A DNA stretch of 64,000 bases from an uncultured Ignavibacteria bacterium. Lineage in GTDB: Bacteria; Zixibacteria; MSB-5A5; RBG-16-43-9. Both the position numbers and the translations under genes were made by a program. The notes beneath the pieces are model-generated. The model was given only the letters and a program-made list of their open reading frames with translations, had not been told where the DNA came from and did no database searches. Position 1 is the stretch's first letter. Each line of letters begins with the position of its first letter. This document shows positions 1-64,000 of the stretch, piece by piece. The DNA lies in the NCBI GenBank assembly GCA_964570765.1, contig CAZMZF010000001.1:47626-111625 (forward strand), written 5' to 3'.

Positions 1-54
1 AAGATAGATAAATAAAATTAAATGACGAATATCGGATATCGAATGATGAATATA

Positions 55-83
55 ACGTCCGGGTTTACCCCGGACGTTTTTTC
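55..83 (+). terminator. Hairpin ACGTCCGGG-TTTA-CCCGGACGT followed by a T6 run; rho-independent terminator-like
   Basis: Perfect 9-bp stem and T-tract read directly from the sequence. It would terminate a gene lying upstream of the window. Confidence 0.4.
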
Positions 84-333
84 TTGTAGGGACAGGACAT
101 TGTCCTGTCCTTTGAATTTTTTTATTCAGGATGAAAGTTTTTGAGATAGAAAATGTAAATTCAGTTACAAATGACAGATAACGGATAAAATATTTATCTT
201 TTAGAAAAGAACCTCACCCTTAATCCCTCTCCTTGAAAAGGAGAGGGAAGTGTAGCGTCCGGTCTCAAGATGCATTGCAGTTTATCCCAGACGTCCTTTT
301 TCTATGTAGCGCGAGGCCATCTCCGCCTCAGTA

Positions 334-515
334 TAGTTTTTCAGTATTTTGGTAACATTTTTTATAGGTTAAGGATATAGGAAAGAGATTATAAATTAGA
401 AGGTAACTTGTTAAAACGGGATTCACATCCAAAAATTTGTTAGTAATTAACGAGATATTGCGTAGGGGTGGAGATTGTTGAGCTTTGCGAAACCCAGATT
501 TTAGGGTCTCCACCC
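334..515. repeat. Copy A of a ~183-bp noncoding element that is duplicated at 52457-52639
   Basis: About 88% identical to the second copy. Ends in the hairpin GTAGGGGTGGAGA...TCTCCACCC. The 61-aa ORF on the minus strand inside it is judged spurious. Confidence 0.6.
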
Positions 516-1090
516 TTAACCCTTATTATAATTTTCATTGTAACTTGAGATCACCTCCTCTATAAACGATTTGTTTTAAAACTATTTTTGCCTGGATTTT
601 CTCCTCCGGTTTTATTAGAGTCTCCATTCATAGTTATTTCTCCCTTTTTTACTCCAGCAAAAATTTGATTAATTTTAGGATTTTTAAACAAAATAAATTT
701 TACTTCAACGAAGATTTCAGGAGAAAGCTTCCTGGTTTAACTCTTTAATATAAGGTTCCAACCTAGTTAGCACCCAATAATTACAATAATAATTAAACTA
801 ATAAAATTTATTTTGTCGTCTTTTTTTAGATTTTTTGGGATTTTAATAGTGCGGGAAGATTATTCTAGCATTAAGTTTTATCACAAAAACGCATGATTGA
901 AAAGCCAACATTGCTAATTCATTCTAAACACTTGCACCATTTTAATCTTTAAGCCAATATAGTCACTCTCCTGAGCTAACTTATAAACTTTTCCTTGACT
1001 TGAAGCTTAAAAGTATTAAATTTTGCGGTGAACTAAAAGGTTAAAGAGTTTAATCCGCCAGAGGCGGAAAGGGTTCAAGGGAAAAAACTT

Positions 1091-1933
1091 ATGCTTAAAC
1101 TTGATGATAAAGAAGTCTATTCTATAGTGGATAATTCCTTTAAGATCGATGGAGGGGCGATGTTTGGAGTGGTTCCTAAAATTATCTGGGAAAGGATGAT
1201 GGTTCCGGATGAGTCAAACAGGATAACTTTAGACTTAAACCTTCTCCTGGTTAAAGCAGAAGGTAAAAACATCCTGGTCGATAGCGGAATTGGTGATACT
1301 CTGAATGAAAAACAGAAGAAGATATATGGTGTGGAAAAAGAGTCTAATCTTGAAAAAGGTCTTTTCGAGATTGGGTTAAAACCTGAGGATATTGATCTGG
1401 TTATTCTTTCTCATCTTCATTTAGACCACGCAGGAGGGATTGTTAAATTTAATTCTCAAGGTGAGAAGGTTCCCCGTTTTCCAAAAGCGAAACATGTGAT
1501 TCAAACCGAAGAATGGAAATATGCGCTTCAACCGGATGAAAGGACTAAAGCAACTTATATGGTGGAGAATTTTCAGGTTCTGGATGAATACGGGTTGATA
1601 GAGTTAGTGAAAGGAGATAGGGAGATTGTGCCGGGGATAAGGGTGAAATTGACTGGAGGACATACAAAAGGACAGCAGGTGGTTTTTATCCAGGGAGGGG
1701 ATAAAACGATTCTTTATCCTGGAGATATAATTCCTACTATTTCTCATCTTAGAATTCCTTATGTGGCAGGTGTTGATATCTATCCCTTAGAGGTTATGGA
1801 GGTCAAAAAGAAATTGATCCAGGACTGTCTGGAATATAACTGGATGATTGCTTTTGATCACGAGATCGAGACAAAGCTCTGTCGTTTAGAAAAAATAAAT
1901 GATAAGATAGAAATTAAAAAAGTTCCAATTTAG
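1091..1933 (+). CDS. MBL-fold metallo-hydrolase (metallo-beta-lactamase superfamily)
   Basis: HLHLDHAGG metal-binding motif and overall MBL-fold pattern. The gene is preceded by a GGTTCAAGG repeat and an A-rich run. Confidence 0.75.
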
Positions 1934-1947
1934 AAAAAAGGTGTTTT

Positions 1948-3498
1948 ATGTCCTTAGAAAAAAAATTAGAGGAGTTAAAAAAGAAAAGAGCAGAGGCGGA
2001 ATTAGGCGGTGGTCCCAAAAGGATAGAGGAACAGCATAAAAAGGGGAAGCTTACGGCCCGGGAGAGGTTGGACCTGCTTTTAGATGATGGTAGTTTTGAG
2101 GAATTCGATATGTTTGTTTTGCACCGCTGTAGAGATTTTGGCCTGGATAAGCAGAAATTTTTCGGTGATGCGGTAGTTACCGGGTACGGAACCATCGAAG
2201 GTAGATTGGTTTTTGTCTTCTCCCAGGATTTCACCACCTTTGGCGGGTCTTTATCCGAAGCCCATTCAGAGAAAATCTGCAAGATTATGGATTTAGCAAT
2301 GAAAATTGGTGCTCCGGTTATAGGTTTGAACGATTCAGGAGGTGCCAGGATTCAAGAAGGGGTGGTTAGTTTAGGTGCTTATGCCAATATATTTTTAAAA
2401 AACACCTTAGCCTCAGGTGTAATTCCGCAGATCTCGGTAATACTGGGTCCCTGCGCCGGAGGTGCTGTCTATTCGCCAGCGATTACTGATTTCACCTTGA
2501 TGGTCAAAGGGACAAGTTATATGTTTGTTACCGGACCTTCAGTAGTCAAAACGGTTACGCATGAAGAGGTAAGTTACGATGAGTTAGGTGGTGCTCTGGT
2601 TCATTCAAGTAAGAGCGGAGTGGCTCATTTCGCCTGTGAAAATGAAGCAGAGACTCTTCTTATAACCCGGAAACTTTTTAGTTTCATCCCTCTGAACAAT
2701 ATAGAAGACCCTCCGGATAAGGAATGCTCTGACCCAGTTGACCGAATGGATGAAGAGTTAAATTTCGTTGTTCCAGAAGAACCGACCAAGCCTTATGATA
2801 TGAAAGATGTGATAAAAAGGGTAGTGGATGATGGCGATTTTCTTGAGGTTCACAAAGACTATGCTCAGAATTTAGTGGTGGGGTTTGCGCGAATGGGTGG
2901 TAAATCTGTAGGGATTGTAGGTAATCAACCAGCGGTCTTAGCCGGGGTTTTAGATATCGATTCGGCAATAAAGGGAGCGAGATTTGTCAGGTTCTGTGAT
3001 GCTTTTAACATACCTTTAGTGGTATTTGAAGATGTACCCGGTTTTCTGCCTGGGACCGCTCAGGAGTTTGGTGGAATAATAAAGCATGGGGCAAAACTTC
3101 TCTATGCTTTCTGTGAGGCAACTGTTCCCAGATTAACTGTGATCACACGCAAAGCTTATGGAGGAGCTTATGATGTTATGAATTCCAAACACATAAGAGG
3201 GGATATAAACTACGGCTGGCCCACTGCAGAGATAGCAGTTATGGGTCCAAAAGGTGCAGTGGAGATTATCTTTAAAAAAGAGATAGCGGAATCTCCTGAT
3301 CCTGAAAAGGCAACTGAGGAGAAGTTAAAAGAATTCATTGAAAAGTTCGCTAACCCTTATATCGCCGCAGAAAGGGGTTATTTGGATGATGTGATTGAGC
3401 CCAAAGAGACCAGACCAAGATTAATCAAGGCTTTGTCGATGCTGGAGACTAAAAAAGATTTCAATCCGCCGAAAAAGCATGGGAATATACCATTGTAA
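1948..3498 (+). CDS. Acyl-CoA carboxylase carboxyltransferase subunit (propionyl-CoA carboxylase beta / methylmalonyl-CoA carboxyltransferase 12S-like)
   Basis: 516 aa. Typical carboxyltransferase N-terminus ([22 protein letters not shown]) and the paired CT domains. Confidence 0.85.
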
Positions 3499-3583
3499 AA
3501 AGGTTCAAGGGTTCAATGGTTCAAAAGCTCAAGGGAAAATAATGACAAATTATAGATGACAGATATAAAATAAAAGAATCATA

Positions 3584-3742
3584 GGCGGAGCACCTTGCTC
3601 CGCAAAAACGTAGATCGTAGAGTCCGACCTTTGTGTCGGACAATGAAAGGTTTATCGTAGCGCCCGTAGGGCAATGCGACCCTGTCCTACGGTGGCTACG
3701 CCAGACGTAGTCTCCGTTATTAGGAAAAGGGTCGCGCTACGA
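3584..3742. repeat. Cluster of REP-like palindromes (GGCGGAGC hairpin, GTCCGAC hairpin, GTAGCGC...GCGCTAC family)
   Basis: Nested palindromes. The last 65 bp (3678-3742) recur at 7725-7789 with one mismatch. Confidence 0.6.
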
Positions 3743-3753
3743 CAAAATATATT

Positions 3754-5280
3754 ATGTTCAAAAAAATTCTTATAGCTAATCGGGGAGAGATCGCAGTCAG
3801 GATTATACGAGCTTGCAGAGAGTTAGGGATAAAAGCGGTCGCGGTCTTTTCTGAAATAGACCGAAAAGGTTTACATGTTCGGATGGCAGATGAAGCTTAT
3901 TTTATCGGACCCTCACCTTCAGTTGCCAGTTACCTTAATATGGAAAAGTTAATTGAGGTGACAAAAAAAGCAGGGTGCGAGGGGATTCATCCGGGTTATG
4001 GCTTTTTAGCAGAAAATCCAGTGTTCGCCCGATTAGTTGAAAAAGAGGGATTGGTTTTCATCGGTCCGCCTGCCTCTGCCATTGAGCTTTTAGGGGATAA
4101 AATGGCGGCCAGAAAAACGATGAAAAAAGCCGGGATCGAAGTTGTTCCCGGAACTGAGGAACCTTTAGAGTCTGAAAAGCAGGGGCTTTCTATTGCTCAA
4201 AAAATAGGTTTCCCAATTTTAATTAAAGCGGCTGGTGGTGGAGGGGGAAAAGGGATGAGGATTGTCAGAAATGAAAAAGATTTAAAAGAGGCCATGAGGG
4301 CTTGTTCCTCTGAAGCTAAATCTGCCTTTGCGGATGCCAGGATCTATATTGAAAAATATTTAGAGAAACCCAGACATATTGAGATTCAGATCTTAGGTGA
4401 TAAATTCGGAAATATTATTTATTTAGGGGAGAGGGAGTGCTCTATTCAGAGAAGACATCAGAAGGTGATTGAGGAATCTCCTTCACCGATTGTAGATGAG
4501 GTTATGCGAAAGAAAATGGGTGAGACGGCGGTTAAAGCAGCTAAAGCGGCTGGATATCGCAATGCAGGAACAATGGAATTTTTGGTTGATTCTGATAAAA
4601 ACTTCTATTTCTTAGAGGCTAATACTCGACTTCAGGTAGAACATCCGGTTACGGAGATGGTTACCGGGATCGATATAGCCAAGGAGCAGATGAAGATTGC
4701 CTCAGGTTTGCCTTTAAGCTACAAGCAGGCGGATGTTACCTGGAAGGGAGCATCTATAGAATGTCGGATTTATGCTGAGGACCCGGAAAACAATTTTCTG
4801 CCTTCAACCGGTACGGTTTCATATTATGAAGAGCCAGCAGGTCCAGGGATCAGGGTTGATTCCGGTCTTTATGAAGGATGTGATGTCCCGATCTACTATG
4901 ATCCAATCATAGGAAAATTAATCACCTGGGGTAAAGATAGAGAGGAAGCTATTCAGAGAATGAGAAGAGCTTTAGCGGAATATCATATTTCCGGTGTAGC
5001 TACCACCATACCTTTTCACATTCAGGTGATGGAGAATGAAAAATTCAAGCAAGGAGAATTGTCTACTCATTTTATTGAAGAGGAGTTTAATCAAGGCAGA
5101 AAAGCTCAACTTGAAGAAAATAGTTATAGAATGGTGGCTTTGTTTTCGGCTTTAGCTGAATATAAAAATATACAAAAGGTTCAAAGGTTCAATCCGCCAG
5201 GGCGGACAAAGACTCAAGAGAAGGAAAATCCGTGGAAGATGGAAGGGAGAAGAAGAGGATTAAGAAAATTTGGGATTTAA
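3754..5280 (+). CDS. Biotin carboxylase subunit (ATP-grasp), partner of the upstream carboxyltransferase
   Basis: N-terminus MFKKILIANRGEIAVRIIRAC, glycine-rich ATP-grasp loop GGGGGKGMR and the downstream biotin-carboxylase domain pattern. The 3' end runs through a GGTTCAAAGG/CCGCC repeat, which may extend the C-terminus. Confidence 0.9.
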   Translation: MFKKILIANRGEIAVRIIRACRELGIKAVAVFSEIDRKGLHVRMADEAYFIGPSPSVASYLNMEKLIEVTKKAGCEGIHPGYGFLAENPVFARLVEKEGLVFIGPPASAIELLGDKMAARKTMKKAGIEVVPGTEEPLESEKQGLSIAQKIGFPILIKAAGGGGGKGMRIVRNEKDLKEAMRACSSEAKSAFADARIYIEKYLEKPRHIEIQILGDKFGNIIYLGERECSIQRRHQKVIEESPSPIVDEVMRKKMGETAVKAAKAAGYRNAGTMEFLVDSDKNFYFLEANTRLQVEHPVTEMVTGIDIAKEQMKIASGLPLSYKQADVTWKGASIECRIYAEDPENNFLPSTGTVSYYEEPAGPGIRVDSGLYEGCDVPIYYDPIIGKLITWGKDREEAIQRMRRALAEYHISGVATTIPFHIQVMENEKFKQGELSTHFIEEEFNQGRKAQLEENSYRMVALFSALAEYKNIQKVQRFNPPGRTKTQEKENPWKMEGRRRGLRKFGI

Positions 5281-5306
5281 GTATAAAGTAATACTTTAAA
5301 GCATAT

Positions 5307-5813
5307 ATGAAATACATTGCTAATATTGAAGATAAGAGTTTTGAAGTTGATATAATTGAGACTGATGGTAAACTGATAATAAAGCTTGATGGTCAACCTG
5401 TTGCGGTTGATTTTGTGCAAGTTAAACCACCTAATCTTTTTTCATTTCTGGTGGATAATCAATCGTTTGATGTGGAGATAGTAAAAAATGCTGAGGGGTA
5501 CTGGGTAAATTTTAATGGAAGAAGATATGAATGTATTTTAGAGGATGAGAAAATTCAAAAGATAAAAGATATTGTCGGGTTTAAAAAAGAGATTTTGCAT
5601 GATAGAGAACTTAAATCTCCAATGCCTGGTTTAGTCGTTGCCATTGAGGTTGAGGAGGGGGAGATGGTGAAAGTGGGGCAGGGTGTTGCCATAGTTGAGG
5701 CGATGAAGATGGAAAATGAGTTGAAAGCTAAATTTGATGGGAAAGTGAAAAAAGTCAGGGTGAAACCGGGACAGGCAGTGGAAAAGAACGAGATTCTGGT
5801 AATATTTGAATGA
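5307..5813 (+). CDS. Biotin carboxyl carrier protein (biotinyl domain)
   Basis: C-terminal EAMKM biotinylation motif (VEAMKMENEL). Confidence 0.8.
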   Translation: MKYIANIEDKSFEVDIIETDGKLIIKLDGQPVAVDFVQVKPPNLFSFLVDNQSFDVEIVKNAEGYWVNFNGRRYECILEDEKIQKIKDIVGFKKEILHDRELKSPMPGLVVAIEVEEGEMVKVGQGVAIVEAMKMENELKAKFDGKVKKVRVKPGQAVEKNEILVIFE

Positions 5814-6048
5814 GAAAAAACGTTTTTCGTGACCGTTGTTCGTGAGCGTTGAAAAAATGTAGAGAGGTTCAATAGTTCAAAGGTTTAATAGTTCAAGGGC
5901 AAAAAAGATATAGAATTCATTGCGGGGAAACCAGGCCGGAATGACGAAATTCGTAGGACGTTCGCCCGACACGATGGTCGGGCGTTAAGAGTTTCAGCTA
6001 CTTGCTACATGCTACCTGCTAAGAGCTATTAATAGATGAGAGAGGTAA

Positions 6049-7647
6049 ATGATGGATGATAAACGCAAATTTTTCACCACCTCAAATATTCCCATAAACG
6101 AGCTTTATACTACAGAAGACCTTTCTGATTTCGATTACACCAGTAACTTAAGCTATCCGGGGAAATATCCTTTCACCCGTGGGGTGCAGAAGGATATGTA
6201 TCGGGGACGCTTGTGGACGATGAGGCAGTATGCTGGCTTTGGGACTGCTCTGGAGACTAATAAACGGTTCAAATATTTATTACAGAAGGGACAGACCGGT
6301 TTATCAATTGCCTTCGATCTTCCTACCCAAATCGGTTATGATTCTGACCATCCCTTATCCTCAGGTGAAGTGGGCAAAACCGGAGTAGCGATCGATACGC
6401 TTAAGGATATGGAAATACTTTTTGATGGAATTCCATTGGATAAAGTTAGCACCTCAATGACTATAAATGCTACAGCTTCAATCCTTTTAGCGATGTACGT
6501 GGCTTTAGCTAAAAAGCAAAATGTCCCCCTAAATCTACTCTCCGGCACGATTCAAAATGATATTCTAAAAGAATATATTGCCAGAGGAACATACATCTTT
6601 CCCCCTCGCCCTTCGATGAGACTTACTACTGACATTTTTAAATACTCCAGTGAAAATCTTCCAAAATTTAATCCAATAAGTGTTAGCGGTTATCATATCA
6701 GGGAGGCTGGGGCAACTGCGGTGCAGGAGATTGCTTTTACATTAGCTAACGGCATAACCTATGTGCAGGAAGCGATAAATTCCGGGCTGAAAGTGAATGA
6801 TTTCGCTAAACGGGTTTCATTTTTCTTGAATTCTCACAGTAATTTCTTTGAGGAGATAGCCAAGTTCAGAGCAGCCAGGAGGCTCTGGGCGAAAATTATA
6901 AAAGAGAGATTCAGGGCAGAAGAAGATGTATGTAAATTAAGATTTCACACTCAGACTGCAGGATGTACCCTTACTGCCCAACAGCCTGAAAATAATATAA
7001 TTAGAGTAGCCCTGCAGGCACTTTCCTCAATCCTGGGAGGGACTCAATCGTTACATACCAATTCAATGGATGAGGCATTAAGTCTTCCCTCACAAAAGTC
7101 AGCTGAAATAGCTTTAAGAACACAACAGATTATTGCCTATGAGAGCGGGGTTACTGATACGGTTGACCCCTTAGCTGGAGCTTATTTTATTGAAGCTTTG
7201 ACCAATAGAATAGAGGATGAGGCGAGAAAATATATAGATTATATCGTAAAGAATGGTGGTGCATTATGGGCGGTCGAATCTGGATATTATCAGAAAGAGA
7301 TTCAGAAAAGCGCTTATGAATATCAAAAGATGATAGAATCAAAAGAGAAAATTATTGTAGGGGTGAACAAATTTGAGGCTGAAGTTGAAAAAGAGAAAAG
7401 AAAAAAGATTTTTAAGGTAAGTAAAAAGGGAACATTGGATCAGATTAAAAGATTAAAAGAAGTAAAAGAAAAAAGAGATAAAGAAAAAGTGAAAAAGTCA
7501 CTGGATGAATTGAGAAATAAAATTAATACGGATGAGAATTTAATGTATCCGATAATTCATTGCGTAGAAGCTTATACCTCAATTGGTGAGATCTGCGAGG
7601 TCTTAAAAAGTGTCTGTGGAGAGTATGAACAGAAAGTAATAATTTAA
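6049..7647 (+). CDS. Methylmalonyl-CoA mutase, catalytic (N-terminal) subunit without a B12-binding domain
   Basis: 532 aa with the mutase TIM-barrel pattern (RMYAGFGT..., SIAFDLPTQ...). Lys-rich C-terminal linker and no cobalamin-binding DxHxxG domain. Confidence 0.8.
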   Translation: MMDDKRKFFTTSNIPINELYTTEDLSDFDYTSNLSYPGKYPFTRGVQKDMYRGRLWTMRQYAGFGTALETNKRFKYLLQKGQTGLSIAFDLPTQIGYDSDHPLSSGEVGKTGVAIDTLKDMEILFDGIPLDKVSTSMTINATASILLAMYVALAKKQNVPLNLLSGTIQNDILKEYIARGTYIFPPRPSMRLTTDIFKYSSENLPKFNPISVSGYHIREAGATAVQEIAFTLANGITYVQEAINSGLKVNDFAKRVSFFLNSHSNFFEEIAKFRAARRLWAKIIKERFRAEEDVCKLRFHTQTAGCTLTAQQPENNIIRVALQALSSILGGTQSLHTNSMDEALSLPSQKSAEIALRTQQIIAYESGVTDTVDPLAGAYFIEALTNRIEDEARKYIDYIVKNGGALWAVESGYYQKEIQKSAYEYQKMIESKEKIIVGVNKFEAEVEKEKRKKIFKVSKKGTLDQIKRLKEVKEKRDKEKVKKSLDELRNKINTDENLMYPIIHCVEAYTSIGEICEVLKSVCGEYEQKVII

Positions 7648-7678
7648 AATACGTGTGAAGGATTCGATGATTGGAGAT

Positions 7679-7789
7679 TGTAGCGCGAGGCCTCAAGGTC
7701 TTGAGACTTTCAGCCTCGCAATGTGACCCTGTCCTGCGGTGGCTACGCCAGACGTAGTCTCCGTTATTAGGAAAAGGGTCGCGCTACGA
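7679..7789. repeat. REP-like palindrome cluster (GTAGCGCGAGGC...GCCTCGC, then GACCCTGTCC...GGGTCGCGCTAC)
   Basis: Palindromes read from the sequence. The terminal 65 bp repeat 3678-3742. Confidence 0.6.
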
Positions 7790-7802
7790 AAGGTCGAAAA
7801 TT

Positions 7803-8201
7803 ATGAAAATAGAAAAAATTGAACATATCGGGATTGCAGTGAAAAGCATTGATGAAGTGGCGAAATTCTACAGCAACATTCTTAATCTAAAAATCTCTGA
7901 AAAAATTGTGGTGCCTCAAAGAAAGATTAGAATTGCCTTTGTCCAGCTCTCTGAAACAAAGTTGGAGCTATTAGAGTCGATGGAGGAAGGGAGTGTTATT
8001 GATAAATTCATTCAGAAAAAGGGGGAAGGGATTCATCATATTTGCTTTGAGGTGGAGGATTTTGATAAGGTTGTAGCTGAGCTAAAGGATAAAAAAGTAG
8101 AATTGGTGGGCGAACCCCGGACAGGTGCAGAAGGAAAGAGAATCGTTTTCCTCCAGCCTAAAAATGCGTTTGGGGTGTTGATTGAGTTAAAGGAAAAATA
8201 G
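7803..8201 (+). CDS. Methylmalonyl-CoA epimerase (VOC/glyoxalase family)
   Basis: 132 aa. N-terminus IEHIGIAVKSIDE is typical of epimerases, and the gene sits in the methylmalonyl-CoA cluster. Confidence 0.75.
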   Translation: MKIEKIEHIGIAVKSIDEVAKFYSNILNLKISEKIVVPQRKIRIAFVQLSETKLELLESMEEGSVIDKFIQKKGEGIHHICFEVEDFDKVVAELKDKKVELVGEPRTGAEGKRIVFLQPKNAFGVLIELKEK

Positions 8202-8326
8202 CACAGCTGATTGGAATGATTAAGCAAATTAAAAAATACGGATGACAGAGTTTTTCGTAGCGCCCGTAGGGCAATGCGACCCTAAAAGGTCGCGCTACGA
8301 AACTGCAACTTGATTAAGAGAATTAA

Positions 8327-9325
8327 GTGATAGATATTTTTGGTTATCAAATTGAACGTGATTTATTTTTGACAATTCTAGGTATTATTGTTGCGGGTAT
8401 AATTAGCTTTTTTACTTGGATTCGTCCTCGTCGGGCAAAACTGAAAAAACAAGACGAAGAGCGTCTTTGGCGTATTGAAAAACAAGCAAAAGAAACAAAT
8501 GAAAACATAAAGCTAATACAAAGGCATTTTGACATTCCGATTTATGTAGATGAGTTACCTTCTGCACGTCCATCAGTATTTGTCCCATTTCTTAAAGGGT
8601 TAAAACTTATGATGCAGCTTAAATGGGATGAAGCAATACTTGAATTTAAGCAGGCGTTGAAAGATGCAAAAACCAGTCAATTAGTTGCCCTTTATAATTT
8701 TATAGGACTCTGTTACATTGTGTATGACAAACTCGATTTGGCTTTAGAAAGTTTTAATAATTCTTTAACTTTTGCTAGTGAGCTTGACAGCAAAGAGGGT
8801 GAAGCGGTCGCTCTTAGCATGCTTGCCATAACTTTTCGAAATAAAGGTGAATTGGACAAGTCCTTAGAATATTACCAAAATGCTTTAGTTGTATGTAGAG
8901 AAATTAACGACAAAAAATTGGAAGCAGCAATAATTTTCAGCCTTGGTCTAATCTATCAGATGAAAGGAGTTCTGGATAAAGCAGAGAAAAGCTATGAGGA
9001 AGCTCTGAAGATTTTTAGAGTAATTGGTGAAAAAGAAGGGGAAGCTAAATCGCTTGGAAACCTCGGTTTAATTTATCAGGCCAATGGTCTTTTAAATGAA
9101 GCCTTCAGATCTTTTCTATCTGCTCTTAAGATCAATAAAAAACTTGGCAGAAAGAAAGGTATAGCAGTCCAGATTAACAATATAGGTACAGTCTTTGAAG
9201 CTAAAAGAGAAAAGGAAAAAGCTCTGAGATATTTTGAAGATGCTTTGAGAATATTTACTGAAATTGGAGAGCAGAAGGGAATTGAACAAACTAAAGAAAA
9301 TATTAAAAGATTAAAAGGTGAATGA
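8327..9325 (+). CDS. TPR-repeat protein with an N-terminal transmembrane helix
   Basis: Multiple 34-aa TPR-like repeats (AxxxYxxALxI...). Hydrophobic N-terminus. Confidence 0.65.
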   Translation: MIDIFGYQIERDLFLTILGIIVAGIISFFTWIRPRRAKLKKQDEERLWRIEKQAKETNENIKLIQRHFDIPIYVDELPSARPSVFVPFLKGLKLMMQLKWDEAILEFKQALKDAKTSQLVALYNFIGLCYIVYDKLDLALESFNNSLTFASELDSKEGEAVALSMLAITFRNKGELDKSLEYYQNALVVCREINDKKLEAAIIFSLGLIYQMKGVLDKAEKSYEEALKIFRVIGEKEGEAKSLGNLGLIYQANGLLNEAFRSFLSALKINKKLGRKKGIAVQINNIGTVFEAKREKEKALRYFEDALRIFTEIGEQKGIEQTKENIKRLKGE

Positions 9326-9339
9326 GGTTCAAGTACTCC

Positions 9340-9390
9340 GTAGCGCGAGGCTTTTAGCCTCGCAATGCGACCCTGAAAGGGTCGCGCTAC
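9340..9390. repeat. REP element: GTAGCGCGAGGC-TTTTA-GCCTCGC-AATG-CGACCC-TGAAA-GGGTCGCGCTAC
   Basis: Double-hairpin palindrome with GTAG/CTAC termini, located 22 bp upstream of the RAYT gene. Confidence 0.75.
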
Positions 9391-9412
9391 GATTATAAGA
9401 AATGTAAATTAA

Positions 9413-9892
9413 ATGAAATATAGTTTTCAAAAGAGGATAAGATTAAAGGACTTTTCTTATAAAGGTTTGTGGAGATACTTCGTAACAATTTCGACGTACG
9501 AAGGTAAACGATATTTCGAAAATAATAAGTCTGTAGAGAGTTGTATTATTTATCTTAAAGATATATCGGTTTCATATAACTTCAACGTATTAGCGTATTG
9601 TTTTATGCCTGATCATTTGCATCTTTTGATTGAAGGAAAAGAGGAAGATTCTGATTTTAGGAAGTTTATGTCTATGTTTAAACAGAAGTCAAATTATCAT
9701 TGTAAAAACATCGAAGGAAATCCTCTTTGGCAAAAGGATTATTATGAACATGTTTTAAGAAGAAATGAGGATACTATACAGGTAATAAAGTATATATTAG
9801 ATAATCCGGTAAGAAAAGGGATGGTTAAGGATTTTAGAGATTATCCCTTTCTCGGTTCTTTTGTTTATGATTTAAAAGAGGTATTTTCGTAG
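9413..9892 (+). CDS. REP-associated tyrosine transposase (RAYT, IS200-like HUH Y1)
   Basis: HuH motif MPDHLHLLI and downstream catalytic Tyr region LWQKDYYEHVLR...NPVRKGMV. Same-family REPs flank the gene on both sides. Confidence 0.85.
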   Translation: MKYSFQKRIRLKDFSYKGLWRYFVTISTYEGKRYFENNKSVESCIIYLKDISVSYNFNVLAYCFMPDHLHLLIEGKEEDSDFRKFMSMFKQKSNYHCKNIEGNPLWQKDYYEHVLRRNEDTIQVIKYILDNPVRKGMVKDFRDYPFLGSFVYDLKEVFS

Positions 9893-9938
9893 CGCGAGGC
9901 TTCAGCCTCGCAATGCGATCCTAAAAGGATCGTCCTAC
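9889..9938. repeat. REP element of the same family. Its GTAG supplies the RAYT TAG stop codon
   Basis: GTAGCGCGAGGCTTCAGCCTCGCAATGCGATCCTAAAAGGATCGTCCTAC. Confidence 0.75.
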
Positions 9939-9978
9939 GAAAAGCAATACGAAAGACAAAAATATACAGGAGAACAAG

Positions 9979-11052
9979 ATGGGTCTTTTTGAGATGATGG
10001 AGGAGAAAGGGCATGAGCAGTTGATATTTTGCTACAATCAGCCCACGCATTTAAAAGCCATAATCGCTATCCACGATACTACCCTGGGAAAAGCAGTTGG
10101 AGGATGCAGGCTCTGGAAATATAATACAGAGAAAGAGGCGATTACGGATGCTTTGATTTTGTCTGAAATTATGACTTATCAATCTGCTATCTCGGATTGC
10201 GATACCGGCGGGGGCAAAGTAGTTTTGTGGCATGATTTTGAAGAAGAGCCGGATGAGGCTTATTACCGGGCTTTAGGGAGGTTTATCGAGGGGCTAAAGG
10301 GAAGGATCATTACCTATCCGGATTTAGGCACTGATACTCAGGAGATGAAGTACATTCGAAGAGAGACCGAGCATGTCCTTTTTTATGAGACCTCCTCAGG
10401 TTTGAGAGCGGAAAGCTCAGAGCTTACCGCTTATGGAGTTTACTGGGGGATGAAAGCCTGTGTTAAAGAGCTTTATGGTATATCCTCTTTAGATGGGCTT
10501 ACTGTGGCAATTCAAGGAGTAGGGAGTGTAGGTCGAATACTGGCTGATTATCTCAAGGAAGAAAAAGTAAAGCTTATCGTTACTGATTTGAACTATGATT
10601 CCATCAAAAAAGTTCAGGATAAATATCCGGATACAATTATTGCCAACCCTGAAAATATTTTAACCTGTGAATGCGATGTCTTTTCTCCCTGTGCTTTAGG
10701 TCCAGTATTCAGCAGGCAGAATATAGATAAGCTCCGATGTAAAATCATTGCTGGAGGAGCTTATAATATTTTAGAAGAGGCTTCATTGGCTGAGGAACTA
10801 TTTAAACGAGGGATTTTGTATGCTCCGGACTTTGTGATAAACAGTGGTGAGCTTTTTATGACTGCGGATGCTTTAAAGATATTATCCAAAGATGAAGCTT
10901 TAGCCTCAGCTAAAAAGATCTATGATATAATGGCAAAAGTACTGGCTATATCCAGAAGAGGGAATATCTCCCCTTATAAAGCTGCTTACCAGTTGGCAAA
11001 AGAAAGGATAATAAAAGTAGGGGATATAAAAAATATTTTATGTTGTATCTAA
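9979..11052 (+). CDS. Leucine/valine dehydrogenase (Glu/Leu/Phe/Val dehydrogenase family)
   Basis: 357 aa. IAIHDTTLG...GGCR motif and Rossmann GVGSVG motif. Confidence 0.85.
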   Translation: MGLFEMMEEKGHEQLIFCYNQPTHLKAIIAIHDTTLGKAVGGCRLWKYNTEKEAITDALILSEIMTYQSAISDCDTGGGKVVLWHDFEEEPDEAYYRALGRFIEGLKGRIITYPDLGTDTQEMKYIRRETEHVLFYETSSGLRAESSELTAYGVYWGMKACVKELYGISSLDGLTVAIQGVGSVGRILADYLKEEKVKLIVTDLNYDSIKKVQDKYPDTIIANPENILTCECDVFSPCALGPVFSRQNIDKLRCKIIAGGAYNILEEASLAEELFKRGILYAPDFVINSGELFMTADALKILSKDEALASAKKIYDIMAKVLAISRRGNISPYKAAYQLAKERIIKVGDIKNILCCI

Positions 11053-11158
11053 AAAACAGTTCAAAGGTTTAAAGGTTTAAAAGTTTAAAGGTAAAAAAGA
11101 AAATTAAACTGTTTACAATAAGAGTTCTTATCAAGGAAACAAAAGGATAGAAAAAAGT

Positions 11159-12250
11159 ATGAATAAGAAGAATAGTTTTAGAATTCTGGTAATCAACCCA
11201 GGTTCGACCTCTACCAAGGTCTCAATCTTTGAAGATGAAAAGGAGCTTTTTGGAAAAGCAATCTCCCATAGCAAATTAGAACTGGAGCCGTTTAAAAGAG
11301 TCTGGGATCAATATGAGTTCAGAAAGAAGCTGATTAAAGACTTATTGGAAGAGTATGAGATTAAGCCAGAAACTCTTTCGGCAGTAGTAGGTAGAGGTGG
11401 ACTTTTCAGGCCAGTGGTTGGTGGAACTTATCTGGTAAATGAACTGATGATCGAGGATGGTAGAAATGCTTTTGGAGGAGAACATGCGGCTAATTTAGGT
11501 GCAGTTTTAGCTTTTGGATTAGGCTGGGATTATCATATACCAGCCTTCATAGTGGATCCACCCTCTGTGGATGAATTCGAAGAATACTCCCGCTATTCAG
11601 GTTTACCGGAGTTTCCCAGGAAAAGTCTTTTTCATGCACTAAACGTAAAAGCCACAGCCCGATTAGCCGCAAACGATTTGAAGAAAAAGTTAGAGGAGAT
11701 AAATCTGATTGTGGCTCATTTAGGAGGTGGAGTTACCGTAGCGGCTCTGGAAAAGGGAAGAGCAATTGATGTTAATAATGGCTTGCACAGTGGTCCGTTT
11801 ACACCGGAAAGGTCTGGAACTTTGCCGATGTTTGATTTTGCGGAATGGTGTTTTTCCGGAAAAGTGACTTTAGAACAGGTGAAAAAAAGGATGGTGGGTG
11901 GTGGTGGTCTGGTGGCTTATTTAGGGACGAATGATGCTAAAGAGGTGGAAAAAAGAATAAAACAAGGGGATAAAAAGGCTGAAGCTGTCTATAATGCAAT
12001 GATCTATCAGATCGCCTGTGAAATCGGTGCCAGAGCTGTAGCCCTTAAGGGTAAGGTGGATGCTATCGTTTTAACCGGAGGATTAGCTTACTCGGATATG
12101 GTAGTTGAGAAGTTGAGAGAGTATGTGGGCTTTATTGCCAGGATATTAGTTTATCCAGGACAGGATGAGATGAAAGCTTTAGCTTTAGGGGCTCTCAGAG
12201 TATTAAGAGGGGAGGAGGAGGCAAAGACTTATCCGGAGATGGTCAAATAA
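11159..12250 (+). CDS. buk: Butyrate (branched-chain fatty acid) kinase
   Basis: RILVINPGSTSTK N-terminus and the acetate/butyrate-kinase fold pattern. Confidence 0.9.
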   Translation: MNKKNSFRILVINPGSTSTKVSIFEDEKELFGKAISHSKLELEPFKRVWDQYEFRKKLIKDLLEEYEIKPETLSAVVGRGGLFRPVVGGTYLVNELMIEDGRNAFGGEHAANLGAVLAFGLGWDYHIPAFIVDPPSVDEFEEYSRYSGLPEFPRKSLFHALNVKATARLAANDLKKKLEEINLIVAHLGGGVTVAALEKGRAIDVNNGLHSGPFTPERSGTLPMFDFAEWCFSGKVTLEQVKKRMVGGGGLVAYLGTNDAKEVEKRIKQGDKKAEAVYNAMIYQIACEIGARAVALKGKVDAIVLTGGLAYSDMVVEKLREYVGFIARILVYPGQDEMKALALGALRVLRGEEEAKTYPEMVK

Positions 12251-12377
12251 AAAACGTTCAAAAGCTTAAAAGTTCAAATGTTCAAAGGTAAAATATAAGT
12301 GATGTTGGAGTGCTTAGGTTGGTTCGGGAATTGTCGTTAAGATTTTCTAGGGTGAGAATTCCTGAACCAGAAACGTA

Positions 12378-12410
12378 ACGTCCGACAATCCTGTCGGACG
12401 TTATTATTTT
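12378..12410 (+). terminator. Hairpin AACGTCCGACA-ATCC-TGTCGGACGTT followed by a T-rich run
   Basis: Seen in the sequence. Lies about 125 nt downstream of the buk stop. Confidence 0.35.
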
Positions 12411-12551
12411 TGTAGCGGATCCGCCTTTGGCGGATAGGTTTCCATCTTCCTTTAACAAGAGAATGGAAGGCTGAAGTCTCAAGACTTTGACGGCCTTCCG
12501 CTACACAAATCGGACTTGTCTGCTCATTACACTCATACAAGAATGTCTGAG

Positions 12552-13352
12552 CTACTTCAGAGGTTTTGCGTCTTCAGGAATCTTGAGCTGAAATTTCTTT
12601 TCCGAGATAGATGAATTTATCTGAATTTCCAAAAATTTAAGCCTGAGCTTCTCTTTTCCCTCTAATGATTTTATCTCTATTGTCTGAGGGAGTTTTATCC
12701 CATTGAATTTCCTAAAATCTTTATATTCTATCATAAATCCCTGGGCTTTTTCTTGTTCTACTTCAAATGAATTCAATCTCTCCCAGATGCTTTTTCTTAA
12801 AAGTGCCTCTTTTTTATCCAGACAGAATTTTCTTTTCCACATTTGAATGCTATCTTCATAGATGTAGTTTTTCTGGTCAGCTCCGGTATAATAAGCCCTA
12901 TCTTCCTTTATCTGGATTTCAACTGCAAGAATTTTTAAAAGACAGAAAAGGCTGATCTCATTCTCGTAAATAGAATCATAAGAGCAGTTTTGAGTGATAC
13001 CTTTATAATATTTTTTTAGACGGGGGAAATAAAAAAGTAAGGTATCGCTATAGACTACTCCAGATATGTAATCGGGACCTAAAAAAGCTTTTACTCTGAA
13101 GGCAAGACTATCTGGCTTTTTTAAAAATAGTTCTAAGTCTCCGGAGAAACTTCCCTGTTTAGATTTGTAGTTGAAGTTTATAAGCGAAGAAGAGGTTTTG
13201 GTCTGGCTTTGATTTGAGATCGCTTTTTCCAGGACTTTTTGCGGAGTAAGCTCCTCTGGAGGAGGTTTCAGGCGAGCCGCTGGATAACAGCTGAAAAAAA
13301 AGAGAATTAAATAAAAAAGTAAAAGAAGGCTTATCAACTTCATAAATGTCAT
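12552..13352 (-). CDS. Hypothetical secreted protein or lipoprotein
   Basis: The longer ORF in the track (to 13568) extends across a REP. The start is placed at MTFMKLISLLLLF (signal peptide, possible lipobox FSC). Confidence 0.45.
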   Translation of the reverse strand: MTFMKLISLLLLFYLILFFFSCYPAARLKPPPEELTPQKVLEKAISNQSQTKTSSSLINFNYKSKQGSFSGDLELFLKKPDSLAFRVKAFLGPDYISGVVYSDTLLFYFPRLKKYYKGITQNCSYDSIYENEISLFCLLKILAVEIQIKEDRAYYTGADQKNYIYEDSIQMWKRKFCLDKKEALLRKSIWERLNSFEVEQEKAQGFMIEYKDFRKFNGIKLPQTIEIKSLEGKEKLRLKFLEIQINSSISEKKFQLKIPEDAKPLK

Positions 13353-13476
13353 TCTGAAGGAGTCCCCTACGGGACGACTGAAAAATCTTCTTGAGACGGT
13401 TGCAGATTCTTCCCCCGCCAAAGGCGGGGTCAGAATGACAGTAAGGGGTGTTGAAATCTTAAAACCTGAATCTTTT

Positions 13477-14163
13477 TCATACATAGATAAGCCGGATAAA
13501 CTCCGGACCTGCGAAGAGTGTTCCAAAAAAGAGGATAAATGGTTTGAAAATAGACCAGAGTATTCCAAGATTTAAAAAATAATCTAAAAGGATCACGCCC
13601 AATAAAACATAAGGTGCATATTTTTGAATCTGACTTAACTGGATATAATATTTAGGAGGTAAAAGGCCACTTAAGATATGGGAACCATCTAAAGGGTTTA
13701 CCGGGATGAGATTGAAGACTGCTAAAACCAGGTTCAATTGTATTCCCTTAACCAGCATTATCAGGAAAAGTTGCTGGGTAGATAGTTCTGAGCTAAGAGC
13801 GTAGGGTGTGATAAGTAACCTGAAGATAAGTCCGAAAATTAAAGCTAAAAGCATATTTGAGCCTGGTCCAGCCAAGGAGACCCAGAGCTCATCTTTATGA
13901 GGATTTTTAAAATTGAAAGGATTTACCGGGACTGGCTTTGCCCAGCCGAAGCCATAGAAATAAAGAAGCACCAGCCCGACTATATCGATATGGGAAAGCG
14001 GGTTTAAGGTGAGCCTTCCAGCGTGCTTAGCAGTAGGATCGCCTTTACGATATGCCATCCAGGCATGGGAATATTCGTGCACGGTGATTGCAAAAAGAAG
14101 CGGTGGGGTTATTATCAAATAATATACAAGTCGATCCATTTTATTTCCTCGAAACAAATCCAC
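13477..14163 (-). CDS. Site-2 protease family (peptidase M50) membrane metalloprotease
   Basis: HEYSHAW HExxH motif inside a transmembrane helix. Multi-TM protein. Confidence 0.7.
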   Translation of the reverse strand: MDLFRGNKMDRLVYYLIITPPLLFAITVHEYSHAWMAYRKGDPTAKHAGRLTLNPLSHIDIVGLVLLYFYGFGWAKPVPVNPFNFKNPHKDELWVSLAGPGSNMLLALIFGLIFRLLITPYALSSELSTQQLFLIMLVKGIQLNLVLAVFNLIPVNPLDGSHILSGLLPPKYYIQLSQIQKYAPYVLLGVILLDYFLNLGILWSIFKPFILFFGTLFAGPEFIRLIYV

Positions 14164-14719
14164 TTTCTTTTATATAAAAACGCCACTTTTTCTCTTTTCC
14201 TTTATCTACCCCAATCCGGTTAGTAGAAACGATTTTTCCTGTAGATTCACCTCTATCTTCTACATAGATGACCTCAGAGCAGAGGTCAGCCCCCCATAAG
14301 GCTCTATCTATTCCCATAGCCAGACATAACTTTCCTGGACCATTGGTTAAGTCTTCAAACTTTTCTTTTTTCCTTCTTTGCTGCATCGTTTCGACTCCTT
14401 GTTCCGGCTCTAAGGCTCGAATTAAAACTGCGGCTGGGTATCCATTTCTTTCAGTGACGAAATTCAGACAATGATACATTCCATAGGTTAAATAGACATA
14501 AGCATATCCTGGATTTCCAAACATAACCTTATTTCTTTCAGTCATTCCTCTATGAGCATGAGAGGCCGGGTCGTTCAGGCCGATATAAGCTTCGGTCTCC
14601 ACAATCTTTCCGGAAAGTTTTTCTCCATTCTTATGCACAACTAAATATTTACCTAATAACTCTTTTGCCACCTTTAAAGTTGAGCGATTGTAAAACTTTC
14701 TCTGTAGTATTTTTCTCAT
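14141..14719 (-). CDS. DNA-3-methyladenine glycosylase (Mpg/AAG family)
   Basis: N-terminal FYNRSTLKVAKELLGKYL and ETEAY motif typical of the family. Confidence 0.75.
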   Translation of the reverse strand: MRKILQRKFYNRSTLKVAKELLGKYLVVHKNGEKLSGKIVETEAYIGLNDPASHAHRGMTERNKVMFGNPGYAYVYLTYGMYHCLNFVTERNGYPAAVLIRALEPEQGVETMQQRRKKEKFEDLTNGPGKLCLAMGIDRALWGADLCSEVIYVEDRGESTGKIVSTNRIGVDKGKEKKWRFYIKESGFVSRK

Positions 14720-14759
14720 AACTTGTTAAGTTGGTTCGGGTCACCAGGATTACTCAGCA

Positions 14760-15716
14760 TTAGGCAGGGGGAAAATCCAATTCCCTAACCAACGAAGATA
14801 CAGCTTTAAGCTCATCTAAGGTTTCTTTTATCTTTCTTTTAACAAAGGGATGACTTTCTGTTTTAGATAAATTGATAATTGCCTTTATTCCATTTTTATC
14901 TCCGATCTTTCCTAAAGCTTCTACTGCAAAACCTCTTTCAGCCCAATCCTCTGATCTCAATTTTTCTAAAAGATATGGAACCGCACGAGGGTCTTTAAGT
15001 TTTCCTAAGGACTCGATAGCTAGATACCTGGTATTATCGACTGAGTCGTTCAAAACTTTCAAAAGAGGTTCAACTGCTTTTTGTCCCAGTTTAACCAGAG
15101 AGATTGAAGCGGTCATCCTCACGCTGAAATGTTTATCTTTTAAAGCTTTAATCAGAAAATCTATTGCTACTGGATTATTCAAATCCCCTAATGAAACTGC
15201 GGCACTTTTTCTTACTACTTCCACTGAATCGTTTAACAAAAAGCTTATGTTATTTAAAATCGTGGTATCTCTTATTTTACCCAGAGAGGAGCAAGCATTC
15301 GCACGGATGTTGAAATCGGGGTTATCCAGTAAATCTGAAAGTGGTTGAACTGCTCTTTTATCTTTTATATCTCCTAATATCCGGGATGCAGTTTTGATTT
15401 TATCTTTGTTTCCACTTTTCAGACAATCGATCAAAGGGAGGACTGCCGGCTCACCGATTTTACCTAAAATATCAACTAAGGTTAAAATCTCCCGGGCATC
15501 CTGAGTTGCTAATTTATCAACCAGAAAAGGAACTGCATCTTTCCCCATTTCGATTAAAGCTTTTTTAGATGGTTCCACCAAATCCCGGTATTTTTCTTCA
15601 CCAGAGGAGGCTTTGATGAAAAGTTCATCCACCTGAGATTTTATGTCTGAAGAGAAGGACAAAGAAAAGAGATTAAAAAGAATTACAGAAAATAAATAAA
15701 GGAAAGCCGAACGCAT
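14760..15716 (-). CDS. HEAT/PBS-lyase repeat protein with a signal peptide
   Basis: Repeated ...VRxxAxxALGxIGD... HEAT-like units. Hydrophobic N-terminus. Confidence 0.65.
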   Translation of the reverse strand: MRSAFLYLFSVILFNLFSLSFSSDIKSQVDELFIKASSGEEKYRDLVEPSKKALIEMGKDAVPFLVDKLATQDAREILTLVDILGKIGEPAVLPLIDCLKSGNKDKIKTASRILGDIKDKRAVQPLSDLLDNPDFNIRANACSSLGKIRDTTILNNISFLLNDSVEVVRKSAAVSLGDLNNPVAIDFLIKALKDKHFSVRMTASISLVKLGQKAVEPLLKVLNDSVDNTRYLAIESLGKLKDPRAVPYLLEKLRSEDWAERGFAVEALGKIGDKNGIKAIINLSKTESHPFVKRKIKETLDELKAVSSLVRELDFPPA

Positions 15717-15750
15717 AATAAATGCCTTTTTTTATTAATTTAAAAACTAC

Positions 15751-16647
15751 TCAACTAACCACCGCACCTAAGGCTATGGACAAAAGTTTAATCTCGGCTG
15801 AATCTGAGCGTGAGAGTAAAACTATTGGAGCTCCGCCTCCAACTACTATTCCACCCACTTTAGCTCCGGCTAAATAGATTAGTCCTTTAACCAGGATATT
15901 GCAGGAGGAAATGTTTGGACAGAGGAAGATGTCTGTTTCTCCTGAAACTGGTGAGATAATCCCTTTGGTTTGTGCGGATTTGGAATCAATAGCCACATCA
16001 AAGGCTAAGGGACCGTCCACTATCACGTCTTTTATCTCACCTCTTTCAGCCATCTTTGAGATTATAGAGGCATCGATGGTCTCAGGCATATCCGGATTTA
16101 CCAATTCTACTGCGGCCAGGCAGGCAGTTTTGGGTTTTTCTATTCCTAACTTTTTTGCAACCTCAATCGCATTTTTCAAAATATCGATTTTCTTCATAAC
16201 ATCAGGCGCAATATTCATCCCGCCATCGGTTATAAGCATAAGCTTGGGGTATTTTTCTACTTCCATCACTGCTACATGGCTCAAAAGCTTTCCACCTTTA
16301 AGCCCTTTTTCCTTGTCCAGCACTGCTTTTAAAAGAGTAGGAGTGTCAACTTTCCCTTTCATCAGCATATCAGCTTTCTTCTGTTTAACTAGCTCAACCG
16401 CTAAGGAAGCTATTTTCTGAGGCTCTTTCTCTCCTAAAATCTCTAATCGACTTAAATCAAAGTTTAATTTTTTACATAAACTCTCGATTTTATCCGGGTC
16501 ACCTATCAGAATCGGAGAAATAATCTTTTCTTCAGTAGCAATCTTAACTGCTTCTATTATCTCCTCGCCCTCTGCACCGGCAATTGCCAGGTATTTTTTC
16601 TCTTTGTTTTTGACTGATTCGAGAAGCTCTTTAAAACTCTTTATCAT
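15751..16647 (-). CDS. ptb: Phosphate butyryltransferase / phosphotransacylase
   Basis: 298 aa. Pta/Ptb fold. Paralogue of 18467-19366. Confidence 0.85.
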   Translation of the reverse strand: MIKSFKELLESVKNKEKKYLAIAGAEGEEIIEAVKIATEEKIISPILIGDPDKIESLCKKLNFDLSRLEILGEKEPQKIASLAVELVKQKKADMLMKGKVDTPTLLKAVLDKEKGLKGGKLLSHVAVMEVEKYPKLMLITDGGMNIAPDVMKKIDILKNAIEVAKKLGIEKPKTACLAAVELVNPDMPETIDASIISKMAERGEIKDVIVDGPLAFDVAIDSKSAQTKGIISPVSGETDIFLCPNISSCNILVKGLIYLAGAKVGGIVVGGGAPIVLLSRSDSAEIKLLSIALGAVVS

Positions 16648-16685
16648 CTTTACCCTCTGGAAAAGTCTAACTTCTGTCTTCCAAT

Positions 16686-17609
16686 TTATTTCACATAAGT
16701 AAGCCAGCCGTATTTATCTTCAGCCTCACCTGACACTATCTGGAAAAACCTCTCCTGTAATTTTGCAGTTATAGGACCTCGTTTTCCTGAACCAATGCTT
16801 ACCTTGTCGATTGAGCTTATCGGGGTAATCTCTGCGGCACTACCTGTAAAGAAAACCTCATCTGCGATATAAAGCGCTTCACGGGGGATATTTTCCTCGA
16901 TGACCTTTATTCCTAACTCCTGGGCTAAATAAAGTACCGTATTACGAATGATTCCTGGAAGTATAGAGGAACCAAAGGATGGGGTGATTAAAGCTCCATC
17001 CCTGACTATGAATATATTCTCACCGCTTCCCTCGCTTACATAGCCATAGACATCCAGAGCGATCCCCTCGACATAGCCATGCTCTTTGGCTTCTAATTTT
17101 ATCAACTGGGAGTTCATATAGTTGGCTCCGCTTTTTGCCATGGCTGGAAATGTGTTAGGTGCCATCCGGTTCCAGGAAGAGACACAAACCGGAACACCAT
17201 TCTCCAGAGCATCTTTGCCCAGATATTTTCCCCATTTCCAGACTGCAATTGAGACATCGATAGGACAGCCGGTTGGATCAACTCCCAATTGTTCGTATCC
17301 GCGGTAAGCCACCGGTCGAATATAGCATTCGTCTAATTTATTCACTTTTATAAGGTCGATTATTGCCTGATTGATCTCTTCTTTAGTATAGGTGATTTTC
17401 ATCCGGTAGATTTTGGCGGAATTAAAAAGCCTGTCAGTATGTTCTTTCAGTCGGAAAATAGCAGGACCTTTTTTGGATTTATAACATCTGGCCCCCTCAA
17501 AAACGCTGGAGCCATAATGCACCACATGGGAAAGGACGTGAATCATGGCATCATCCCAGTTCATCATCTTTCCATTCATCCATATTTTTTCAACTTTTTC
17601 AAACGGCAT
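16686..17609 (-). CDS. ilvE: Branched-chain amino-acid aminotransferase
   Basis: 307 aa. Class IV aminotransferase pattern (EGxGxNxF, ITPxxxxSILPGITR). Confidence 0.85.
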
Positions 17610-17630
17610 ATAAATCCTCCTTTTTTTCGT

Positions 17631-17663
17631 TAGGTCATAGGTAATAGGTTATAGGTCATAGGT
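17631..17663. repeat. Tandem heptamer array (NATAGGT) x5
   Basis: TAGGTCATAGGTAATAGGTTATAGGTCATAGGT. An inverted counterpart lies at 18442-18477. Confidence 0.6.
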
Positions 17664-17757
17664 TTTTAATACCTTAAAAATATTTTTCCAGTTTAATTTA
17701 ACAAAATTAATGATTCGCTTTCTATTTTCATATTTGTAAAACATATTTAATCCTTTA

Positions 17758-17952
17758 TTATTTTTTAGATTCCCAATAAATTATGATAACTGCCACATTA
17801 CGATATTTGCCCGGTCTTACTGCGTAAATAAATTGAACTATAGATTTATCCTTATTAGAATCCAGCCACTTATTAAGTGCTTTATTAACTGTCAGAGAAA
17901 ACATTTTGTCTTCAACTGGCTCTAACTCCACCGTATCAAATCCCCTATCCAT
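17758..17952 (-). CDS. Small hypothetical protein (64 aa)
   Basis: The only ORF in an AT-rich segment. No recognisable motif. Confidence 0.25.
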   Translation of the reverse strand: MDRGFDTVELEPVEDKMFSLTVNKALNKWLDSNKDKSIVQFIYAVRPGKYRNVAVIIIYWESKK

Positions 17953-18051
17953 AGATCTACTTTTAAAAAAGGTTTAAAGTTAACTGTTCCGTGAAAATTT
18001 TCTTTATAAAAAGTTTAGACTACATTTTAAAAAACCTCCTCACACTCTGGA

Positions 18052-18441
18052 TTAACGGTGGAACAGTACTTTCTGTCTTTCTAAAGACCTTTCTAATCCC
18101 TTTAACATCCTTCCACATTCATCATACCGTGCAATATAATCAGTGTAGAGTTCCTTAGTGAGATAATTTTTTTTAAAAGCTATAGTTAGATGATGTGCAG
18201 TTTCTCTTAATTCTCCTAAGGCTCTATTTATGCCTTCTAAATAAAGATTTATATGTTTATTATTCCAGCCCTCAGCCAGATTAGCTGGAATCGAATTAGA
18301 AGACCTTCTTAACTGCGAACCTAACTCATGCAACTCGAATTTAGGGAAAGCTAATGTCAATTTATGAATATCCAAATGCAGCTTACAGAGCTTCTGATAA
18401 ACTTCTAAATCCTCAAAACTTTTAATCCTTTCCTTTTCCAT
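18052..18441 (-). CDS. Four-helix-bundle protein (family often found in 23S rRNA intervening sequences, TIGR02436-like)
   Basis: FEDLEVYQK...IPANLAEGW motif. The track ORF starts at a GTG codon at 18456. The in-frame ATG at 18441 is the likely start. Confidence 0.65.
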   Translation of the reverse strand: MEKERIKSFEDLEVYQKLCKLHLDIHKLTLAFPKFELHELGSQLRRSSNSIPANLAEGWNNKHINLYLEGINRALGELRETAHHLTIAFKKNYLTKELYTDYIARYDECGRMLKGLERSLERQKVLFHR

Positions 18442-18477
18442 CCTACTACCTACCACCTATTACCTATCACCTACTAC
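18442..18477. repeat. Tandem heptamer array (ACCTAY) x5, inverted relative to 17631-17663
   Basis: CCTACTACCTACCACCTATTACCTATCACCTACTAC. Overlaps the ptb2 stop region. Confidence 0.6.
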
Positions 18478-19366
18478 TTGCCACCCCCAAGGCAATCGAC
18501 ATAAACTTGGTCTCGTGTGAATCAGCCCTTGAAGTTAAGACCACTGGTGCTTTTGTGCCTAAGACGACAGCGGCGCATTTTGCTTTTGCAAATTCAACTA
18601 AAGTCTTGTAAATAGCATTCCCCGTCTCAATATCCGGGCAAAGGAGGATATCTGCTTTTCCTGCTATAGGACTTTTCACCCCTTTTATCCTAGCAGATTC
18701 CTCGGAGATGGCATTATCTAAGCCAAAAGGACCATCTACAATCGCACCTTTGATCTGTCCCCTTTTTGCCATCATTGAAAGACAGGCGGCATCTACAGTT
18801 GCTGGCATCTTTTCTGGATTGACCTTTTCCGTTGCGGCAATGCAGGCAACTTTGGGTTTTTCAATCCTTAGAGATATTGCTAAATCCACAGCATTCTGTA
18901 TTATCTGAGCTTTTTCCATAAGGGTGGGGGCGATATTTATGGCCGTATCAGTTAGGAGTAAAAGTCGAGGAAAATCCGGTATCTCAAAAACCGCTATATG
19001 GGTCAGAAGTTTTCCTATGGCTAACCCTTTTTCTTTATCCAAAATCCCCTTCATAAAAATACCGGTATCTAAAAGCCCTTTCATCATCAAATCTGCTTTT
19101 CCCTGATGGATTAATTGAGTGCAAAAAAGTGAGACTTTAAGTAAATCTTTTTCCTCGATTAATTCATACTCTGAGAGGTTTATCTTATTTTTATCAGCCA
19201 ACTCTTTTATCTTCTCCTTGGAACCAACTAAAATACCCTGAACAATTTTTTCTCTGCGTGCCTGGTCTAAAGCTAAGAAAACTTTTTCATCCTCAGCCTT
19301 AGCCACAGCAATTCTCTTGGGTCCGATTGATTTGGCTAAGTTTAATATCTCCCTTAGTTCCTTCAT
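18467..19366 (-). CDS. ptb: Phosphate butyryltransferase, second paralogue
   Basis: Roughly 45% identical by eye to 15751-16647. Same domain order. Confidence 0.85.
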   Translation of the reverse strand: MKELREILNLAKSIGPKRIAVAKAEDEKVFLALDQARREKIVQGILVGSKEKIKELADKNKINLSEYELIEEKDLLKVSLFCTQLIHQGKADLMMKGLLDTGIFMKGILDKEKGLAIGKLLTHIAVFEIPDFPRLLLLTDTAINIAPTLMEKAQIIQNAVDLAISLRIEKPKVACIAATEKVNPEKMPATVDAACLSMMAKRGQIKGAIVDGPFGLDNAISEESARIKGVKSPIAGKADILLCPDIETGNAIYKTLVEFAKAKCAAVVLGTKAPVVLTSRADSHETKFMSIALGVASSR

Positions 19367-19867
19367 AGATTTCCCTTGTCAAAAAAGTTCGGTATAATAT
19401 ATTGATTAAGAAGATATTTATCAACAGAAAAGATGAAAAGAAATATCAGATTTTATATTAAACGATAGAATTTAAAATACATAAAAGGGCGACCCGCCGG
19501 GTCGTCCCTACGATCTGTAAACGATGAAAGAACGTTGTAAGGAGAGAGGATAGGGGAGAGGTTTTATTTTGTCGATAAAGGAATTAAGACCAGTAGGGCG
19601 GAAACCTTCAGGTTTCCATATTATTTGAAAATGGAAAGTTGAAATCTCAAGACTTTGTCCGAAATTGGATCCATAGGAACGGTCTTCCGCTACAAAAAAC
19701 AAGAAGAGGGCAGGGGAGAGGTTTTAAAAAATTCTTGCCAAAAATAATTTATATGCTATACTTACAAGTGGAGAAGTAAGTTAGACACCAGAGAGTTTCC
19801 GTCAAGTCAGTCCGCCTGAGGTGGATGACGGGCATATTGAAAAATAAAAAATTGGAAGGAGGTTTTT

Positions 19868-20248
19868 ATGGCCTTCTGTCTTTTCTGCGGAAAAGAAATA
19901 ATGGAGGGTAATAACTTTTGTCAATTTTGTGGTTACTCGAACAGTTTAGCCCTTCCCTTTCCTTCAACTAAGATTAGCTTTTCTAATATATTATTAGCTT
20001 CCTTGGGATTGATTTCAGGAATAGGCTCATGTATTTTCTCTTTGCTCCCATATTACAATTATTTAGGATTTATTCTGGTCATATCCACGGTTGTCTTTTC
20101 AGGTATTTCTCTGGAGAAACTCGCTAAAAAATTTGACACTGTTCCGATTAAAGTTCTTTCAGTAATTGCTCTGGTTTTTGCTGCGGTAGGCTACCTTCTT
20201 TTTATTTTTTATAACTCCCGTATGCCTGGCAGTGGGAGCCATGCTTGA
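19868..20248 (+). CDS. Small membrane protein with an N-terminal zinc-ribbon (CxxC...CxxC)
   Basis: CLFCGKEI...CQFCG followed by 3 hydrophobic helices. Confidence 0.5.
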   Translation: MAFCLFCGKEIMEGNNFCQFCGYSNSLALPFPSTKISFSNILLASLGLISGIGSCIFSLLPYYNYLGFILVISTVVFSGISLEKLAKKFDTVPIKVLSVIALVFAAVGYLLFIFYNSRMPGSGSHA

Positions 20249-20448
20249 GTCTATAAGGGCACGGCGTCCATGCTCCTACAATAAAAAATGGAAGGCTAAA
20301 GCCTTCCGCTATAAAAAAACGTCAGGGTCAAACCCTGACGCTACGAAAATATTGGTAACGCCCGACCATCGTATGGGGCGTTTATTTTTCGTCCGATCCT
20401 GCGGATCCGTTAATGGGACAGAAACGCCGGAAGTTATATTAAAGTATT

Positions 20449-21516
20449 TTAATACTCTTTTTCTTTTTCTTCTCCGGTCAACACCCTCAAAACCCCTAAG
20501 GTTAAAGCTTCCATCTCATCTTCTCCCGGGAAGACCAGAACTTTGGAGAGGAAATCGACCCTCGGTTTGATCATATTTATCAATCTTTCCGAATTGGCTA
20601 TCCCACCAGTTAGTATGATTGCATCTACTTTGCCAGATAGAGTGGTTGCCATAGCCCCGATCTCTTTAGCAATCTGATAGACCATTGCCTCATAGGTCAG
20701 TTTTGCTTTTTTATCTCCAGAATCGATCATTTTTTCAATTTCTTCCACATCGTCTGTATCCAGATAAGCTAAGAGTCCACCTTTTTTGGTTATCTTATCA
20801 TACATCTCTGCATAAGTATATTTACCAGAGAAGCAAAGTTTTGCTAAACCCGTTACTGGCAGGCTCCCGCACCTCTGGGGTGAGAAAGGTCCACCATCAT
20901 TAGCATTATTTACATCGATCATCTGCCCTTTTAAATGGGAACTAACGCTGATTCCTGAACCAAGATGCACGATGATCAGATTAAGCTCCTCATATCTTTT
21001 TCCTAATTCAAATGCAGCTTTCCTTGCTACCATCTTGATATTCAAAGCATGCGAAAGGCTTTTCCTTTCTAATTCCGGCAGACCAGAAATTCGTGCAATA
21101 GGTGGGAATTCATCCACCGAGACCGGATCAACAATGAAGGCAGGTATCTCAGTTTCTCTGGTTAACTCATTAGCGATTAACGCCCCGAGATTAGAAACAT
21201 GGTCTGCCTGGACATTTCCAGCTCTTATATCTGAAAGCATCCTCTGATTAACTCGATAAGTGCCACTGGATAAGGGCTTAAAAGCACCTCCTCTTCCTAC
21301 CACTGCAGAAAGGTTCATAATTTTTAGATTGTTCCTTTTCAAAAACTCTAAAACAATATTCTTTCTGTAATCTAACTGATCTAAGGTCTTGGCATAAACT
21401 TTAAGCTCCTCTGCAGAATGTCTTAAAACCTCCACGATCAGAGGATTTTTATCCACATACAAAGCTACCTTGGTGGAAGTTGCCCCTGGATTAATGCTTA
21501 AGATTTTATAAGACAT
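20449..21516 (-). CDS. buk: Butyrate kinase, second paralogue
   Basis: ILSINPGATSTKVA N-terminus. Roughly 45% identical to 11159-12250. Confidence 0.9.
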   Translation of the reverse strand: MSYKILSINPGATSTKVALYVDKNPLIVEVLRHSAEELKVYAKTLDQLDYRKNIVLEFLKRNNLKIMNLSAVVGRGGAFKPLSSGTYRVNQRMLSDIRAGNVQADHVSNLGALIANELTRETEIPAFIVDPVSVDEFPPIARISGLPELERKSLSHALNIKMVARKAAFELGKRYEELNLIIVHLGSGISVSSHLKGQMIDVNNANDGGPFSPQRCGSLPVTGLAKLCFSGKYTYAEMYDKITKKGGLLAYLDTDDVEEIEKMIDSGDKKAKLTYEAMVYQIAKEIGAMATTLSGKVDAIILTGGIANSERLINMIKPRVDFLSKVLVFPGEDEMEALTLGVLRVLTGEEKEKEY

Positions 21517-21706
21517 GTTAGACGTTAGACGGAAGACGTGAGACGATTTTTATCGTTATCCAATATCTGCCATCCGTTATTTTCTATTTTAATTTCCCCT
21601 CTTCCTTCTTCCATCTTCCTTTGCTAAGGGCAGACACATAAGTCTACCATTTTTTATCTGTCATCCATCATTCGACATTCGTCATTCTTTTTATCTTCCT
21701 TTTCTT

Positions 21707-22771
21707 TTAGGCATGTCTCTGTCTGAACTTTTTCACCTCGGCGATTCTGGCTTTGGCTAAGATATTAGCGGCTTTGTAGGTTGGTATTTTCGATTCCTCA
21801 GAAATCTCTAAGATTCTTTTCATAATATCATAAATTCCAGTTGCCTGTTTTATCGCTTTTTCTTTAATATAACCTCCTAATTCATTAGCCACATTGATCA
21901 TTCCGCCTGCACCGATTACAAAATCTGGCGCATAGAGGATTCCTTTCTTGTGCAAAATCTCTCCATATTTTTCATCTGCTAATTGATTATTGGCTGGACC
22001 AGCTATTATTTTAACTTTAAACTTCTCAACCGTTTCAGCATTTATCACTCCACCTAAGGCACAGGGGGAGAAAACATCCGCTTTAATTTCGAAGATCTTT
22101 TCTGGCGAAACTATCTCTGCGCCTAACTCCTGTCTGGCTTTCTCGGTTTTCTCCGTTATAATATCCGCAACGATCAATCTGCATCCTGCCTCTTTCAATT
22201 TCTGAGCCAGATGATACCCTACATGACCTACTCCTTGAATCGCTACTGAAACACCTTCCAACGATTTTCTGTTAAAAACTTTTTCTACACAGGCTAAAAG
22301 CCCATGGTATAATCCGATAGCTGTAATCGGTCCTGGGTCTCCGCTCCCACCTAAAGCTCTGGAGAGACCCACTACGTATTTGGTCTCATATCGGACAATC
22401 TCCATATCCTCAACTGTGGTTCCAACATCTTCGGCAGTGATATATCTACCATTAAGACCTTGCACAAACCTTCCGAATGCCCTTAAGAGTAATTCGTTTT
22501 TATCTCTGAGAGGGTCTCCAATTATCACCCCTTGACCTCCACCTAAGTTAATCCCGGCAGCAGAGGCTTTATAAGTCATAGCTTTAGAAAGAAGCAATAC
22601 ATCTTTTAACGCCTCCTCCTCAGATTTGTAAGGAAACATCCTTACTCCACCAATTGCCGGCCCTAAGGTGGTATCATGAATAGCGATGATTCCCCGGAGC
22701 TGTGCTACTTTATCCGAGCAGAAGATTATCTGCTCATGTTGGTCTTCAGCTAAAGATTCAAAAATTTCCAT
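21707..22771 (-). CDS. Leucine/valine dehydrogenase, second paralogue
   Basis: IIAIHDTTLGPAIGGVR and GVGHVG motifs. Confidence 0.85.
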   Translation of the reverse strand: MEIFESLAEDQHEQIIFCSDKVAQLRGIIAIHDTTLGPAIGGVRMFPYKSEEEALKDVLLLSKAMTYKASAAGINLGGGQGVIIGDPLRDKNELLLRAFGRFVQGLNGRYITAEDVGTTVEDMEIVRYETKYVVGLSRALGGSGDPGPITAIGLYHGLLACVEKVFNRKSLEGVSVAIQGVGHVGYHLAQKLKEAGCRLIVADIITEKTEKARQELGAEIVSPEKIFEIKADVFSPCALGGVINAETVEKFKVKIIAGPANNQLADEKYGEILHKKGILYAPDFVIGAGGMINVANELGGYIKEKAIKQATGIYDIMKRILEISEESKIPTYKAANILAKARIAEVKKFRQRHA

Positions 22772-22929
22772 AGTTTAATTAATTTAAAGTTTGTAAATTA
22801 GTAGTGCGACCCTTTTAGGGTCGCCTTAGCGAGGCTAAAAGCCTCGCACTACGAAAGCTTCCTGGTAAACCTGAAGGTTTACACTCCATAATTACGTTCA
22901 CGAAAAACGAATAACGTTCACGTTTTTTC

Positions 22930-23703
22930 CTAAACCCAGTTCGGTTTTCTTTTCTGTAAAAATGCCTCCATCCCTTCTTTTGCTTCTCCGGAGGCGAAAC
23001 ACTCCCCAAAAGCATCCACTTCAAAGGAACTCCCTGTGGCAAAATCTGTTTCTACTCCCCGGCTTATTACCCTTTTAGCCTGTCTAACTGCAGTTGGTCC
23101 TTTGGAAGCTATTTTTCTTGCCATCTCCATACAGACATCCATCAGGTTATCATGGGGGACCACTTGATTAACCAGTCCGATATTCAAAGCAGTTTGAGCA
23201 TCGACTATATCTGCAGTTAAAATCAACTCCTTAGCTTTAGCAGCACCTACCATTCGAGCCAATCTTTGAGTTCCGGCAAAACCAGGAATTACTCCTAAGT
23301 TCACCTCCGGCTGTCCTAATTTAGCTTTGTCTGAAGCTATCCTGATGTCACAAGCCATAGCTAACTCACACCCTCCGCCTAAAGCGAAACCATTGACCGC
23401 GGCAATGACTGGCTTATCCTGAGATTCTATCAGGGAGAAAACTTTTTGTCCCATCTCAGAGAAATCTATTGCCTGTTGTCTGGTCATATCTTTCATCTCT
23501 GTAATATCCGCTCCGGCCACGAATGCCTTTCCCTCTCCAGTAATTATAATTACTTTGATCTTTTCATCTCTGCTCCACTGATGGGCTATATCGTTAAGCT
23601 CATGAATGGTCTCAGTATTTAAGGCATTTAACTGCATAGGTCGGTTTATCTTTATTATGCCGATACTGTCTTTAATCTCAGATAGAAGATTCTTATATTC
23701 CAT
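22930..23703 (-). CDS. Enoyl-CoA hydratase (crotonase family)
   Basis: 257 aa. Crotonase fold with the oxyanion-hole pattern (AAVNGFALGGGCELA). Confidence 0.85.
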   Translation of the reverse strand: MEYKNLLSEIKDSIGIIKINRPMQLNALNTETIHELNDIAHQWSRDEKIKVIIITGEGKAFVAGADITEMKDMTRQQAIDFSEMGQKVFSLIESQDKPVIAAVNGFALGGGCELAMACDIRIASDKAKLGQPEVNLGVIPGFAGTQRLARMVGAAKAKELILTADIVDAQTALNIGLVNQVVPHDNLMDVCMEMARKIASKGPTAVRQAKRVISRGVETDFATGSSFEVDAFGECFASGEAKEGMEAFLQKRKPNWV

Positions 23704-23917
23704 TTCTCCTCCTTTGATTGTTGAATTGTTTTTCGTAGTGCGACCCTTCAGGGTCGCTTAAGCAAGACTAAAGCCTCGCACTTCTTTTTGAAGTCTACAG
23801 GCTAAAATCCGTAGGGACAACCCTTATGATTGTCCGAAATCGGTAGAACAGACATTCCTGTCTGTTCATCGTAGTCAGACAAGAATGTCTGACTTACCAA
23901 TACCAAGAGCCTATTGC

Positions 23918-25051
23918 CTATTTCATCAGTTCCCTGAAGATAACCAATCTCTGTATTTCTGAAGTTCCCTCACCTATCTCACAGAGCTTTATATCCCGCA
24001 GATACCTTTCCACTGGATAATCTCTGGAATAACCATATCCTCCAAAGATTTGAATTGCCTGATAGGTAACAAATCTACCAACTTCAGAAGCAAAAAGTTT
24101 TGCCATAGCAGATTCTTTAACGTATTTCTCTCCTCTGTCTTCTAAAAAGGCAGAGTGGTAGATCAGATGACGGGCGGCTTCAATCTGAGTTGCCATATCA
24201 GCTAATTTAAACTGGATTGCCTGAAATTCAATCAAAGGTTTTTCAAATTGAACCCTTTCCCTGGCATACCGCAAAGCTTTATCAAATGCGCCTTGAGCTA
24301 TGCCTAAAGCCATTGCACCTATACTTATCCTGCCTCCATCTAAGGTAATCAAAAATTGCTTGAACCCTTCGCCTTCTTTGCCTAAAAGATTTTCTCTTGG
24401 AACTTTCAAATCTTCAAAATGTAAGGTGGCGGTATCAGAACCTCGTATACCCATCTTGGTTTCTTTTTTGCCTACGGAGAATCCTTTCATCCCTTTTTCG
24501 AGGATAAATGAACTTATACCTCTGGTACCTTTGGTTTTGTCTGTTACTGCGGTTATTATGAAGGTCTCTGCCACTGAGGCGTTAGTGATAAAACATTTAG
24601 AACCGTTGATTATATAACTATCACCATCTAAAACTGCTGTGGTTTTAGTTCCTCCAGCATCTGAGCCTGCATCAGGTTCAGTTAAACCAAAAGCGCCTAA
24701 CTTCTCACCCTTAGCTAAAGGTGGAATATATCTTTTCTTCTGTTCTTCACTCCCGAAAAGGTAGAGCGGGCAGATAGCCAAAGAATTATGTGCGGCAACT
24801 GTTATTCCAGTTGAGCCACAAACCCGGGAGAGCTCCTCTACTGCGATCGCATATCTCAATGTATCTATTCCTGTTCCTCCATACTCAGGAGGGACTACCA
24901 TCCCTAAAAGACCAAGATTTGCAACCTTTTTTATATTTTCGTAAGGGAACTCTGCCTTCTCGTCTATTTTTTGAGCTTCAGGCTCTATAACTTTTTCTGC
25001 AAACTCCCTTATCTTATTCCTGAAATCTTCATATTTTTTATCTAAATACAT
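23918..25051 (-). CDS. Acyl-CoA dehydrogenase
   Basis: 377 aa. ACAD N/M/C domain pattern, catalytic Glu near the C-terminus ([10 protein letters not shown]). Confidence 0.9.
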
Positions 25052-25080
25052 TATGTTCCCCTATTCTATGGATCCGTTTT

Positions 25081-26223
25081 TTAGGATTTCAAAAGGTCTC
25101 TGGAGATGACCATCCTCTGAGCTTCAGAGGTTCCTTCATAGATCTCGGTTACCCTGGCATCCCGGAAATATCTTTCCACTGCATATTCTTTCATATATCC
25201 ATACCCGCCGTGAATCTGAACCGCCTCGTTCACCACATAATTGGCTATTTCAGAAGAAAAGAGCTTAGCCATTGAAGCCTCTATACTGCATCTTATTTTA
25301 TTCTGTTTCAACCAGGCGGCACGATAGACTAAAAGGCGTGCGGCTTCTATCTGGGTAGCCATATTAGCTAATTTGAATTGAATCGCCTGAAAGTTGCAGA
25401 TTGGCTGACCGAATTGAACTCTTTCTTTTGAATATTTTAAAGCTTCAGCCAGGGCTGATTGGGCAATTCCTATGGATTGAGCACCTACTCCGATCCTTCC
25501 AGAATCAAGTAACTCCAGAGCTATGCGGAAACCTTTGTTTTCCTCTCCAATTAAATTTTCTTTAGGCACAAGGCAATCCTCAAAGGAGATCTCTCTGGTA
25601 TCAGAGCCTCTGATCCCCATTTTCTTTTCTTTGGCACCAATATTAAACCCTTTTAATCCTTTTTCTACTAAAAGGCAGGAGATACCTTTGGATTTAGCCT
25701 CTGCATTGGTTAAAACAAAAAGGACAAAAAGGTCTGCTATTCCGCCATTGGTTACGAAGGTTTTAGTGCCGTTAACCAAATAGTGGTCCCCTTTTAAGAA
25801 AGCACTTGTTTTTAAACTTCCAGCATCGGTTCCAGCCTGCGGTTCAGTTAAAGAGTAAGCACCGATAAATTCACCTTTAGTTAATTTAGGCAGATATTTT
25901 TTCTTCTGCTCCTCAGTACCAAATTTATATATGGCCTCGCAGACTAAGCAATTATGAACAGATAAGGAGATCATTAAGGCGGCACAGGCTTTGGCAAACT
26001 CCTCCATAGTCAGAATGTAGCTGATGAAATCTAAGCCAGAGCCACCATACTCTTCTGGCATCAACATTCCCAAGTAACCTAACTCAGCTAATTCTTTATA
26101 AAGCTCCTTTGGAAGCTCTTCCTTCTCATCGAACTCTTGAGCTTTAGGAGCTAACTTCTCAGAAGCAAATTCCCTGGCGGCTTCCTTTATCATCTTTTGA
26201 TCTTCATTAAATTCAAAGTCCAT
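25081..26223 (-). CDS. Acyl-CoA dehydrogenase (paralogue)
   Basis: 380 aa. IYEGTSEAQR motif. Confidence 0.9.
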   Translation of the reverse strand: MDFEFNEDQKMIKEAAREFASEKLAPKAQEFDEKEELPKELYKELAELGYLGMLMPEEYGGSGLDFISYILTMEEFAKACAALMISLSVHNCLVCEAIYKFGTEEQKKKYLPKLTKGEFIGAYSLTEPQAGTDAGSLKTSAFLKGDHYLVNGTKTFVTNGGIADLFVLFVLTNAEAKSKGISCLLVEKGLKGFNIGAKEKKMGIRGSDTREISFEDCLVPKENLIGEENKGFRIALELLDSGRIGVGAQSIGIAQSALAEALKYSKERVQFGQPICNFQAIQFKLANMATQIEAARLLVYRAAWLKQNKIRCSIEASMAKLFSSEIANYVVNEAVQIHGGYGYMKEYAVERYFRDARVTEIYEGTSEAQRMVISRDLLKS

Positions 26224-26380
26224 AATTTTCTCCTGGTTAAGCGATTTTAAAAATTTATTTATAACATTAGAAATTCGGCGGGCAAGGGTGCCCGCCCTAC
26301 GATATATAAAAAATTTAACAACCGTAGGTGGGGCTCCCAGCCCCGCAATTTTAGTTTTTCAGAGACCTCTTCATATTTTT

Positions 26381-27628
26381 TTACTCAGCTTTTTTGAAAA
26401 TCATAGCAGTAACAGTTTTATCGTTACCACCCATGCTGATCATCAGAGCGTAAGGTTTATTCGGGTTAAGTTTTACCTGATAATCACTGGCTTTACCTGT
26501 TAGCTGATGCACACAATCCACTGCTTGCCTGACACCTGTTCCACCAACGTAATGACCAAAACCGACCAAACCGCCACCTGGGTTTGTAGGAAGCTCACTC
26601 TGTAAATTGGTCTTTCCTTCCTGGACGAAAGCTGAGCCTTCTCCATATTTAACAAAACCAGCCGCCTCTAAAGCCAGAAGACCGCCTACAGTGAAACAAT
26701 CATGAACCTCTAAAACACCAATATCCTCAGGACTGAGCCCGGCCATCTGGAAGGCTTTTTCAACCGCTTTCTTGGTCGTGCTCATCACTGTAAGATCTGG
26801 AGGGGTTTTGGTGATATCAGCCACCGCTGTCCCGAATCCTACCACTTCTATTGCACCTTTCTTATCCACACCTATTTTCTTCAACCCCTCTTCTGAAGCG
26901 AAAATTAAAGCAGAGGCTCCATCAGAAACTTTAGAGCAATCATAAATATTGAGATGGTCAACAAAAACTTTGGGATTAGAAGGGGTCATTCCTGCTGCAA
27001 ATAAGTCTTCTATACTATTATGATATTCCTGAGCTTTTGGATTTTTTCGGGCATTTTCTATGGCTTGTTTATACCATAAAGCCATACCTTTTCTCATATA
27101 TTCATAACCGAATTTATCATAACAAACACCAGCTCTATCTGAGAATAGAGCCGGGAAAAAGTAGGCATGCCCATTTTTCCTCTCTGAGGCATAATGTCCT
27201 GCCCCAGCTAATATGTCTGCCCCGTAGATAGCTTTGACTGTGTTCTGTACCTCTACTCCAATGGTCAACACCACATCCGATATATCTGAGCAGATGCTCT
27301 TCACCGAGGTAAGCAAAGCCAATCCCCCCGAACCGCAAGCACCTTCCACTCTGGTATGGGGTTTATACTCCAGGGAAGGGTGAACAGTGGGAATGAGGGC
27401 GGCTAAGTTCCCCTGTTTATTAAATCTTGCAGCCATAAAGTTGGAGATTATACCTTCATCTATATTTTCCGGATTATTTATCTGAGAAATCACTCCTCTA
27501 CCCGCCTCCTGAATATAATCCTCCAATCCCGGTCTGGGTTTTTTGGGGTTAAACTCTTTTCTCCCTGAGCCAAATGAAATGGTATTATATCCAGCGGTTA
27601 GATAGACTTTCTTCCTTAGTCTGGTCAT
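26381..27628 (-). CDS. Thiolase-like protein (SCP-x / nonspecific lipid-transfer-type thiolase family)
   Basis: 415 aa. Thiolase fold with Cys-containing segments (GACGSGG, HDCFTV). Confidence 0.7.
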   Translation of the reverse strand: MTRLRKKVYLTAGYNTISFGSGRKEFNPKKPRPGLEDYIQEAGRGVISQINNPENIDEGIISNFMAARFNKQGNLAALIPTVHPSLEYKPHTRVEGACGSGGLALLTSVKSICSDISDVVLTIGVEVQNTVKAIYGADILAGAGHYASERKNGHAYFFPALFSDRAGVCYDKFGYEYMRKGMALWYKQAIENARKNPKAQEYHNSIEDLFAAGMTPSNPKVFVDHLNIYDCSKVSDGASALIFASEEGLKKIGVDKKGAIEVVGFGTAVADITKTPPDLTVMSTTKKAVEKAFQMAGLSPEDIGVLEVHDCFTVGGLLALEAAGFVKYGEGSAFVQEGKTNLQSELPTNPGGGLVGFGHYVGGTGVRQAVDCVHQLTGKASDYQVKLNPNKPYALMISMGGNDKTVTAMIFKKAE

Positions 27629-27640
27629 CTTTTTCCTCCC

Positions 27641-28981
27641 TTAAATATAATCGTTTATTGGTCCATAGATGTGATAAAAGCCATTTAACAATACATTATT
27701 AACATCTTCAGCAGTTTTAGCCACACCGGTTCTCACTAATTTTTCTCCAACTTCTTTGGAGTTTTTGAGGTAGGCTAAAGCAAGTTTTGCTCCGAGTGTG
27801 TTTGAGGCTCTTAGATTCTGGAAAAAGGCTGAAAGCTTATCACCTTTCTTCGGGTCCATCAGTAAATTTTTCCAGGGTGAAAAACCAGAAGGATATTCGC
27901 CTAATTTTTTATCTATATCCCCGGTCCAGCCCTGAGGGTTGAAAAGCTTATATTCTCCTTTGTCTAGGTCATAGACCCCGACTGGTCTATTCTTATCATA
28001 TTTCAGGAAACCATCCTTCTGGGTGTTGTCGCTTCTCTGTCCGCCCAGGACCTTTTTGTCATACATTTTTTTCAGAAGGTCATCTTTTAAATCTTCATCT
28101 TCGATATATTGAGCGCTCGTCTCAGATATGCTCTGGAAAACATCCACCCCCACATAATCGATCAACTGGAAGATTCCCATAGGTCTGATCAACAAATCTT
28201 GACTGATTTTATTCATTATATAAAGAGCACCGGGAAGTGTATAATTTCCGGATAATTTCTTAGCTTCTCTTAAGGCATAAAGACCATCTCTTAAGAAATG
28301 TCCATTCCCGATAAATCCAGCAATGTCGTTGGATGGAACGATTTTTTTATTCAACCTTTTTGCCAGATCAAGGGAGAAATCTTTCACTTCTTGAATAGTA
28401 GCATCTGTGGAGATAAGCTCTGCTAATCTCTGAACTGCAGGTGGATTATAAAAATGGAATCCGATTATTCTCCCTCCAAGGTTGGCTTCTTTGTTTAAAA
28501 TATTTATAGGTATAGATGATGTATTGGTAAGGTAGAGGGTGTCTTTGCTACAGAATTTGTCAATCTTTTTCAACAGATCTACTTTTAAATCCTTATTTTC
28601 CAGGACTGCCTCAAAGATGACCTTGGAATCTTTTGCCATTCCCAGATCTGTTCCGGTTCGGATTACCGAGAGTGCATCCTCTACAAACTGGTTAATACAA
28701 TCGTAATTCTCCACTAGATCTTCTCTATCTTTATATAACTGCCTTAACATCACACAGGATTTTTCACCAGCTTTGACTAACTGGGACTTCAGATATTGCA
28801 ATAGACCTGCAAGTGAATCGTAATTAATATCTATCAGGTAGAGTCGATAATTTTTATCCTTGTTCTCAGGTTTGTTTTTCAGTCTGGCCATCTCCTGAGC
28901 TAAAAGCAAAGCTATTCCGCTCCCCATCTTTCCCGCCGCCCCGATTATTACCACATTTTGCAGCCTCTCATCAAAATTCAT
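27641..28981 (-). CDS. 3-Hydroxyacyl-CoA dehydrogenase (NAD-binding) with a C-terminal extension
   Basis: VVIIGAAGKMGSGIA Rossmann motif. 446 aa. Confidence 0.75.
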   Translation of the reverse strand: MNFDERLQNVVIIGAAGKMGSGIALLLAQEMARLKNKPENKDKNYRLYLIDINYDSLAGLLQYLKSQLVKAGEKSCVMLRQLYKDREDLVENYDCINQFVEDALSVIRTGTDLGMAKDSKVIFEAVLENKDLKVDLLKKIDKFCSKDTLYLTNTSSIPINILNKEANLGGRIIGFHFYNPPAVQRLAELISTDATIQEVKDFSLDLAKRLNKKIVPSNDIAGFIGNGHFLRDGLYALREAKKLSGNYTLPGALYIMNKISQDLLIRPMGIFQLIDYVGVDVFQSISETSAQYIEDEDLKDDLLKKMYDKKVLGGQRSDNTQKDGFLKYDKNRPVGVYDLDKGEYKLFNPQGWTGDIDKKLGEYPSGFSPWKNLLMDPKKGDKLSAFFQNLRASNTLGAKLALAYLKNSKEVGEKLVRTGVAKTAEDVNNVLLNGFYHIYGPINDYI

Positions 28982-29505
28982 CGAGTAAACCTCCTGTTCT
29001 TGTGATTTATATCAAAAAAAGCAAAAATTCTTCTGTTTTATATATAATCTTTTTTAAATCAAGATTCAAGGATTTTCTTTCATACTTTGAGATTTTTTTC
29101 ACAAGGTATTTTATAGGGACCACCCTTGTTGAACTTTGTGAAATCCCCGCCAAAGGCGGGGGTGGTTGTCCGTATTTCGTAGTGCGACCCTTTTAGGGTC
29201 GCCTGGGAACTATCTATTGCGGAGACGCATGCAATGCGTCTCTACGTTTCTTTTAGCTTCTGCGGAGCAAGTCCGCCTCTGGCGGAAGCTTACGATTCTA
29301 CATTTGTCATTTCCTACGGATCCGTTTCTCGGACTGAGCAAGTCCGCCTTTGGCGAGACGATCGAAGAATCTCTTAAACTTGACAAGAGAATAGATTCTT
29401 CGTCCGCCTTTGGCGAGACTCAGAATGACAGTTCATTGTGTCCCTTGAGCCTTTGAACCCCTCAACCACATAAGCGAGGCTAAAGCCTCGCACTACGAAA
29501 AAAAT
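28982..29505. repeat. 524-bp intergenic region made almost entirely of REP palindromes inside a long minus-strand catabolic gene string
   Basis: Palindrome families CCGCCAAAGGCGG, GTAGTGCGACCC...GGGTCGC, GAGACGCATGCAATGCGTCTC, TCCGCCTCTGGCGGA, ...CTCAGAATGAC and GCGAGGCTAAAGCCTCGCACTAC. Confidence 0.6.
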
Positions 29506-30033
29506 TCATTTTTCTTCTTCCAACTCCATAATAGGCTCTTCGGTATCGACCATCTGGTTTTCTTTGAAATTTACCTTTTTAACCACTCCATCTAAAGCCG
29601 ATTTTATCTCATGCTCCATCTTCATTGCCTCTACGATTGCCAGGCTCTGTTTCTTTTTTACCTTCTCACCTTCAGAAACTAAAATTTTAAGTATCCGTCC
29701 TGGCATTGGAGCACAGATTAATTGTTTACCTTCAGCTAAACCTGATTCTTCTTCTTTTCTTTTAGCTCGGGTGGCTTCTTTTTCCTGGAGGATGAATTGT
29801 TCACCCTGAATAAATATGAATCTTTTATTCTCACCCTCAGCCATATAAATTGTCTGAATATTTCCATCGATCTCGAAGGATAAGCAGTTTGGAGAGATAA
29901 TTTGACAATCTACCTCCATTTTGTTATTCCTGAAATCTACAGAGTATTTCTCACCCTTTTTCTCTATATGTACTTTATAGATTTTATCCTCTAAGAGGAA
30001 TTCAAATTCCATAGTTATCCACCTATTTCCCAT
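29506..30033 (-). CDS. Biotin carboxyl carrier protein (second set)
   Basis: IVEAMKMEHEI biotinylation motif. Confidence 0.8.
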   Translation of the reverse strand: MGNRWITMEFEFLLEDKIYKVHIEKKGEKYSVDFRNNKMEVDCQIISPNCLSFEIDGNIQTIYMAEGENKRFIFIQGEQFILQEKEATRAKRKEEESGLAEGKQLICAPMPGRILKILVSEGEKVKKKQSLAIVEAMKMEHEIKSALDGVVKKVNFKENQMVDTEEPIMELEEEK

Positions 30034-31511
30034 TTGCCCAGCGAAACCCAGGGGTCAAATCCTGTGGCTTTAACCATCTTGCCCTTCACTGAGGTCTTGT
30101 TCAATGATAGAATAGCTCCAGCTGTTAAAGCAATCTCTTTGAATTTATCTCCGGCTCTTTTATCTTTCCAATCTCCCATATTCTTAGGGATGAAATCGGT
30201 CTGGGTATTACCGGCAGTAAACTCAGGATGGGATAATAAATCTTTAAGATAACCTATCTGGGTTTTAATCCCTAAAATGGCATAATCGGAAAGAGCCTGA
30301 ATTGCCCTTTTCCTGGCAGATTCTCTGTTTTCGCCCCAGCAGATGAGTTTAGCCAGAATTGGGTCATAATGCATAGTTACTTCGATTCCGGAATATAGCC
30401 CTGAGTCATTCCTGATTCCGGGTCCGGAAGGTTCTTTAACAAACAGGATTTTTCCGAAAGAGGGGAGGAAATCATTTTCCGGGTCTTCGGCATAGATCCT
30501 GCATTCGATCGCATGTCCTCTTTGTGAAAGATCCTCCTGCTTGAAAGAAAGTTTTTCACCACTTGCAATTTTTATCTGAGTTTTAACTAAATCCACACCA
30601 GTTACCATTTCAGTAATAGGGTGCTCCACCTGAATGCGTGCATTGACCTCCAGGAAATAGTATTTTCCATTCTCATCTAAGAGAAACTCGACTGTGCCAG
30701 CATTATTATATTTTGCAGTCTGGATTACTTTCACTGCTGTTTTACCCATCTCAGCTCGAAGTTCAGGAGTTAAAGCAGTTGAGGGAGTCTCCTCAATAAT
30801 CTTTTGATGTCTTCTCTGGATGGAACATTCCCTTTCAAAAAGATGAGCTGCATTTCCATAATTATCCGCCAAGATTTGAAACTCGATATGCCTGGGTCTT
30901 TCAATACATTTCTCCAGATAAACCGACTCATCTCCAAAAGCAGACTTTGCCTCTCTCATCCCGGCTTCAATTGAGGATTTTAAATCTTCTTTAGAGCGGA
31001 TAATCCTCATCCCTTTTCCACCACCACCAGCAGAGGCTTTGAGCATCACCGGGTAGCCGATTCTTTCTGCCTGCTCTTCAAATTCCTTAAGATTTCCACC
31101 TTTCATTCTCATCCCGGGGATTATAGGGATTTTCGCCTGGGTCATTGTTTTTCGAGATTCAATTTTATCTCCAACTAATCTTAATGCCTCTGAATTGGGA
31201 CCGATGAAAATGATTTTCTCATCTTCACATCTTTTGGAAAAAAGGTAGTTTTCAGCCAAAAAGCCATAACCCGGATGAATTCCTTCTACTTTAGTCTTTT
31301 TAGTTACCTCGATGATTTTGTCTATATTTAAGTAACTTTCTAAAGGAGGAGCAGGACCTAATAGATAAGCTTCATCTGCTAATTGAACATGTAGAGCTTT
31401 TTTATCCACCTCAGAATATACCGCTACAGTTTCAATCCCTATCTCCCTGCAAGCCCGGATAATCCGAACTGCAATCTCCCCCCGGTTAGCTATTAGTATT
31501 TTTTTGAACAT
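30015..31511 (-). CDS. Biotin carboxylase (second set; methylcrotonyl-CoA carboxylase alpha-like but lacking a fused BCCP)
   Basis: MFKKILIANRGEIAVRIIRAC N-terminus and the ATP-grasp fold pattern. Confidence 0.9.
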   Translation of the reverse strand: MFKKILIANRGEIAVRIIRACREIGIETVAVYSEVDKKALHVQLADEAYLLGPAPPLESYLNIDKIIEVTKKTKVEGIHPGYGFLAENYLFSKRCEDEKIIFIGPNSEALRLVGDKIESRKTMTQAKIPIIPGMRMKGGNLKEFEEQAERIGYPVMLKASAGGGGKGMRIIRSKEDLKSSIEAGMREAKSAFGDESVYLEKCIERPRHIEFQILADNYGNAAHLFERECSIQRRHQKIIEETPSTALTPELRAEMGKTAVKVIQTAKYNNAGTVEFLLDENGKYYFLEVNARIQVEHPITEMVTGVDLVKTQIKIASGEKLSFKQEDLSQRGHAIECRIYAEDPENDFLPSFGKILFVKEPSGPGIRNDSGLYSGIEVTMHYDPILAKLICWGENRESARKRAIQALSDYAILGIKTQIGYLKDLLSHPEFTAGNTQTDFIPKNMGDWKDKRAGDKFKEIALTAGAILSLNKTSVKGKMVKATGFDPWVSLGKWEIGG

Positions 31512-31561
31512 ATCTGACCTGAAACGATTTGAACTCTATATTAAGTTCTCGAAAAAAAGAG

Positions 31562-32314
31562 TTATATTTTTACATTATATTGTTTAAGGTATTGGTCTTT
31601 AAATTTTAGAAGCTGTTTTCCTAACTTTTCTTTTTCATATGTGAGCTTACTAAAAGCCTCCTCACATTTATTAATTAACTCTTCTTTTATTAAGAAAGTT
31701 TTCTTAAAAATTGTTTTAAGAAGATCTAATGACATCCCAAGAAATCTAGTAAAAAGATACATTGTTAGTGTAGCATCTTTCTCTTGGTAAACAATCCCGT
31801 ATGGCAAAAGATCCATTTCTTGTGATGCGGAAAACACAGCAATAATATTAAGGGTTGCCCCATGTGAGAACCTACAGAGATTTTGATAGTCAGTGTACCC
31901 TTCATTGAAATTAGTATCTTTGAACCTTTTACTGACAGGAAACTTTCTCGCAAATTTCTCTGGGTCTGTAATTACAGAATCAATGTATTGTTGATTTCTT
32001 GAAAAGAAAATAATGTTTGCTATTGACTCCAACCAAGGTCTCAACAAAGACATGGCATCAAAATAAAATCCTGTTTTAATTAAATTATAGATTGCTTTAA
32101 CAGAGTAGAAATTACGATAAAATTGTATAAAGGAATAATTTTCAAATTTAGATGTACTTTTGTTGATTTCTTCCATCAATATCTTTAGAAGCTCTGAGTA
32201 GATATTCATTGCATCTTTATGAATATTCAAACTTTCAGAGAAATTCTCTTCGGTTTGGTTAATTACTTCATTTTCTTGGAAGATCAAGTCATCATAATTT
32301 ATTAACTCAAGCAT
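31562..32314 (-). CDS. Hypothetical protein (very AT-rich ORF inside the carboxylase operon)
   Basis: 250 aa with no recognisable motif. Its GC looks clearly lower than the flanking genes. Confidence 0.4.
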   Translation of the reverse strand: MLELINYDDLIFQENEVINQTEENFSESLNIHKDAMNIYSELLKILMEEINKSTSKFENYSFIQFYRNFYSVKAIYNLIKTGFYFDAMSLLRPWLESIANIIFFSRNQQYIDSVITDPEKFARKFPVSKRFKDTNFNEGYTDYQNLCRFSHGATLNIIAVFSASQEMDLLPYGIVYQEKDATLTMYLFTRFLGMSLDLLKTIFKKTFLIKEELINKCEEAFSKLTYEKEKLGKQLLKFKDQYLKQYNVKI

Positions 32315-32407
32315 TTTTTAAGTCCTTTAAAGAACGATCCTTCGTTGCCACAGGAGTCGTAACGCTACGATTTTTTCCCCTTTGAACCTTTGAACTTTTA
32401 AACTGTT

Positions 32408-33196
32408 TTATTGACTCCACTTCGGTTTTCGTTTCTCCAGAAAAGCGTTCATCCCTTCCTGTCCTTCTTCGCTGACTCTCATCTCAGCTATGACTTCAGC
32501 GGTATATCTTTTAAATTCTTCAGGTTTCATCCCTGGAACTTTCTGCAATAAATCTTTGCACATAGCTAAAGCTTTAGGACCTGAGGAAAAGAGCTGTTTT
32601 ATCCTTTCGTTTACTGCTTCATCTAACTTATCTTCTGTAACTACCTGGTTTGCCATACCGAATTGTAAAGCCTTTTGAGCATCTATCCTTTCGCCGGTTA
32701 AAAATAATTCCTTGGCTACTCTTTCACCAACTCTCCGCAATACATAGGGGGAGATACAGGCGGGGACTAAACCTAATTTTACCTCGGATAAGCTGAACTT
32801 AGCCTTTTCTGAGGCAATAACTATGTCACAGACCGCTACCAGTCCTGCTCCACCTCCAATAGCCGCACCATTTACCCTGGCGATAGTTGGCTGAGGAAGG
32901 GTGTACATCAAATAGAAAAGCTCTGCCAACTGCAGAGACTCGTTCAAATTCTCTTCATATGAATAATTGATTACTCTTTTCATCCAGTTCAAATCCGCAC
33001 CCGCACAGAAGGATTGACCGATTCCAGTAAGGACTGCAATTCTGATTTTTTCATCAGTAGAAATATTCTTGAAAACCTCAGACAGCTCTAAAATCATAAC
33101 GTCATTAAAGGCATTATGAACCTCTGGACGGTTCAAAAAAATTCTGGCGATTCGATTTTCGATTTTAAAAGCTATGGTCTGATATTCTAAAGACAT
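32408..33196 (-). CDS. Enoyl-CoA hydratase (methylglutaconyl-CoA hydratase-like)
   Basis: Crotonase fold (ARVNGAAIGGGAGLV) in an MCC-type operon. Confidence 0.8.
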   Translation of the reverse strand: MSLEYQTIAFKIENRIARIFLNRPEVHNAFNDVMILELSEVFKNISTDEKIRIAVLTGIGQSFCAGADLNWMKRVINYSYEENLNESLQLAELFYLMYTLPQPTIARVNGAAIGGGAGLVAVCDIVIASEKAKFSLSEVKLGLVPACISPYVLRRVGERVAKELFLTGERIDAQKALQFGMANQVVTEDKLDEAVNERIKQLFSSGPKALAMCKDLLQKVPGMKPEEFKRYTAEVIAEMRVSEEGQEGMNAFLEKRKPKWSQ

Positions 33197-33292
33197 CTTT
33201 ATTATCCTTTGTCATTCTGAGGAAGTCCCACCAAAGGTGGGACGACTGAAGAATCTATAGATTCTTCGCCCTGCGGTCTCAGATATATTATT

Positions 33293-34900
33293 TTACATCC
33301 TGAAAATCCCATATTTAGTCTCAGGGACAGGGGTATTAAGTGCCATAGAGATTCCTAAAGCTAATGCAGTTCTGGTCTCTACAGGATCGACTATCCCATC
33401 ATCCCATATTCGAGCGGTGCTATAATAGGGGCTGGATTCCTCTTCATATTTTTTCAAAATCGGCTCTTTGAATTTCTCCTGCTCCTCCTCGGTCATCTTA
33501 ATCCCTTTAGCTTCTAAGGATCTCATCCTTACAGTCAATAAGACATTAGCGGCCTGGTCTCCTCCCATAACGCAGATCTTGGCATTGGGCCACATCCATA
33601 AAAGACGAGGGTTATATGCTCGACCACACATTCCATAATTTCCAGCACCATAAGAGCCACCCACAATCACCGTGAACTTGGGCACATCTGCATTGGCTAC
33701 TGCATGCACCATCTTAGCTCCATCTTTGGCAATTCCTCCATGCTCATACTGCTTGCCGACAATAAACCCGGTGATATTCTGCAGGAATATCAAAGGGATT
33801 TTTCTCATAGTGCAAAGGGTGATAAAATGTGCGGCTTTAACTGAGCTTTCAGAAAAAAGAACGCCATTGTTAGCTAAGATTCCTACTGGATAGCCCATTA
33901 TCCTGGCAAAGCCTGTGACTATGGTTGGTCCATAAAGCTCCTTGAACTCCTGGAATTTGCTTCCATCCACTATGCGGGCGATAATCTCCCTCTGGTCATA
34001 AGGCTTTCTTATATCCCTGGGAATAATCCCATAGATTTCCTTTGGGTCATAATAGGGTTCTTCAGGTTCCTTTGTATCCAACTCAAATCTTTTAGGTGGG
34101 TCTAAATTCTCGATTATATTTCTGGTGATCTCTATGGCATGTTCATCGTTTAAAGCATAATGGTCAGCCACACCTGAGATTCGGCAGTGAACATCTGCTC
34201 CGCCTAATTCCTCATCTGTAACTTCCTCACCGGTTGCGGCTTTAACCAGAGGTGGACCTCCGATGAAAATCGTTCCCCGTTTTCTTACTATAACTGCCTC
34301 ATCGCTCATCGCCGGGACATAAGCTCCACCTGCAGTGCAAGAGCCTAAGACCACTGCTATCTGGGGAATCCCTAAAGCTGAAAGACGAGCTTGATTATAG
34401 AAAATTTTGCCAAAATGGTCTTTATCTGGAAATGTTCCAGATTGATAGGGCAGAAAAATTCCACCTGAATCGACTAAGTAAACGCAGGGGAGACGATTCT
34501 GTTCTGCGATTTCCTGGGCTCTAACATGTTTTTTTATGGTCATCGGGAAATAGGTTCCGCCTTTAACTGTGGCATCATTTGCCACAATCAGAACCTCTCT
34601 TCCGTGAACCACACCCACACCCGTGATTATTCCCGCACCCGGAGGCTCTTCCTCATACATCTTGTAAGCGGCTAAATGGGAGAACTCTAAGAAAGGGGTG
34701 TTTTTATCGAAAATAAGATTCAGTCTTTCCCTGGGTAAAAGCTTTCCTCTGGCTTTATGTCTTTCCTTATCCTTGGCAGAGCCACCTTCCTTAATCTTGC
34801 CTAAAACCTCCTTATACTCATCCACCACCCTTTGCATTGCCTCGGAATTGGCTTTGTATTCTAAGGAGCCTGTATCGATTTTAGATTCTATGCGGAACAT
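33293..34900 (-). CDS. Methylcrotonyl-CoA carboxylase beta-like carboxyltransferase
   Basis: 535 aa. N-terminus ...[15 protein letters not shown] is typical of the MCCB/PCCB carboxyltransferase family. Confidence 0.85.
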
Positions 34901-35239
34901 TTTGTATTTCCTTGTTTATCGTAGTGCGACTCTTTCAGGGTCGTGTAGCAGAGGTTTTAGATCTCTGCCGAGCCCTGAAGGCTCGGCTACGCGTCTATTT
35001 TCATGGTTGGGCTACCCAACACATTATACGGCCTGTCCCGAAGGACGACCAAGGTGTAAACGGGCCTGCACGACCATTTTTTCAACATAAGTTTTTTGTG
35101 CGGTAGAATAGACATTCTTGTCTGTTCTTTTATTTGTCAGACAGGAACGTCTGACGTTACGTCTTGTCATTCTGAGGGAGCGTAGCGACCGAAGAATCTG
35201 AAGACTCTTCGCTTTCGCTCAGAGTGACAGTAAAAATAA

Positions 35240-35629
35240 TTACACCGGCACGCACTTATAACCGTAGCATATAATCCCGGCTTCGCCTTCCTGAAAGATT
35301 TTCCGGAACTCGATTCTCAACGGCATCCCGATCTCTAATTTGTCAAAGTCGCAATCTGCTACCTGGGATAAAATCTTTACCCCATCATTTAGTTCCACAA
35401 TTCCCATAGCATAAGGCGTCTGGTCTGTGAATTGACTGGGTGCTACCCGGATTACAGTATAGGTAAGAAGCTTACCTTCTTTTTGTAATTTAATCTTCTC
35501 GAATTCTCTGGATTTACAACCATCGCAGATTAATCTTGGCGGAAAGAATATCTTACCGCATTTTTTGCATTTCCCAGCCTCTAATCTATATCTCTGAGGG
35601 ATTTCCCTCCAGTATTTTGGCGATGACAT
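35240..35629 (-). CDS. DUF35 protein with OB-fold and zinc-ribbon (thiolase/HMG-CoA synthase partner)
   Basis: CKKCGKIFFPPRLICDGC Zn-ribbon followed by an OB-like segment. Its stop abuts the thiolase gene upstream. Confidence 0.75.
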   Translation of the reverse strand: MSSPKYWREIPQRYRLEAGKCKKCGKIFFPPRLICDGCKSREFEKIKLQKEGKLLTYTVIRVAPSQFTDQTPYAMGIVELNDGVKILSQVADCDFDKLEIGMPLRIEFRKIFQEGEAGIICYGYKCVPV

Positions 35630-36786
35630 TATACCACCTCCACTATATGAACAATGCTACTTCCTCCGCTTCCTCCCATATTCTGGGTTAACCCTACCTT
35701 AGCATTTTTGACCTGTCTTTCACCAGCATCACCCCTGAGCTGTTTTACGATCTCGATTGCCTGGGCAACTCCGGTTGCTCCTACTGGATGTCCTTTTGAT
35801 TTTAGTCCACCGGAAGTATTAACCGGTATCTTTCCACCGAGAGTGGTTAACCCGTGCTCAGTTTCAGGACCACCTTTCCCTTTTTCCACAAAACCTAATG
35901 CCTCGATCACGCATATCTCCGCAATGGTAAAGCAGTCGTGAACCTCTGCTAAATCTATCTCTTCTGGTCTTTTGCCGGACATATCATAAGCAATTTTTGC
36001 GGCTCGCTCAGTAGATTTAATCTCAGTTAAATCATTCCGGCTGTGAAGGGCAATGGTATCAGTTGAATGACCCGACCCTATGATTTTAACAATGGGCTTG
36101 TTGGATATCTTCTTAGCTAAATCCAGGGGCACTAAAATTACTACGGCGGCTCCATCAGTTATTGGAGAGCAGTCTAAAATCCTTAACGGGTCTGCCACCA
36201 TGACCGAGTCCAGAACCTCTTCTAAAGTTATTTTCTGAGGATATTGAGCTAAGGGGTTCATTGAGCCGTGATAATGGTTTTTTACAGCGACCTGGGCAAG
36301 TTGTTTTCTCGTGGTTCCATATTTCTGCATATGGGCACGCGCCATCAAAGCATAAAGTCCAGGGAAAGTTATTCCTTGATAAACCTCATATTCCTGGTCT
36401 GCGGCAGTGGAGAGGGCAAAAGTAGCGCCAGCTACTGAAACATCGGTCATTTTCTCCACACCACCTACTAAGACTATATCGTTTAATCCTGAGGCAACTT
36501 CAATAAATCCGGTTCTTAAAGCCAATCCTCCGGAAGCACACGCAGACTCAACCCTGGTTGCTGGAATTGGCCCCATTCCTAAATAATCAGACAAAAGGGA
36601 AGAGAGGTGCTCCTGATCCACAAAAAGACCTGAGGACATACAGCCAACATACATAGAGTCGATATGGTCAACACCCGCATCTTCAATCGCCAATAATGCG
36701 GCTTCAGTGAAGATATCCCTTAAAGATTTTTCCCATAACTCCCCCCATTTATTCATTCCTACACCGATTATGGCTACGTCTCTCAT
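35629..36786 (-). CDS. Archaeal-type acetyl-CoA C-acetyltransferase (thiolase)
   Basis: 385 aa. Catalytic Cys region VESACASGG and the HDCF motif. Confidence 0.85.
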
Positions 36787-36794
36787 TTTCCCTC

Positions 36795-37841
36795 CTATTC
36801 TCCCTTCCTGATTTTTCCACGGTATTTAGCATAAGTTCCGTATTCCACGTAGAATTTATTATTATTTAACATCTCTCTGGTTTTAATTGCTTTGTCCCTG
36901 ACCTGATTTATCCTCTCGGTTACCCTCCAGACAAAAGCATCACTACCAGCACCTGAACCATAAGAAACCATAAAGATTAAATCATCAGGCTTAGCTTCAT
37001 CCAGGATGGCAGTTAATCCCATTGGGGATGAACCTGAATAGGTGTTTCCTAATTTGGGGCACAAAAGACCGGTTTCCATCTGTTTTTTTTCAAATCCTAA
37101 GAGCTTACCTACCTTCACAGGAAATTTTCCATTGGGCTGGTGAAAAACTGCATATTGAAAATCATTAGGCTTCATTTTTACTTTCTCTAACAGACCTTTT
37201 CCTGCACCCAGGATATGTTTGAAATAAGCCGGGTCACCGGTAAATCTGGAGGCATGTCTGGGATAGAATTGATACTCTCTTCTCCAGAAATCCGGGGTAT
37301 CGGTCATATAGGAATAGCTATCAACTGCCTCAGCGATAATATTGTTCTTGCCCATAATGAAAGCCGCAGCTCCTGCAGCTGCAGTATATTCTAAGGCATC
37401 CCCGGGTGCTCCCTGAGAAGTGTCTGCTCCAATTGCCAAGCCATATTCGATAGAGCCGGATCCGACCAAACCGAGGCAGACGAACATCGCCTCAGACCCA
37501 GCCTTGCAGGCGAACTCAAAGTCTGCGCAGTGAACGTCTGGAGTAGCTCCGATTGCCTCTCCTACAACTGTTCCGCTCGGTTTTACTGCATAAGGATGTG
37601 ATTCTGAGCCCACATAGACTGCTCCAATTTTTTTAGGATCGATCTGCGCTCTTTTCAAAGCACTTAAAGCGGCTTCGACTGACATAGTGATAGTGTCCTG
37701 ATCTGGAGCTGGTACAGATTTTTCTTCCACGTTAAGCCCCTTCTTATAGGCTTGTGCATCAGCACCCCAGACCTTGGCGATCTCTTCCACCTTTATCCTG
37801 TGTCTGGGGATGTAAGCCCCGTATCCTGTGATTCCAACCAT
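36795..37841 (-). CDS. Hydroxymethylglutaryl-CoA synthase (archaeal-type)
   Basis: 348 aa. Catalytic GADTS..., CKAGSEAM and HQPNGKF motifs typical of HMGCS. Confidence 0.85.
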
Positions 37842-38279
37842 AGATTACCCTCGCTTTCTTTTTATTTTCAAAAGGAAAAGTATTATACTAAATAGATATG
37901 GAAAAAGTCAAGATTTTTTGACAGAATATTTTTTTAAAGTTTTAGGGATCCAGTTTTGGAGAAAGCACAGGTGACTTTCTAGGTAGAGACGCATTGCCAT
38001 GCGTCTCTACTTCTTTCGTAAAACTCATCTTGACATGGAAGACGGTTTCTCTCCTACAGGAAAGGGGATAGTTGAAAGCTGTAGGGGTGAAGTTACCTCG
38101 TCCCTACAAAAAATATTTAATTTTAATGTTCTTTGTCCGAGTTTGTCATCAAGACCCAAAATCGGGGATCCATAGGATTGGTATCCTCACCAAGAAGAAA
38201 AAATCGTTGGTCGGGAGACCAACGATTAGCAAAGGGCGTATGGCAATACGCCCCTACGATCTATTCGATATCTGATATT

Positions 38280-38678
38280 TTATTCCTGAGGAACCCTTTT
38301 GTCTTCTTCTAAGGCGATGGTTAGAAGACTGCGGGTGAATTCTATTTCCTGTTTGATCCGGGTAAGCTCACCTTTTAAGTCGATTTCTTCTTCTTTTTGT
38401 TCCTGAAATTTCAAAAGTTTTGATTCCAGCCGGGAGAGCCTCTGGTCGAAATTCTCCAAGACTTCCTTGAGCTCTAAAAACTCTTTCTTCAGGTCAAACA
38501 GGTCTTCTTTTATGATCTTGCCTGAAGAATCCAGATTTTGTAAACTGGTTTTTAGCTCAGAGAGTTTTTCAGAGACTTTTTGCAGTTCTTTTTCCAAGGA
38601 TACGCCTACCCTTTCGATGGCTTCCCCTACCTCTTCGATATCCTGTTTTTCTAAACTCATCTCGTTTTCTTTGTTCAT
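38280..38678 (-). CDS. Coiled-coil protein
   Basis: Heptad-rich, E/K/L-rich 132-aa ORF. Confidence 0.4.
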   Translation of the reverse strand: MNKENEMSLEKQDIEEVGEAIERVGVSLEKELQKVSEKLSELKTSLQNLDSSGKIIKEDLFDLKKEFLELKEVLENFDQRLSRLESKLLKFQEQKEEEIDLKGELTRIKQEIEFTRSLLTIALEEDKRVPQE

Positions 38679-38808
38679 TATTTAATTTCTTAGTTTACAT
38701 ATCTACTTTAAGGACAGAACAGTGTTCTGTCCCTACAATCCCCACCTTGTGGGCAAGGTGGGTCTACCAGTTTTTTTGGACAGAATCCACTTGAGATGGG
38801 TCCTGTCC

Positions 38809-39708
38809 CTACAATTCTTGCACAGAGCCCAGTTTCTCGGATGACCCATTCTGGATTGCAGTTTTCAAAATATGCTTTGCCTCAGCAAATCTTCTTTTGT
38901 TGGAGGAAGCGCCTAAAATTACCACGCAGAGTTTTTCTTTTACATTGTTAAGCATTACTGCCAGGCACCAGCCGGATTTACCTATGAAGCCGGTCTTTCC
39001 ACCCAGGATATCAAAATCTTCTCTAAGCAAACGGTTGCTGTTGCCAAGCTGATGGAACCTTTTTCTTTTATTCACCGAGTAAAACTTATATTGCTTAGTA
39101 GTGGTGATCTGTGAGATGAGCGGGTCAGTTAAAGCCATCTTCAGAAGTTTTGCAGTTTCCCAGGCAGTGGAGATGTTATCAGCATTCAAGCCGGTTGGAT
39201 CAGCGAATTGAGTGTTTCCCAGACCTAAGGAGTCAGCTTTCAAGTTCATTCTTTCCACAAATTCCCCCTCTCTCATCCCGGTAGCTCTCACTAAGGCTCG
39301 TGTAGCCCGATTATCTGAAGACATTAAACTGGCGTGCAAGAGATCAATCAGATAAAAAGTCTCTCCCGGACGCAGGCGGGACTTGGCAGAAGCTCTGGCA
39401 TCATCCCGGGTGATACTTATAGTATCGAAAAGGTCAATCCCTGATTCCAGAAGTACCATAGCGGTCATCAATTTGGTCAAGCTGGCAATGGAGCGAACAT
39501 CTTCGCTGTTCATATCGTAAAGCACGGTCTCATTGTCAAGATCCAGAACTAGAGCGGATTTGGCAGTTAGTTTGAATTCTTTCTTCTTTTTGGAAGTTTT
39601 GGTTTTGCTGTAGGCAGGGCTGGTTGAGGAAAAGAGAAATCCTGAAAGAAGGATTAGACTTAAAAGATATATCCCCCACTTAATATTCCAGTCTTTAAAA
39701 TTTCGCAT
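38809..39708 (-). CDS. D-alanyl-D-alanine carboxypeptidase (peptidase S11, serine type)
   Basis: SLTKLMT (SxxK) motif, SDN-like SSDN motif, KTG motif. Signal peptide. Confidence 0.75.
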   Translation of the reverse strand: MRNFKDWNIKWGIYLLSLILLSGFLFSSTSPAYSKTKTSKKKKEFKLTAKSALVLDLDNETVLYDMNSEDVRSIASLTKLMTAMVLLESGIDLFDTISITRDDARASAKSRLRPGETFYLIDLLHASLMSSDNRATRALVRATGMREGEFVERMNLKADSLGLGNTQFADPTGLNADNISTAWETAKLLKMALTDPLISQITTTKQYKFYSVNKRKRFHQLGNSNRLLREDFDILGGKTGFIGKSGWCLAVMLNNVKEKLCVVILGASSNKRRFAEAKHILKTAIQNGSSEKLGSVQEL

Positions 39709-39842
39709 CTTTTTCTCCTTTTCTCTTTCTTACCTGTTGAAACCTGACCTTTCCACAGTTCGGGCAAATCCATTTCCTCTGTTTATGAAAAGGTCTTCTC
39801 TCCTCCTGCATCTTGTTTTTACATCTGGGACAATACATTAGT

Positions 39843-40922
39843 TCATTTATTTACACCAGTTTTTACCTTTAAATATTCAAGAGCTTTTAAAAATCTTGAA
39901 GACCCAAACCTGACCGGGTCAGTAGTTGGCAGATTAGTTTCGTCTTCAGTTTTCTCTATCTCATGCCTGGCTTCTTTTTCATTCAAATTTGAGGTGTTCA
40001 GAGCTATGCCTATCATCTTAGATGGTTTCAAAGGTCTGGCTATTTCCTCGTGCAATCTAATATATTCGGATAATGAAGGCAAAAGCAAATCGTAATTATT
40101 GAATTTTTTCTTACCTGGAAAATGACATAAGACCATCGCATCTGGTAATGAGCCATGCAGAAGAGCTAAGGATACTCCGGAATAACCTGGATGGAGAATG
40201 GTTCCCTGTCCTTCCACTAATAGAAGGTCATAGGACTTAGATTTCTGGATCAAAAAATCCTCTATTGCTCCAGCCATAAAATCACCTTTGATAGCATCTA
40301 TGGGAACCCCTTCTCCGGTAATTATCATTCCGGTCTGGCCGGTTGCCACAAAGCAGGGGTTCCAGCCGAACTTTTCTGCCTCTTTTGTCATCTCAAAAGC
40401 GGTAATCATCTTGCCTGACCGGCAATCGGTGCCCACGGTTAAAACTACTTTCGATTTAATCTTCTCCGGTTTATAATCTGCAACTTTGTTATAATTTTTT
40501 GCCTCTCTTAAATCCCAGATTTTAGCCTTCCTGAAATTTGCCAGGGTAGCCAGTTCCGGGTCTTCATTTAACATATCGTGCAATCCATTGAGAATATTTA
40601 GCCCATTTTCAAGTGCAGAGACGATTTCTTTTCTCCACTCCAAAGGTAATTTCCCACCCCGGGGAGCGATACCGATTAAGAGTGAATCTGGTTTATAAGG
40701 CAGGGAGCTTAAAACATCCTTAACCACGGGGATTTTCCCACCCAGACCTAAAATCTCCTGAGCAGTTTTACCTGCCCGGGTCGAATCTATAACCGCCGCC
40801 ACATTCTCCGGCTTATACCTGATTAATCCATAAGCCGTCTTCGCCTCCAGTGCCGTAAAACACCCCTCCGCTAAAATTACGATCCTTCTTTTCCCCTCTC
40901 CCCCTCCCTCTACTAAAAACAT
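39843..40922 (-). CDS. DUF1611-family protein (tentative). Rossmann-like N-terminus
   Basis: The start is placed at MFLVEGGGEGKRR, which has a GGAGG Shine-Dalgarno sequence 4 nt upstream. The ATG lies 16 nt after the stop of the PAPS-reductase-like gene. The family assignment is from memory of the pattern only. Confidence 0.45.
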   Translation of the reverse strand: MFLVEGGGEGKRRIVILAEGCFTALEAKTAYGLIRYKPENVAAVIDSTRAGKTAQEILGLGGKIPVVKDVLSSLPYKPDSLLIGIAPRGGKLPLEWRKEIVSALENGLNILNGLHDMLNEDPELATLANFRKAKIWDLREAKNYNKVADYKPEKIKSKVVLTVGTDCRSGKMITAFEMTKEAEKFGWNPCFVATGQTGMIITGEGVPIDAIKGDFMAGAIEDFLIQKSKSYDLLLVEGQGTILHPGYSGVSLALLHGSLPDAMVLCHFPGKKKFNNYDLLLPSLSEYIRLHEEIARPLKPSKMIGIALNTSNLNEKEARHEIEKTEDETNLPTTDPVRFGSSRFLKALEYLKVKTGVNK

Positions 40923-40938
40923 CTTACCTCCGTGTAGT

Positions 40939-41949
40939 CTACATCCTCTCATTCAAAATTTGTCTTTCCAAATCCCTGAGAGGTATTCTTTGACCATTTT
41001 TGTAAATAAAAGTAAATCCACTTTTATTTCCTTCTTCAAGTTCGACTAATTTATAAAACATATCTCGATTCAAACCATATAATTTCCTGAAATCTGTCTC
41101 AGTTTTATATGCACCACACCAGCATTCTGTTGATGATCCGAGGGAATGTAATAAAGTCTTAGGTAACCCGTTACTATTTATTAACGAAGTTACTTGTAGG
41201 TCAGACCAATAAAAAATAGGACTAACAGAAAGACACTTGAAACTTGGGTGATACCATATCGGTATATATTGTTTTCTTACATTGGATTCAGCTGCTCTTA
41301 TCCCGTCAAAAACAACTTTTGGTTCTTTTACGCTATCTAGATATTCTTCAATAGGCTTAATTTTTAGCTCCCGACAACACCATCTATATCCAAAACTTGG
41401 AATACCCCATTCTTTTGCTAAAGTAAAATAATCCACTTTCGGTCTCACTATTTTAAGATTAATTTTCAAATGTTTGCAGACCTTCTTTACATATTTGGTA
41501 TTCTCAGGAAGCCCTGCTGTTGTGTCAACATATAGTGCAGTTAAGTCGTTATTGGCTGTTTTTGCAATGTCTTTCAGATAAGCTAAAGTGGCAAGACTAT
41601 CTTTCCCACCACTAAACAGCACAAACGACTTTTTTGTCTCCAATAGTTTTCTAATATCACTTTCAAATATGGAAACTTTTCCTCTGATATTTTTAGACTG
41701 TTCTTCGCTAAGTTCACATACTTTTCTTACTTTTCTCCATTTTATATGAAAAATATAAATGGGTTTTAATGCTGGACCTTTAATCCATCTGGTGACAACT
41801 AAACCTTTTTCTCTACAGAGGGGGCAAATGACTTTAAGGCTTTTCAAACTAAACCCACTAAAAGCCTCTTCAGTCCTTTTCCACCATTGTTTGGGAAAAT
41901 CATTTCCCTGATCTGGATTAAAATTTTGAAAGTTGTAGAATTGTTTCAT
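40939..41949 (-). CDS. PAPS-reductase-like PP-loop ATP pyrophosphatase domain protein with an ~110-aa N-terminal extension
   Basis: SGGKDS PP-loop (VLFSGGKDSLATL), WCCRELKIKP and ECWCG motifs characteristic of the PAPS reductase / DndC / SspD / IbrA superfamily. Confidence 0.75.
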   Translation of the reverse strand: MKQFYNFQNFNPDQGNDFPKQWWKRTEEAFSGFSLKSLKVICPLCREKGLVVTRWIKGPALKPIYIFHIKWRKVRKVCELSEEQSKNIRGKVSIFESDIRKLLETKKSFVLFSGGKDSLATLAYLKDIAKTANNDLTALYVDTTAGLPENTKYVKKVCKHLKINLKIVRPKVDYFTLAKEWGIPSFGYRWCCRELKIKPIEEYLDSVKEPKVVFDGIRAAESNVRKQYIPIWYHPSFKCLSVSPIFYWSDLQVTSLINSNGLPKTLLHSLGSSTECWCGAYKTETDFRKLYGLNRDMFYKLVELEEGNKSGFTFIYKNGQRIPLRDLERQILNERM

Positions 41950-41950
41950 G

Positions 41951-42559
41951 TTATTTTATCTTTTTTATCAACTCGACGAACTTTATAAAAGACTCTATGT
42001 TAGGAATATCAATCGAGCCATCCTCGTTAACTCTGTAAAGATAAAAGAAATTTGTATATCCTGCTTCCTTTAATCCTTTTTCTATCACTTTTGCGCGAGA
42101 CGTGCTTTTCGCGAAACAACACTCAGCAAAATACCACACTTCAGGTACAAACTTTTGGAGGCCAGAACAATATGCCTTATCATCTTTAGATACATAGCTT
42201 ATGTTACTGCGAACTTGAATAACTACCCTCGCTTGTTCTTTGTCAACCAAAACAAATCTCATAGATTTATTATTGTAAGTTTTACATCCAGGTTTGCCTT
42301 CATATATGATTATATCATTTTCATTTGATAGTGCGTTGCCAGTTTTTTTGTTTATAATCTGCCCCCAATCAGCTCTGTATCCATTTGGCAAATATTTATC
42401 AATTACTTCAATGATATTAGTTGAAAGTATAAGACCTTTTACAAAATCATGAATAGTAGGATTTCCAAAATTAGGAGTTGACAATGAATAGGGAGTAGCT
42501 TTACTAATTAACTCCTTCAACTCGCCTGCTATAGCATCAATATATCTCGAGTGTTTCAC
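41951..42559 (-). CDS. Hypothetical protein, possible degenerate PD-(D/E)xK-like motif
   Basis: 202 aa. NDIIIYEGK resembles a D...ExK nuclease motif but is very short. Otherwise unrecognised. Confidence 0.35.
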   Translation of the reverse strand: MKHSRYIDAIAGELKELISKATPYSLSTPNFGNPTIHDFVKGLILSTNIIEVIDKYLPNGYRADWGQIINKKTGNALSNENDIIIYEGKPGCKTYNNKSMRFVLVDKEQARVVIQVRSNISYVSKDDKAYCSGLQKFVPEVWYFAECCFAKSTSRAKVIEKGLKEAGYTNFFYLYRVNEDGSIDIPNIESFIKFVELIKKIK

Positions 42560-43257
42560 TACTTAGGCTCCTGCATATATTCACGCACTAAAGCATTACC
42601 TAATTTTGCTAGAGGGACTTTCAGTTCTTTTGATTTAGTTCTCATCGCAAACAATCCCTCTTTTAAAACTTTAATTATAACTACCCGACCATTTAATTCT
42701 AAAGAGACAATATATTTCGCAGGTACAACTCTGTTAAAAAAAGACTTTATAGTTTTTTGTATATCTTTGTTTTTGATTATCTTTTGGAGATTCTCAAATA
42801 TATCCTTTTCAATACCAAGGTAAGCCACGTAGATTTTTTTGACTTTGGATTTAAGGACTTTATTAATAACTTTATTGATAGGCATTTTGGAATTAACTAT
42901 TTTATACTTTACAATTGCCCTCACATCTTCTGAAGGAATGTTTTTACTCGCAATTTCTTTCGCGAATACGATTTGATCTTTTTCTCTCAGTTTTGAGATT
43001 CTGTAGCAAATATCAACACCTCTAATTAAATCCCTCTTAATCAGTTCTTTAACTTTTACATTCAATTCTGTTATTTTTAAAAATTGCCTTACCATTTCAG
43101 GAGAAAGTCTTACAACTTTCGCCACCTCATCTAGCGATTTATGGATATCGTATAGAAATTTCATCTCCTCAGCAACTTCAAGAAGGTTTATATCTCGTTT
43201 TTTTCTTTTTGTCCCCTTTCCAATTTTCGCTAATGATTTAAGATTCATTTCATCCAT
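42559..43257 (-). CDS. Hypothetical HTH protein resembling the central DNA-binding region of ParB/KorB
   Basis: SLDEVAKVVRLSPEMVRQFL helix-turn-helix-like segment. There is a 1-nt start/stop overlap with both neighbouring genes. Confidence 0.4.
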   Translation of the reverse strand: MDEMNLKSLAKIGKGTKRKKRDINLLEVAEEMKFLYDIHKSLDEVAKVVRLSPEMVRQFLKITELNVKVKELIKRDLIRGVDICYRISKLREKDQIVFAKEIASKNIPSEDVRAIVKYKIVNSKMPINKVINKVLKSKVKKIYVAYLGIEKDIFENLQKIIKNKDIQKTIKSFFNRVVPAKYIVSLELNGRVVIIKVLKEGLFAMRTKSKELKVPLAKLGNALVREYMQEPK

Positions 43258-44087
43258 TACTTATAAAAACCCTTATTGCTCAGCCAGTCTTCTATTGCTT
43301 TTCTAGCAATTTCCTCACGACTTAACCCAATTTCTTTTACCGCATTATCTAATGCCATCAGTAGCGGAGGGGATAAAGGAACCACTATCTTTTCTTCTGT
43401 ATATGTACTTTTAGCTTTTTTTATTAATTCGTCTGTTTTAATCTCTGGCGAACTCTTTTTGATCTCAACTGTTCTTATCCTCTCTGGTGGAGTAAGTTTT
43501 GCAAATTCTTTTGCCAATTTGATCATGTCTTCCTTGTTTTTCGGAGCAAGTTCCATAATTCTTTTTACATCTTGTTTACCAATTTCCTTTTTATAATACA
43601 TTTCTTTTACTTCTTGAGGTGCAGTGTCAATTTTCAGATATTCATAAATATATCCTGGTGGTTTCCCTAAAATTTTGGATAACTTTTTAACTGATTTTTC
43701 ATATTTCTTATATAGGTATGCTATAGCTTTTACAATATCTTCCCTATGTAATTCAACTCTGTGGATATTTTCACTCAAAGATAATATTTTCGCACTTTCC
43801 TCATCAGGTTTCTTCGTTAAAACAATTGCGAGAATTTTATTAAAGTCAGAGTATCCTCTTTTTCTTAATTCTTTAAATGCAAGTAATCTCCGTTGACCTA
43901 TAATTAAATTGTACCTATCGCCCTCACGAAAAACCACAATTGGTTGTAGTAATTTATATTTCAATATACTATCAGCAAGTTCTTCCATTTTCTTTTGTCT
44001 ATCTAAGGTCCTTACATTCCATTTGTCAATATTTGCTAAATTAACTTTATCGATTGATATTTTTTGAATATCTCTGTCGTCTGCCAT
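43257..44087 (-). CDS. ParB N-terminal domain (ParB/Srx fold) protein
   Basis: LLQPIVVFREGDRYNLIIGQRRLLAFKEL matches the ParB box with the GxRR arginine motif. Downstream SENIHRVELHREDIVKAI resembles ParB box III. Confidence 0.75.
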   Translation of the reverse strand: MADDRDIQKISIDKVNLANIDKWNVRTLDRQKKMEELADSILKYKLLQPIVVFREGDRYNLIIGQRRLLAFKELRKRGYSDFNKILAIVLTKKPDEESAKILSLSENIHRVELHREDIVKAIAYLYKKYEKSVKKLSKILGKPPGYIYEYLKIDTAPQEVKEMYYKKEIGKQDVKRIMELAPKNKEDMIKLAKEFAKLTPPERIRTVEIKKSSPEIKTDELIKKAKSTYTEEKIVVPLSPPLLMALDNAVKEIGLSREEIARKAIEDWLSNKGFYK

Positions 44088-44266
44088 TTTAATAACTCCT
44101 TTATTCTAAAAAAATTAATGCCATTATTCTCTTTGTTCCAATATGTATTTATGTATGTTTTTTTGAAGCTTCAATGGTGTTTACAGATTTAATTTTTAAA
44201 TAAATTACTCGTTTCGAAAAATTTTTTAGTAATTTAACTATATCTGTCTCTTCCTGCAACAATTAT

Positions 44267-44863
44267 TTATCTCAAAACCCCTAAAAAATCACCCAAGAGA
44301 AACTGAGCTCTGCCGATCAGGAGGGTGACTCGGGACATTACGGTGTAACCAAAGGTAGCTCCGAAGAAGACCATCATAAAGAAAACCCCGATTTTGGCTG
44401 AAGTGCCCAGAACTCCTTTATGCTCCCTGGAAAAGAAAAAGTAGCTCAGGGTGGTAATCACGGCTAAGGCAACGATGATATTATTGACTGAAGCATATGA
44501 GCCCATTGAGGCTTTCATCTGGGTGTAAATCTGCGCCTGCATCACTGCAGGAATGGAAACTCCTGCTCCTGCGCCTATTATTAAAGCCATTGAAATTCGT
44601 GAAAGCCAGGAAAGTTTCGGTAAAAAGCGGAGGAACATAAAGATGCCTAATATTCCAGGAATGAGATAGAGAAGATCGCCTTCTCTGAAAATCGGGTAGT
44701 AAAGCTTGGGCAGAACAATAGTTTTGATCGAGATAACGATGAGATACCCAACGGAGATACCGACCAAAAGATACTCGGCGAATTTATAAAAGGGGTTATC
44801 CTTATAGAGAAAAGAAAAGATAAACAAGGTTAAAATTACTGCGATTAAAGTGCCTGAGTCCAA
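44267..44863 (-). CDS. Integral membrane protein (about 6 TM), unknown function
   Basis: Hydrophobicity pattern only. Confidence 0.5.
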   Translation of the reverse strand: MDSGTLIAVILTLFIFSFLYKDNPFYKFAEYLLVGISVGYLIVISIKTIVLPKLYYPIFREGDLLYLIPGILGIFMFLRFLPKLSWLSRISMALIIGAGAGVSIPAVMQAQIYTQMKASMGSYASVNNIIVALAVITTLSYFFFSREHKGVLGTSAKIGVFFMMVFFGATFGYTVMSRVTLLIGRAQFLLGDFLGVLR

Positions 44864-45011
44864 ATTGTCTTACTCCTTTCTGTCATTCTGAGGGACTCCG
44901 CTTTTGGTGAGACGACCGAAGAATCTAATTTAGCGGATAGATTCTTCCCCCGCCAAAAGCGGGGTCAGAATGACATTGATTTGCTACAAGCTACTTGCTA
45001 CATGCTTCAAG

Positions 45012-45815
45012 CTATTTTTTCCTCTTCTCTATCCAGTATCCTATATTCCCCAAGATCACCAAAATTATAATCAGAAGATGAGCTATGGATTGGGCATCCA
45101 TACCTCTTGCGCCCATACCAGGTTGACCCAGCAAAATCTCATATTCTGCAGCTCCTTTGAGTCCATTGACCAGTCCCTGGATCTGTCCGGAATTTAAAAA
45201 AGGATAAAAACTGGTTGCCATAACTGCAGTCGTTAAAACAAACAATTTTTTTTCATATCTTGCCACTGCATAATTTATCCAGGAAAAAGGTATATCCCCG
45301 TCAGTAACTGAGATTATAAGAGCTATCTTTTTATAATCTTTTATCTCTTTAGTCAGTTCCAGATCAAAAGTTGAATTACCAGTATAATCCTCAGGAAAGA
45401 CCTGATGGAAATCCTCTCCCAATCCTAAGATGGTAGCAGTAACCTGTGGTCTGAATCCCAAGAAAACATAATCTTTCCCATAGGTTTTATTATGTTTTAA
45501 AGCGTTTTCCTTTAAGACCTTTTCTCCTAAAGCGGTCCCTTCAGCTAAAAGGGAAAGACCTATAGCTTTCAGATTTTTTGAAAAAGAGTGTTGTAAAATT
45601 GCATTGGCTAAAGGCTGGACCTCTGGAAAAGATGAGGCTTCAAAATCAAAGGAGATTAAAACCACTGAGCTGTCTTCTAAATTATTTATTTTCTCAAATA
45701 CATTTTTGACCTCTGGAGTTACCTTATTCGGCAGGCTTAGTTTAAAAATCAGAGGGAAGATTACCGCTACTGCCATCAGGATGAATATCGTTTTTCGGTT
45801 AAAATTTAGTTTCAT
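45012..45815 (-). CDS. Membrane-anchored protein (N- and C-terminal TM helices), unknown function
   Basis: Hydrophobic N- and C-termini. Confidence 0.5.
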   Translation of the reverse strand: MKLNFNRKTIFILMAVAVIFPLIFKLSLPNKVTPEVKNVFEKINNLEDSSVVLISFDFEASSFPEVQPLANAILQHSFSKNLKAIGLSLLAEGTALGEKVLKENALKHNKTYGKDYVFLGFRPQVTATILGLGEDFHQVFPEDYTGNSTFDLELTKEIKDYKKIALIISVTDGDIPFSWINYAVARYEKKLFVLTTAVMATSFYPFLNSGQIQGLVNGLKGAAEYEILLGQPGMGARGMDAQSIAHLLIIILVILGNIGYWIEKRKK

Positions 45816-46101
45816 ATTCTCTTTTGGTGGAACAGATATCCTGTCACTTCTTATTATCAGACAGGAATGTCTGACCTACCACTTTTTTGGACCCACCTTG
45901 GGGGCAAGGTGGGTCTACCGATTTAAGGATAGAATTCACCGAAGGTGGATTCTGTCCCTCCAACCAGTTTCGTCGGGCGTGAAGCCCGACGCTACGAGCA
46001 TTCACTCTTTCACCATCGGATCAGTCCGCTTGAGGTGGACGACGGACACATAACTCCATATTTTTGCTACAAGCTCCTTGCTACGTGCTACCTGCTTAAA
46101 T

Positions 46102-46722
46102 TCATCCTTTACCCAAATAGGTTCTCTCGATTCCAACAATTATCCTTAAAGATGTGGCTATAGAGCCCAGACCGATTCCGATTAAAATCCCTCTTCTGGC
46201 AGCCATACTGGGGATATTCAGTACCCAGGTTGCAGATTGAGGTATAGATGAATGAATCATCTCTCCTATGGGGACTCGGCCTAAGATGACTAAAATCCCA
46301 GCAATCAGAAGGATGGTTGCCTGTATATTTCTTGCCCTGAAACCTCGATAAGCGGCTGAGGCAACAAAAAAAGCTAAAAGTGAAAACATAGTTGACTGCA
46401 TTGGGACCTGGAGATTATCGAAAATCCATAAAAAAGGCGAGCCCTTCTGAATTCCCTTCCAGAAGCCAAAAAATACCATAATAAGAAGTCCGACTATGGC
46501 AACTGAGTTATATCCCCAACCCTTTTGTTTCTTAGATATTTTTTCCAGATGGAGAAGTAAAAAACTTAAAGCGCCGACCAAGAGTGCAAAAACGTAGATT
46601 ATCTGCATCCAGTCTAAAACATTTTGATAACCTTTTAGAAAAAGAGGATGGGGCACAAAAAACTGTGCCAGCATAAATGCCCCAAAACCAAAACATACCC
46701 AGAGAGGTATCTGCCTGCTCAT
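46102..46722 (-). CDS. Integral membrane protein, unknown function
   Basis: Multiple TM helices. Confidence 0.5.
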   Translation of the reverse strand: MSRQIPLWVCFGFGAFMLAQFFVPHPLFLKGYQNVLDWMQIIYVFALLVGALSFLLLHLEKISKKQKGWGYNSVAIVGLLIMVFFGFWKGIQKGSPFLWIFDNLQVPMQSTMFSLLAFFVASAAYRGFRARNIQATILLIAGILVILGRVPIGEMIHSSIPQSATWVLNIPSMAARRGILIGIGLGSIATSLRIIVGIERTYLGKG

Positions 46723-46726
46723 CTCC

Positions 46727-47512
46727 TTATCCTTTTCCTAAAAAATTGATCAAGAAATTATAACCGAGGGTGGATAAAATCCCACCGGCGACTATAAGAA
46801 ATCCTATGATTAATTTCAAAAAGTCCTGCCCTTTAATGCTTCCCAGAACTAAAGGGTCTTTAGTTAAATAGCCACTGGCGGCAAAAAGCTCCTCGCCTAT
46901 CAAAGTGTAGTCGCAGGCAACAATAAAAAAGGAAAGCTGAATAGTAGAATCTGTGCCTGCAATCTGCAAAGCGCCAATGGAGTTTCCGGTCTCAGCTAAG
47001 ATCAGAGATTCAGCTTCAAAGGTCCCTAAGAAAAGATTAGTAGCCGGTCTTTCTCTTAACATAATTCCATCCACTGCGGCTACATATCCAAACTGGCTCT
47101 GGGTTACAAAGTAGATGTTTTCCTTTTTGTATGATTCTGGATGTCCCGTACGGGTAAAACTCTCTTTAACTACTTCCTGGGCAACAGTTGTTACCATCGG
47201 GTCGTAGTTCGGGATTAGAAGAGGAGTGTTATACTCAGCTATTTTCTCCGCTACGCTCCCCAGGATATTCATCGAAGCCATGGTTGCCACCCTTTCCATT
47301 TTTCCCAGACCAGAAGAAAAAAGAATGGGCTTACCCATTTCCGTAGCCCTGCCAACTGCCTCATCTAAAGCCTCAAGCCCGGGAATGGAACGAATCTTCA
47401 GGCTTTTTCCTTTTTTAGCATAAAGGATAAACCCGAAGATAAAAATTAAGGTAACGATTATCCCGATTAAAAGATTTATTTTCTGCGGGTCAAACCAGCT
47501 TTCTTTTTTCAA
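46727..47512 (-). CDS. Membrane protein with a large extracytoplasmic domain, unknown function
   Basis: N-terminal and C-terminal TM helices. Separated by 4 bp from the gene at 46102-46722. Confidence 0.5.
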   Translation of the reverse strand: MKKESWFDPQKINLLIGIIVTLIFIFGFILYAKKGKSLKIRSIPGLEALDEAVGRATEMGKPILFSSGLGKMERVATMASMNILGSVAEKIAEYNTPLLIPNYDPMVTTVAQEVVKESFTRTGHPESYKKENIYFVTQSQFGYVAAVDGIMLRERPATNLFLGTFEAESLILAETGNSIGALQIAGTDSTIQLSFFIVACDYTLIGEELFAASGYLTKDPLVLGSIKGQDFLKLIIGFLIVAGGILSTLGYNFLINFLGKG

Positions 47513-47973
47513 AGCAAAAGCTGAGGAGTTAAAGCTAAATATTATAACAAGAAGAAGAATTAAGTGACGGATTTTCCTCTTCAGGTTAATCCTCCTTGAT
47601 AAGTTTTTAAGTAAAGTAGAAAATAAAATTTCTTTGTCAAGGGAAATTAAAATTTGAAGTAAATCATATAGACCCGCCTTGGGGGCGAGGTGGGTTTACC
47701 GAGTTGACAATTGCTCAGTTTATCAAGTAAAAGCCTGCCCAATGAATTGGGTAACAATATTTATAAATTCATTTTGTCTACCCTACGGGGGCAAGCTCCG
47801 GATCCATTTCTCGGACGAGGAGAGGGGGAAGATCCACTTTTTACTTGACAATTTAATTTGATTATTCTATATATTTTCTGGTTAGAGAAGATAGGGAGCA
47901 AAAAACCGTTTAACATTTTTCCCCGCCTTTGGCGGGATCCCGCTTAAAGCGGGAAAACCAACAGGAGGGTGGT

Positions 47974-50400
47974 ATGCGTTACCGTGTTTTGTTTTTGGTA
48001 GTGGTGGGGCTTCTGGTCTGCAATTTAGTTTATGCAGACGTACCCAGGCTGATTAACTTTCAGGGGAGGCTCACAGATGCATCAGGCAAGTTCGTGGCAG
48101 ATGGTAGCTATTCTGTGACCTTCAGTATTTACTCAGTCCCCTCAAGCGGGAGTGCTTTATGGACTGAGGCGCAATCTGTAACGGTAACCAAGGGGTTGTT
48201 TAATGTCATCCTGGGTTCTGTTACACCGATTCCCAACACCATTTTCGATTCTTATGTTGATACCTACCTGGGAGTACAGGTGGGTGCAGATGTAGAGATG
48301 ACACCTCGCCAGAGACTTACCAGCTTAGGGTATTCCTATTATTCTCTGAATTCAGACAAACTCGACGGTTATCATGCTTCAGATTTCACCAGTCCGGTAT
48401 CTGATTTTGGACGCTCAGGTGTAGCATCTGATTTATATGAGGGAACGACTACTTTGACTGACAAGTATGTAAATGAAGAAGGCCCTGAGATTGTTAGTTG
48501 CACTACCTCTGGCTCAGCCTTTACAGGAAATGCCTCAGGCAGCAACACAGGATCTATGCGAGGAATAACCGGGTATGTATCTAACTCTTCCAGCGGAGAT
48601 TGTTATGGAGTATGGGGAGAAGTGAGTTCTTCAGGCACATCGAGTCAACATTATGCAGTTGTGGGTTTAAGTAGCGGTACTTCTTCTAATAATTTCGCTA
48701 TGGGTCTTTATGGTCAAGCTTCTGGTAATGCCAGTGTCGGTTCCTATGCTGCCTATGGTACTAGTTCAAACTCCGGCTCCGGCAAAGCTTATGGTGGATA
48801 TTTTTCTACTGGTACCTCTGGTACTGGTGAGCATTATGGGGTCTATGCCTACGGTAATGGTAATTCTGATACCACATCCTATGGTGCCTATGGTTATGGT
48901 CGGAACGCTTCCACCGGAGATGTTTATGGCGGATATTTCACCACCTCTTCTTCGGGCACAGGAACCCATTATGGAGTTTATGGAGATGCTTATGGTAGCT
49001 CCTCTTCCGATGTTTATGGTTCTTATAGTATAGCTGAAAATACCTCCAATGGTAACGTTTATGGTGGCTATTTTGTAGCTGATTCCTCAGGCACAGGCGG
49101 CCATATAGGAGTTTGGGCAGAAGGTTATGGAGACTCACCTACAGAGAATGTTTATGGTGTAAGGGGCTATGCTCATAACTCCTCGTCTGCTTATGTCTAT
49201 GGTGGAATTTTTTCTACCTCTTCTTCCGGAACGGGTTATCATTATGGTTTAAGAGCAGAAGGGGTTGGTAACGGTCCTGCGACTTATGGTTCATATAACA
49301 GCGCTACTAACTATTCTGATGATGAGGCTTATGCAGGGTATTTTTATGCCTCCTCCTCAGGCAGTGGAAAGCGTTACGGGGTGTATTCCACCTCTTACAG
49401 CAATTCCGACTCCTCCGCTTACGGTGTTTATGGATATGGCTCAAATTATGTAACAGGTGATGCTTATGGTGGATTTTTTGAGACCTCTACTTCTGGCACA
49501 GGGTATCATTATGGTTTAAGAGCAGAAGGTAATAGTGGCACCGCAGGACCTGCTCGAGGGGTCTATGCAATAGCTGAGAATACCTCCAGTGGTAGTGCCT
49601 ATGCAGGGCAGTTTTATACCTCATCTTCCGGCACAGGATACCATGCTGGTGTTAGTTCATCTTGTTATGGTTCTTATTCTTATATAGATGGTGTTAATAG
49701 TTATGTTTCAAACAGTTCCTCTGGCGACGCTTATGCTGGGTATTTTACCGCCTATTCTAACACTGGAACAGAATACGGAGTCTATGCCTATGCTCCTGCC
49801 ACAGGTTATGCGGGATATTTTTCAGGGAATCATGTAATTACCGGAACCAAGAGCGCGGCAGTGAAGGTGGATAATGGGGAATATCGGTTACTTTACTCTA
49901 TGGAATCACCGGAGAACTGGTTTGAGGATTTTGGTGAAGGGAAATTAGTTAACGGTAAGGCATTGGTGCAGATTGACCCACTCTTTGCTCAATCGGTTAA
50001 TACCTCAGTTAAATATCATGTGTTCTTAACTCCTCAGGATGAGCCTTTGACCTTAGCTGTGGCGAACAGGACTGTAAGCTCTTTTGAGGTGAGAGGTCCA
50101 GCAGGCTCTGATATTTCCTTCTCCTATCGCATCGTAGCCAAGAGGAAAGGTTATGAGGATTTGAGGATGGCTAAGATGCTTGGCTCCACTCCAGAAGAGA
50201 TGCAGGCAGAGCAGTCAAAGCGCCTGGCTGAATCAGAACAGGAAAGAGCACAGATGAAGCTTGAAAGAAAAGAGAGAACAGAAGAAGAGGAGCAACAGTA
50301 TAGACCCAAGCCACCTGAGATAGAGAGCGTGCAGAAGGTAAGAAGAGAAGAGCCAAGACCGGATACAGAGAAGATGAGGGTGGTATCCCAAGAGAGGTAA
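47974..50400 (+). CDS. Secreted Tyr/Gly/Ser-rich repeat protein with a conserved N-terminal domain and a charged C-terminal tail
   Basis: The start is placed at MRYRVLFLVVVG (signal peptide) with GGAGGG before the ATG. There are more than 10 degenerate ~35-aa repeats ...YGVYGYG..S.GD.YGGYF.TSSSGTG.HYG... The E/K/R-rich C-terminus looks coiled-coil-like. Confidence 0.7.
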   Translation: MRYRVLFLVVVGLLVCNLVYADVPRLINFQGRLTDASGKFVADGSYSVTFSIYSVPSSGSALWTEAQSVTVTKGLFNVILGSVTPIPNTIFDSYVDTYLGVQVGADVEMTPRQRLTSLGYSYYSLNSDKLDGYHASDFTSPVSDFGRSGVASDLYEGTTTLTDKYVNEEGPEIVSCTTSGSAFTGNASGSNTGSMRGITGYVSNSSSGDCYGVWGEVSSSGTSSQHYAVVGLSSGTSSNNFAMGLYGQASGNASVGSYAAYGTSSNSGSGKAYGGYFSTGTSGTGEHYGVYAYGNGNSDTTSYGAYGYGRNASTGDVYGGYFTTSSSGTGTHYGVYGDAYGSSSSDVYGSYSIAENTSNGNVYGGYFVADSSGTGGHIGVWAEGYGDSPTENVYGVRGYAHNSSSAYVYGGIFSTSSSGTGYHYGLRAEGVGNGPATYGSYNSATNYSDDEAYAGYFYASSSGSGKRYGVYSTSYSNSDSSAYGVYGYGSNYVTGDAYGGFFETSTSGTGYHYGLRAEGNSGTAGPARGVYAIAENTSSGSAYAGQFYTSSSGTGYHAGVSSSCYGSYSYIDGVNSYVSNSSSGDAYAGYFTAYSNTGTEYGVYAYAPATGYAGYFSGNHVITGTKSAAVKVDNGEYRLLYSMESPENWFEDFGEGKLVNGKALVQIDPLFAQSVNTSVKYHVFLTPQDEPLTLAVANRTVSSFEVRGPAGSDISFSYRIVAKRKGYEDLRMAKMLGSTPEEMQAEQSKRLAESEQERAQMKLERKERTEEEEQQYRPKPPEIESVQKVRREEPRPDTEKMRVVSQER

Positions 50401-50630
50401 GATTTATGTAGGGGCACGGCGCACCGTGCCCCTACGGATGTCATTGCGACCCCGCCACAGGAGGGGGAAGCAATCTGCTGACTATGTGAAGGTTGCTTCG
50501 TCGTCCCCGAAGGGGGCTCCCCGCAATGACAGGTAAAAGAAAAATATTTTGAAATTTTTCTTGCTTTTTGAAAAGTTATCTATATGTTAGTTAATGGTAG
50601 TATAAAAAACCTAAAACTAAGGAGTGGAAG

Positions 50631-51176
50631 ATGTCAAGAACTCTGAAATTTCTACCAGTAGTTTTAGTAATTGTCTTTCTTTCTTTTTCTTTGGCTTTCT
50701 CCATAGAAAAAGAAAAAGTTTTTGAAGAAAGAACAGTAAAGGAGAATTCTATAGATGAGAAAGTCCTGATAGGAAAAGAGGTGATCATACCTAAAGATAC
50801 CACTGCCACTCCCCAGAATTATCATATTCCCTGGAGCAGTTTTAATGGCGGTGGAAAAGATATGGCTTCCACCAATTATAAGACTATGGTCTCTTCAGCG
50901 CAAAGTTTTATCGGAGAGTCTCAGAGTACCAATTATCAGTTAAAAAGCGGATACTGGTATGGTGGTAAGCCTTTTCTATGTGCAGATGTTAATGAAACCG
51001 GGAATGTATCTTTAGGGGATATCGTTTACCTGATCAACTATCTTTTCAAATTTGGTCCTGAGCCAGATCCATTTTATCGTGAAGCAGATACGAATGGAGA
51101 TGGAAAGGTAAGCTTATCTGATATCGTCTGGTTGATCAACTATCTTTTTAAATTTGGACCAGCCCCTGTTTGTTAA
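50631..51176 (+). CDS. Secreted protein with a C-terminal dockerin-like duplicated Ca-binding segment
   Basis: Signal peptide. ADVNETGNVSLGDIVYLINYLFKFGP and ADTNGDGKVSLSDIVWLINYLFKFGP form a tandem pair resembling dockerin type I repeats. Confidence 0.55.
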   Translation: MSRTLKFLPVVLVIVFLSFSLAFSIEKEKVFEERTVKENSIDEKVLIGKEVIIPKDTTATPQNYHIPWSSFNGGGKDMASTNYKTMVSSAQSFIGESQSTNYQLKSGYWYGGKPFLCADVNETGNVSLGDIVYLINYLFKFGPEPDPFYREADTNGDGKVSLSDIVWLINYLFKFGPAPVC

Positions 51177-51217
51177 AGCCGTAATTAAAAGGGTCTTTCA
51201 GTAATAAGTATGTAGAG

Positions 51218-51251
51218 GTCCCTCTGGCAAAAATGCCGGAGGGACTTTTTT
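51218..51251 (+). terminator. Hairpin GTCCCTCTGGC-AAAAAT-GCCGGAGGGAC followed by T6
   Basis: Stem with 1 mismatch and a T-tract, 42 nt after the stop of the dockerin-like gene. Confidence 0.5.
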
Positions 51252-51344
51252 ATATTTAAAAAGAAGTTATAAAGAATAATTTATCCTCCGATAAGATAAA
51301 AAGGGGTTAAAATTTCTTAAATATCCGGCTTGAAGGAGGAAAAG

Positions 51345-52277
51345 ATGGATAAGATAAAAAATTTTTTGGTAAAACACTTAGAGAAAATATTAATTCTGGG
51401 CTTGACCGGTATTATTTTGATTACTAACCATTTTGTTTTTCAGAAGATGGCTTTCCTTAATTTTTATTATCTGCCGGTCTTGGTCTCTGGTTATTTCCTT
51501 GGAAAAAAGTATGCTATCTACACCAGTGTTTTCAGCATAGGGCTGGTGGTTTTCCTGGCGATTTTATACCCGAACTCTTTTTACCATCAATCCACGGATC
51601 TAAGGTTAGCTTTAGATCTGGTGATCTGGGGTGGGTTTCTGTTTTTAGCCGGAGCGGTGGTGGGGACTTTATATGAACAGAAGGAAAATAAAATTCAGGA
51701 GATCAAAAAAGCGTATGTGGGAGTGATTGAGATTTTAACTAAATACTTGGAATCCTCGGACCGATATACCAAAGGCCACTCGCTCAGAGTGGCAGATTAT
51801 GCTTCGGAAATCGCCAAGTCGTTGGAATTATCTAAAAGTGAAGTTGAAAACATCAGAGTAGCAGGTCTTCTGCACGATATAGGAAAAATTGAGATCTCGA
51901 GCGAGCTTATAACCAAAGCTGCCAGTTTGACCACGGAAGAGAAGAAAATAGTTGAAACCCATGTGGAAAAGGGCGTAGAGATATTAAGCTCAGTTGGAAC
52001 GGTCTTAAAAGAGTCTATTCCTATAGTTTTATCCCATCATAAATTCTTCATCGAGAGCAGTGAGGAGGAGAAAAAATTCAATACCCTTCCCTTAGGAGCC
52101 AGGATTTTAGCAGTGGCAGATAGCTTTGATGCGATGGTCACAGATAGGCCTTACCGGGCAGGGAAACCGTTATGGCAGGCGATGGAGGAGTTAGAAAAGG
52201 GAAGCGGGATACAATTTGATCCGCATGTGGTTGAGGCTTTTAAAAGGGTGTTAGCGGATAAAGTGGAAGTAACGTAA
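51345..52277 (+). CDS. Membrane-anchored HD-GYP-family phosphohydrolase with a degenerate GYP motif
   Basis: N-terminal 4-5 TM helices. HD domain motifs (LLHDIGK, SHHKF, VADSFDAMVTDRPYR). The expected HHExxDGxGYP segment reads HHKFFIESSEEEKK, so no GYP is present. The start is chosen at MDKIKN, preceded by AAGGAGG. Confidence 0.7.
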   Translation: MDKIKNFLVKHLEKILILGLTGIILITNHFVFQKMAFLNFYYLPVLVSGYFLGKKYAIYTSVFSIGLVVFLAILYPNSFYHQSTDLRLALDLVIWGGFLFLAGAVVGTLYEQKENKIQEIKKAYVGVIEILTKYLESSDRYTKGHSLRVADYASEIAKSLELSKSEVENIRVAGLLHDIGKIEISSELITKAASLTTEEKKIVETHVEKGVEILSSVGTVLKESIPIVLSHHKFFIESSEEEKKFNTLPLGARILAVADSFDAMVTDRPYRAGKPLWQAMEELEKGSGIQFDPHVVEAFKRVLADKVEVT

Positions 52278-52456
52278 AAAAAGTTCAAGGGTTTAAGAGT
52301 TTAAAGGTTCAAAGGGAAAAAAGAAGTGGAATTGATTCGGGTTTCGTGAACGTAAATATAACCTTACCCTAACCCTATCATTAGGAAGGAGAGGGGATGA
52401 ATTATGTACAGTAGAGGTTCAAAATTTTGAACCCTTACTTTTTTCCAAATTCAGTT

Positions 52457-52639
52457 TAGTTTTTCAGTATTTTGGTAACATTTTTTATAGTTAAGGCTAG
52501 AGGAAAGAGATTATAAATTAGAAGGTAACTTGTTAAAACGTGATTCACATTCAAGAAATTGTTAGTAATTAAAGAGATATCGCGTAGGGGTGGAGCTTGT
52601 TGAGCGAAGCGAAATCCCGCTTCTGCGGGGTCTCCACCC
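52457..52639. repeat. Copy B of the ~183-bp noncoding element
   Basis: About 88% identical to 334-515. Same terminal hairpin GTAGGGGTGGAGC...GGGTCTCCACCC. Confidence 0.6.
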
Positions 52640-52868
52640 TTTACCTTGGGCGGAGTTAAACTCCCTACGGGGAGCTAAACCTGTTAACAAAATTGTGAAG
52701 TAGTGCAACGGGCAGGAGTACAACTCCTGCCCGAGCAGATTACCTCATCAGATATTCACAGAATTGATAAAATAGCCGATAAAAATAATAATACTGAATA
52801 GTATGTTACTGCGGATAATTTATTGTAGAGTAATGTGTTAGCAAATGCTTTTCTTTTAAAAAAAACGA

Positions 52869-52896
52869 TTGACAAATTTAAAAAATTGATTATTAT
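52869..52896 (+). promoter_or_regulatory. Sigma-70-like promoter: TTGACA, 16-bp spacer, TATTAT
   Basis: Consensus -35 and near-consensus -10 about 60 nt upstream of the 52956 start codon, which is itself preceded by AGGAGG. Confidence 0.4.
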
Positions 52897-52955
52897 ATAT
52901 TCAGATTGAGGGGGAAAAGAAAACCTTTTTGCTCCTGCTTCCCAGAGGAGGTTTT

Positions 52956-54221
52956 ATGAGAGTAATGACTAAAATTTTGTTATCTTTTTTAATCCTTTTT
53001 TCCCTGGTCAGTTCTTCACAATCCAGAATAATCTATATTCCCTCCCCCTCTTTAGCCACAATTCAAGGTGGGATAAATGTTGCCTCCAACGGTGACACGG
53101 TTCTGGTCAATGTGGGAACCTATTATGAGAATATAGACTTCAAGGGAAAAAATATCGTGGTGGCAAGCAGGTATCTTATTGAAGGGGATAGCAGTTTAAT
53201 TGAGGCGACCTTCATAGACGCAACTTATTCTTCATCCAAACCTGTGGTAACTTTTAAATCCGGTGAGGACTCCCTTACCCTTTTAACCGGGTTCACCATT
53301 CGTAACAATTCTGATTCCTTAGGGATACTTTGCGACAGCAGTTCCAGCCCCCGGATCATCTATAACCAGATTAAGAATAACCTGGGAGGTCTTTCCTGTT
53401 CCAATTCTTCTAATCCTTTGATAAAAAATAATTTCTTTAAAGATAATGTCAACAATGGGGTGCGGAGTCAGAGCGGTTCTTCTCCTCAGGTGGAGAATAA
53501 TTTCATCTCTGGACACCAAGTGGGGATAAATTGTTCTGCTGGTGCTCCACTTATCAAAAGGAATGTAGTAACTCAGAGCAGTAAGATGGGAATTAACATA
53601 AGTAGTGCGTCTCCACAAGTTTACAATAACACTATAGCAAATATCACCGGGGATGGAGTAGAGATTGTTTCCTCCTCAGATGTGAAATTAATAAATAACA
53701 TCATAGCAAGTTGCAGTCTTGGCGTGGGCATAAAGGTTTCAAGCTCTAATCCTATTATAAAGTATAACGATGTCTGGGGCAATGCTGGTGGAAATTTCTC
53801 CGGAACACCTATAGGTGTTGGGAATATGTCCTGGGGTAAAAATTTAAAAGGGATAGCCTGTGACCAGTTTCTAAATATCAGCCAGGAGCCTAAATTTGTA
53901 AACCCACCTGCTGATTTTTCATTGCAGTGTTCTTCTCCCTGTATAGATGTTGGAGATCCGGGTTTCCCCGTTCCGAGTTCAGGTGGACCCAGGATCGATA
54001 TGGGGGCTTATGAGTACCTTATCTCCACTGGAGATGTTTATGTAGATGGTAAGATCAATGTTTCAGATGTAATCTTCCTGATAAATTATCTTTTCAAAAA
54101 TGGTCCCGCTCCAGATCCCTTATTAAAAGGAGATGTGACTGCAGATAGTTTAGTAAATGTCCAGGATATATTCCATCTGATAAATTATCTTTTCAGAAAC
54201 GGTATGCAGCCCTGTCATTGA
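52956..54221 (+). CDS. Secreted right-handed parallel beta-helix repeat protein with a C-terminal dockerin-like module
   Basis: Signal peptide MRVMTKILLSFLILFS. The start is chosen at MRVMTK rather than the track start at 52929. Repeated ...N.I..N..G....SS.P.I..N... units. C-terminal GDVYVDGKINVSDVIFLINYLFKNGP / GDVTADSLVNVQDIFHLINYLFRNG. Confidence 0.6.
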   Translation: MRVMTKILLSFLILFSLVSSSQSRIIYIPSPSLATIQGGINVASNGDTVLVNVGTYYENIDFKGKNIVVASRYLIEGDSSLIEATFIDATYSSSKPVVTFKSGEDSLTLLTGFTIRNNSDSLGILCDSSSSPRIIYNQIKNNLGGLSCSNSSNPLIKNNFFKDNVNNGVRSQSGSSPQVENNFISGHQVGINCSAGAPLIKRNVVTQSSKMGINISSASPQVYNNTIANITGDGVEIVSSSDVKLINNIIASCSLGVGIKVSSSNPIIKYNDVWGNAGGNFSGTPIGVGNMSWGKNLKGIACDQFLNISQEPKFVNPPADFSLQCSSPCIDVGDPGFPVPSSGGPRIDMGAYEYLISTGDVYVDGKINVSDVIFLINYLFKNGPAPDPLLKGDVTADSLVNVQDIFHLINYLFRNGMQPCH

Positions 54222-54283
54222 CCTATGTGGGAGTGGAGGCTGGAACTCCTTTTACGAAAACCGAGGGAACGGTTTCATTAAGG

Positions 54284-54315
54284 CGAATCCCGAATTTCAG
54301 GGACTCGCTTTTTTG
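54284..54315 (+). terminator. Hairpin GCGAATCCC-GAATTTCA-GGGACTCGC followed by T6
   Basis: Seen in the sequence about 60 nt after the stop of the beta-helix gene. Confidence 0.45.
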
Positions 54316-54545
54316 TTATCAAAAAGCGTTTGTTTTTTCCAGTTGAAAGATTTATAATAAAAAATGAGTATGGAATAAGGAAGATGGAAAATGAAAAATG
54401 GAATAGGTAAAAAGTAGTAAACCGTTAGTGGAGATTTATGTATAGGTATTGACAATTTAGTTTAGAGTGTGTCATGGAAAATAAAAACGTAACGTTATCT
54501 TTACAAAGTTACCAAAATATGATTTAATTATGAAGAGAGTAAGCA

Positions 54546-55025
54546 ATGCGAGTTGAAGATCAAATAAACAATGACAATGTGACCTTGCCCCGACAGAATT
54601 TATTCTCCATCTTAAAATGGGGATTTTTTTTGACCTTAATACTTTTTTTAATAAATTGCGGGCTGAAAAGACCAAAGGATGAGATTGGTCCCCTTAAGGA
54701 GGTGATAAGCAGGTTTGAGAGAGGGGTTATTAATGAAAACAGAATAGTCCTGGATTCGGTCTATAGCAAAAAAGATATAAACAGGGATTCGCTTATCAGC
54801 TCAGTTCTTCAAGAATTTTCTGCCTTGAAATCGAAAGGATTTTATTCCTTTAAGAGGAGGAAGTTTTCGATAATAGAGAATAAAATAATTGCTACAGTGG
54901 AGCTTTTCATAAGCAGAGAGGATCAGAAATCCGCGAGTGGATCCGTAGGAGAGGAGAAGATATTAGAGGTTTTCTTAGAAAAGAAAAGGGGTGAATGGAA
55001 AATAGTTGGACAGGATATAAAATAA
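54546..55025 (+). CDS. Hypothetical lipoprotein
   Basis: TM/signal region ending in LINCG (lipobox-like). Confidence 0.4.
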   Translation: MRVEDQINNDNVTLPRQNLFSILKWGFFLTLILFLINCGLKRPKDEIGPLKEVISRFERGVINENRIVLDSVYSKKDINRDSLISSVLQEFSALKSKGFYSFKRRKFSIIENKIIATVELFISREDQKSASGSVGEEKILEVFLEKKRGEWKIVGQDIK

Positions 55026-55225
55026 AGAACGTTTAATCCGCCAAAGGCGGACAAAAGTTCAAAGGCTCAAAGGAAGAAAAAATAATAATGGATGAAGAAT
55101 GACGAATGACGGAAAAAATATTGTAGGGGCAACCCCCTGCGGTTGCCCATTATGGGAGCAGGCGCTGGAGCCTGCCCCTACATAAAATATAAAATGTCAA
55201 CACTTATGAATTCAGAGGTCAATAG

Positions 55226-56284
55226 ATGTTAGGTTTGAATGAGATTATCGAAAAAGAAGTTACTAAGGCGATTTCTTTCATCCAGGAAGCTTTGAAGGAA
55301 AAACCTGAGTATATCGAAATTGAGCGGGGTGAGGAGGAGAAAGAGCTATTACTTTTAGATAAAAATTTAGACCAACTTTCCTTTGATAAAATCCCGGAGC
55401 TTAGCTGTGAAAACAAAGTCGCGGCAGTGGATGGTGGGTCTGCTACAGTCCTTAAAACCAGGTCTTTTCTGATCGGAGTTTATCGGGCAGGATATGTAAT
55501 TTTTCAGAAAGGGAAAAGAGTTAAGGAGAAGTTTGTTCCTCTGAGGATGGAGATTCTATCTCTGGAAAACAAAGCAGAGAAATATCTGCAAGCGTATCAA
55601 GAACTGGTAGGTGAGGTGCCGAATGAGGTCCCGGAGTTAGATAAGATTTTAGACCGGTTAAGGCTTTTTGCGGAATGGGGGCTGGTCAAGGGATTAATAA
55701 CTGATTTAGAAAAGAGTGATATGATTTTAGTAGATGGCTCATTAAGGGCAAGCATTGTGCCTCCGTATGAGCTTCTTTTAAAAGTAACAGAAGAAGCCAA
55801 ACAGAAAAATATCCATTTAGTTGGAGTGACCAAGACCTCTACTCTATACTGGGGTAAAAAATCTCCTTTGATTCCGATGGTGGTTAAAAGCTCAGAGAAG
55901 TTCTGTCCAGAATCTAAGTGGTTCTGCCGTTTGTCTGATCTGGATTTAGCTTTGAAAAATTCCAACTGGTTCGGGACGATCTATGTATCCAGGCTTAAAG
56001 CCTCTTCTGATTATGCTTTTAGAGTGGATATAAATCGTCTGGATAATACTGAGCCAGCAAAGATTTTCTCCTGGCTGTCCAATCTTTCCTCTGACCCAGC
56101 ATACTTAGGTTATCCCTATCCTTTAGCTGCAGTGCATAATCGGGCCAGGATTTTAGGAAGTGAGATCGAAGATATAAAATATAGATTGCAGAGCAAGGCT
56201 TTAGAAAAAGGGATTTCATTTGCGGACTGGAACCTTTTGTTCCGGGATTTTCATGAGGTGTTGAATGCGGATTTAAATAAATAA
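55226..56284 (+). CDS. NurA-like nuclease domain protein (tentative)
   Basis: KVAAVDGGSATV matches the NurA N-terminal catalytic Asp motif (..DGS). Size about 350 aa. A HerA-like ATPase gene lies 1 kb downstream. Confidence 0.5.
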   Translation: MLGLNEIIEKEVTKAISFIQEALKEKPEYIEIERGEEEKELLLLDKNLDQLSFDKIPELSCENKVAAVDGGSATVLKTRSFLIGVYRAGYVIFQKGKRVKEKFVPLRMEILSLENKAEKYLQAYQELVGEVPNEVPELDKILDRLRLFAEWGLVKGLITDLEKSDMILVDGSLRASIVPPYELLLKVTEEAKQKNIHLVGVTKTSTLYWGKKSPLIPMVVKSSEKFCPESKWFCRLSDLDLALKNSNWFGTIYVSRLKASSDYAFRVDINRLDNTEPAKIFSWLSNLSSDPAYLGYPYPLAAVHNRARILGSEIEDIKYRLQSKALEKGISFADWNLLFRDFHEVLNADLNK

Positions 56285-56382
56285 AATAAATGACTAATGA
56301 TTAATGATAGATAACGGATAAAAAAAATGGAAAATGAAAGAAAGAAGAAGAGAAATAAAAAGATAATGACGAATAAATAACT

Positions 56383-56443
56383 GTAGGAGCAGGCCCCTGT
56401 GCCGGCCCTGATATTCTGGGCGAACACACAGGTTAGCCCCTAC
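56383..56443. repeat. REP element GTAGGAGCAGGCCCCTG...GCCCCTAC (GTAGGGGC family)
   Basis: Palindrome with GTAG/CTAC termini 18 bp upstream of the RAYT2 start. Confidence 0.6.
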
Positions 56444-56460
56444 AAATACCAGAATAAAAA

Positions 56461-57048
56461 ATGCAACAGAATTCGGAAAAATATCAACGTCGTTCAATCC
56501 GATTAAAGGAATACGATTATTCACAAGCTGGGGCGTATTTTGTAATGATATGCACGCAGAACAATGAATGCGTTTTTGGAGAGGTGATTAATGAAGAGAT
56601 GAGATTGAATAAATATGGGAAAATTGTTAAAGATGAGTGGTTGAGGACAAGGGAGATACGTTCAAATGTGATGTTGGATGAATATATCGTGATGCCAAAT
56701 CATTTTCATGGTATTATACTGATTATTGATGATGTGTTTGTAGGGGCGACCCGCCGGGTCGCCCCTACAGTAAAATCAACCACGTTGAAGTCAAATACCC
56801 TCGGTTCAATTATTGGTCAAATAAAATCCATTGTTACCAAAAATATTCACAAAATGGGATTAAAACATTTTCACTGGCAAAGAAATTATTATGAACATGT
56901 TATTAGGAATGAAGATAAGTTGAACAAAATCAGACAATATATTCAGAACAAACCTCTAAGCTGGCATCTGGATAGAGAAAATCCGGAAAGGGTAGGAATA
57001 AATAGGTTAGAAGATGAGATTTTTAATTTGAAGAAGACAATTAAATAA
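56461..57048 (+). CDS. REP-associated tyrosine transposase (RAYT / IS200-like Y1), second copy with a REP palindrome embedded in the coding sequence
   Basis: HuH motif MPNHFHGIIL. Catalytic Tyr region WQRNYYEHVIRNE...YIQNKP. The palindrome GTAGGGGCGACCCGCCGGGTCGCCCCTAC at 56740-56768 lies in-frame between the two motifs. Confidence 0.75.
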   Translation: MQQNSEKYQRRSIRLKEYDYSQAGAYFVMICTQNNECVFGEVINEEMRLNKYGKIVKDEWLRTREIRSNVMLDEYIVMPNHFHGIILIIDDVFVGATRRVAPTVKSTTLKSNTLGSIIGQIKSIVTKNIHKMGLKHFHWQRNYYEHVIRNEDKLNKIRQYIQNKPLSWHLDRENPERVGINRLEDEIFNLKKTIK

Positions 57049-57328
57049 ATAGCGGATGACGAATATCGAACGACGAATAATGGATAAAAGAAGAAGGGAT
57101 ATAGAAGAAGGAATATGAAAATGAAGAAAAATGGTAGATATTGAAGATTGATTAAAAGATTGTAAGGTCAATCTCCCGTGCCTGTCCCGGAAAGGTGCTA
57201 TCATTGCGAGGAGTCTCCCCGCCTTTGGCGGGGGACGACGAAGCAAGCACCTTACTCAATCAGTGTAAACAGATTGCTTCGCACCGCAGGGGACTCGCAA
57301 TGACACTATTATAACCTGAGGAGAAAAA

Positions 57329-58894
57329 ATGGATTACAAAGGCAGAATAATCGGAAAAAGTATAACCGAGATTTATTTCCGGACTTTTTATGAGGAGGAA
57401 CTTCATTTAGGGGATATCCTGGTGGCACAGGACGAGGAGAAAAATCTTCCTTTTTATTTAAGAGTAGTGGAGGTCAGTTACGGAGTTGAAGCAACTGATC
57501 CGGACTGGGCTTCTCGCACTGCGGGGAATATGATGCTTTTAGACCGGCAGACCGAGTCTTATCAGTTTCAGGAAAAAGAGAGAAGGCTTTTCAAAATTGG
57601 AAAATGTGTCCCCTTAGGTTATATTAAAGATAATCTCTTCAGAAAACCAAAAACTATACCGGAACATTTCTCCAGAGTGCGCACTCCAAATAATGAAGAT
57701 TTTCTTTTTCTGAAAAAATATACGGGTGATATAGACGTTGGTAAACTGCGCTCAGGTGAAGATGTGATTGATTTCAAAATCGGAGTCTCCGGAGAGCTGT
57801 TTCCTTATCATATCGGGATATTCGCTACCACCGGTATGGGGAAAAGTAATTTGATGAAGGTTTTAGCCAGTTCAGTTTTAGAATCGGGCAAATACGGGAT
57901 GCTGATTTTGGACCCGCACGGAGAATATTATGATGGGGGAGGTGATCCGAAACATAAGGGGTTGGTTGATCATCCTTTAGCAAAAGAATGGCTGAGAGTC
58001 TATTCTTCCAGAGATTTAAAAGGTCCTTATAATAAACTCAAGATAAGCTCCAAGGAGATAGAGATCAAGGATGTTCGGCAGATTTACGGGTTCACCCAGG
58101 CACAGGTGGAAGCGCTTTATGCCTTAGCGCATCATTTTGGCAGGGATTGGCTGGATGGAGTAAAGAGAAGTTCTATTTCAGAGCTGGCGATGAGTTTGTC
58201 ATCTGGCGGTGCTTTTTTTGAATCAACGATAGGAGTCATCCAGAGGAGAGCAGAGCAGATTTTGAGACTTCCCTTTGTGCATGGTGACCCTAATGTCTCT
58301 ATTACTGTTAATGTGATTAATGATTTATCCTCAGGTAAAGTGGTTTTGATAGATACTTCCAATATGTCTGAACAGGAGGAGCTTTTGATCTCTGCGGTTC
58401 TGGCACGGGCTGTTTTCTCCAGAAATAAAGAGGCATATCAGGATCCTGCCAAGTTCAAAAAGATCTTACCTACTCTGATCGTGATGGAAGAAGCCCAGAG
58501 AGTTTTATCTCAAAAGGGCGAAGCGGATATAAATATCTTTGCTCAAGTCTCAAGAGAAGGAAGGAAGTTCAAAACCGGGCTTTGTGCCATTACCCAACAG
58601 CCAAAACTAATCGATGAGGAGCTTTTGTCTCAGTTCAATACCCTTTTCATCTTAGGTCTGGCAGATGAACGGGACCGGAATATCCTGAAAAGCTCTGCCA
58701 AGCAGGATATTTCTGATCTGGGAACAGAGATTCAGATGCTTGAAGCAGGCGAAGCTTTGATCACCTCTCCCCAGGCTCCTTTTGCCATCCCGGTTAAGGT
58801 CTATCTTTTTGAAGAATGGCTGAAGGAAAGAAAAGAAAGCTTGAAAGAAAAAAATTCTGTGGATGTAAAGGTGGATGAGGGATTTTTTAAATAG
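57329..58894 (+). CDS. HerA-like ATPase (FtsK/HerA superfamily, DUF87)
   Basis: Walker A GIFATTGMGKSNL, Walker B LIVMEEAQR. About 520 aa. Confidence 0.7.
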   Translation: MDYKGRIIGKSITEIYFRTFYEEELHLGDILVAQDEEKNLPFYLRVVEVSYGVEATDPDWASRTAGNMMLLDRQTESYQFQEKERRLFKIGKCVPLGYIKDNLFRKPKTIPEHFSRVRTPNNEDFLFLKKYTGDIDVGKLRSGEDVIDFKIGVSGELFPYHIGIFATTGMGKSNLMKVLASSVLESGKYGMLILDPHGEYYDGGGDPKHKGLVDHPLAKEWLRVYSSRDLKGPYNKLKISSKEIEIKDVRQIYGFTQAQVEALYALAHHFGRDWLDGVKRSSISELAMSLSSGGAFFESTIGVIQRRAEQILRLPFVHGDPNVSITVNVINDLSSGKVVLIDTSNMSEQEELLISAVLARAVFSRNKEAYQDPAKFKKILPTLIVMEEAQRVLSQKGEADINIFAQVSREGRKFKTGLCAITQQPKLIDEELLSQFNTLFILGLADERDRNILKSSAKQDISDLGTEIQMLEAGEALITSPQAPFAIPVKVYLFEEWLKERKESLKEKNSVDVKVDEGFFK

Positions 58895-58946
58895 AGTATT
58901 TTGTATGGACAGAACACTGTTCTGTCCTACTTTTTTATCTAACTAC

Positions 58947-59888
58947 ATGAATATCCAGAAAGAAAAAATCAAATTTTATCTTGATAAAAATATTTGGTCG
59001 CATAAAATAATGGAGATGACTCCATCTGAGCTTGAAGAGTTTAAAATTTTATTGAAACCTTTAAAAGAACAATCAAAAATAGAGATATATTATTCTCCGA
59101 TTAATGTATTGGAGTTGATAAAGGGAATGTAATTAGAAAAATATTATGAGGTTTGTCAAAAAGAAATAAGGTTAGTCGACAGAATAACAGACAAACATAT
59201 ACTTGAATATCCGTGGCACCATATACAGCGAATAGCATTTTGGTTCCTTGGAAAGCCATTTCAGGAAATTGACCTTACCTTTTTGAATTTATGTAGAAAA
59301 ATTGCAAATTCATCATATCGAGATATTGAACGTGATATTCAACCAATTCATAACATCTTAAATAGATGGATTAATGAATGGGTAGACAATCTTAACTCTA
59401 TTATAATAAGATTTAGAGAGGAACTTGGTTTAGAGATCATAGGCGAATGTAAGTTATTAAAGATTAAAGAATATTGGACCAAAGAATCAACTCCTAAGAG
59501 AAGACAAAGAATGTGGATATCTTTCTGTAACCACTTTTCTCTTTCACCTCAACTAAAGGATTACCCTTTTATCTCAGCATATGATAACTTTCATTCATTT
59601 AGATATTGGGTAGATTATCGACTTACTTTTGAAAACAAACTAATCTTTAAGAACAAAAGAGTTGAATCTGGTGATTATTTGGATTGGGAACAAACTGTCT
59701 ATCTTAACATAATGGATTATTTAGTAACTGAAGATGGAGATTTAAGAAGTATTTTCGAAGAATGCGATAATGATGAAATTCATAGTAGGACAATTACTTT
59801 TAATAAATTTATTGACTACCTCAAAGGTGAATTACCTCCTAAACGAGCACCTGATACTACAGCTGAGCAATGGTATGATACCAGTTAA
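58947..59888 (+). pseudogene. AT-rich hypothetical reading frame interrupted by a single in-frame TAA (59130-59132). Possible pseudogene or two small genes
   Basis: The ORFs 58875-59132 and 59283-59888 are in the same frame and the stretch 59133-59282 is also open. The first ~70 nt of the upstream ORF cover a REP (GGACAGAACACTGTTCTGTCC). Confidence 0.3.
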
Positions 59889-60312
59889 AATTGGTGTAGG
59901 AATTCCCCAGAATGGGTCTTGGCGACATTTCCCGCACGAACAGTAAATCTCTTTTTCCGTCAGGTCAGGGTACCTGACGGGCACTTGGAATTCCTTTAAT
60001 AGGTCGTATATTATAATAAATCAATGGTAGGGGTTAAAAATTTTGAACCCTTTCAAGGTTTATCAACTCGCTCTAGACCTCACCCTGCCCTTGTATTTTA
60101 AATTGGAAGGATTTATAATTATACGGACCGGGATGAAACTGTCCTTACCCAAAGGTATTAAAGCCTGAAGGAGAGATTAGTTCGCCCGGTCCGTTAATCC
60201 GCCAGAGGCGGACCTGATACCGGACGGTATCTTAGGCGATCAGATTTGACCAGCCTGTATTCACAAGGTCGGTACAAGGCGTCCAGGGGTAAAGGTAAAA
60301 CAGGAGGTTACA

Positions 60313-61042
60313 ATGAGCAAGGGAATTTTTTACATTGGAGTTGATGTGGGGCAAGAGGAGTTATGGGTAGCAATAGAAGGACACAAGCCACATTCTTTTA
60401 CCCATACTGTGGCTGGCGCTAAGGAGTTGTGGAATTGGATTCGGAAGAGAGTAATCCTGAGGCAACTTTGCATTTCTGTATGGAAGCTACCGGAGTCTAT
60501 AGTCAGAGATTAGCAGCCATTCTTTCCAACTATGAGGATACAGAGATTAGCATTATCAATCCAGCCCAAATCGCCTCCTTTTCTAAAGCCCAACTCAAGC
60601 GTAGTAAAACTGATCGAATAGACTGTCAGGTCATTGTATCAAAACCCAGATCCAGCTTCTCTGCAGTGTTCAGTGCATAGGAGAAGGCACTGCTACTCAC
60701 TTGCTAGCCTATGGCAAAACAGCGCTGACCAATTATTCAGTCAGAGCTTTAGTGGCTCATGTCGGGATAGCGCCCAGACACCGACAATCCGGAATCTCAG
60801 TTTGGGGCAAAAGCCACCTGGCTAAAGAAGGAGATAAACGCTTACGCTGTATCCTTTATATGCCTACTCTTGTCGGAATTGTACCTAACCCTATCCACAA
60901 GAAATTCTACCAAAGACTATTGGCTAAGGGTAAACCCAAAAAGGTAGCTTTAATCGCTTGTATGAAAAAGTTACTGCTTATCGTTAGAGCTATCCTGATC
61001 AAACAAGTTCCATTTAACCCGGCTATCCAAGGCGTAATATGA
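60313..61042 (+). pseudogene. IS110-family transposase remnant (frameshifted and internally deleted)
   Basis: N-terminal DEDD-type segment IFYIGVDVGQEELWVA. C-terminal segment VAHVGIAPRHRQSG...ALIACMKKLL is typical of the IS110/IS116/IS902 C-domain. The remnant is split over three frames and only about 240 of an expected ~350 aa remain. Confidence 0.7.
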
Positions 61043-61182
61043 AAAAATCATCTTGACATGGAAGACGGTATCTCTCCTGAAAGGAGAGGGGAGGGTGGGG
61101 TCTATCTATGGAGACCTTGCCTACGAGTTGTGGAGACGCATGCCATGCGTCTCTACGAAAAAATCTACATAAATTTGTAGTT

Positions 61183-61204
61183 GCCCAATTTATTGGGCTT
61201 TTTT
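61183..61204 (+). terminator. Hairpin GCCCAAT-TTA-TTGGGC followed by T6
   Basis: Perfect short stem plus T-tract read directly from the sequence. Confidence 0.45.
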
Positions 61205-61372
61205 GCTTGATAAATCAAGCAACTATAGATAAAGGGGACTGTAGCGTCGGGTTTTACGCCCGATGTATTTTTTTCAATTATGGAGTACATCCATTTGGAT
61301 GCTTTCTATAATCCAAATTTCTGACTTGACACTGTTTTTTCCGTATATAAGTTAGGATTTAAAAGGAATGAT

Positions 61373-63373
61373 ATGGCTAAGTTTGGACTGGTTTCAAATT
61401 ACAAACCCACTGGTGATCAGCCTCAGGCGATTGAGAAATTAACTGAAGGTGTCCGGAGATGTGAAAAATATCAGACCCTTTTGGGTGTAACCGGCTCAGG
61501 GAAGACTTTTACGGTTGCTAATCTCATCGCCAATGTGGGTAAGCCAAGTATAGTGATTTCCCATAATAAAACCTTAGCGGCTCAGCTTTACGGTGAGCTA
61601 AAGGGTTTTTTCCCGCATAACGCGGTGGAGTTTTTCATAAGTTATTATGACTATTATCAGCCAGAGGCTTATGTCCCGCAGACTGATACTTATATAGAGA
61701 AAGATACCTCGATGAATGATGATATCGATAGACTGCGCCTGCGGGCTACCTCATCTTTATTAGAAAGAGAAGATGTGGTTATCGTTGCCAGTGTCTCCTG
61801 CATATATGGGTTAGGTTCTCCTAAGGATTACAAGGAGCTACTCTTGTTCTTAGAGGTAGGAGAAGAGTTCGAAAGGGACCAGATTTTAAAATCTCTGATC
61901 GATATCCATTATTCCAGAAACGATATCGAATTTGCCCGGGGAACTTTCCGGGTAAGAGGGGATACGATTGAGGTTCATCCAGCTTATGAGGAGACCGCAA
62001 TCAGATTAGAGCTGTTCGGCGATAAACTCGAGAGGATTTCGGTTATCGATACCTTAAAAGGTGATCTCTTGGAGGAGAAGAAAAGGGTTGCGATTTATCC
62101 GGCTAAACATTTTGTTACCACACCACCTCAATTAGAACAGGCGATCAAAAATATCGAAATAGAATTAGAGGAGAGGTTGAACTGGTTCAGGGACCAGGGA
62201 AAGCTCCTGGAGGCACAGAGACTGGAATCACGCACGAAATTTGATTTAGAGATGATGAGGGAGATCGGTTATTGTCCTGGAATTGAAAACTATTCACGTC
62301 ATCTTTCCGGCAGGAAACCAGGAGAAAAGCCTTATTGTCTTTTAGATTTTTTTCCAAAGGATTTTTTGATAATCATAGATGAATCTCATCAAACAATCCC
62401 TCAGATAAGAGGGATGTATGCCGGGGACAGGTCCAGGAAAGAGGTCTTAGTTGAATATGGGTTCAGGCTCCCTTCAGCCTTAGATAATCGTCCACTGTTT
62501 TTCAAGGAGTTCGAATCTATGATTAATCAGGTTGTCTTCGTCTCAGCCACTCCTGCAGAATTTGAGTTAGAAAGAAGCAAAGGGGTAGTAGTTGAACAGA
62601 TCATCCGGCCTACTGGACTGATAGACCCTCTAATTATAGTTAAACCTTTAAAAAATCAGGTGGATGATCTTTTAGAGGAGATAAAATTAAGGTCAGAGAA
62701 AAAGGAAAGGGTTTTAGTTACTACCTTAACCAAAAGGATGGCTGAAGATTTAGCAGATTATCTTGCACAGATGGGCATAAAAGTTAGGTACCTTCATTCG
62801 GAAATAGATGCGATTGAGAGGGTGGATATCTTAAGGGATTTAAGGTTAGCAGAGTTCGATGTCCTGGTGGGGATTAATCTATTAAGAGAAGGTCTTGACC
62901 TGCCAGAGGTTTCCCTGGTAGCCATCTTAGATGCAGATAAAGAGGGTTTTCTCCGTTCGGAAACTTCACTCATTCAGATTGCAGGCAGGGCTGCCAGGAA
63001 TAAAGCGGGTGAGGTGATTATGTATGCGGGTGAAGTAACAGACTCTATGAGAAAGGCGATTGAGGAGACGAATCGGAGGAGAAAGATTCAAGAAGAGTAT
63101 AATAAATCTCACGGGATTACACCTCAAACCATTTATAAAACCAGAGAGGAGATTTTGAAAACCACAACCTTTGCAGATTCCAGGACCGAATCTGTGGTCA
63201 AAGAAGAGAGGATGGATTATCTGGACCTTTTAACCTTAGAAGATAAGATCGAACATTTAGAAAGGGCAATGAAAAAGGCATCTCAAAACTTAGAGTTCGA
63301 AAAAGCAGCTATTTATCGAGATGAGTTGAAGAAATTAAAGGAAGGCCAGAAAAAAAGGTTCAGAAGAAATTGA
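61373..63373 (+). CDS. uvrB: Excinuclease ABC subunit B
   Basis: 666 aa. Walker A GVTGSGKT, helicase motifs, beta-hairpin region and C-terminal UVR domain ([12 protein letters not shown]). Confidence 0.95.
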
Positions 63374-63573
63374 AGATCTAAGATGGGGGGTATATTGCAA
63401 TATGCACATTTTTTGTTTGTCATTGTGGGGAGTCCCGCAATATGCGGGACGACGAAACAATCCGTTTTATAAGGGTATATGGATTGCTTTGTCTCGCCTG
63501 CGACGGACTCGTAATAACAGCCCTGGGGATAGGGGGTTCGATTTATCGAACCCTGATTTGTCTCAGAAATAAG

Positions 63574-63601
63574 TTGACAAAAAGATGTTTTTTTATATAA
63601 T
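63574..63601 (+). promoter_or_regulatory. Sigma-70 consensus promoter: TTGACA, 16-bp spacer, TATAAT
   Basis: Perfect hexamers 63574-63579 and 63596-63601, about 65 nt upstream of the atpC start. Confidence 0.45.
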
Positions 63602-63665
63602 CGTAAATTAAATGCGTTTTTAAAGAATCGAACAGCAAACAGCTAATAGCGAATACCGAAACAAA

Positions 63666-64000
63666 ATGTTTCTGTTGACCATCGTAACCCCGGAAAAAAT
63701 ATTCTATGAAGAAGAAGTTTCTTCTCTGGTTGCACCAGGGGTTGAAGGATATTTAGGGGTTTTAACGGACCATGCTCCTTTGATTACTTCCTTAGTTCCA
63801 GGAAAATTAACTGTAAAAGATTTAAAAAATACAGAGGTTGTGCTGGCAATAAGTGGAGGGTTTTTAGAAGTCCTGAAGAATAAGGTAGTGATTTTAGCTG
63901 ATGCGGTGGAATTTGCCAGAGATATAGATTTGGAAAGGGCAAAAAAAGCCTTAGAAAGAGCAAAACAAAGACTCAAGTCGAAGGAAAAAGAGATCGATAT
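63666..64000 (+). CDS. atpC: F-type ATP synthase epsilon subunit, 3' end truncated by the window edge
   Basis: MFLLTIVTPEKIFYEEEV...GYLGVLTDHAPLIT...GGFLEV is a conserved epsilon-subunit pattern. The minus-strand ORF 63704-63976 is its antisense shadow. Confidence 0.8.
   Translation, partial: MFLLTIVTPEKIFYEEEVSSLVAPGVEGYLGVLTDHAPLITSLVPGKLTVKDLKNTEVVLAISGGFLEVLKNKVVILADAVEFARDIDLERAKKALERAKQRLKSKEKEID

What the first reader, a model, noticed from the sequence alone, without database searches (positions are those of the whole stretch)
56383..57048. Second RAYT carries a REP palindrome inside its own coding sequence
RAYT2 at 56461-57048 has the HuH motif PNHFHG and the catalytic WQRNYYEHV region. 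Between them lies the 29-bp perfect palindrome GTAGGGGCGACCCGCCGGGTCGCCCCTAC at 56740-56768, in frame, encoding VGATRRVAPTV. Related GTAGGGGC REPs sit 18 bp upstream (56383-56443), and at 19485-19520 and 55125-55190. Either the transposase tolerates an insertion of its own substrate in a loop, or this is a recently inactivated copy. In either case it records REP mobility into a coding region.
Basis: seen in the sequence. Interest (0 to 1): 0.55.

Follow-up and report, generated by a model that had tools for sequence, protein, structure and literature searches.

The report
REP hairpin inside a RAYT gene

Summary
At 56740-56768 the ORF 56461-57048 (195 aa) contains GTAGGGGCGACCC-GCC-GGGTCGCCCCTAC. 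This is a 13-bp stem, or 15 bp with the flanking T/A, and it is the longest perfect stem in the 64-kb window. It is read in frame as VGATRRVAPT.

The protein is a REP-associated tyrosine transposase (TnpAREP/RAYT). Its motifs match subclass 2.4 of Quentin et al. 2018 (Bertels group 4). [quoted passage not shown]

It is not a recent or inactivating insertion:
- In 55 of 76 homologous genes from many phyla the same loop holds a perfect GC-rich hairpin.
- The hairpin occurs in both stop-free reading frames and is far longer than synonymous recoding allows.
- Syntenic Zixibacteria-like orthologues at 72-74% nucleotide identity keep all ten hairpin codons bar the loop centre, while the intergenic REP beside the gene changes or disappears.
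- The exact 29-mer is also a cosmopolitan dispersed repeat in metagenomes.

AlphaFold puts the encoded peptide in a disordered loop.

Two corrections. WQRNYYEH is the GTAG-recognition motif, not the catalytic site; the catalytic tyrosine is Y160. This copy has K164 at a conserved metal-ligand Asn.

Verdict: a new member of a known kind, low to moderate interest.

The parts
56461..57048 (+). RAYT2: 195-aa TnpAREP/RAYT gene, subclass 2.4-like (Bertels group 4)
   Evidence: ORF. About 8000 homologues, several named RayT or transposase. NCBIfam REP_Tyr_transpos 47.3 bits, or 59.4 bits without the loop; both are below the cut-off of 80. AF2 model pLDDT 80, with best PDB fold match 4er8_A, E. coli TnpAREP bound to a REP, E 1.5e-6.
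56740..56768 (.). In-frame 'double-foot' GTAG REP: GTAGGGGCGACCC-GCC-GGGTCGCCCCTAC. It extends to 15-bp arms at 56739-56769 and encodes VGATRRVAPT (aa 94-103) on either strand.
   Evidence: Sequence. Longest perfect stem in the window. DNA fold -18 kcal/mol. All ten codons identical in the two syntenic orthologues and nine of ten in L203. The exact 29-mer is dispersed in at least 120 metagenome contigs.
56695..56712 (+). HuH motif PNHFHG (aa 79-84), on the strand immediately before the insert
   Evidence: strand E81-88 in the model
56734..56787 (+). Low-confidence loop aa 92-109 (VFVGATRRVAPTVKSTTLK) holding the REP-encoded peptide. It corresponds to the beta3/alphaC variable insertion of subclass 2.4.
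   Evidence: pLDDT <50 for residues 92-109, between strand 81-88 and helix 114-131. Published description of the variable region.
56875..56907 (+). WQRNYYEHVIR (aa 139-149): GTAG-guide recognition motif. W139, Q140, E145, H146 and R149 correspond to E. coli W94, Q95, E100, H101 and R104.
   Evidence: Alignment to 4er8; residue roles from PMC6006769
56938..56955 (+). Y motif YIQNKP (aa 160-165). Y160 is the catalytic Tyr (E. coli Y115). K164 replaces the near-invariant Asn (E. coli metal ligand N119).
56383..56443 (.). Upstream flanking double-foot REP-like element (GTAGGAGC...GCCCCTAC), ending 17 nt before the ATG
   Evidence: At the same site the 93%-identical orthologue L205 has a different 31-nt REP, and L201 has none.
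55123..55181 (.). Second double-foot GTAGGGGC...GCCCCTAC element, upstream of the NurA gene and about 1.3 kb from RAYT2
19487..19511 (-). Intergenic single-foot REP with the same inner stem and loop as the in-gene copy. On the minus strand it reads GTAGGGACGACCCGGCGGGTCGCCC.
50408..50435 (.). Intergenic double-foot REP of the same foot family, with a different inner stem (GTAGGGGCACGG-CGCA-CCGTGCCCCTAC)
38232..38257 (-). Intergenic single-foot REP of the same foot family (minus strand GTAGGGGCGTATTGCCATACGCCC)

Best explanation
The 29-nt hairpin is a genuine 'double-foot' GTAG REP embedded in frame in the beta3/alphaC loop of a subclass 2.4 (group 4) TnpAREP/RAYT gene. This is a family-wide trait that has already been described.

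Shown here:
- The protein has the HuH motif, the GTAG-recognition motif and the catalytic Tyr of TnpAREP, and it folds like E. coli TnpAREP.
- The REP-encoded decapeptide lies in a predicted disordered loop.
- Most homologues, across many phyla, carry a perfect GC-rich GTAG...CTAC hairpin at the same place. The GTAG foot is seen in both reading frames that do not read TAG as a stop.
- In this lineage the insert predates the split from syntenic orthologues at 72% nucleotide identity. It is kept codon for codon while the neighbouring intergenic REP turns over.

Inferred:
- RAYTs bind REP hairpins in single-stranded DNA, read the GTAG foot through the WQ..EH..R motif, and cut and rejoin nearby.
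- Acting preferentially near their own gene, they seed REPs around it (the REPtron) and occasionally inside it.
- Only copies that land in the permissive loop, in a stop-free frame, and that keep the downstream frame survive.
- Because the element is nearly its own reverse complement, either orientation gives the same peptide.
- The copy then persists because the hairpin itself is constrained, either by purifying selection on the DNA structure or by arm-to-arm self-correction. The peptide is not what is constrained.
For: Identity of the protein:
- Motif positions and best fold match 4er8_A.
- The partial NCBIfam RAYT match becomes continuous when aa 92-109 are removed.

Loop: pLDDT <50 for residues 92-109.

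Family-wide hairpin:
- 59 of 76 genes have a perfect stem of at least 9 bp, median 11, against 5.5 after synonymous recoding. In 48 of 76 genes at most 1% of recodings reach the observed stem.
- 55 of 76 genes hold at least one GC-rich hairpin of 9 bp or more, 62 hairpins in all. Of these, 34 are double-foot.
- The GT[AG]G foot is in frame 0 in 30 cases, frame 1 in 16 and frame 2 in none.
- Six genes hold 2-3 hairpins.

Age and stability:
- NurA-RAYT synteny in L201 and L205.
- Hairpin codons identical in 10/10, 10/10 and 9/10 cases, against same-codon rates elsewhere of 0.91, 0.53 and 0.61.
- The upstream intergenic REP is replaced or absent in the orthologues, and local REPs there have other inner stems.

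REP nature:
- GTAG foot, and other copies in the window.
- The exact 29-mer occurs at 128 metagenome sites, of which only 10 full and 7 partial lie in RAYT-like ORFs.

Literature:
- REP/GTAG recognition and cleavage (PMC3479197; PMC8266576).
Against: - No biochemical evidence that this protein binds or cuts this hairpin.
- K164 replaces a conserved metal-ligand Asn, so this copy may be catalytically weakened.
- The score stays below the NCBIfam cut-off, and Pfam Y1_Tnp finds nothing.
- Subclass assignment rests on motif signature and features, not on the authors' own profiles.
- Only one other copy with the same inner stem was seen in 64 kb. Flanks of most homologous loci hold few or no identical copies. 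The link between 'its own substrate' and this particular stem is therefore inferred.
- Cis-preference as the origin of the in-gene copy is inference.
- The cause of the synonymous-site conservation (selection, palindrome self-correction or replacement from a REP pool) is not resolved.
Confidence: 0.85

Rival explanations
1. The in-gene hairpin is a functional cis element kept by selection, not a merely tolerated passenger. One version: the RAYT binds the hairpin in its own gene or transcript and limits its own expression or cuts its own gene. Another version: the gene carries a 'seed' REP so that transposase and substrate are inherited and transferred together.
For: - Hairpin codons are fully conserved in orthologues whose other synonymous sites are about half changed.
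- The adjacent intergenic REP turns over, and local REP pools have other inner stems.
- The hairpin is present in 55-59 of 76 genes across phyla, far beyond what the peptides require.
- Identical 29-mers occur in genes whose proteins are only 44-59% identical.
Against: - Some family members lack any hairpin: L013, L034, L037, L064, L073 and L074.
- Hairpin type only partly follows the protein clusters.
- 5'-only and 3'-only feet are equally common (12 versus 11), so there is no sign of a strand-specific (RNA-level) role.
- There is no terminator-like tail and no Rfam family.
- Perfect palindromes can be kept perfect by template-switch correction without selection (established mutational mechanism; this point is inference).
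- The published view is that the insert has little impact on the protein.
Confidence: 0.25
2. The hairpin is a recent REP insertion that has inactivated, or is about to inactivate, this RAYT copy.
For: - The window copy has K164 at the conserved metal-ligand Asn, unlike its closest relatives.
- A truncated relative, P0008, shows that copies of this lineage do decay.
Against: - The ORF is full length at 195 aa; the subclass median is 194.
- The same insert with the same codons is in syntenic orthologues at 93%, 74% and 71% protein identity, and these have N164.
- The insert is the family norm.
- It sits in a disordered loop.
- The N164K change is unrelated to the REP.
Confidence: 0.04
3. VGATRRVAPT is an ancestral protein motif under amino-acid selection, and the DNA palindrome is a by-product.
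For: The decapeptide is the consensus of the closest 43 homologues. A101, P102 and T103 are more than 90% conserved there.
Against: - Synonymous recoding of the same peptides gives stems of about 5.5 bp against 11 observed.
- The hairpin is read in two different frames, giving unrelated peptides of the types VGATRRVAPT, GRGTLQRAPT/RRGGSRTAPT and VGAYGHTPLQ.
- Variant peptides correspond to compensated stem changes.
- The same 29-mer is mostly found outside RAYT genes.
Confidence: 0.03

Closest known systems
TnpAREP subclass 2.4 with in-gene REP insertions (Quentin, Siguier, Chandler, Fichant 2018, BMC Genomics 19:475, PMC6006769); equals RAYT group 4 of Bertels et al. 2017 (PMC5581495)
   Same: - Motif signature NH[IFV]H / WQ / YIxNNP. 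Here it reads NHFH, WQ, YIQNKP.
- Length of about 194 aa (195 here).
- Variable insertion between beta3 and alphaC.
[quoted passage not shown]
- A 'double-foot' REP with 5' GT[AG]G and 3' C[TC]AC, and three G-C pairs at the stem base.
- GTAG REPs flanking the gene.
- Scattered distribution over many phyla.
   Different: - This copy comes from an uncultured, probably Zixibacteria-like, genome not covered by that study.
- It has Lys instead of the conserved Asn in the Y motif.
- The present analysis adds points not stated in the paper: conservation at synonymous sites, use of both stop-free frames, stability of the in-gene copy against turnover of the flanking REP, and the cosmopolitan spread of the exact 29-mer.
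E. coli TnpAREP (RayT/YafM) and its REPtron; structure 4ER8 (Messing et al. 2012, PMC3479197); subclass 2.2 / group 2
   Same: - HuH/Y1 fold (best PDB match).
- Conserved W, Q, E, H and R residues that read the GTAG foot.
- Catalytic Tyr on the following helix.
- REPs next to the gene.
   Different: - E. coli REPs are imperfect palindromes with a bulge and a single foot, and they lie only outside the gene.
- There is no beta3/alphaC insertion.
- E. coli has a C-terminal tail with E161.
- Sequence identity is only about 19%.
Intragenic REPs in unrelated genes (Di Nocera et al. 2013, PMC3733652)
   Same: GTAG-tagged palindromes found entirely inside ORFs, translated, and thought to be tolerated in linkers or loops.
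   Different: Those are sporadic, species-specific insertions in genes such as uvrA, dnaE2 and recB. Here the host gene is the cognate transposase, and the insert is the rule across the subfamily.
IS200/IS605 TnpA with subterminal hairpins (IS608, ISDra2)
   Same: Same Y1 HuH fold (ranks 2-30). The same logic applies: a hairpin in single-stranded DNA plus a 5' guide tetranucleotide.
   Different: In those elements the hairpins flank a mobile element that moves as a unit, and none lies inside the transposase coding sequence. The Y motif is Y---Q, not Y---NP.

Membership tests
TnpAREP / RAYT (class 2 Y1 HuH endonucleases) | HuH motif providing two metal ligands | tested here: met
   PNHFHG aa 79-84. 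It aligns with PEHMHC of 4er8.
TnpAREP / RAYT (class 2 Y1 HuH endonucleases) | Catalytic Tyr in a Y---NP motif on helix alphaD | tested here: met
   Y160 aligns with E. coli Y115, and W139 + 21 = Y160 as W94 + 21 = Y115. Y160 is invariant in alignment A1.
TnpAREP / RAYT (class 2 Y1 HuH endonucleases) | Asn at Tyr+4 (E. coli N119) as a metal ligand | tested here: not met
   The window has K164. At least 90% of 43 homologues have N, including the nearest relatives P0002, P0011 and P0003. The effect on activity is unknown.
TnpAREP / RAYT (class 2 Y1 HuH endonucleases) | GTAG-guide recognition residues (E. coli W94, Q95, E100, H101, R104) | tested here: met
   W139, Q140, E145, H146 and R149 are in register.
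TnpAREP / RAYT (class 2 Y1 HuH endonucleases) | Fold of E. coli TnpAREP | tested here: met
   Foldseek best PDB match 4er8_A: E 1.5e-6, TM 0.51/0.60, 149 columns. Model pLDDT 80.
TnpAREP / RAYT (class 2 Y1 HuH endonucleases) | Curated profile score (NCBIfam NF047646 cut-off 80 bits; Pfam PF01797 cut-off 23 bits) | tested here: not met
   47.3 bits in two stretches, or 59.4 bits in one stretch after deleting aa 92-109. No Pfam hit. RAYT1 of the same window passes both. The profiles appear tuned to other subclasses.
TnpAREP / RAYT (class 2 Y1 HuH endonucleases) | GT[AG]G-footed REPs within about 1 kb of the gene (REPtron) | tested here: met
   56383-56443, ending 17 nt upstream of the ATG, plus the in-gene copy. 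55123-55181 lies about 1.3 kb upstream.
TnpAREP / RAYT (class 2 Y1 HuH endonucleases) | Mn2+-dependent cleavage and strand transfer of cognate single-stranded REP | not testable with these tools
   Needs the in vitro CST assay of PMC8266576.
TnpAREP subclass 2.4 (Quentin 2018) / RAYT group 4 (Bertels 2017) | Motif signature NH[IFV]H, WQ, YIxNNP | tested here: met
   NHFH, WQ, YIQNKP. There is one deviation, N to K at the fifth position. The family consensus in A1 is YIxNNP.
TnpAREP subclass 2.4 (Quentin 2018) / RAYT group 4 (Bertels 2017) | Insertion of variable length and sequence between beta3 and alphaC | tested here: met
   The distance between the HuH and WQ motifs ranges from 56 to 108 aa among 76 homologues. 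In the window, the aa 92-109 loop has pLDDT <50.
TnpAREP subclass 2.4 (Quentin 2018) / RAYT group 4 (Bertels 2017) | [quoted passage not shown] | tested here: met
   56740-56768, between aa 84 and aa 160. A hairpin is present in 55-59 of 76 homologues.
TnpAREP subclass 2.4 (Quentin 2018) / RAYT group 4 (Bertels 2017) | Long canonical or 'double-foot' REPs with three G-C pairs at the stem base | tested here: met
   GTAG-GGG...CCC-CTAC. 34 of 62 in-gene hairpins in homologues are double-foot.
TnpAREP subclass 2.4 (Quentin 2018) / RAYT group 4 (Bertels 2017) | Assignment by the authors' MCL clusters or HMM profiles; 8-aa insertion at the end of alphaB | not tested
GTAG-type REP (Nunvar 2010; Di Nocera 2013) | 20-40 nt GC-rich palindrome with a GT[AG]G tetranucleotide at its foot | tested here: met
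   29 nt, 13-bp stem, GTAG at both ends.
GTAG-type REP (Nunvar 2010; Di Nocera 2013) | Multiple dispersed copies in the genome | tested here: inconclusive
   Only 64 kb of this genome was seen. It holds one further copy with the same stem (19487-19511) and four further sites with the GTAGGGGC/GCCCCTAC foot. The exact 29-mer occurs at 111 or more non-RAYT sites in metagenome contigs.

The most novel reading that the evidence does not exclude
The REP inside subclass 2.4 RAYT genes is not a tolerated passenger. It is a selected nucleic-acid element of the gene. It could be a self-recognition site through which the enzyme limits or rearranges its own gene. Or it could be a built-in 'seed' substrate that keeps transposase and REP family together through vertical and horizontal inheritance. 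Three observations would fit this reading: the hairpin is kept codon for codon while flanking REPs turn over, it is kept in whichever frame is open, and identical 29-mers sit in genes whose proteins are less than 60% identical.
Probability: 0.25. Interest if true: 0.55.

Novelty: new member of a known kind. Interest (0 to 1): 0.27.

Why it matters
How REPs spread, and why RAYTs are retained as single-copy, housekeeping-like genes, is still unsettled. A RAYT gene that carries its own recognition hairpin is a natural test case for whether these enzymes act on their own locus. That situation has been on record since 2018, so this locus adds a member from an uncultured lineage rather than a new principle.

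The modest new points could justify a focused experiment in which the hairpin is recoded without changing the protein. Those points are:
- conservation of the hairpin at synonymous sites;
- use of both stop-free reading frames;
- stability of the in-gene copy against turnover of the neighbouring REP;
- occurrence of the exact 29-mer in contigs of 39-72% GC.

For annotation, the case shows why curated RAYT profiles under-score this subclass: the insert splits the match.

Tried and rejected
- Pfam scan of RAYT2 at E up to 10: nothing. NCBIfam gives only a sub-threshold match.
- Rfam scan of 55000-57400 at E up to 1: only a chance-level psbNH match, 16.8 bits against a gathering score of 45.
- Terminator scan: the hairpin is not followed by a T-run on either strand. 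An intrinsic-terminator reading was dropped.
- Other coding-sequence REPs in the window. Hairpins at 45888-45917 and 45971-45991 fall in a 149-aa open frame. That frame is spurious, because the real gene is 45012-45815 on the minus strand, so both are intergenic. The hairpins at 10407 and 25597 lack a GTAG foot and are weak.
- Copies of each homologue's in-gene hairpin arm in its own ±5 kb flanks: mostly 0-5 hits, close to shuffle expectation. This was too little sequence to say whether the in-gene type is the dominant REP of each genome.
- Rough average-linkage clustering of core proteins against hairpin type: only partial agreement. It does not settle vertical inheritance against replacement.
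- Cluster look-up for an organism name: none is attached to the protein. The Zixibacteria attribution rests on the names of the closest homologues.
- Literature searches for any later treatment of in-gene REPs in RAYTs found only the 2018 paper.
Full report
**1. The observation**

The sequence at 56740-56768 is GTAGGGGCGACCCGCCGGGTCGCCCCTAC. It lies inside the only long ORF of the region, 56461-57048, 195 aa. It is read in frame as V94-G-A-T-R-R-V-A-P-T103.

- It is a 13-bp stem with loop GCC. With the flanking T and A the inverted repeat is 15 + 1 + 15 nt, at 56739-56769. 'Perfect palindrome' is therefore slightly loose.
- It is the longest perfect stem in the 64-kb window. Twenty shuffles of the window reach only 8-11 bp.
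- Local G+C rises to 0.52-0.57 in a gene of about 0.3.
- The octamer GTAGGGGC occurs 8 times against 0.89 expected.
Two more were found at 50408-50435 and 38232-38257.
- The copy at 19487-19511 shares the inner stem and loop of the in-gene copy.

**2. What the gene is**

The protein has about 8000 detectable relatives. Several are named 'REP element-mobilizing transposase RayT', and the closest named ones come from candidate division Zixibacteria.

- Pfam finds nothing.
- NCBIfam REP_Tyr_transpos matches at 47.3 bits in two pieces, below the cut-off of 80. Deleting residues 92-109 turns this into one continuous 59.4-bit match. The insert interrupts an otherwise ordinary RAYT core.
- An AlphaFold2 model built from 43 homologues has mean pLDDT 80. 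Its best PDB match is 4er8_A, E. coli TnpAREP bound to a REP hairpin, followed by IS608, ISDra2 and IS200 transposases.
- A profile alignment to 4er8, together with the published residue roles, assigns the motifs as follows.

| Window residues | E. coli equivalent | Role |
|---|---|---|
| H81, H83 | H59, H61 | HuH metal ligands |
| W139, Q140, E145, H146, R149 | W94, Q95, E100, H101, R104 | read the GTAG foot |
| Y160 | Y115 | catalytic tyrosine |

The 'catalytic WQRNYYEHV region' of the finding is therefore the GTAG-recognition motif. Position 164 corresponds to the metal ligand N119. It is Asn in at least 90% of 43 homologues and in the nearest relatives, but Lys in the window copy.

**3. 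The insert is a family trait, not a local accident**

In an alignment of 43 homologues, VGATRRVAPT is the consensus. I then fetched 80 loci from species-representative genomes, found by protein patterns only. They span Planctomycetota, Chloroflexota, Armatimonadia, Zixibacteria, Brocadia, Nitrospirota, Cyanobacteria, Bacteroidota, Patescibacteria and others. Between the HuH and WQ motifs:

- 59 of 76 genes hold a perfect stem of at least 9 bp, median 11, maximum 18. The termini are mostly GTAGGGGC...GCCCCTAC and the inner stems vary.
- Recoding each peptide with synonymous codons at the gene's own usage gives stems of only about 5.5 bp. In 48 of 76 genes at most 1% of recodings reach the observed stem.
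- The GT[AG]G foot starts in codon position 1 in 30 cases and position 2 in 16. It never starts in position 3, which would read TAG as a stop.
- The two frames give unrelated peptides, of the types VGATRRVAPT, GRGTLQRAPT/RRGGSRTAPT and VGAYGHTPLQ.
- 34 of 62 hairpins carry both feet. Six genes carry two or three hairpins.
- A few members have none: L013, L034, L037, L064, L073 and L074.

The constraint is on the DNA, not on the peptide.

**4. Age in this lineage**

The closest relatives were located on their contigs.

- L205 (93% protein identity) and L201 (74%) have the gene in the same place, directly after the NurA gene.
- L203 (71%) is in another context.
- Codon-aligned, the ten hairpin codons are identical in 10/10, 10/10 and 9/10 cases. 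The single difference is the central loop base.
- Among other codons for identical residues, only 91%, 53% and 61% are the same codon.
- The intergenic REP just upstream of the gene behaves differently. It is a 61-nt double-foot element in the window, a different 31-nt REP (GTAGGGGCAGAC-ctgcgt-GTCTGCCCCTAC) at the same site in L205, and absent in L201. Other REPs near these orthologues share the feet but have different inner stems.

The in-gene copy is thus old and stable while its neighbours turn over. 'Recently inactivated copy' is not supported.

**5. It is a real dispersed repeat**

Of 128 sites, 10 lie in complete RAYT-like frames between HuH and WQ, and 7 more in partial ones. The rest are elsewhere. 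The contigs range from 39 to 72% G+C. The in-gene element is therefore identical to a cosmopolitan double-foot REP.

**6. Where it sits in the protein**

Residues 92-109 have pLDDT below 50. They lie between the HuH strand (81-88) and the next helix (114-131). This is the beta3/alphaC position, which the published homology model of a subclass 2.4 protein places at the periphery, away from the DNA-binding and catalytic sites.

**7. Comparison with what is known**

Quentin, Siguier, Chandler and Fichant (2018, PMC6006769) define TnpAREP subclass 2.4, which equals Bertels group 4. Its properties are:

- motifs NH[IFV]H, WQ and YIxNNP;
- median length 194 aa;
- a beta3/alphaC insertion of variable length and sequence;
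- abundance in Cyanobacteria and Bacteroidetes, with scattered presence in other phyla.

[quoted passage not shown] They add that the subclass has 'double foot' REPs with 5' GT[AG]G and 3' C[TC]AC.

The window gene meets each of these features apart from the N-to-K change in the Y motif. Intragenic REPs in unrelated genes were listed earlier by Di Nocera et al. 2013. Searches found no later paper on the in-gene REPs. The finding is therefore a new member of a described kind.

**8. How it most likely works**

Established: RAYTs bind REP hairpins in single-stranded DNA, read the GTAG foot, and cut and rejoin at a nearby CT or CA with Mn2+.

Inferred:
- The enzyme seeds REPs around its own gene, and now and then inside it.
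- Only copies in the permissive loop, in one of the two stop-free frames, with the downstream frame kept, survive.
- Because the element is almost its own reverse complement, both orientations give the same peptide.

Why the hairpin then stays perfect is open. It could be selection on the structure, arm-to-arm template-switch correction, or replacement from the REP pool. The orthologue data argue against frequent replacement in this lineage. The loose fit between hairpin type and protein clusters leaves replacement possible over longer times. No strand bias, terminator tail or Rfam family points to an RNA-level role.

**9. Verdict**

It is a REP tolerated in a loop of its own transposase, but it is ancient and family-wide, not a recent or inactivating event.
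- The trait has been published, so interest is low to moderate.
- The residual open question is whether the in-gene REP is selected. That question carries the remaining novelty.

Noticed in passing
window 9340-9940: RAYT1 (9413-9892, 159 aa; PDHLH, WQKDYYEH, YILDNP) is a textbook REPtron. Head-to-head REP dimers GTAGCGCGAGGC...GCGCTAC lie on both sides (9340-9391 and 9889-9940). The gene's TAG stop codon is supplied by the GTAG foot of the downstream REP. It passes NCBIfam REP_Tyr_transpos (112.9 bits) and Pfam Y1_Tnp, and it has no in-gene hairpin. The same genome therefore holds two RAYT subclasses, each with its own REP family.
   Followed up: partly
window 56950-56952 (codon AAA, K164): RAYT2 has Lys where at least 90% of relatives have Asn, including the 93%-identical P0002. 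This position equals E. coli N119, a metal ligand of the active site. It is a single-base change from AAC/AAT. The copy may be catalytically weakened, independently of the REP insert.
   Followed up: partly
window 55226-58894; L201 2900-7363; L205 2518-5379: RAYT2 sits between a NurA gene (55226-56284) and a HerA/DUF87 ATPase gene (57329-58894). The NurA-RAYT junction is syntenic in relatives, but the space after the RAYT varies. It holds two unknown genes (207 and 164 aa) before HerA in L201, a SIR2_2-domain gene in L205, and only repeats in the window. It looks like a variable slot inside a NurA-HerA pair.
   Followed up: no
window 56383-56443 versus L205 3623-3652: At the identical site between NurA and the RAYT, with the same flanking bases, the window has a 61-nt double-foot element and the 93%-identical orthologue has a 31-nt REP with a different interior. 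This is a direct example of REP replacement or internal expansion at a fixed site.
   Followed up: partly
window 50440-50530 and 57201-57304: Two elements of about 90-105 nt with CATTGCGA...TCGCAATG-type inverted ends fold into long composite hairpins. One lies right after the 50408 REP and the other between RAYT2 and HerA. An inner CCCCGCCTTTGGCGGGG-type hairpin recurs near 13411, 29145, 44946 and 47920. They are possibly a MITE-like family distinct from the GTAG REPs.
   Followed up: partly
window 20318, 29222, 34967, 37983, 38741, 45888, 45971, 61130: At least five further GTAG/CTAC-footed hairpin families with other stems are scattered in intergenic DNA, for example GTAGAGACGCAT..., GTAGCGTCAGGG... 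and GTAGACCCACCTTG.... This is an unusually REP-rich, AT-rich (40% G+C) genome.
   Followed up: no
protein P0063 (alignment): A 273-aa relative carries a tandem duplication of the 5' half of the gene. The duplication ends exactly at the REP-encoded peptide and then restarts with the normal N-terminus. This is a rearrangement with a breakpoint at the in-gene REP.
   Followed up: no
protein P0008: A close relative (87% identity over 70% of the query) is frameshifted after residue about 136 and truncated at 147 aa. It still keeps the VGATRRVAPT segment. Copies of this lineage do decay in some genomes.
   Followed up: no
metagenome loci L081, L096, L121, L122: In some high-GC contigs the exact 29-mer is embedded in arrays of short GGTTTCGGG/GAAACTCG-like repeats, with several copies per contig. 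It is a different genomic setting for the same REP.
   Followed up: no
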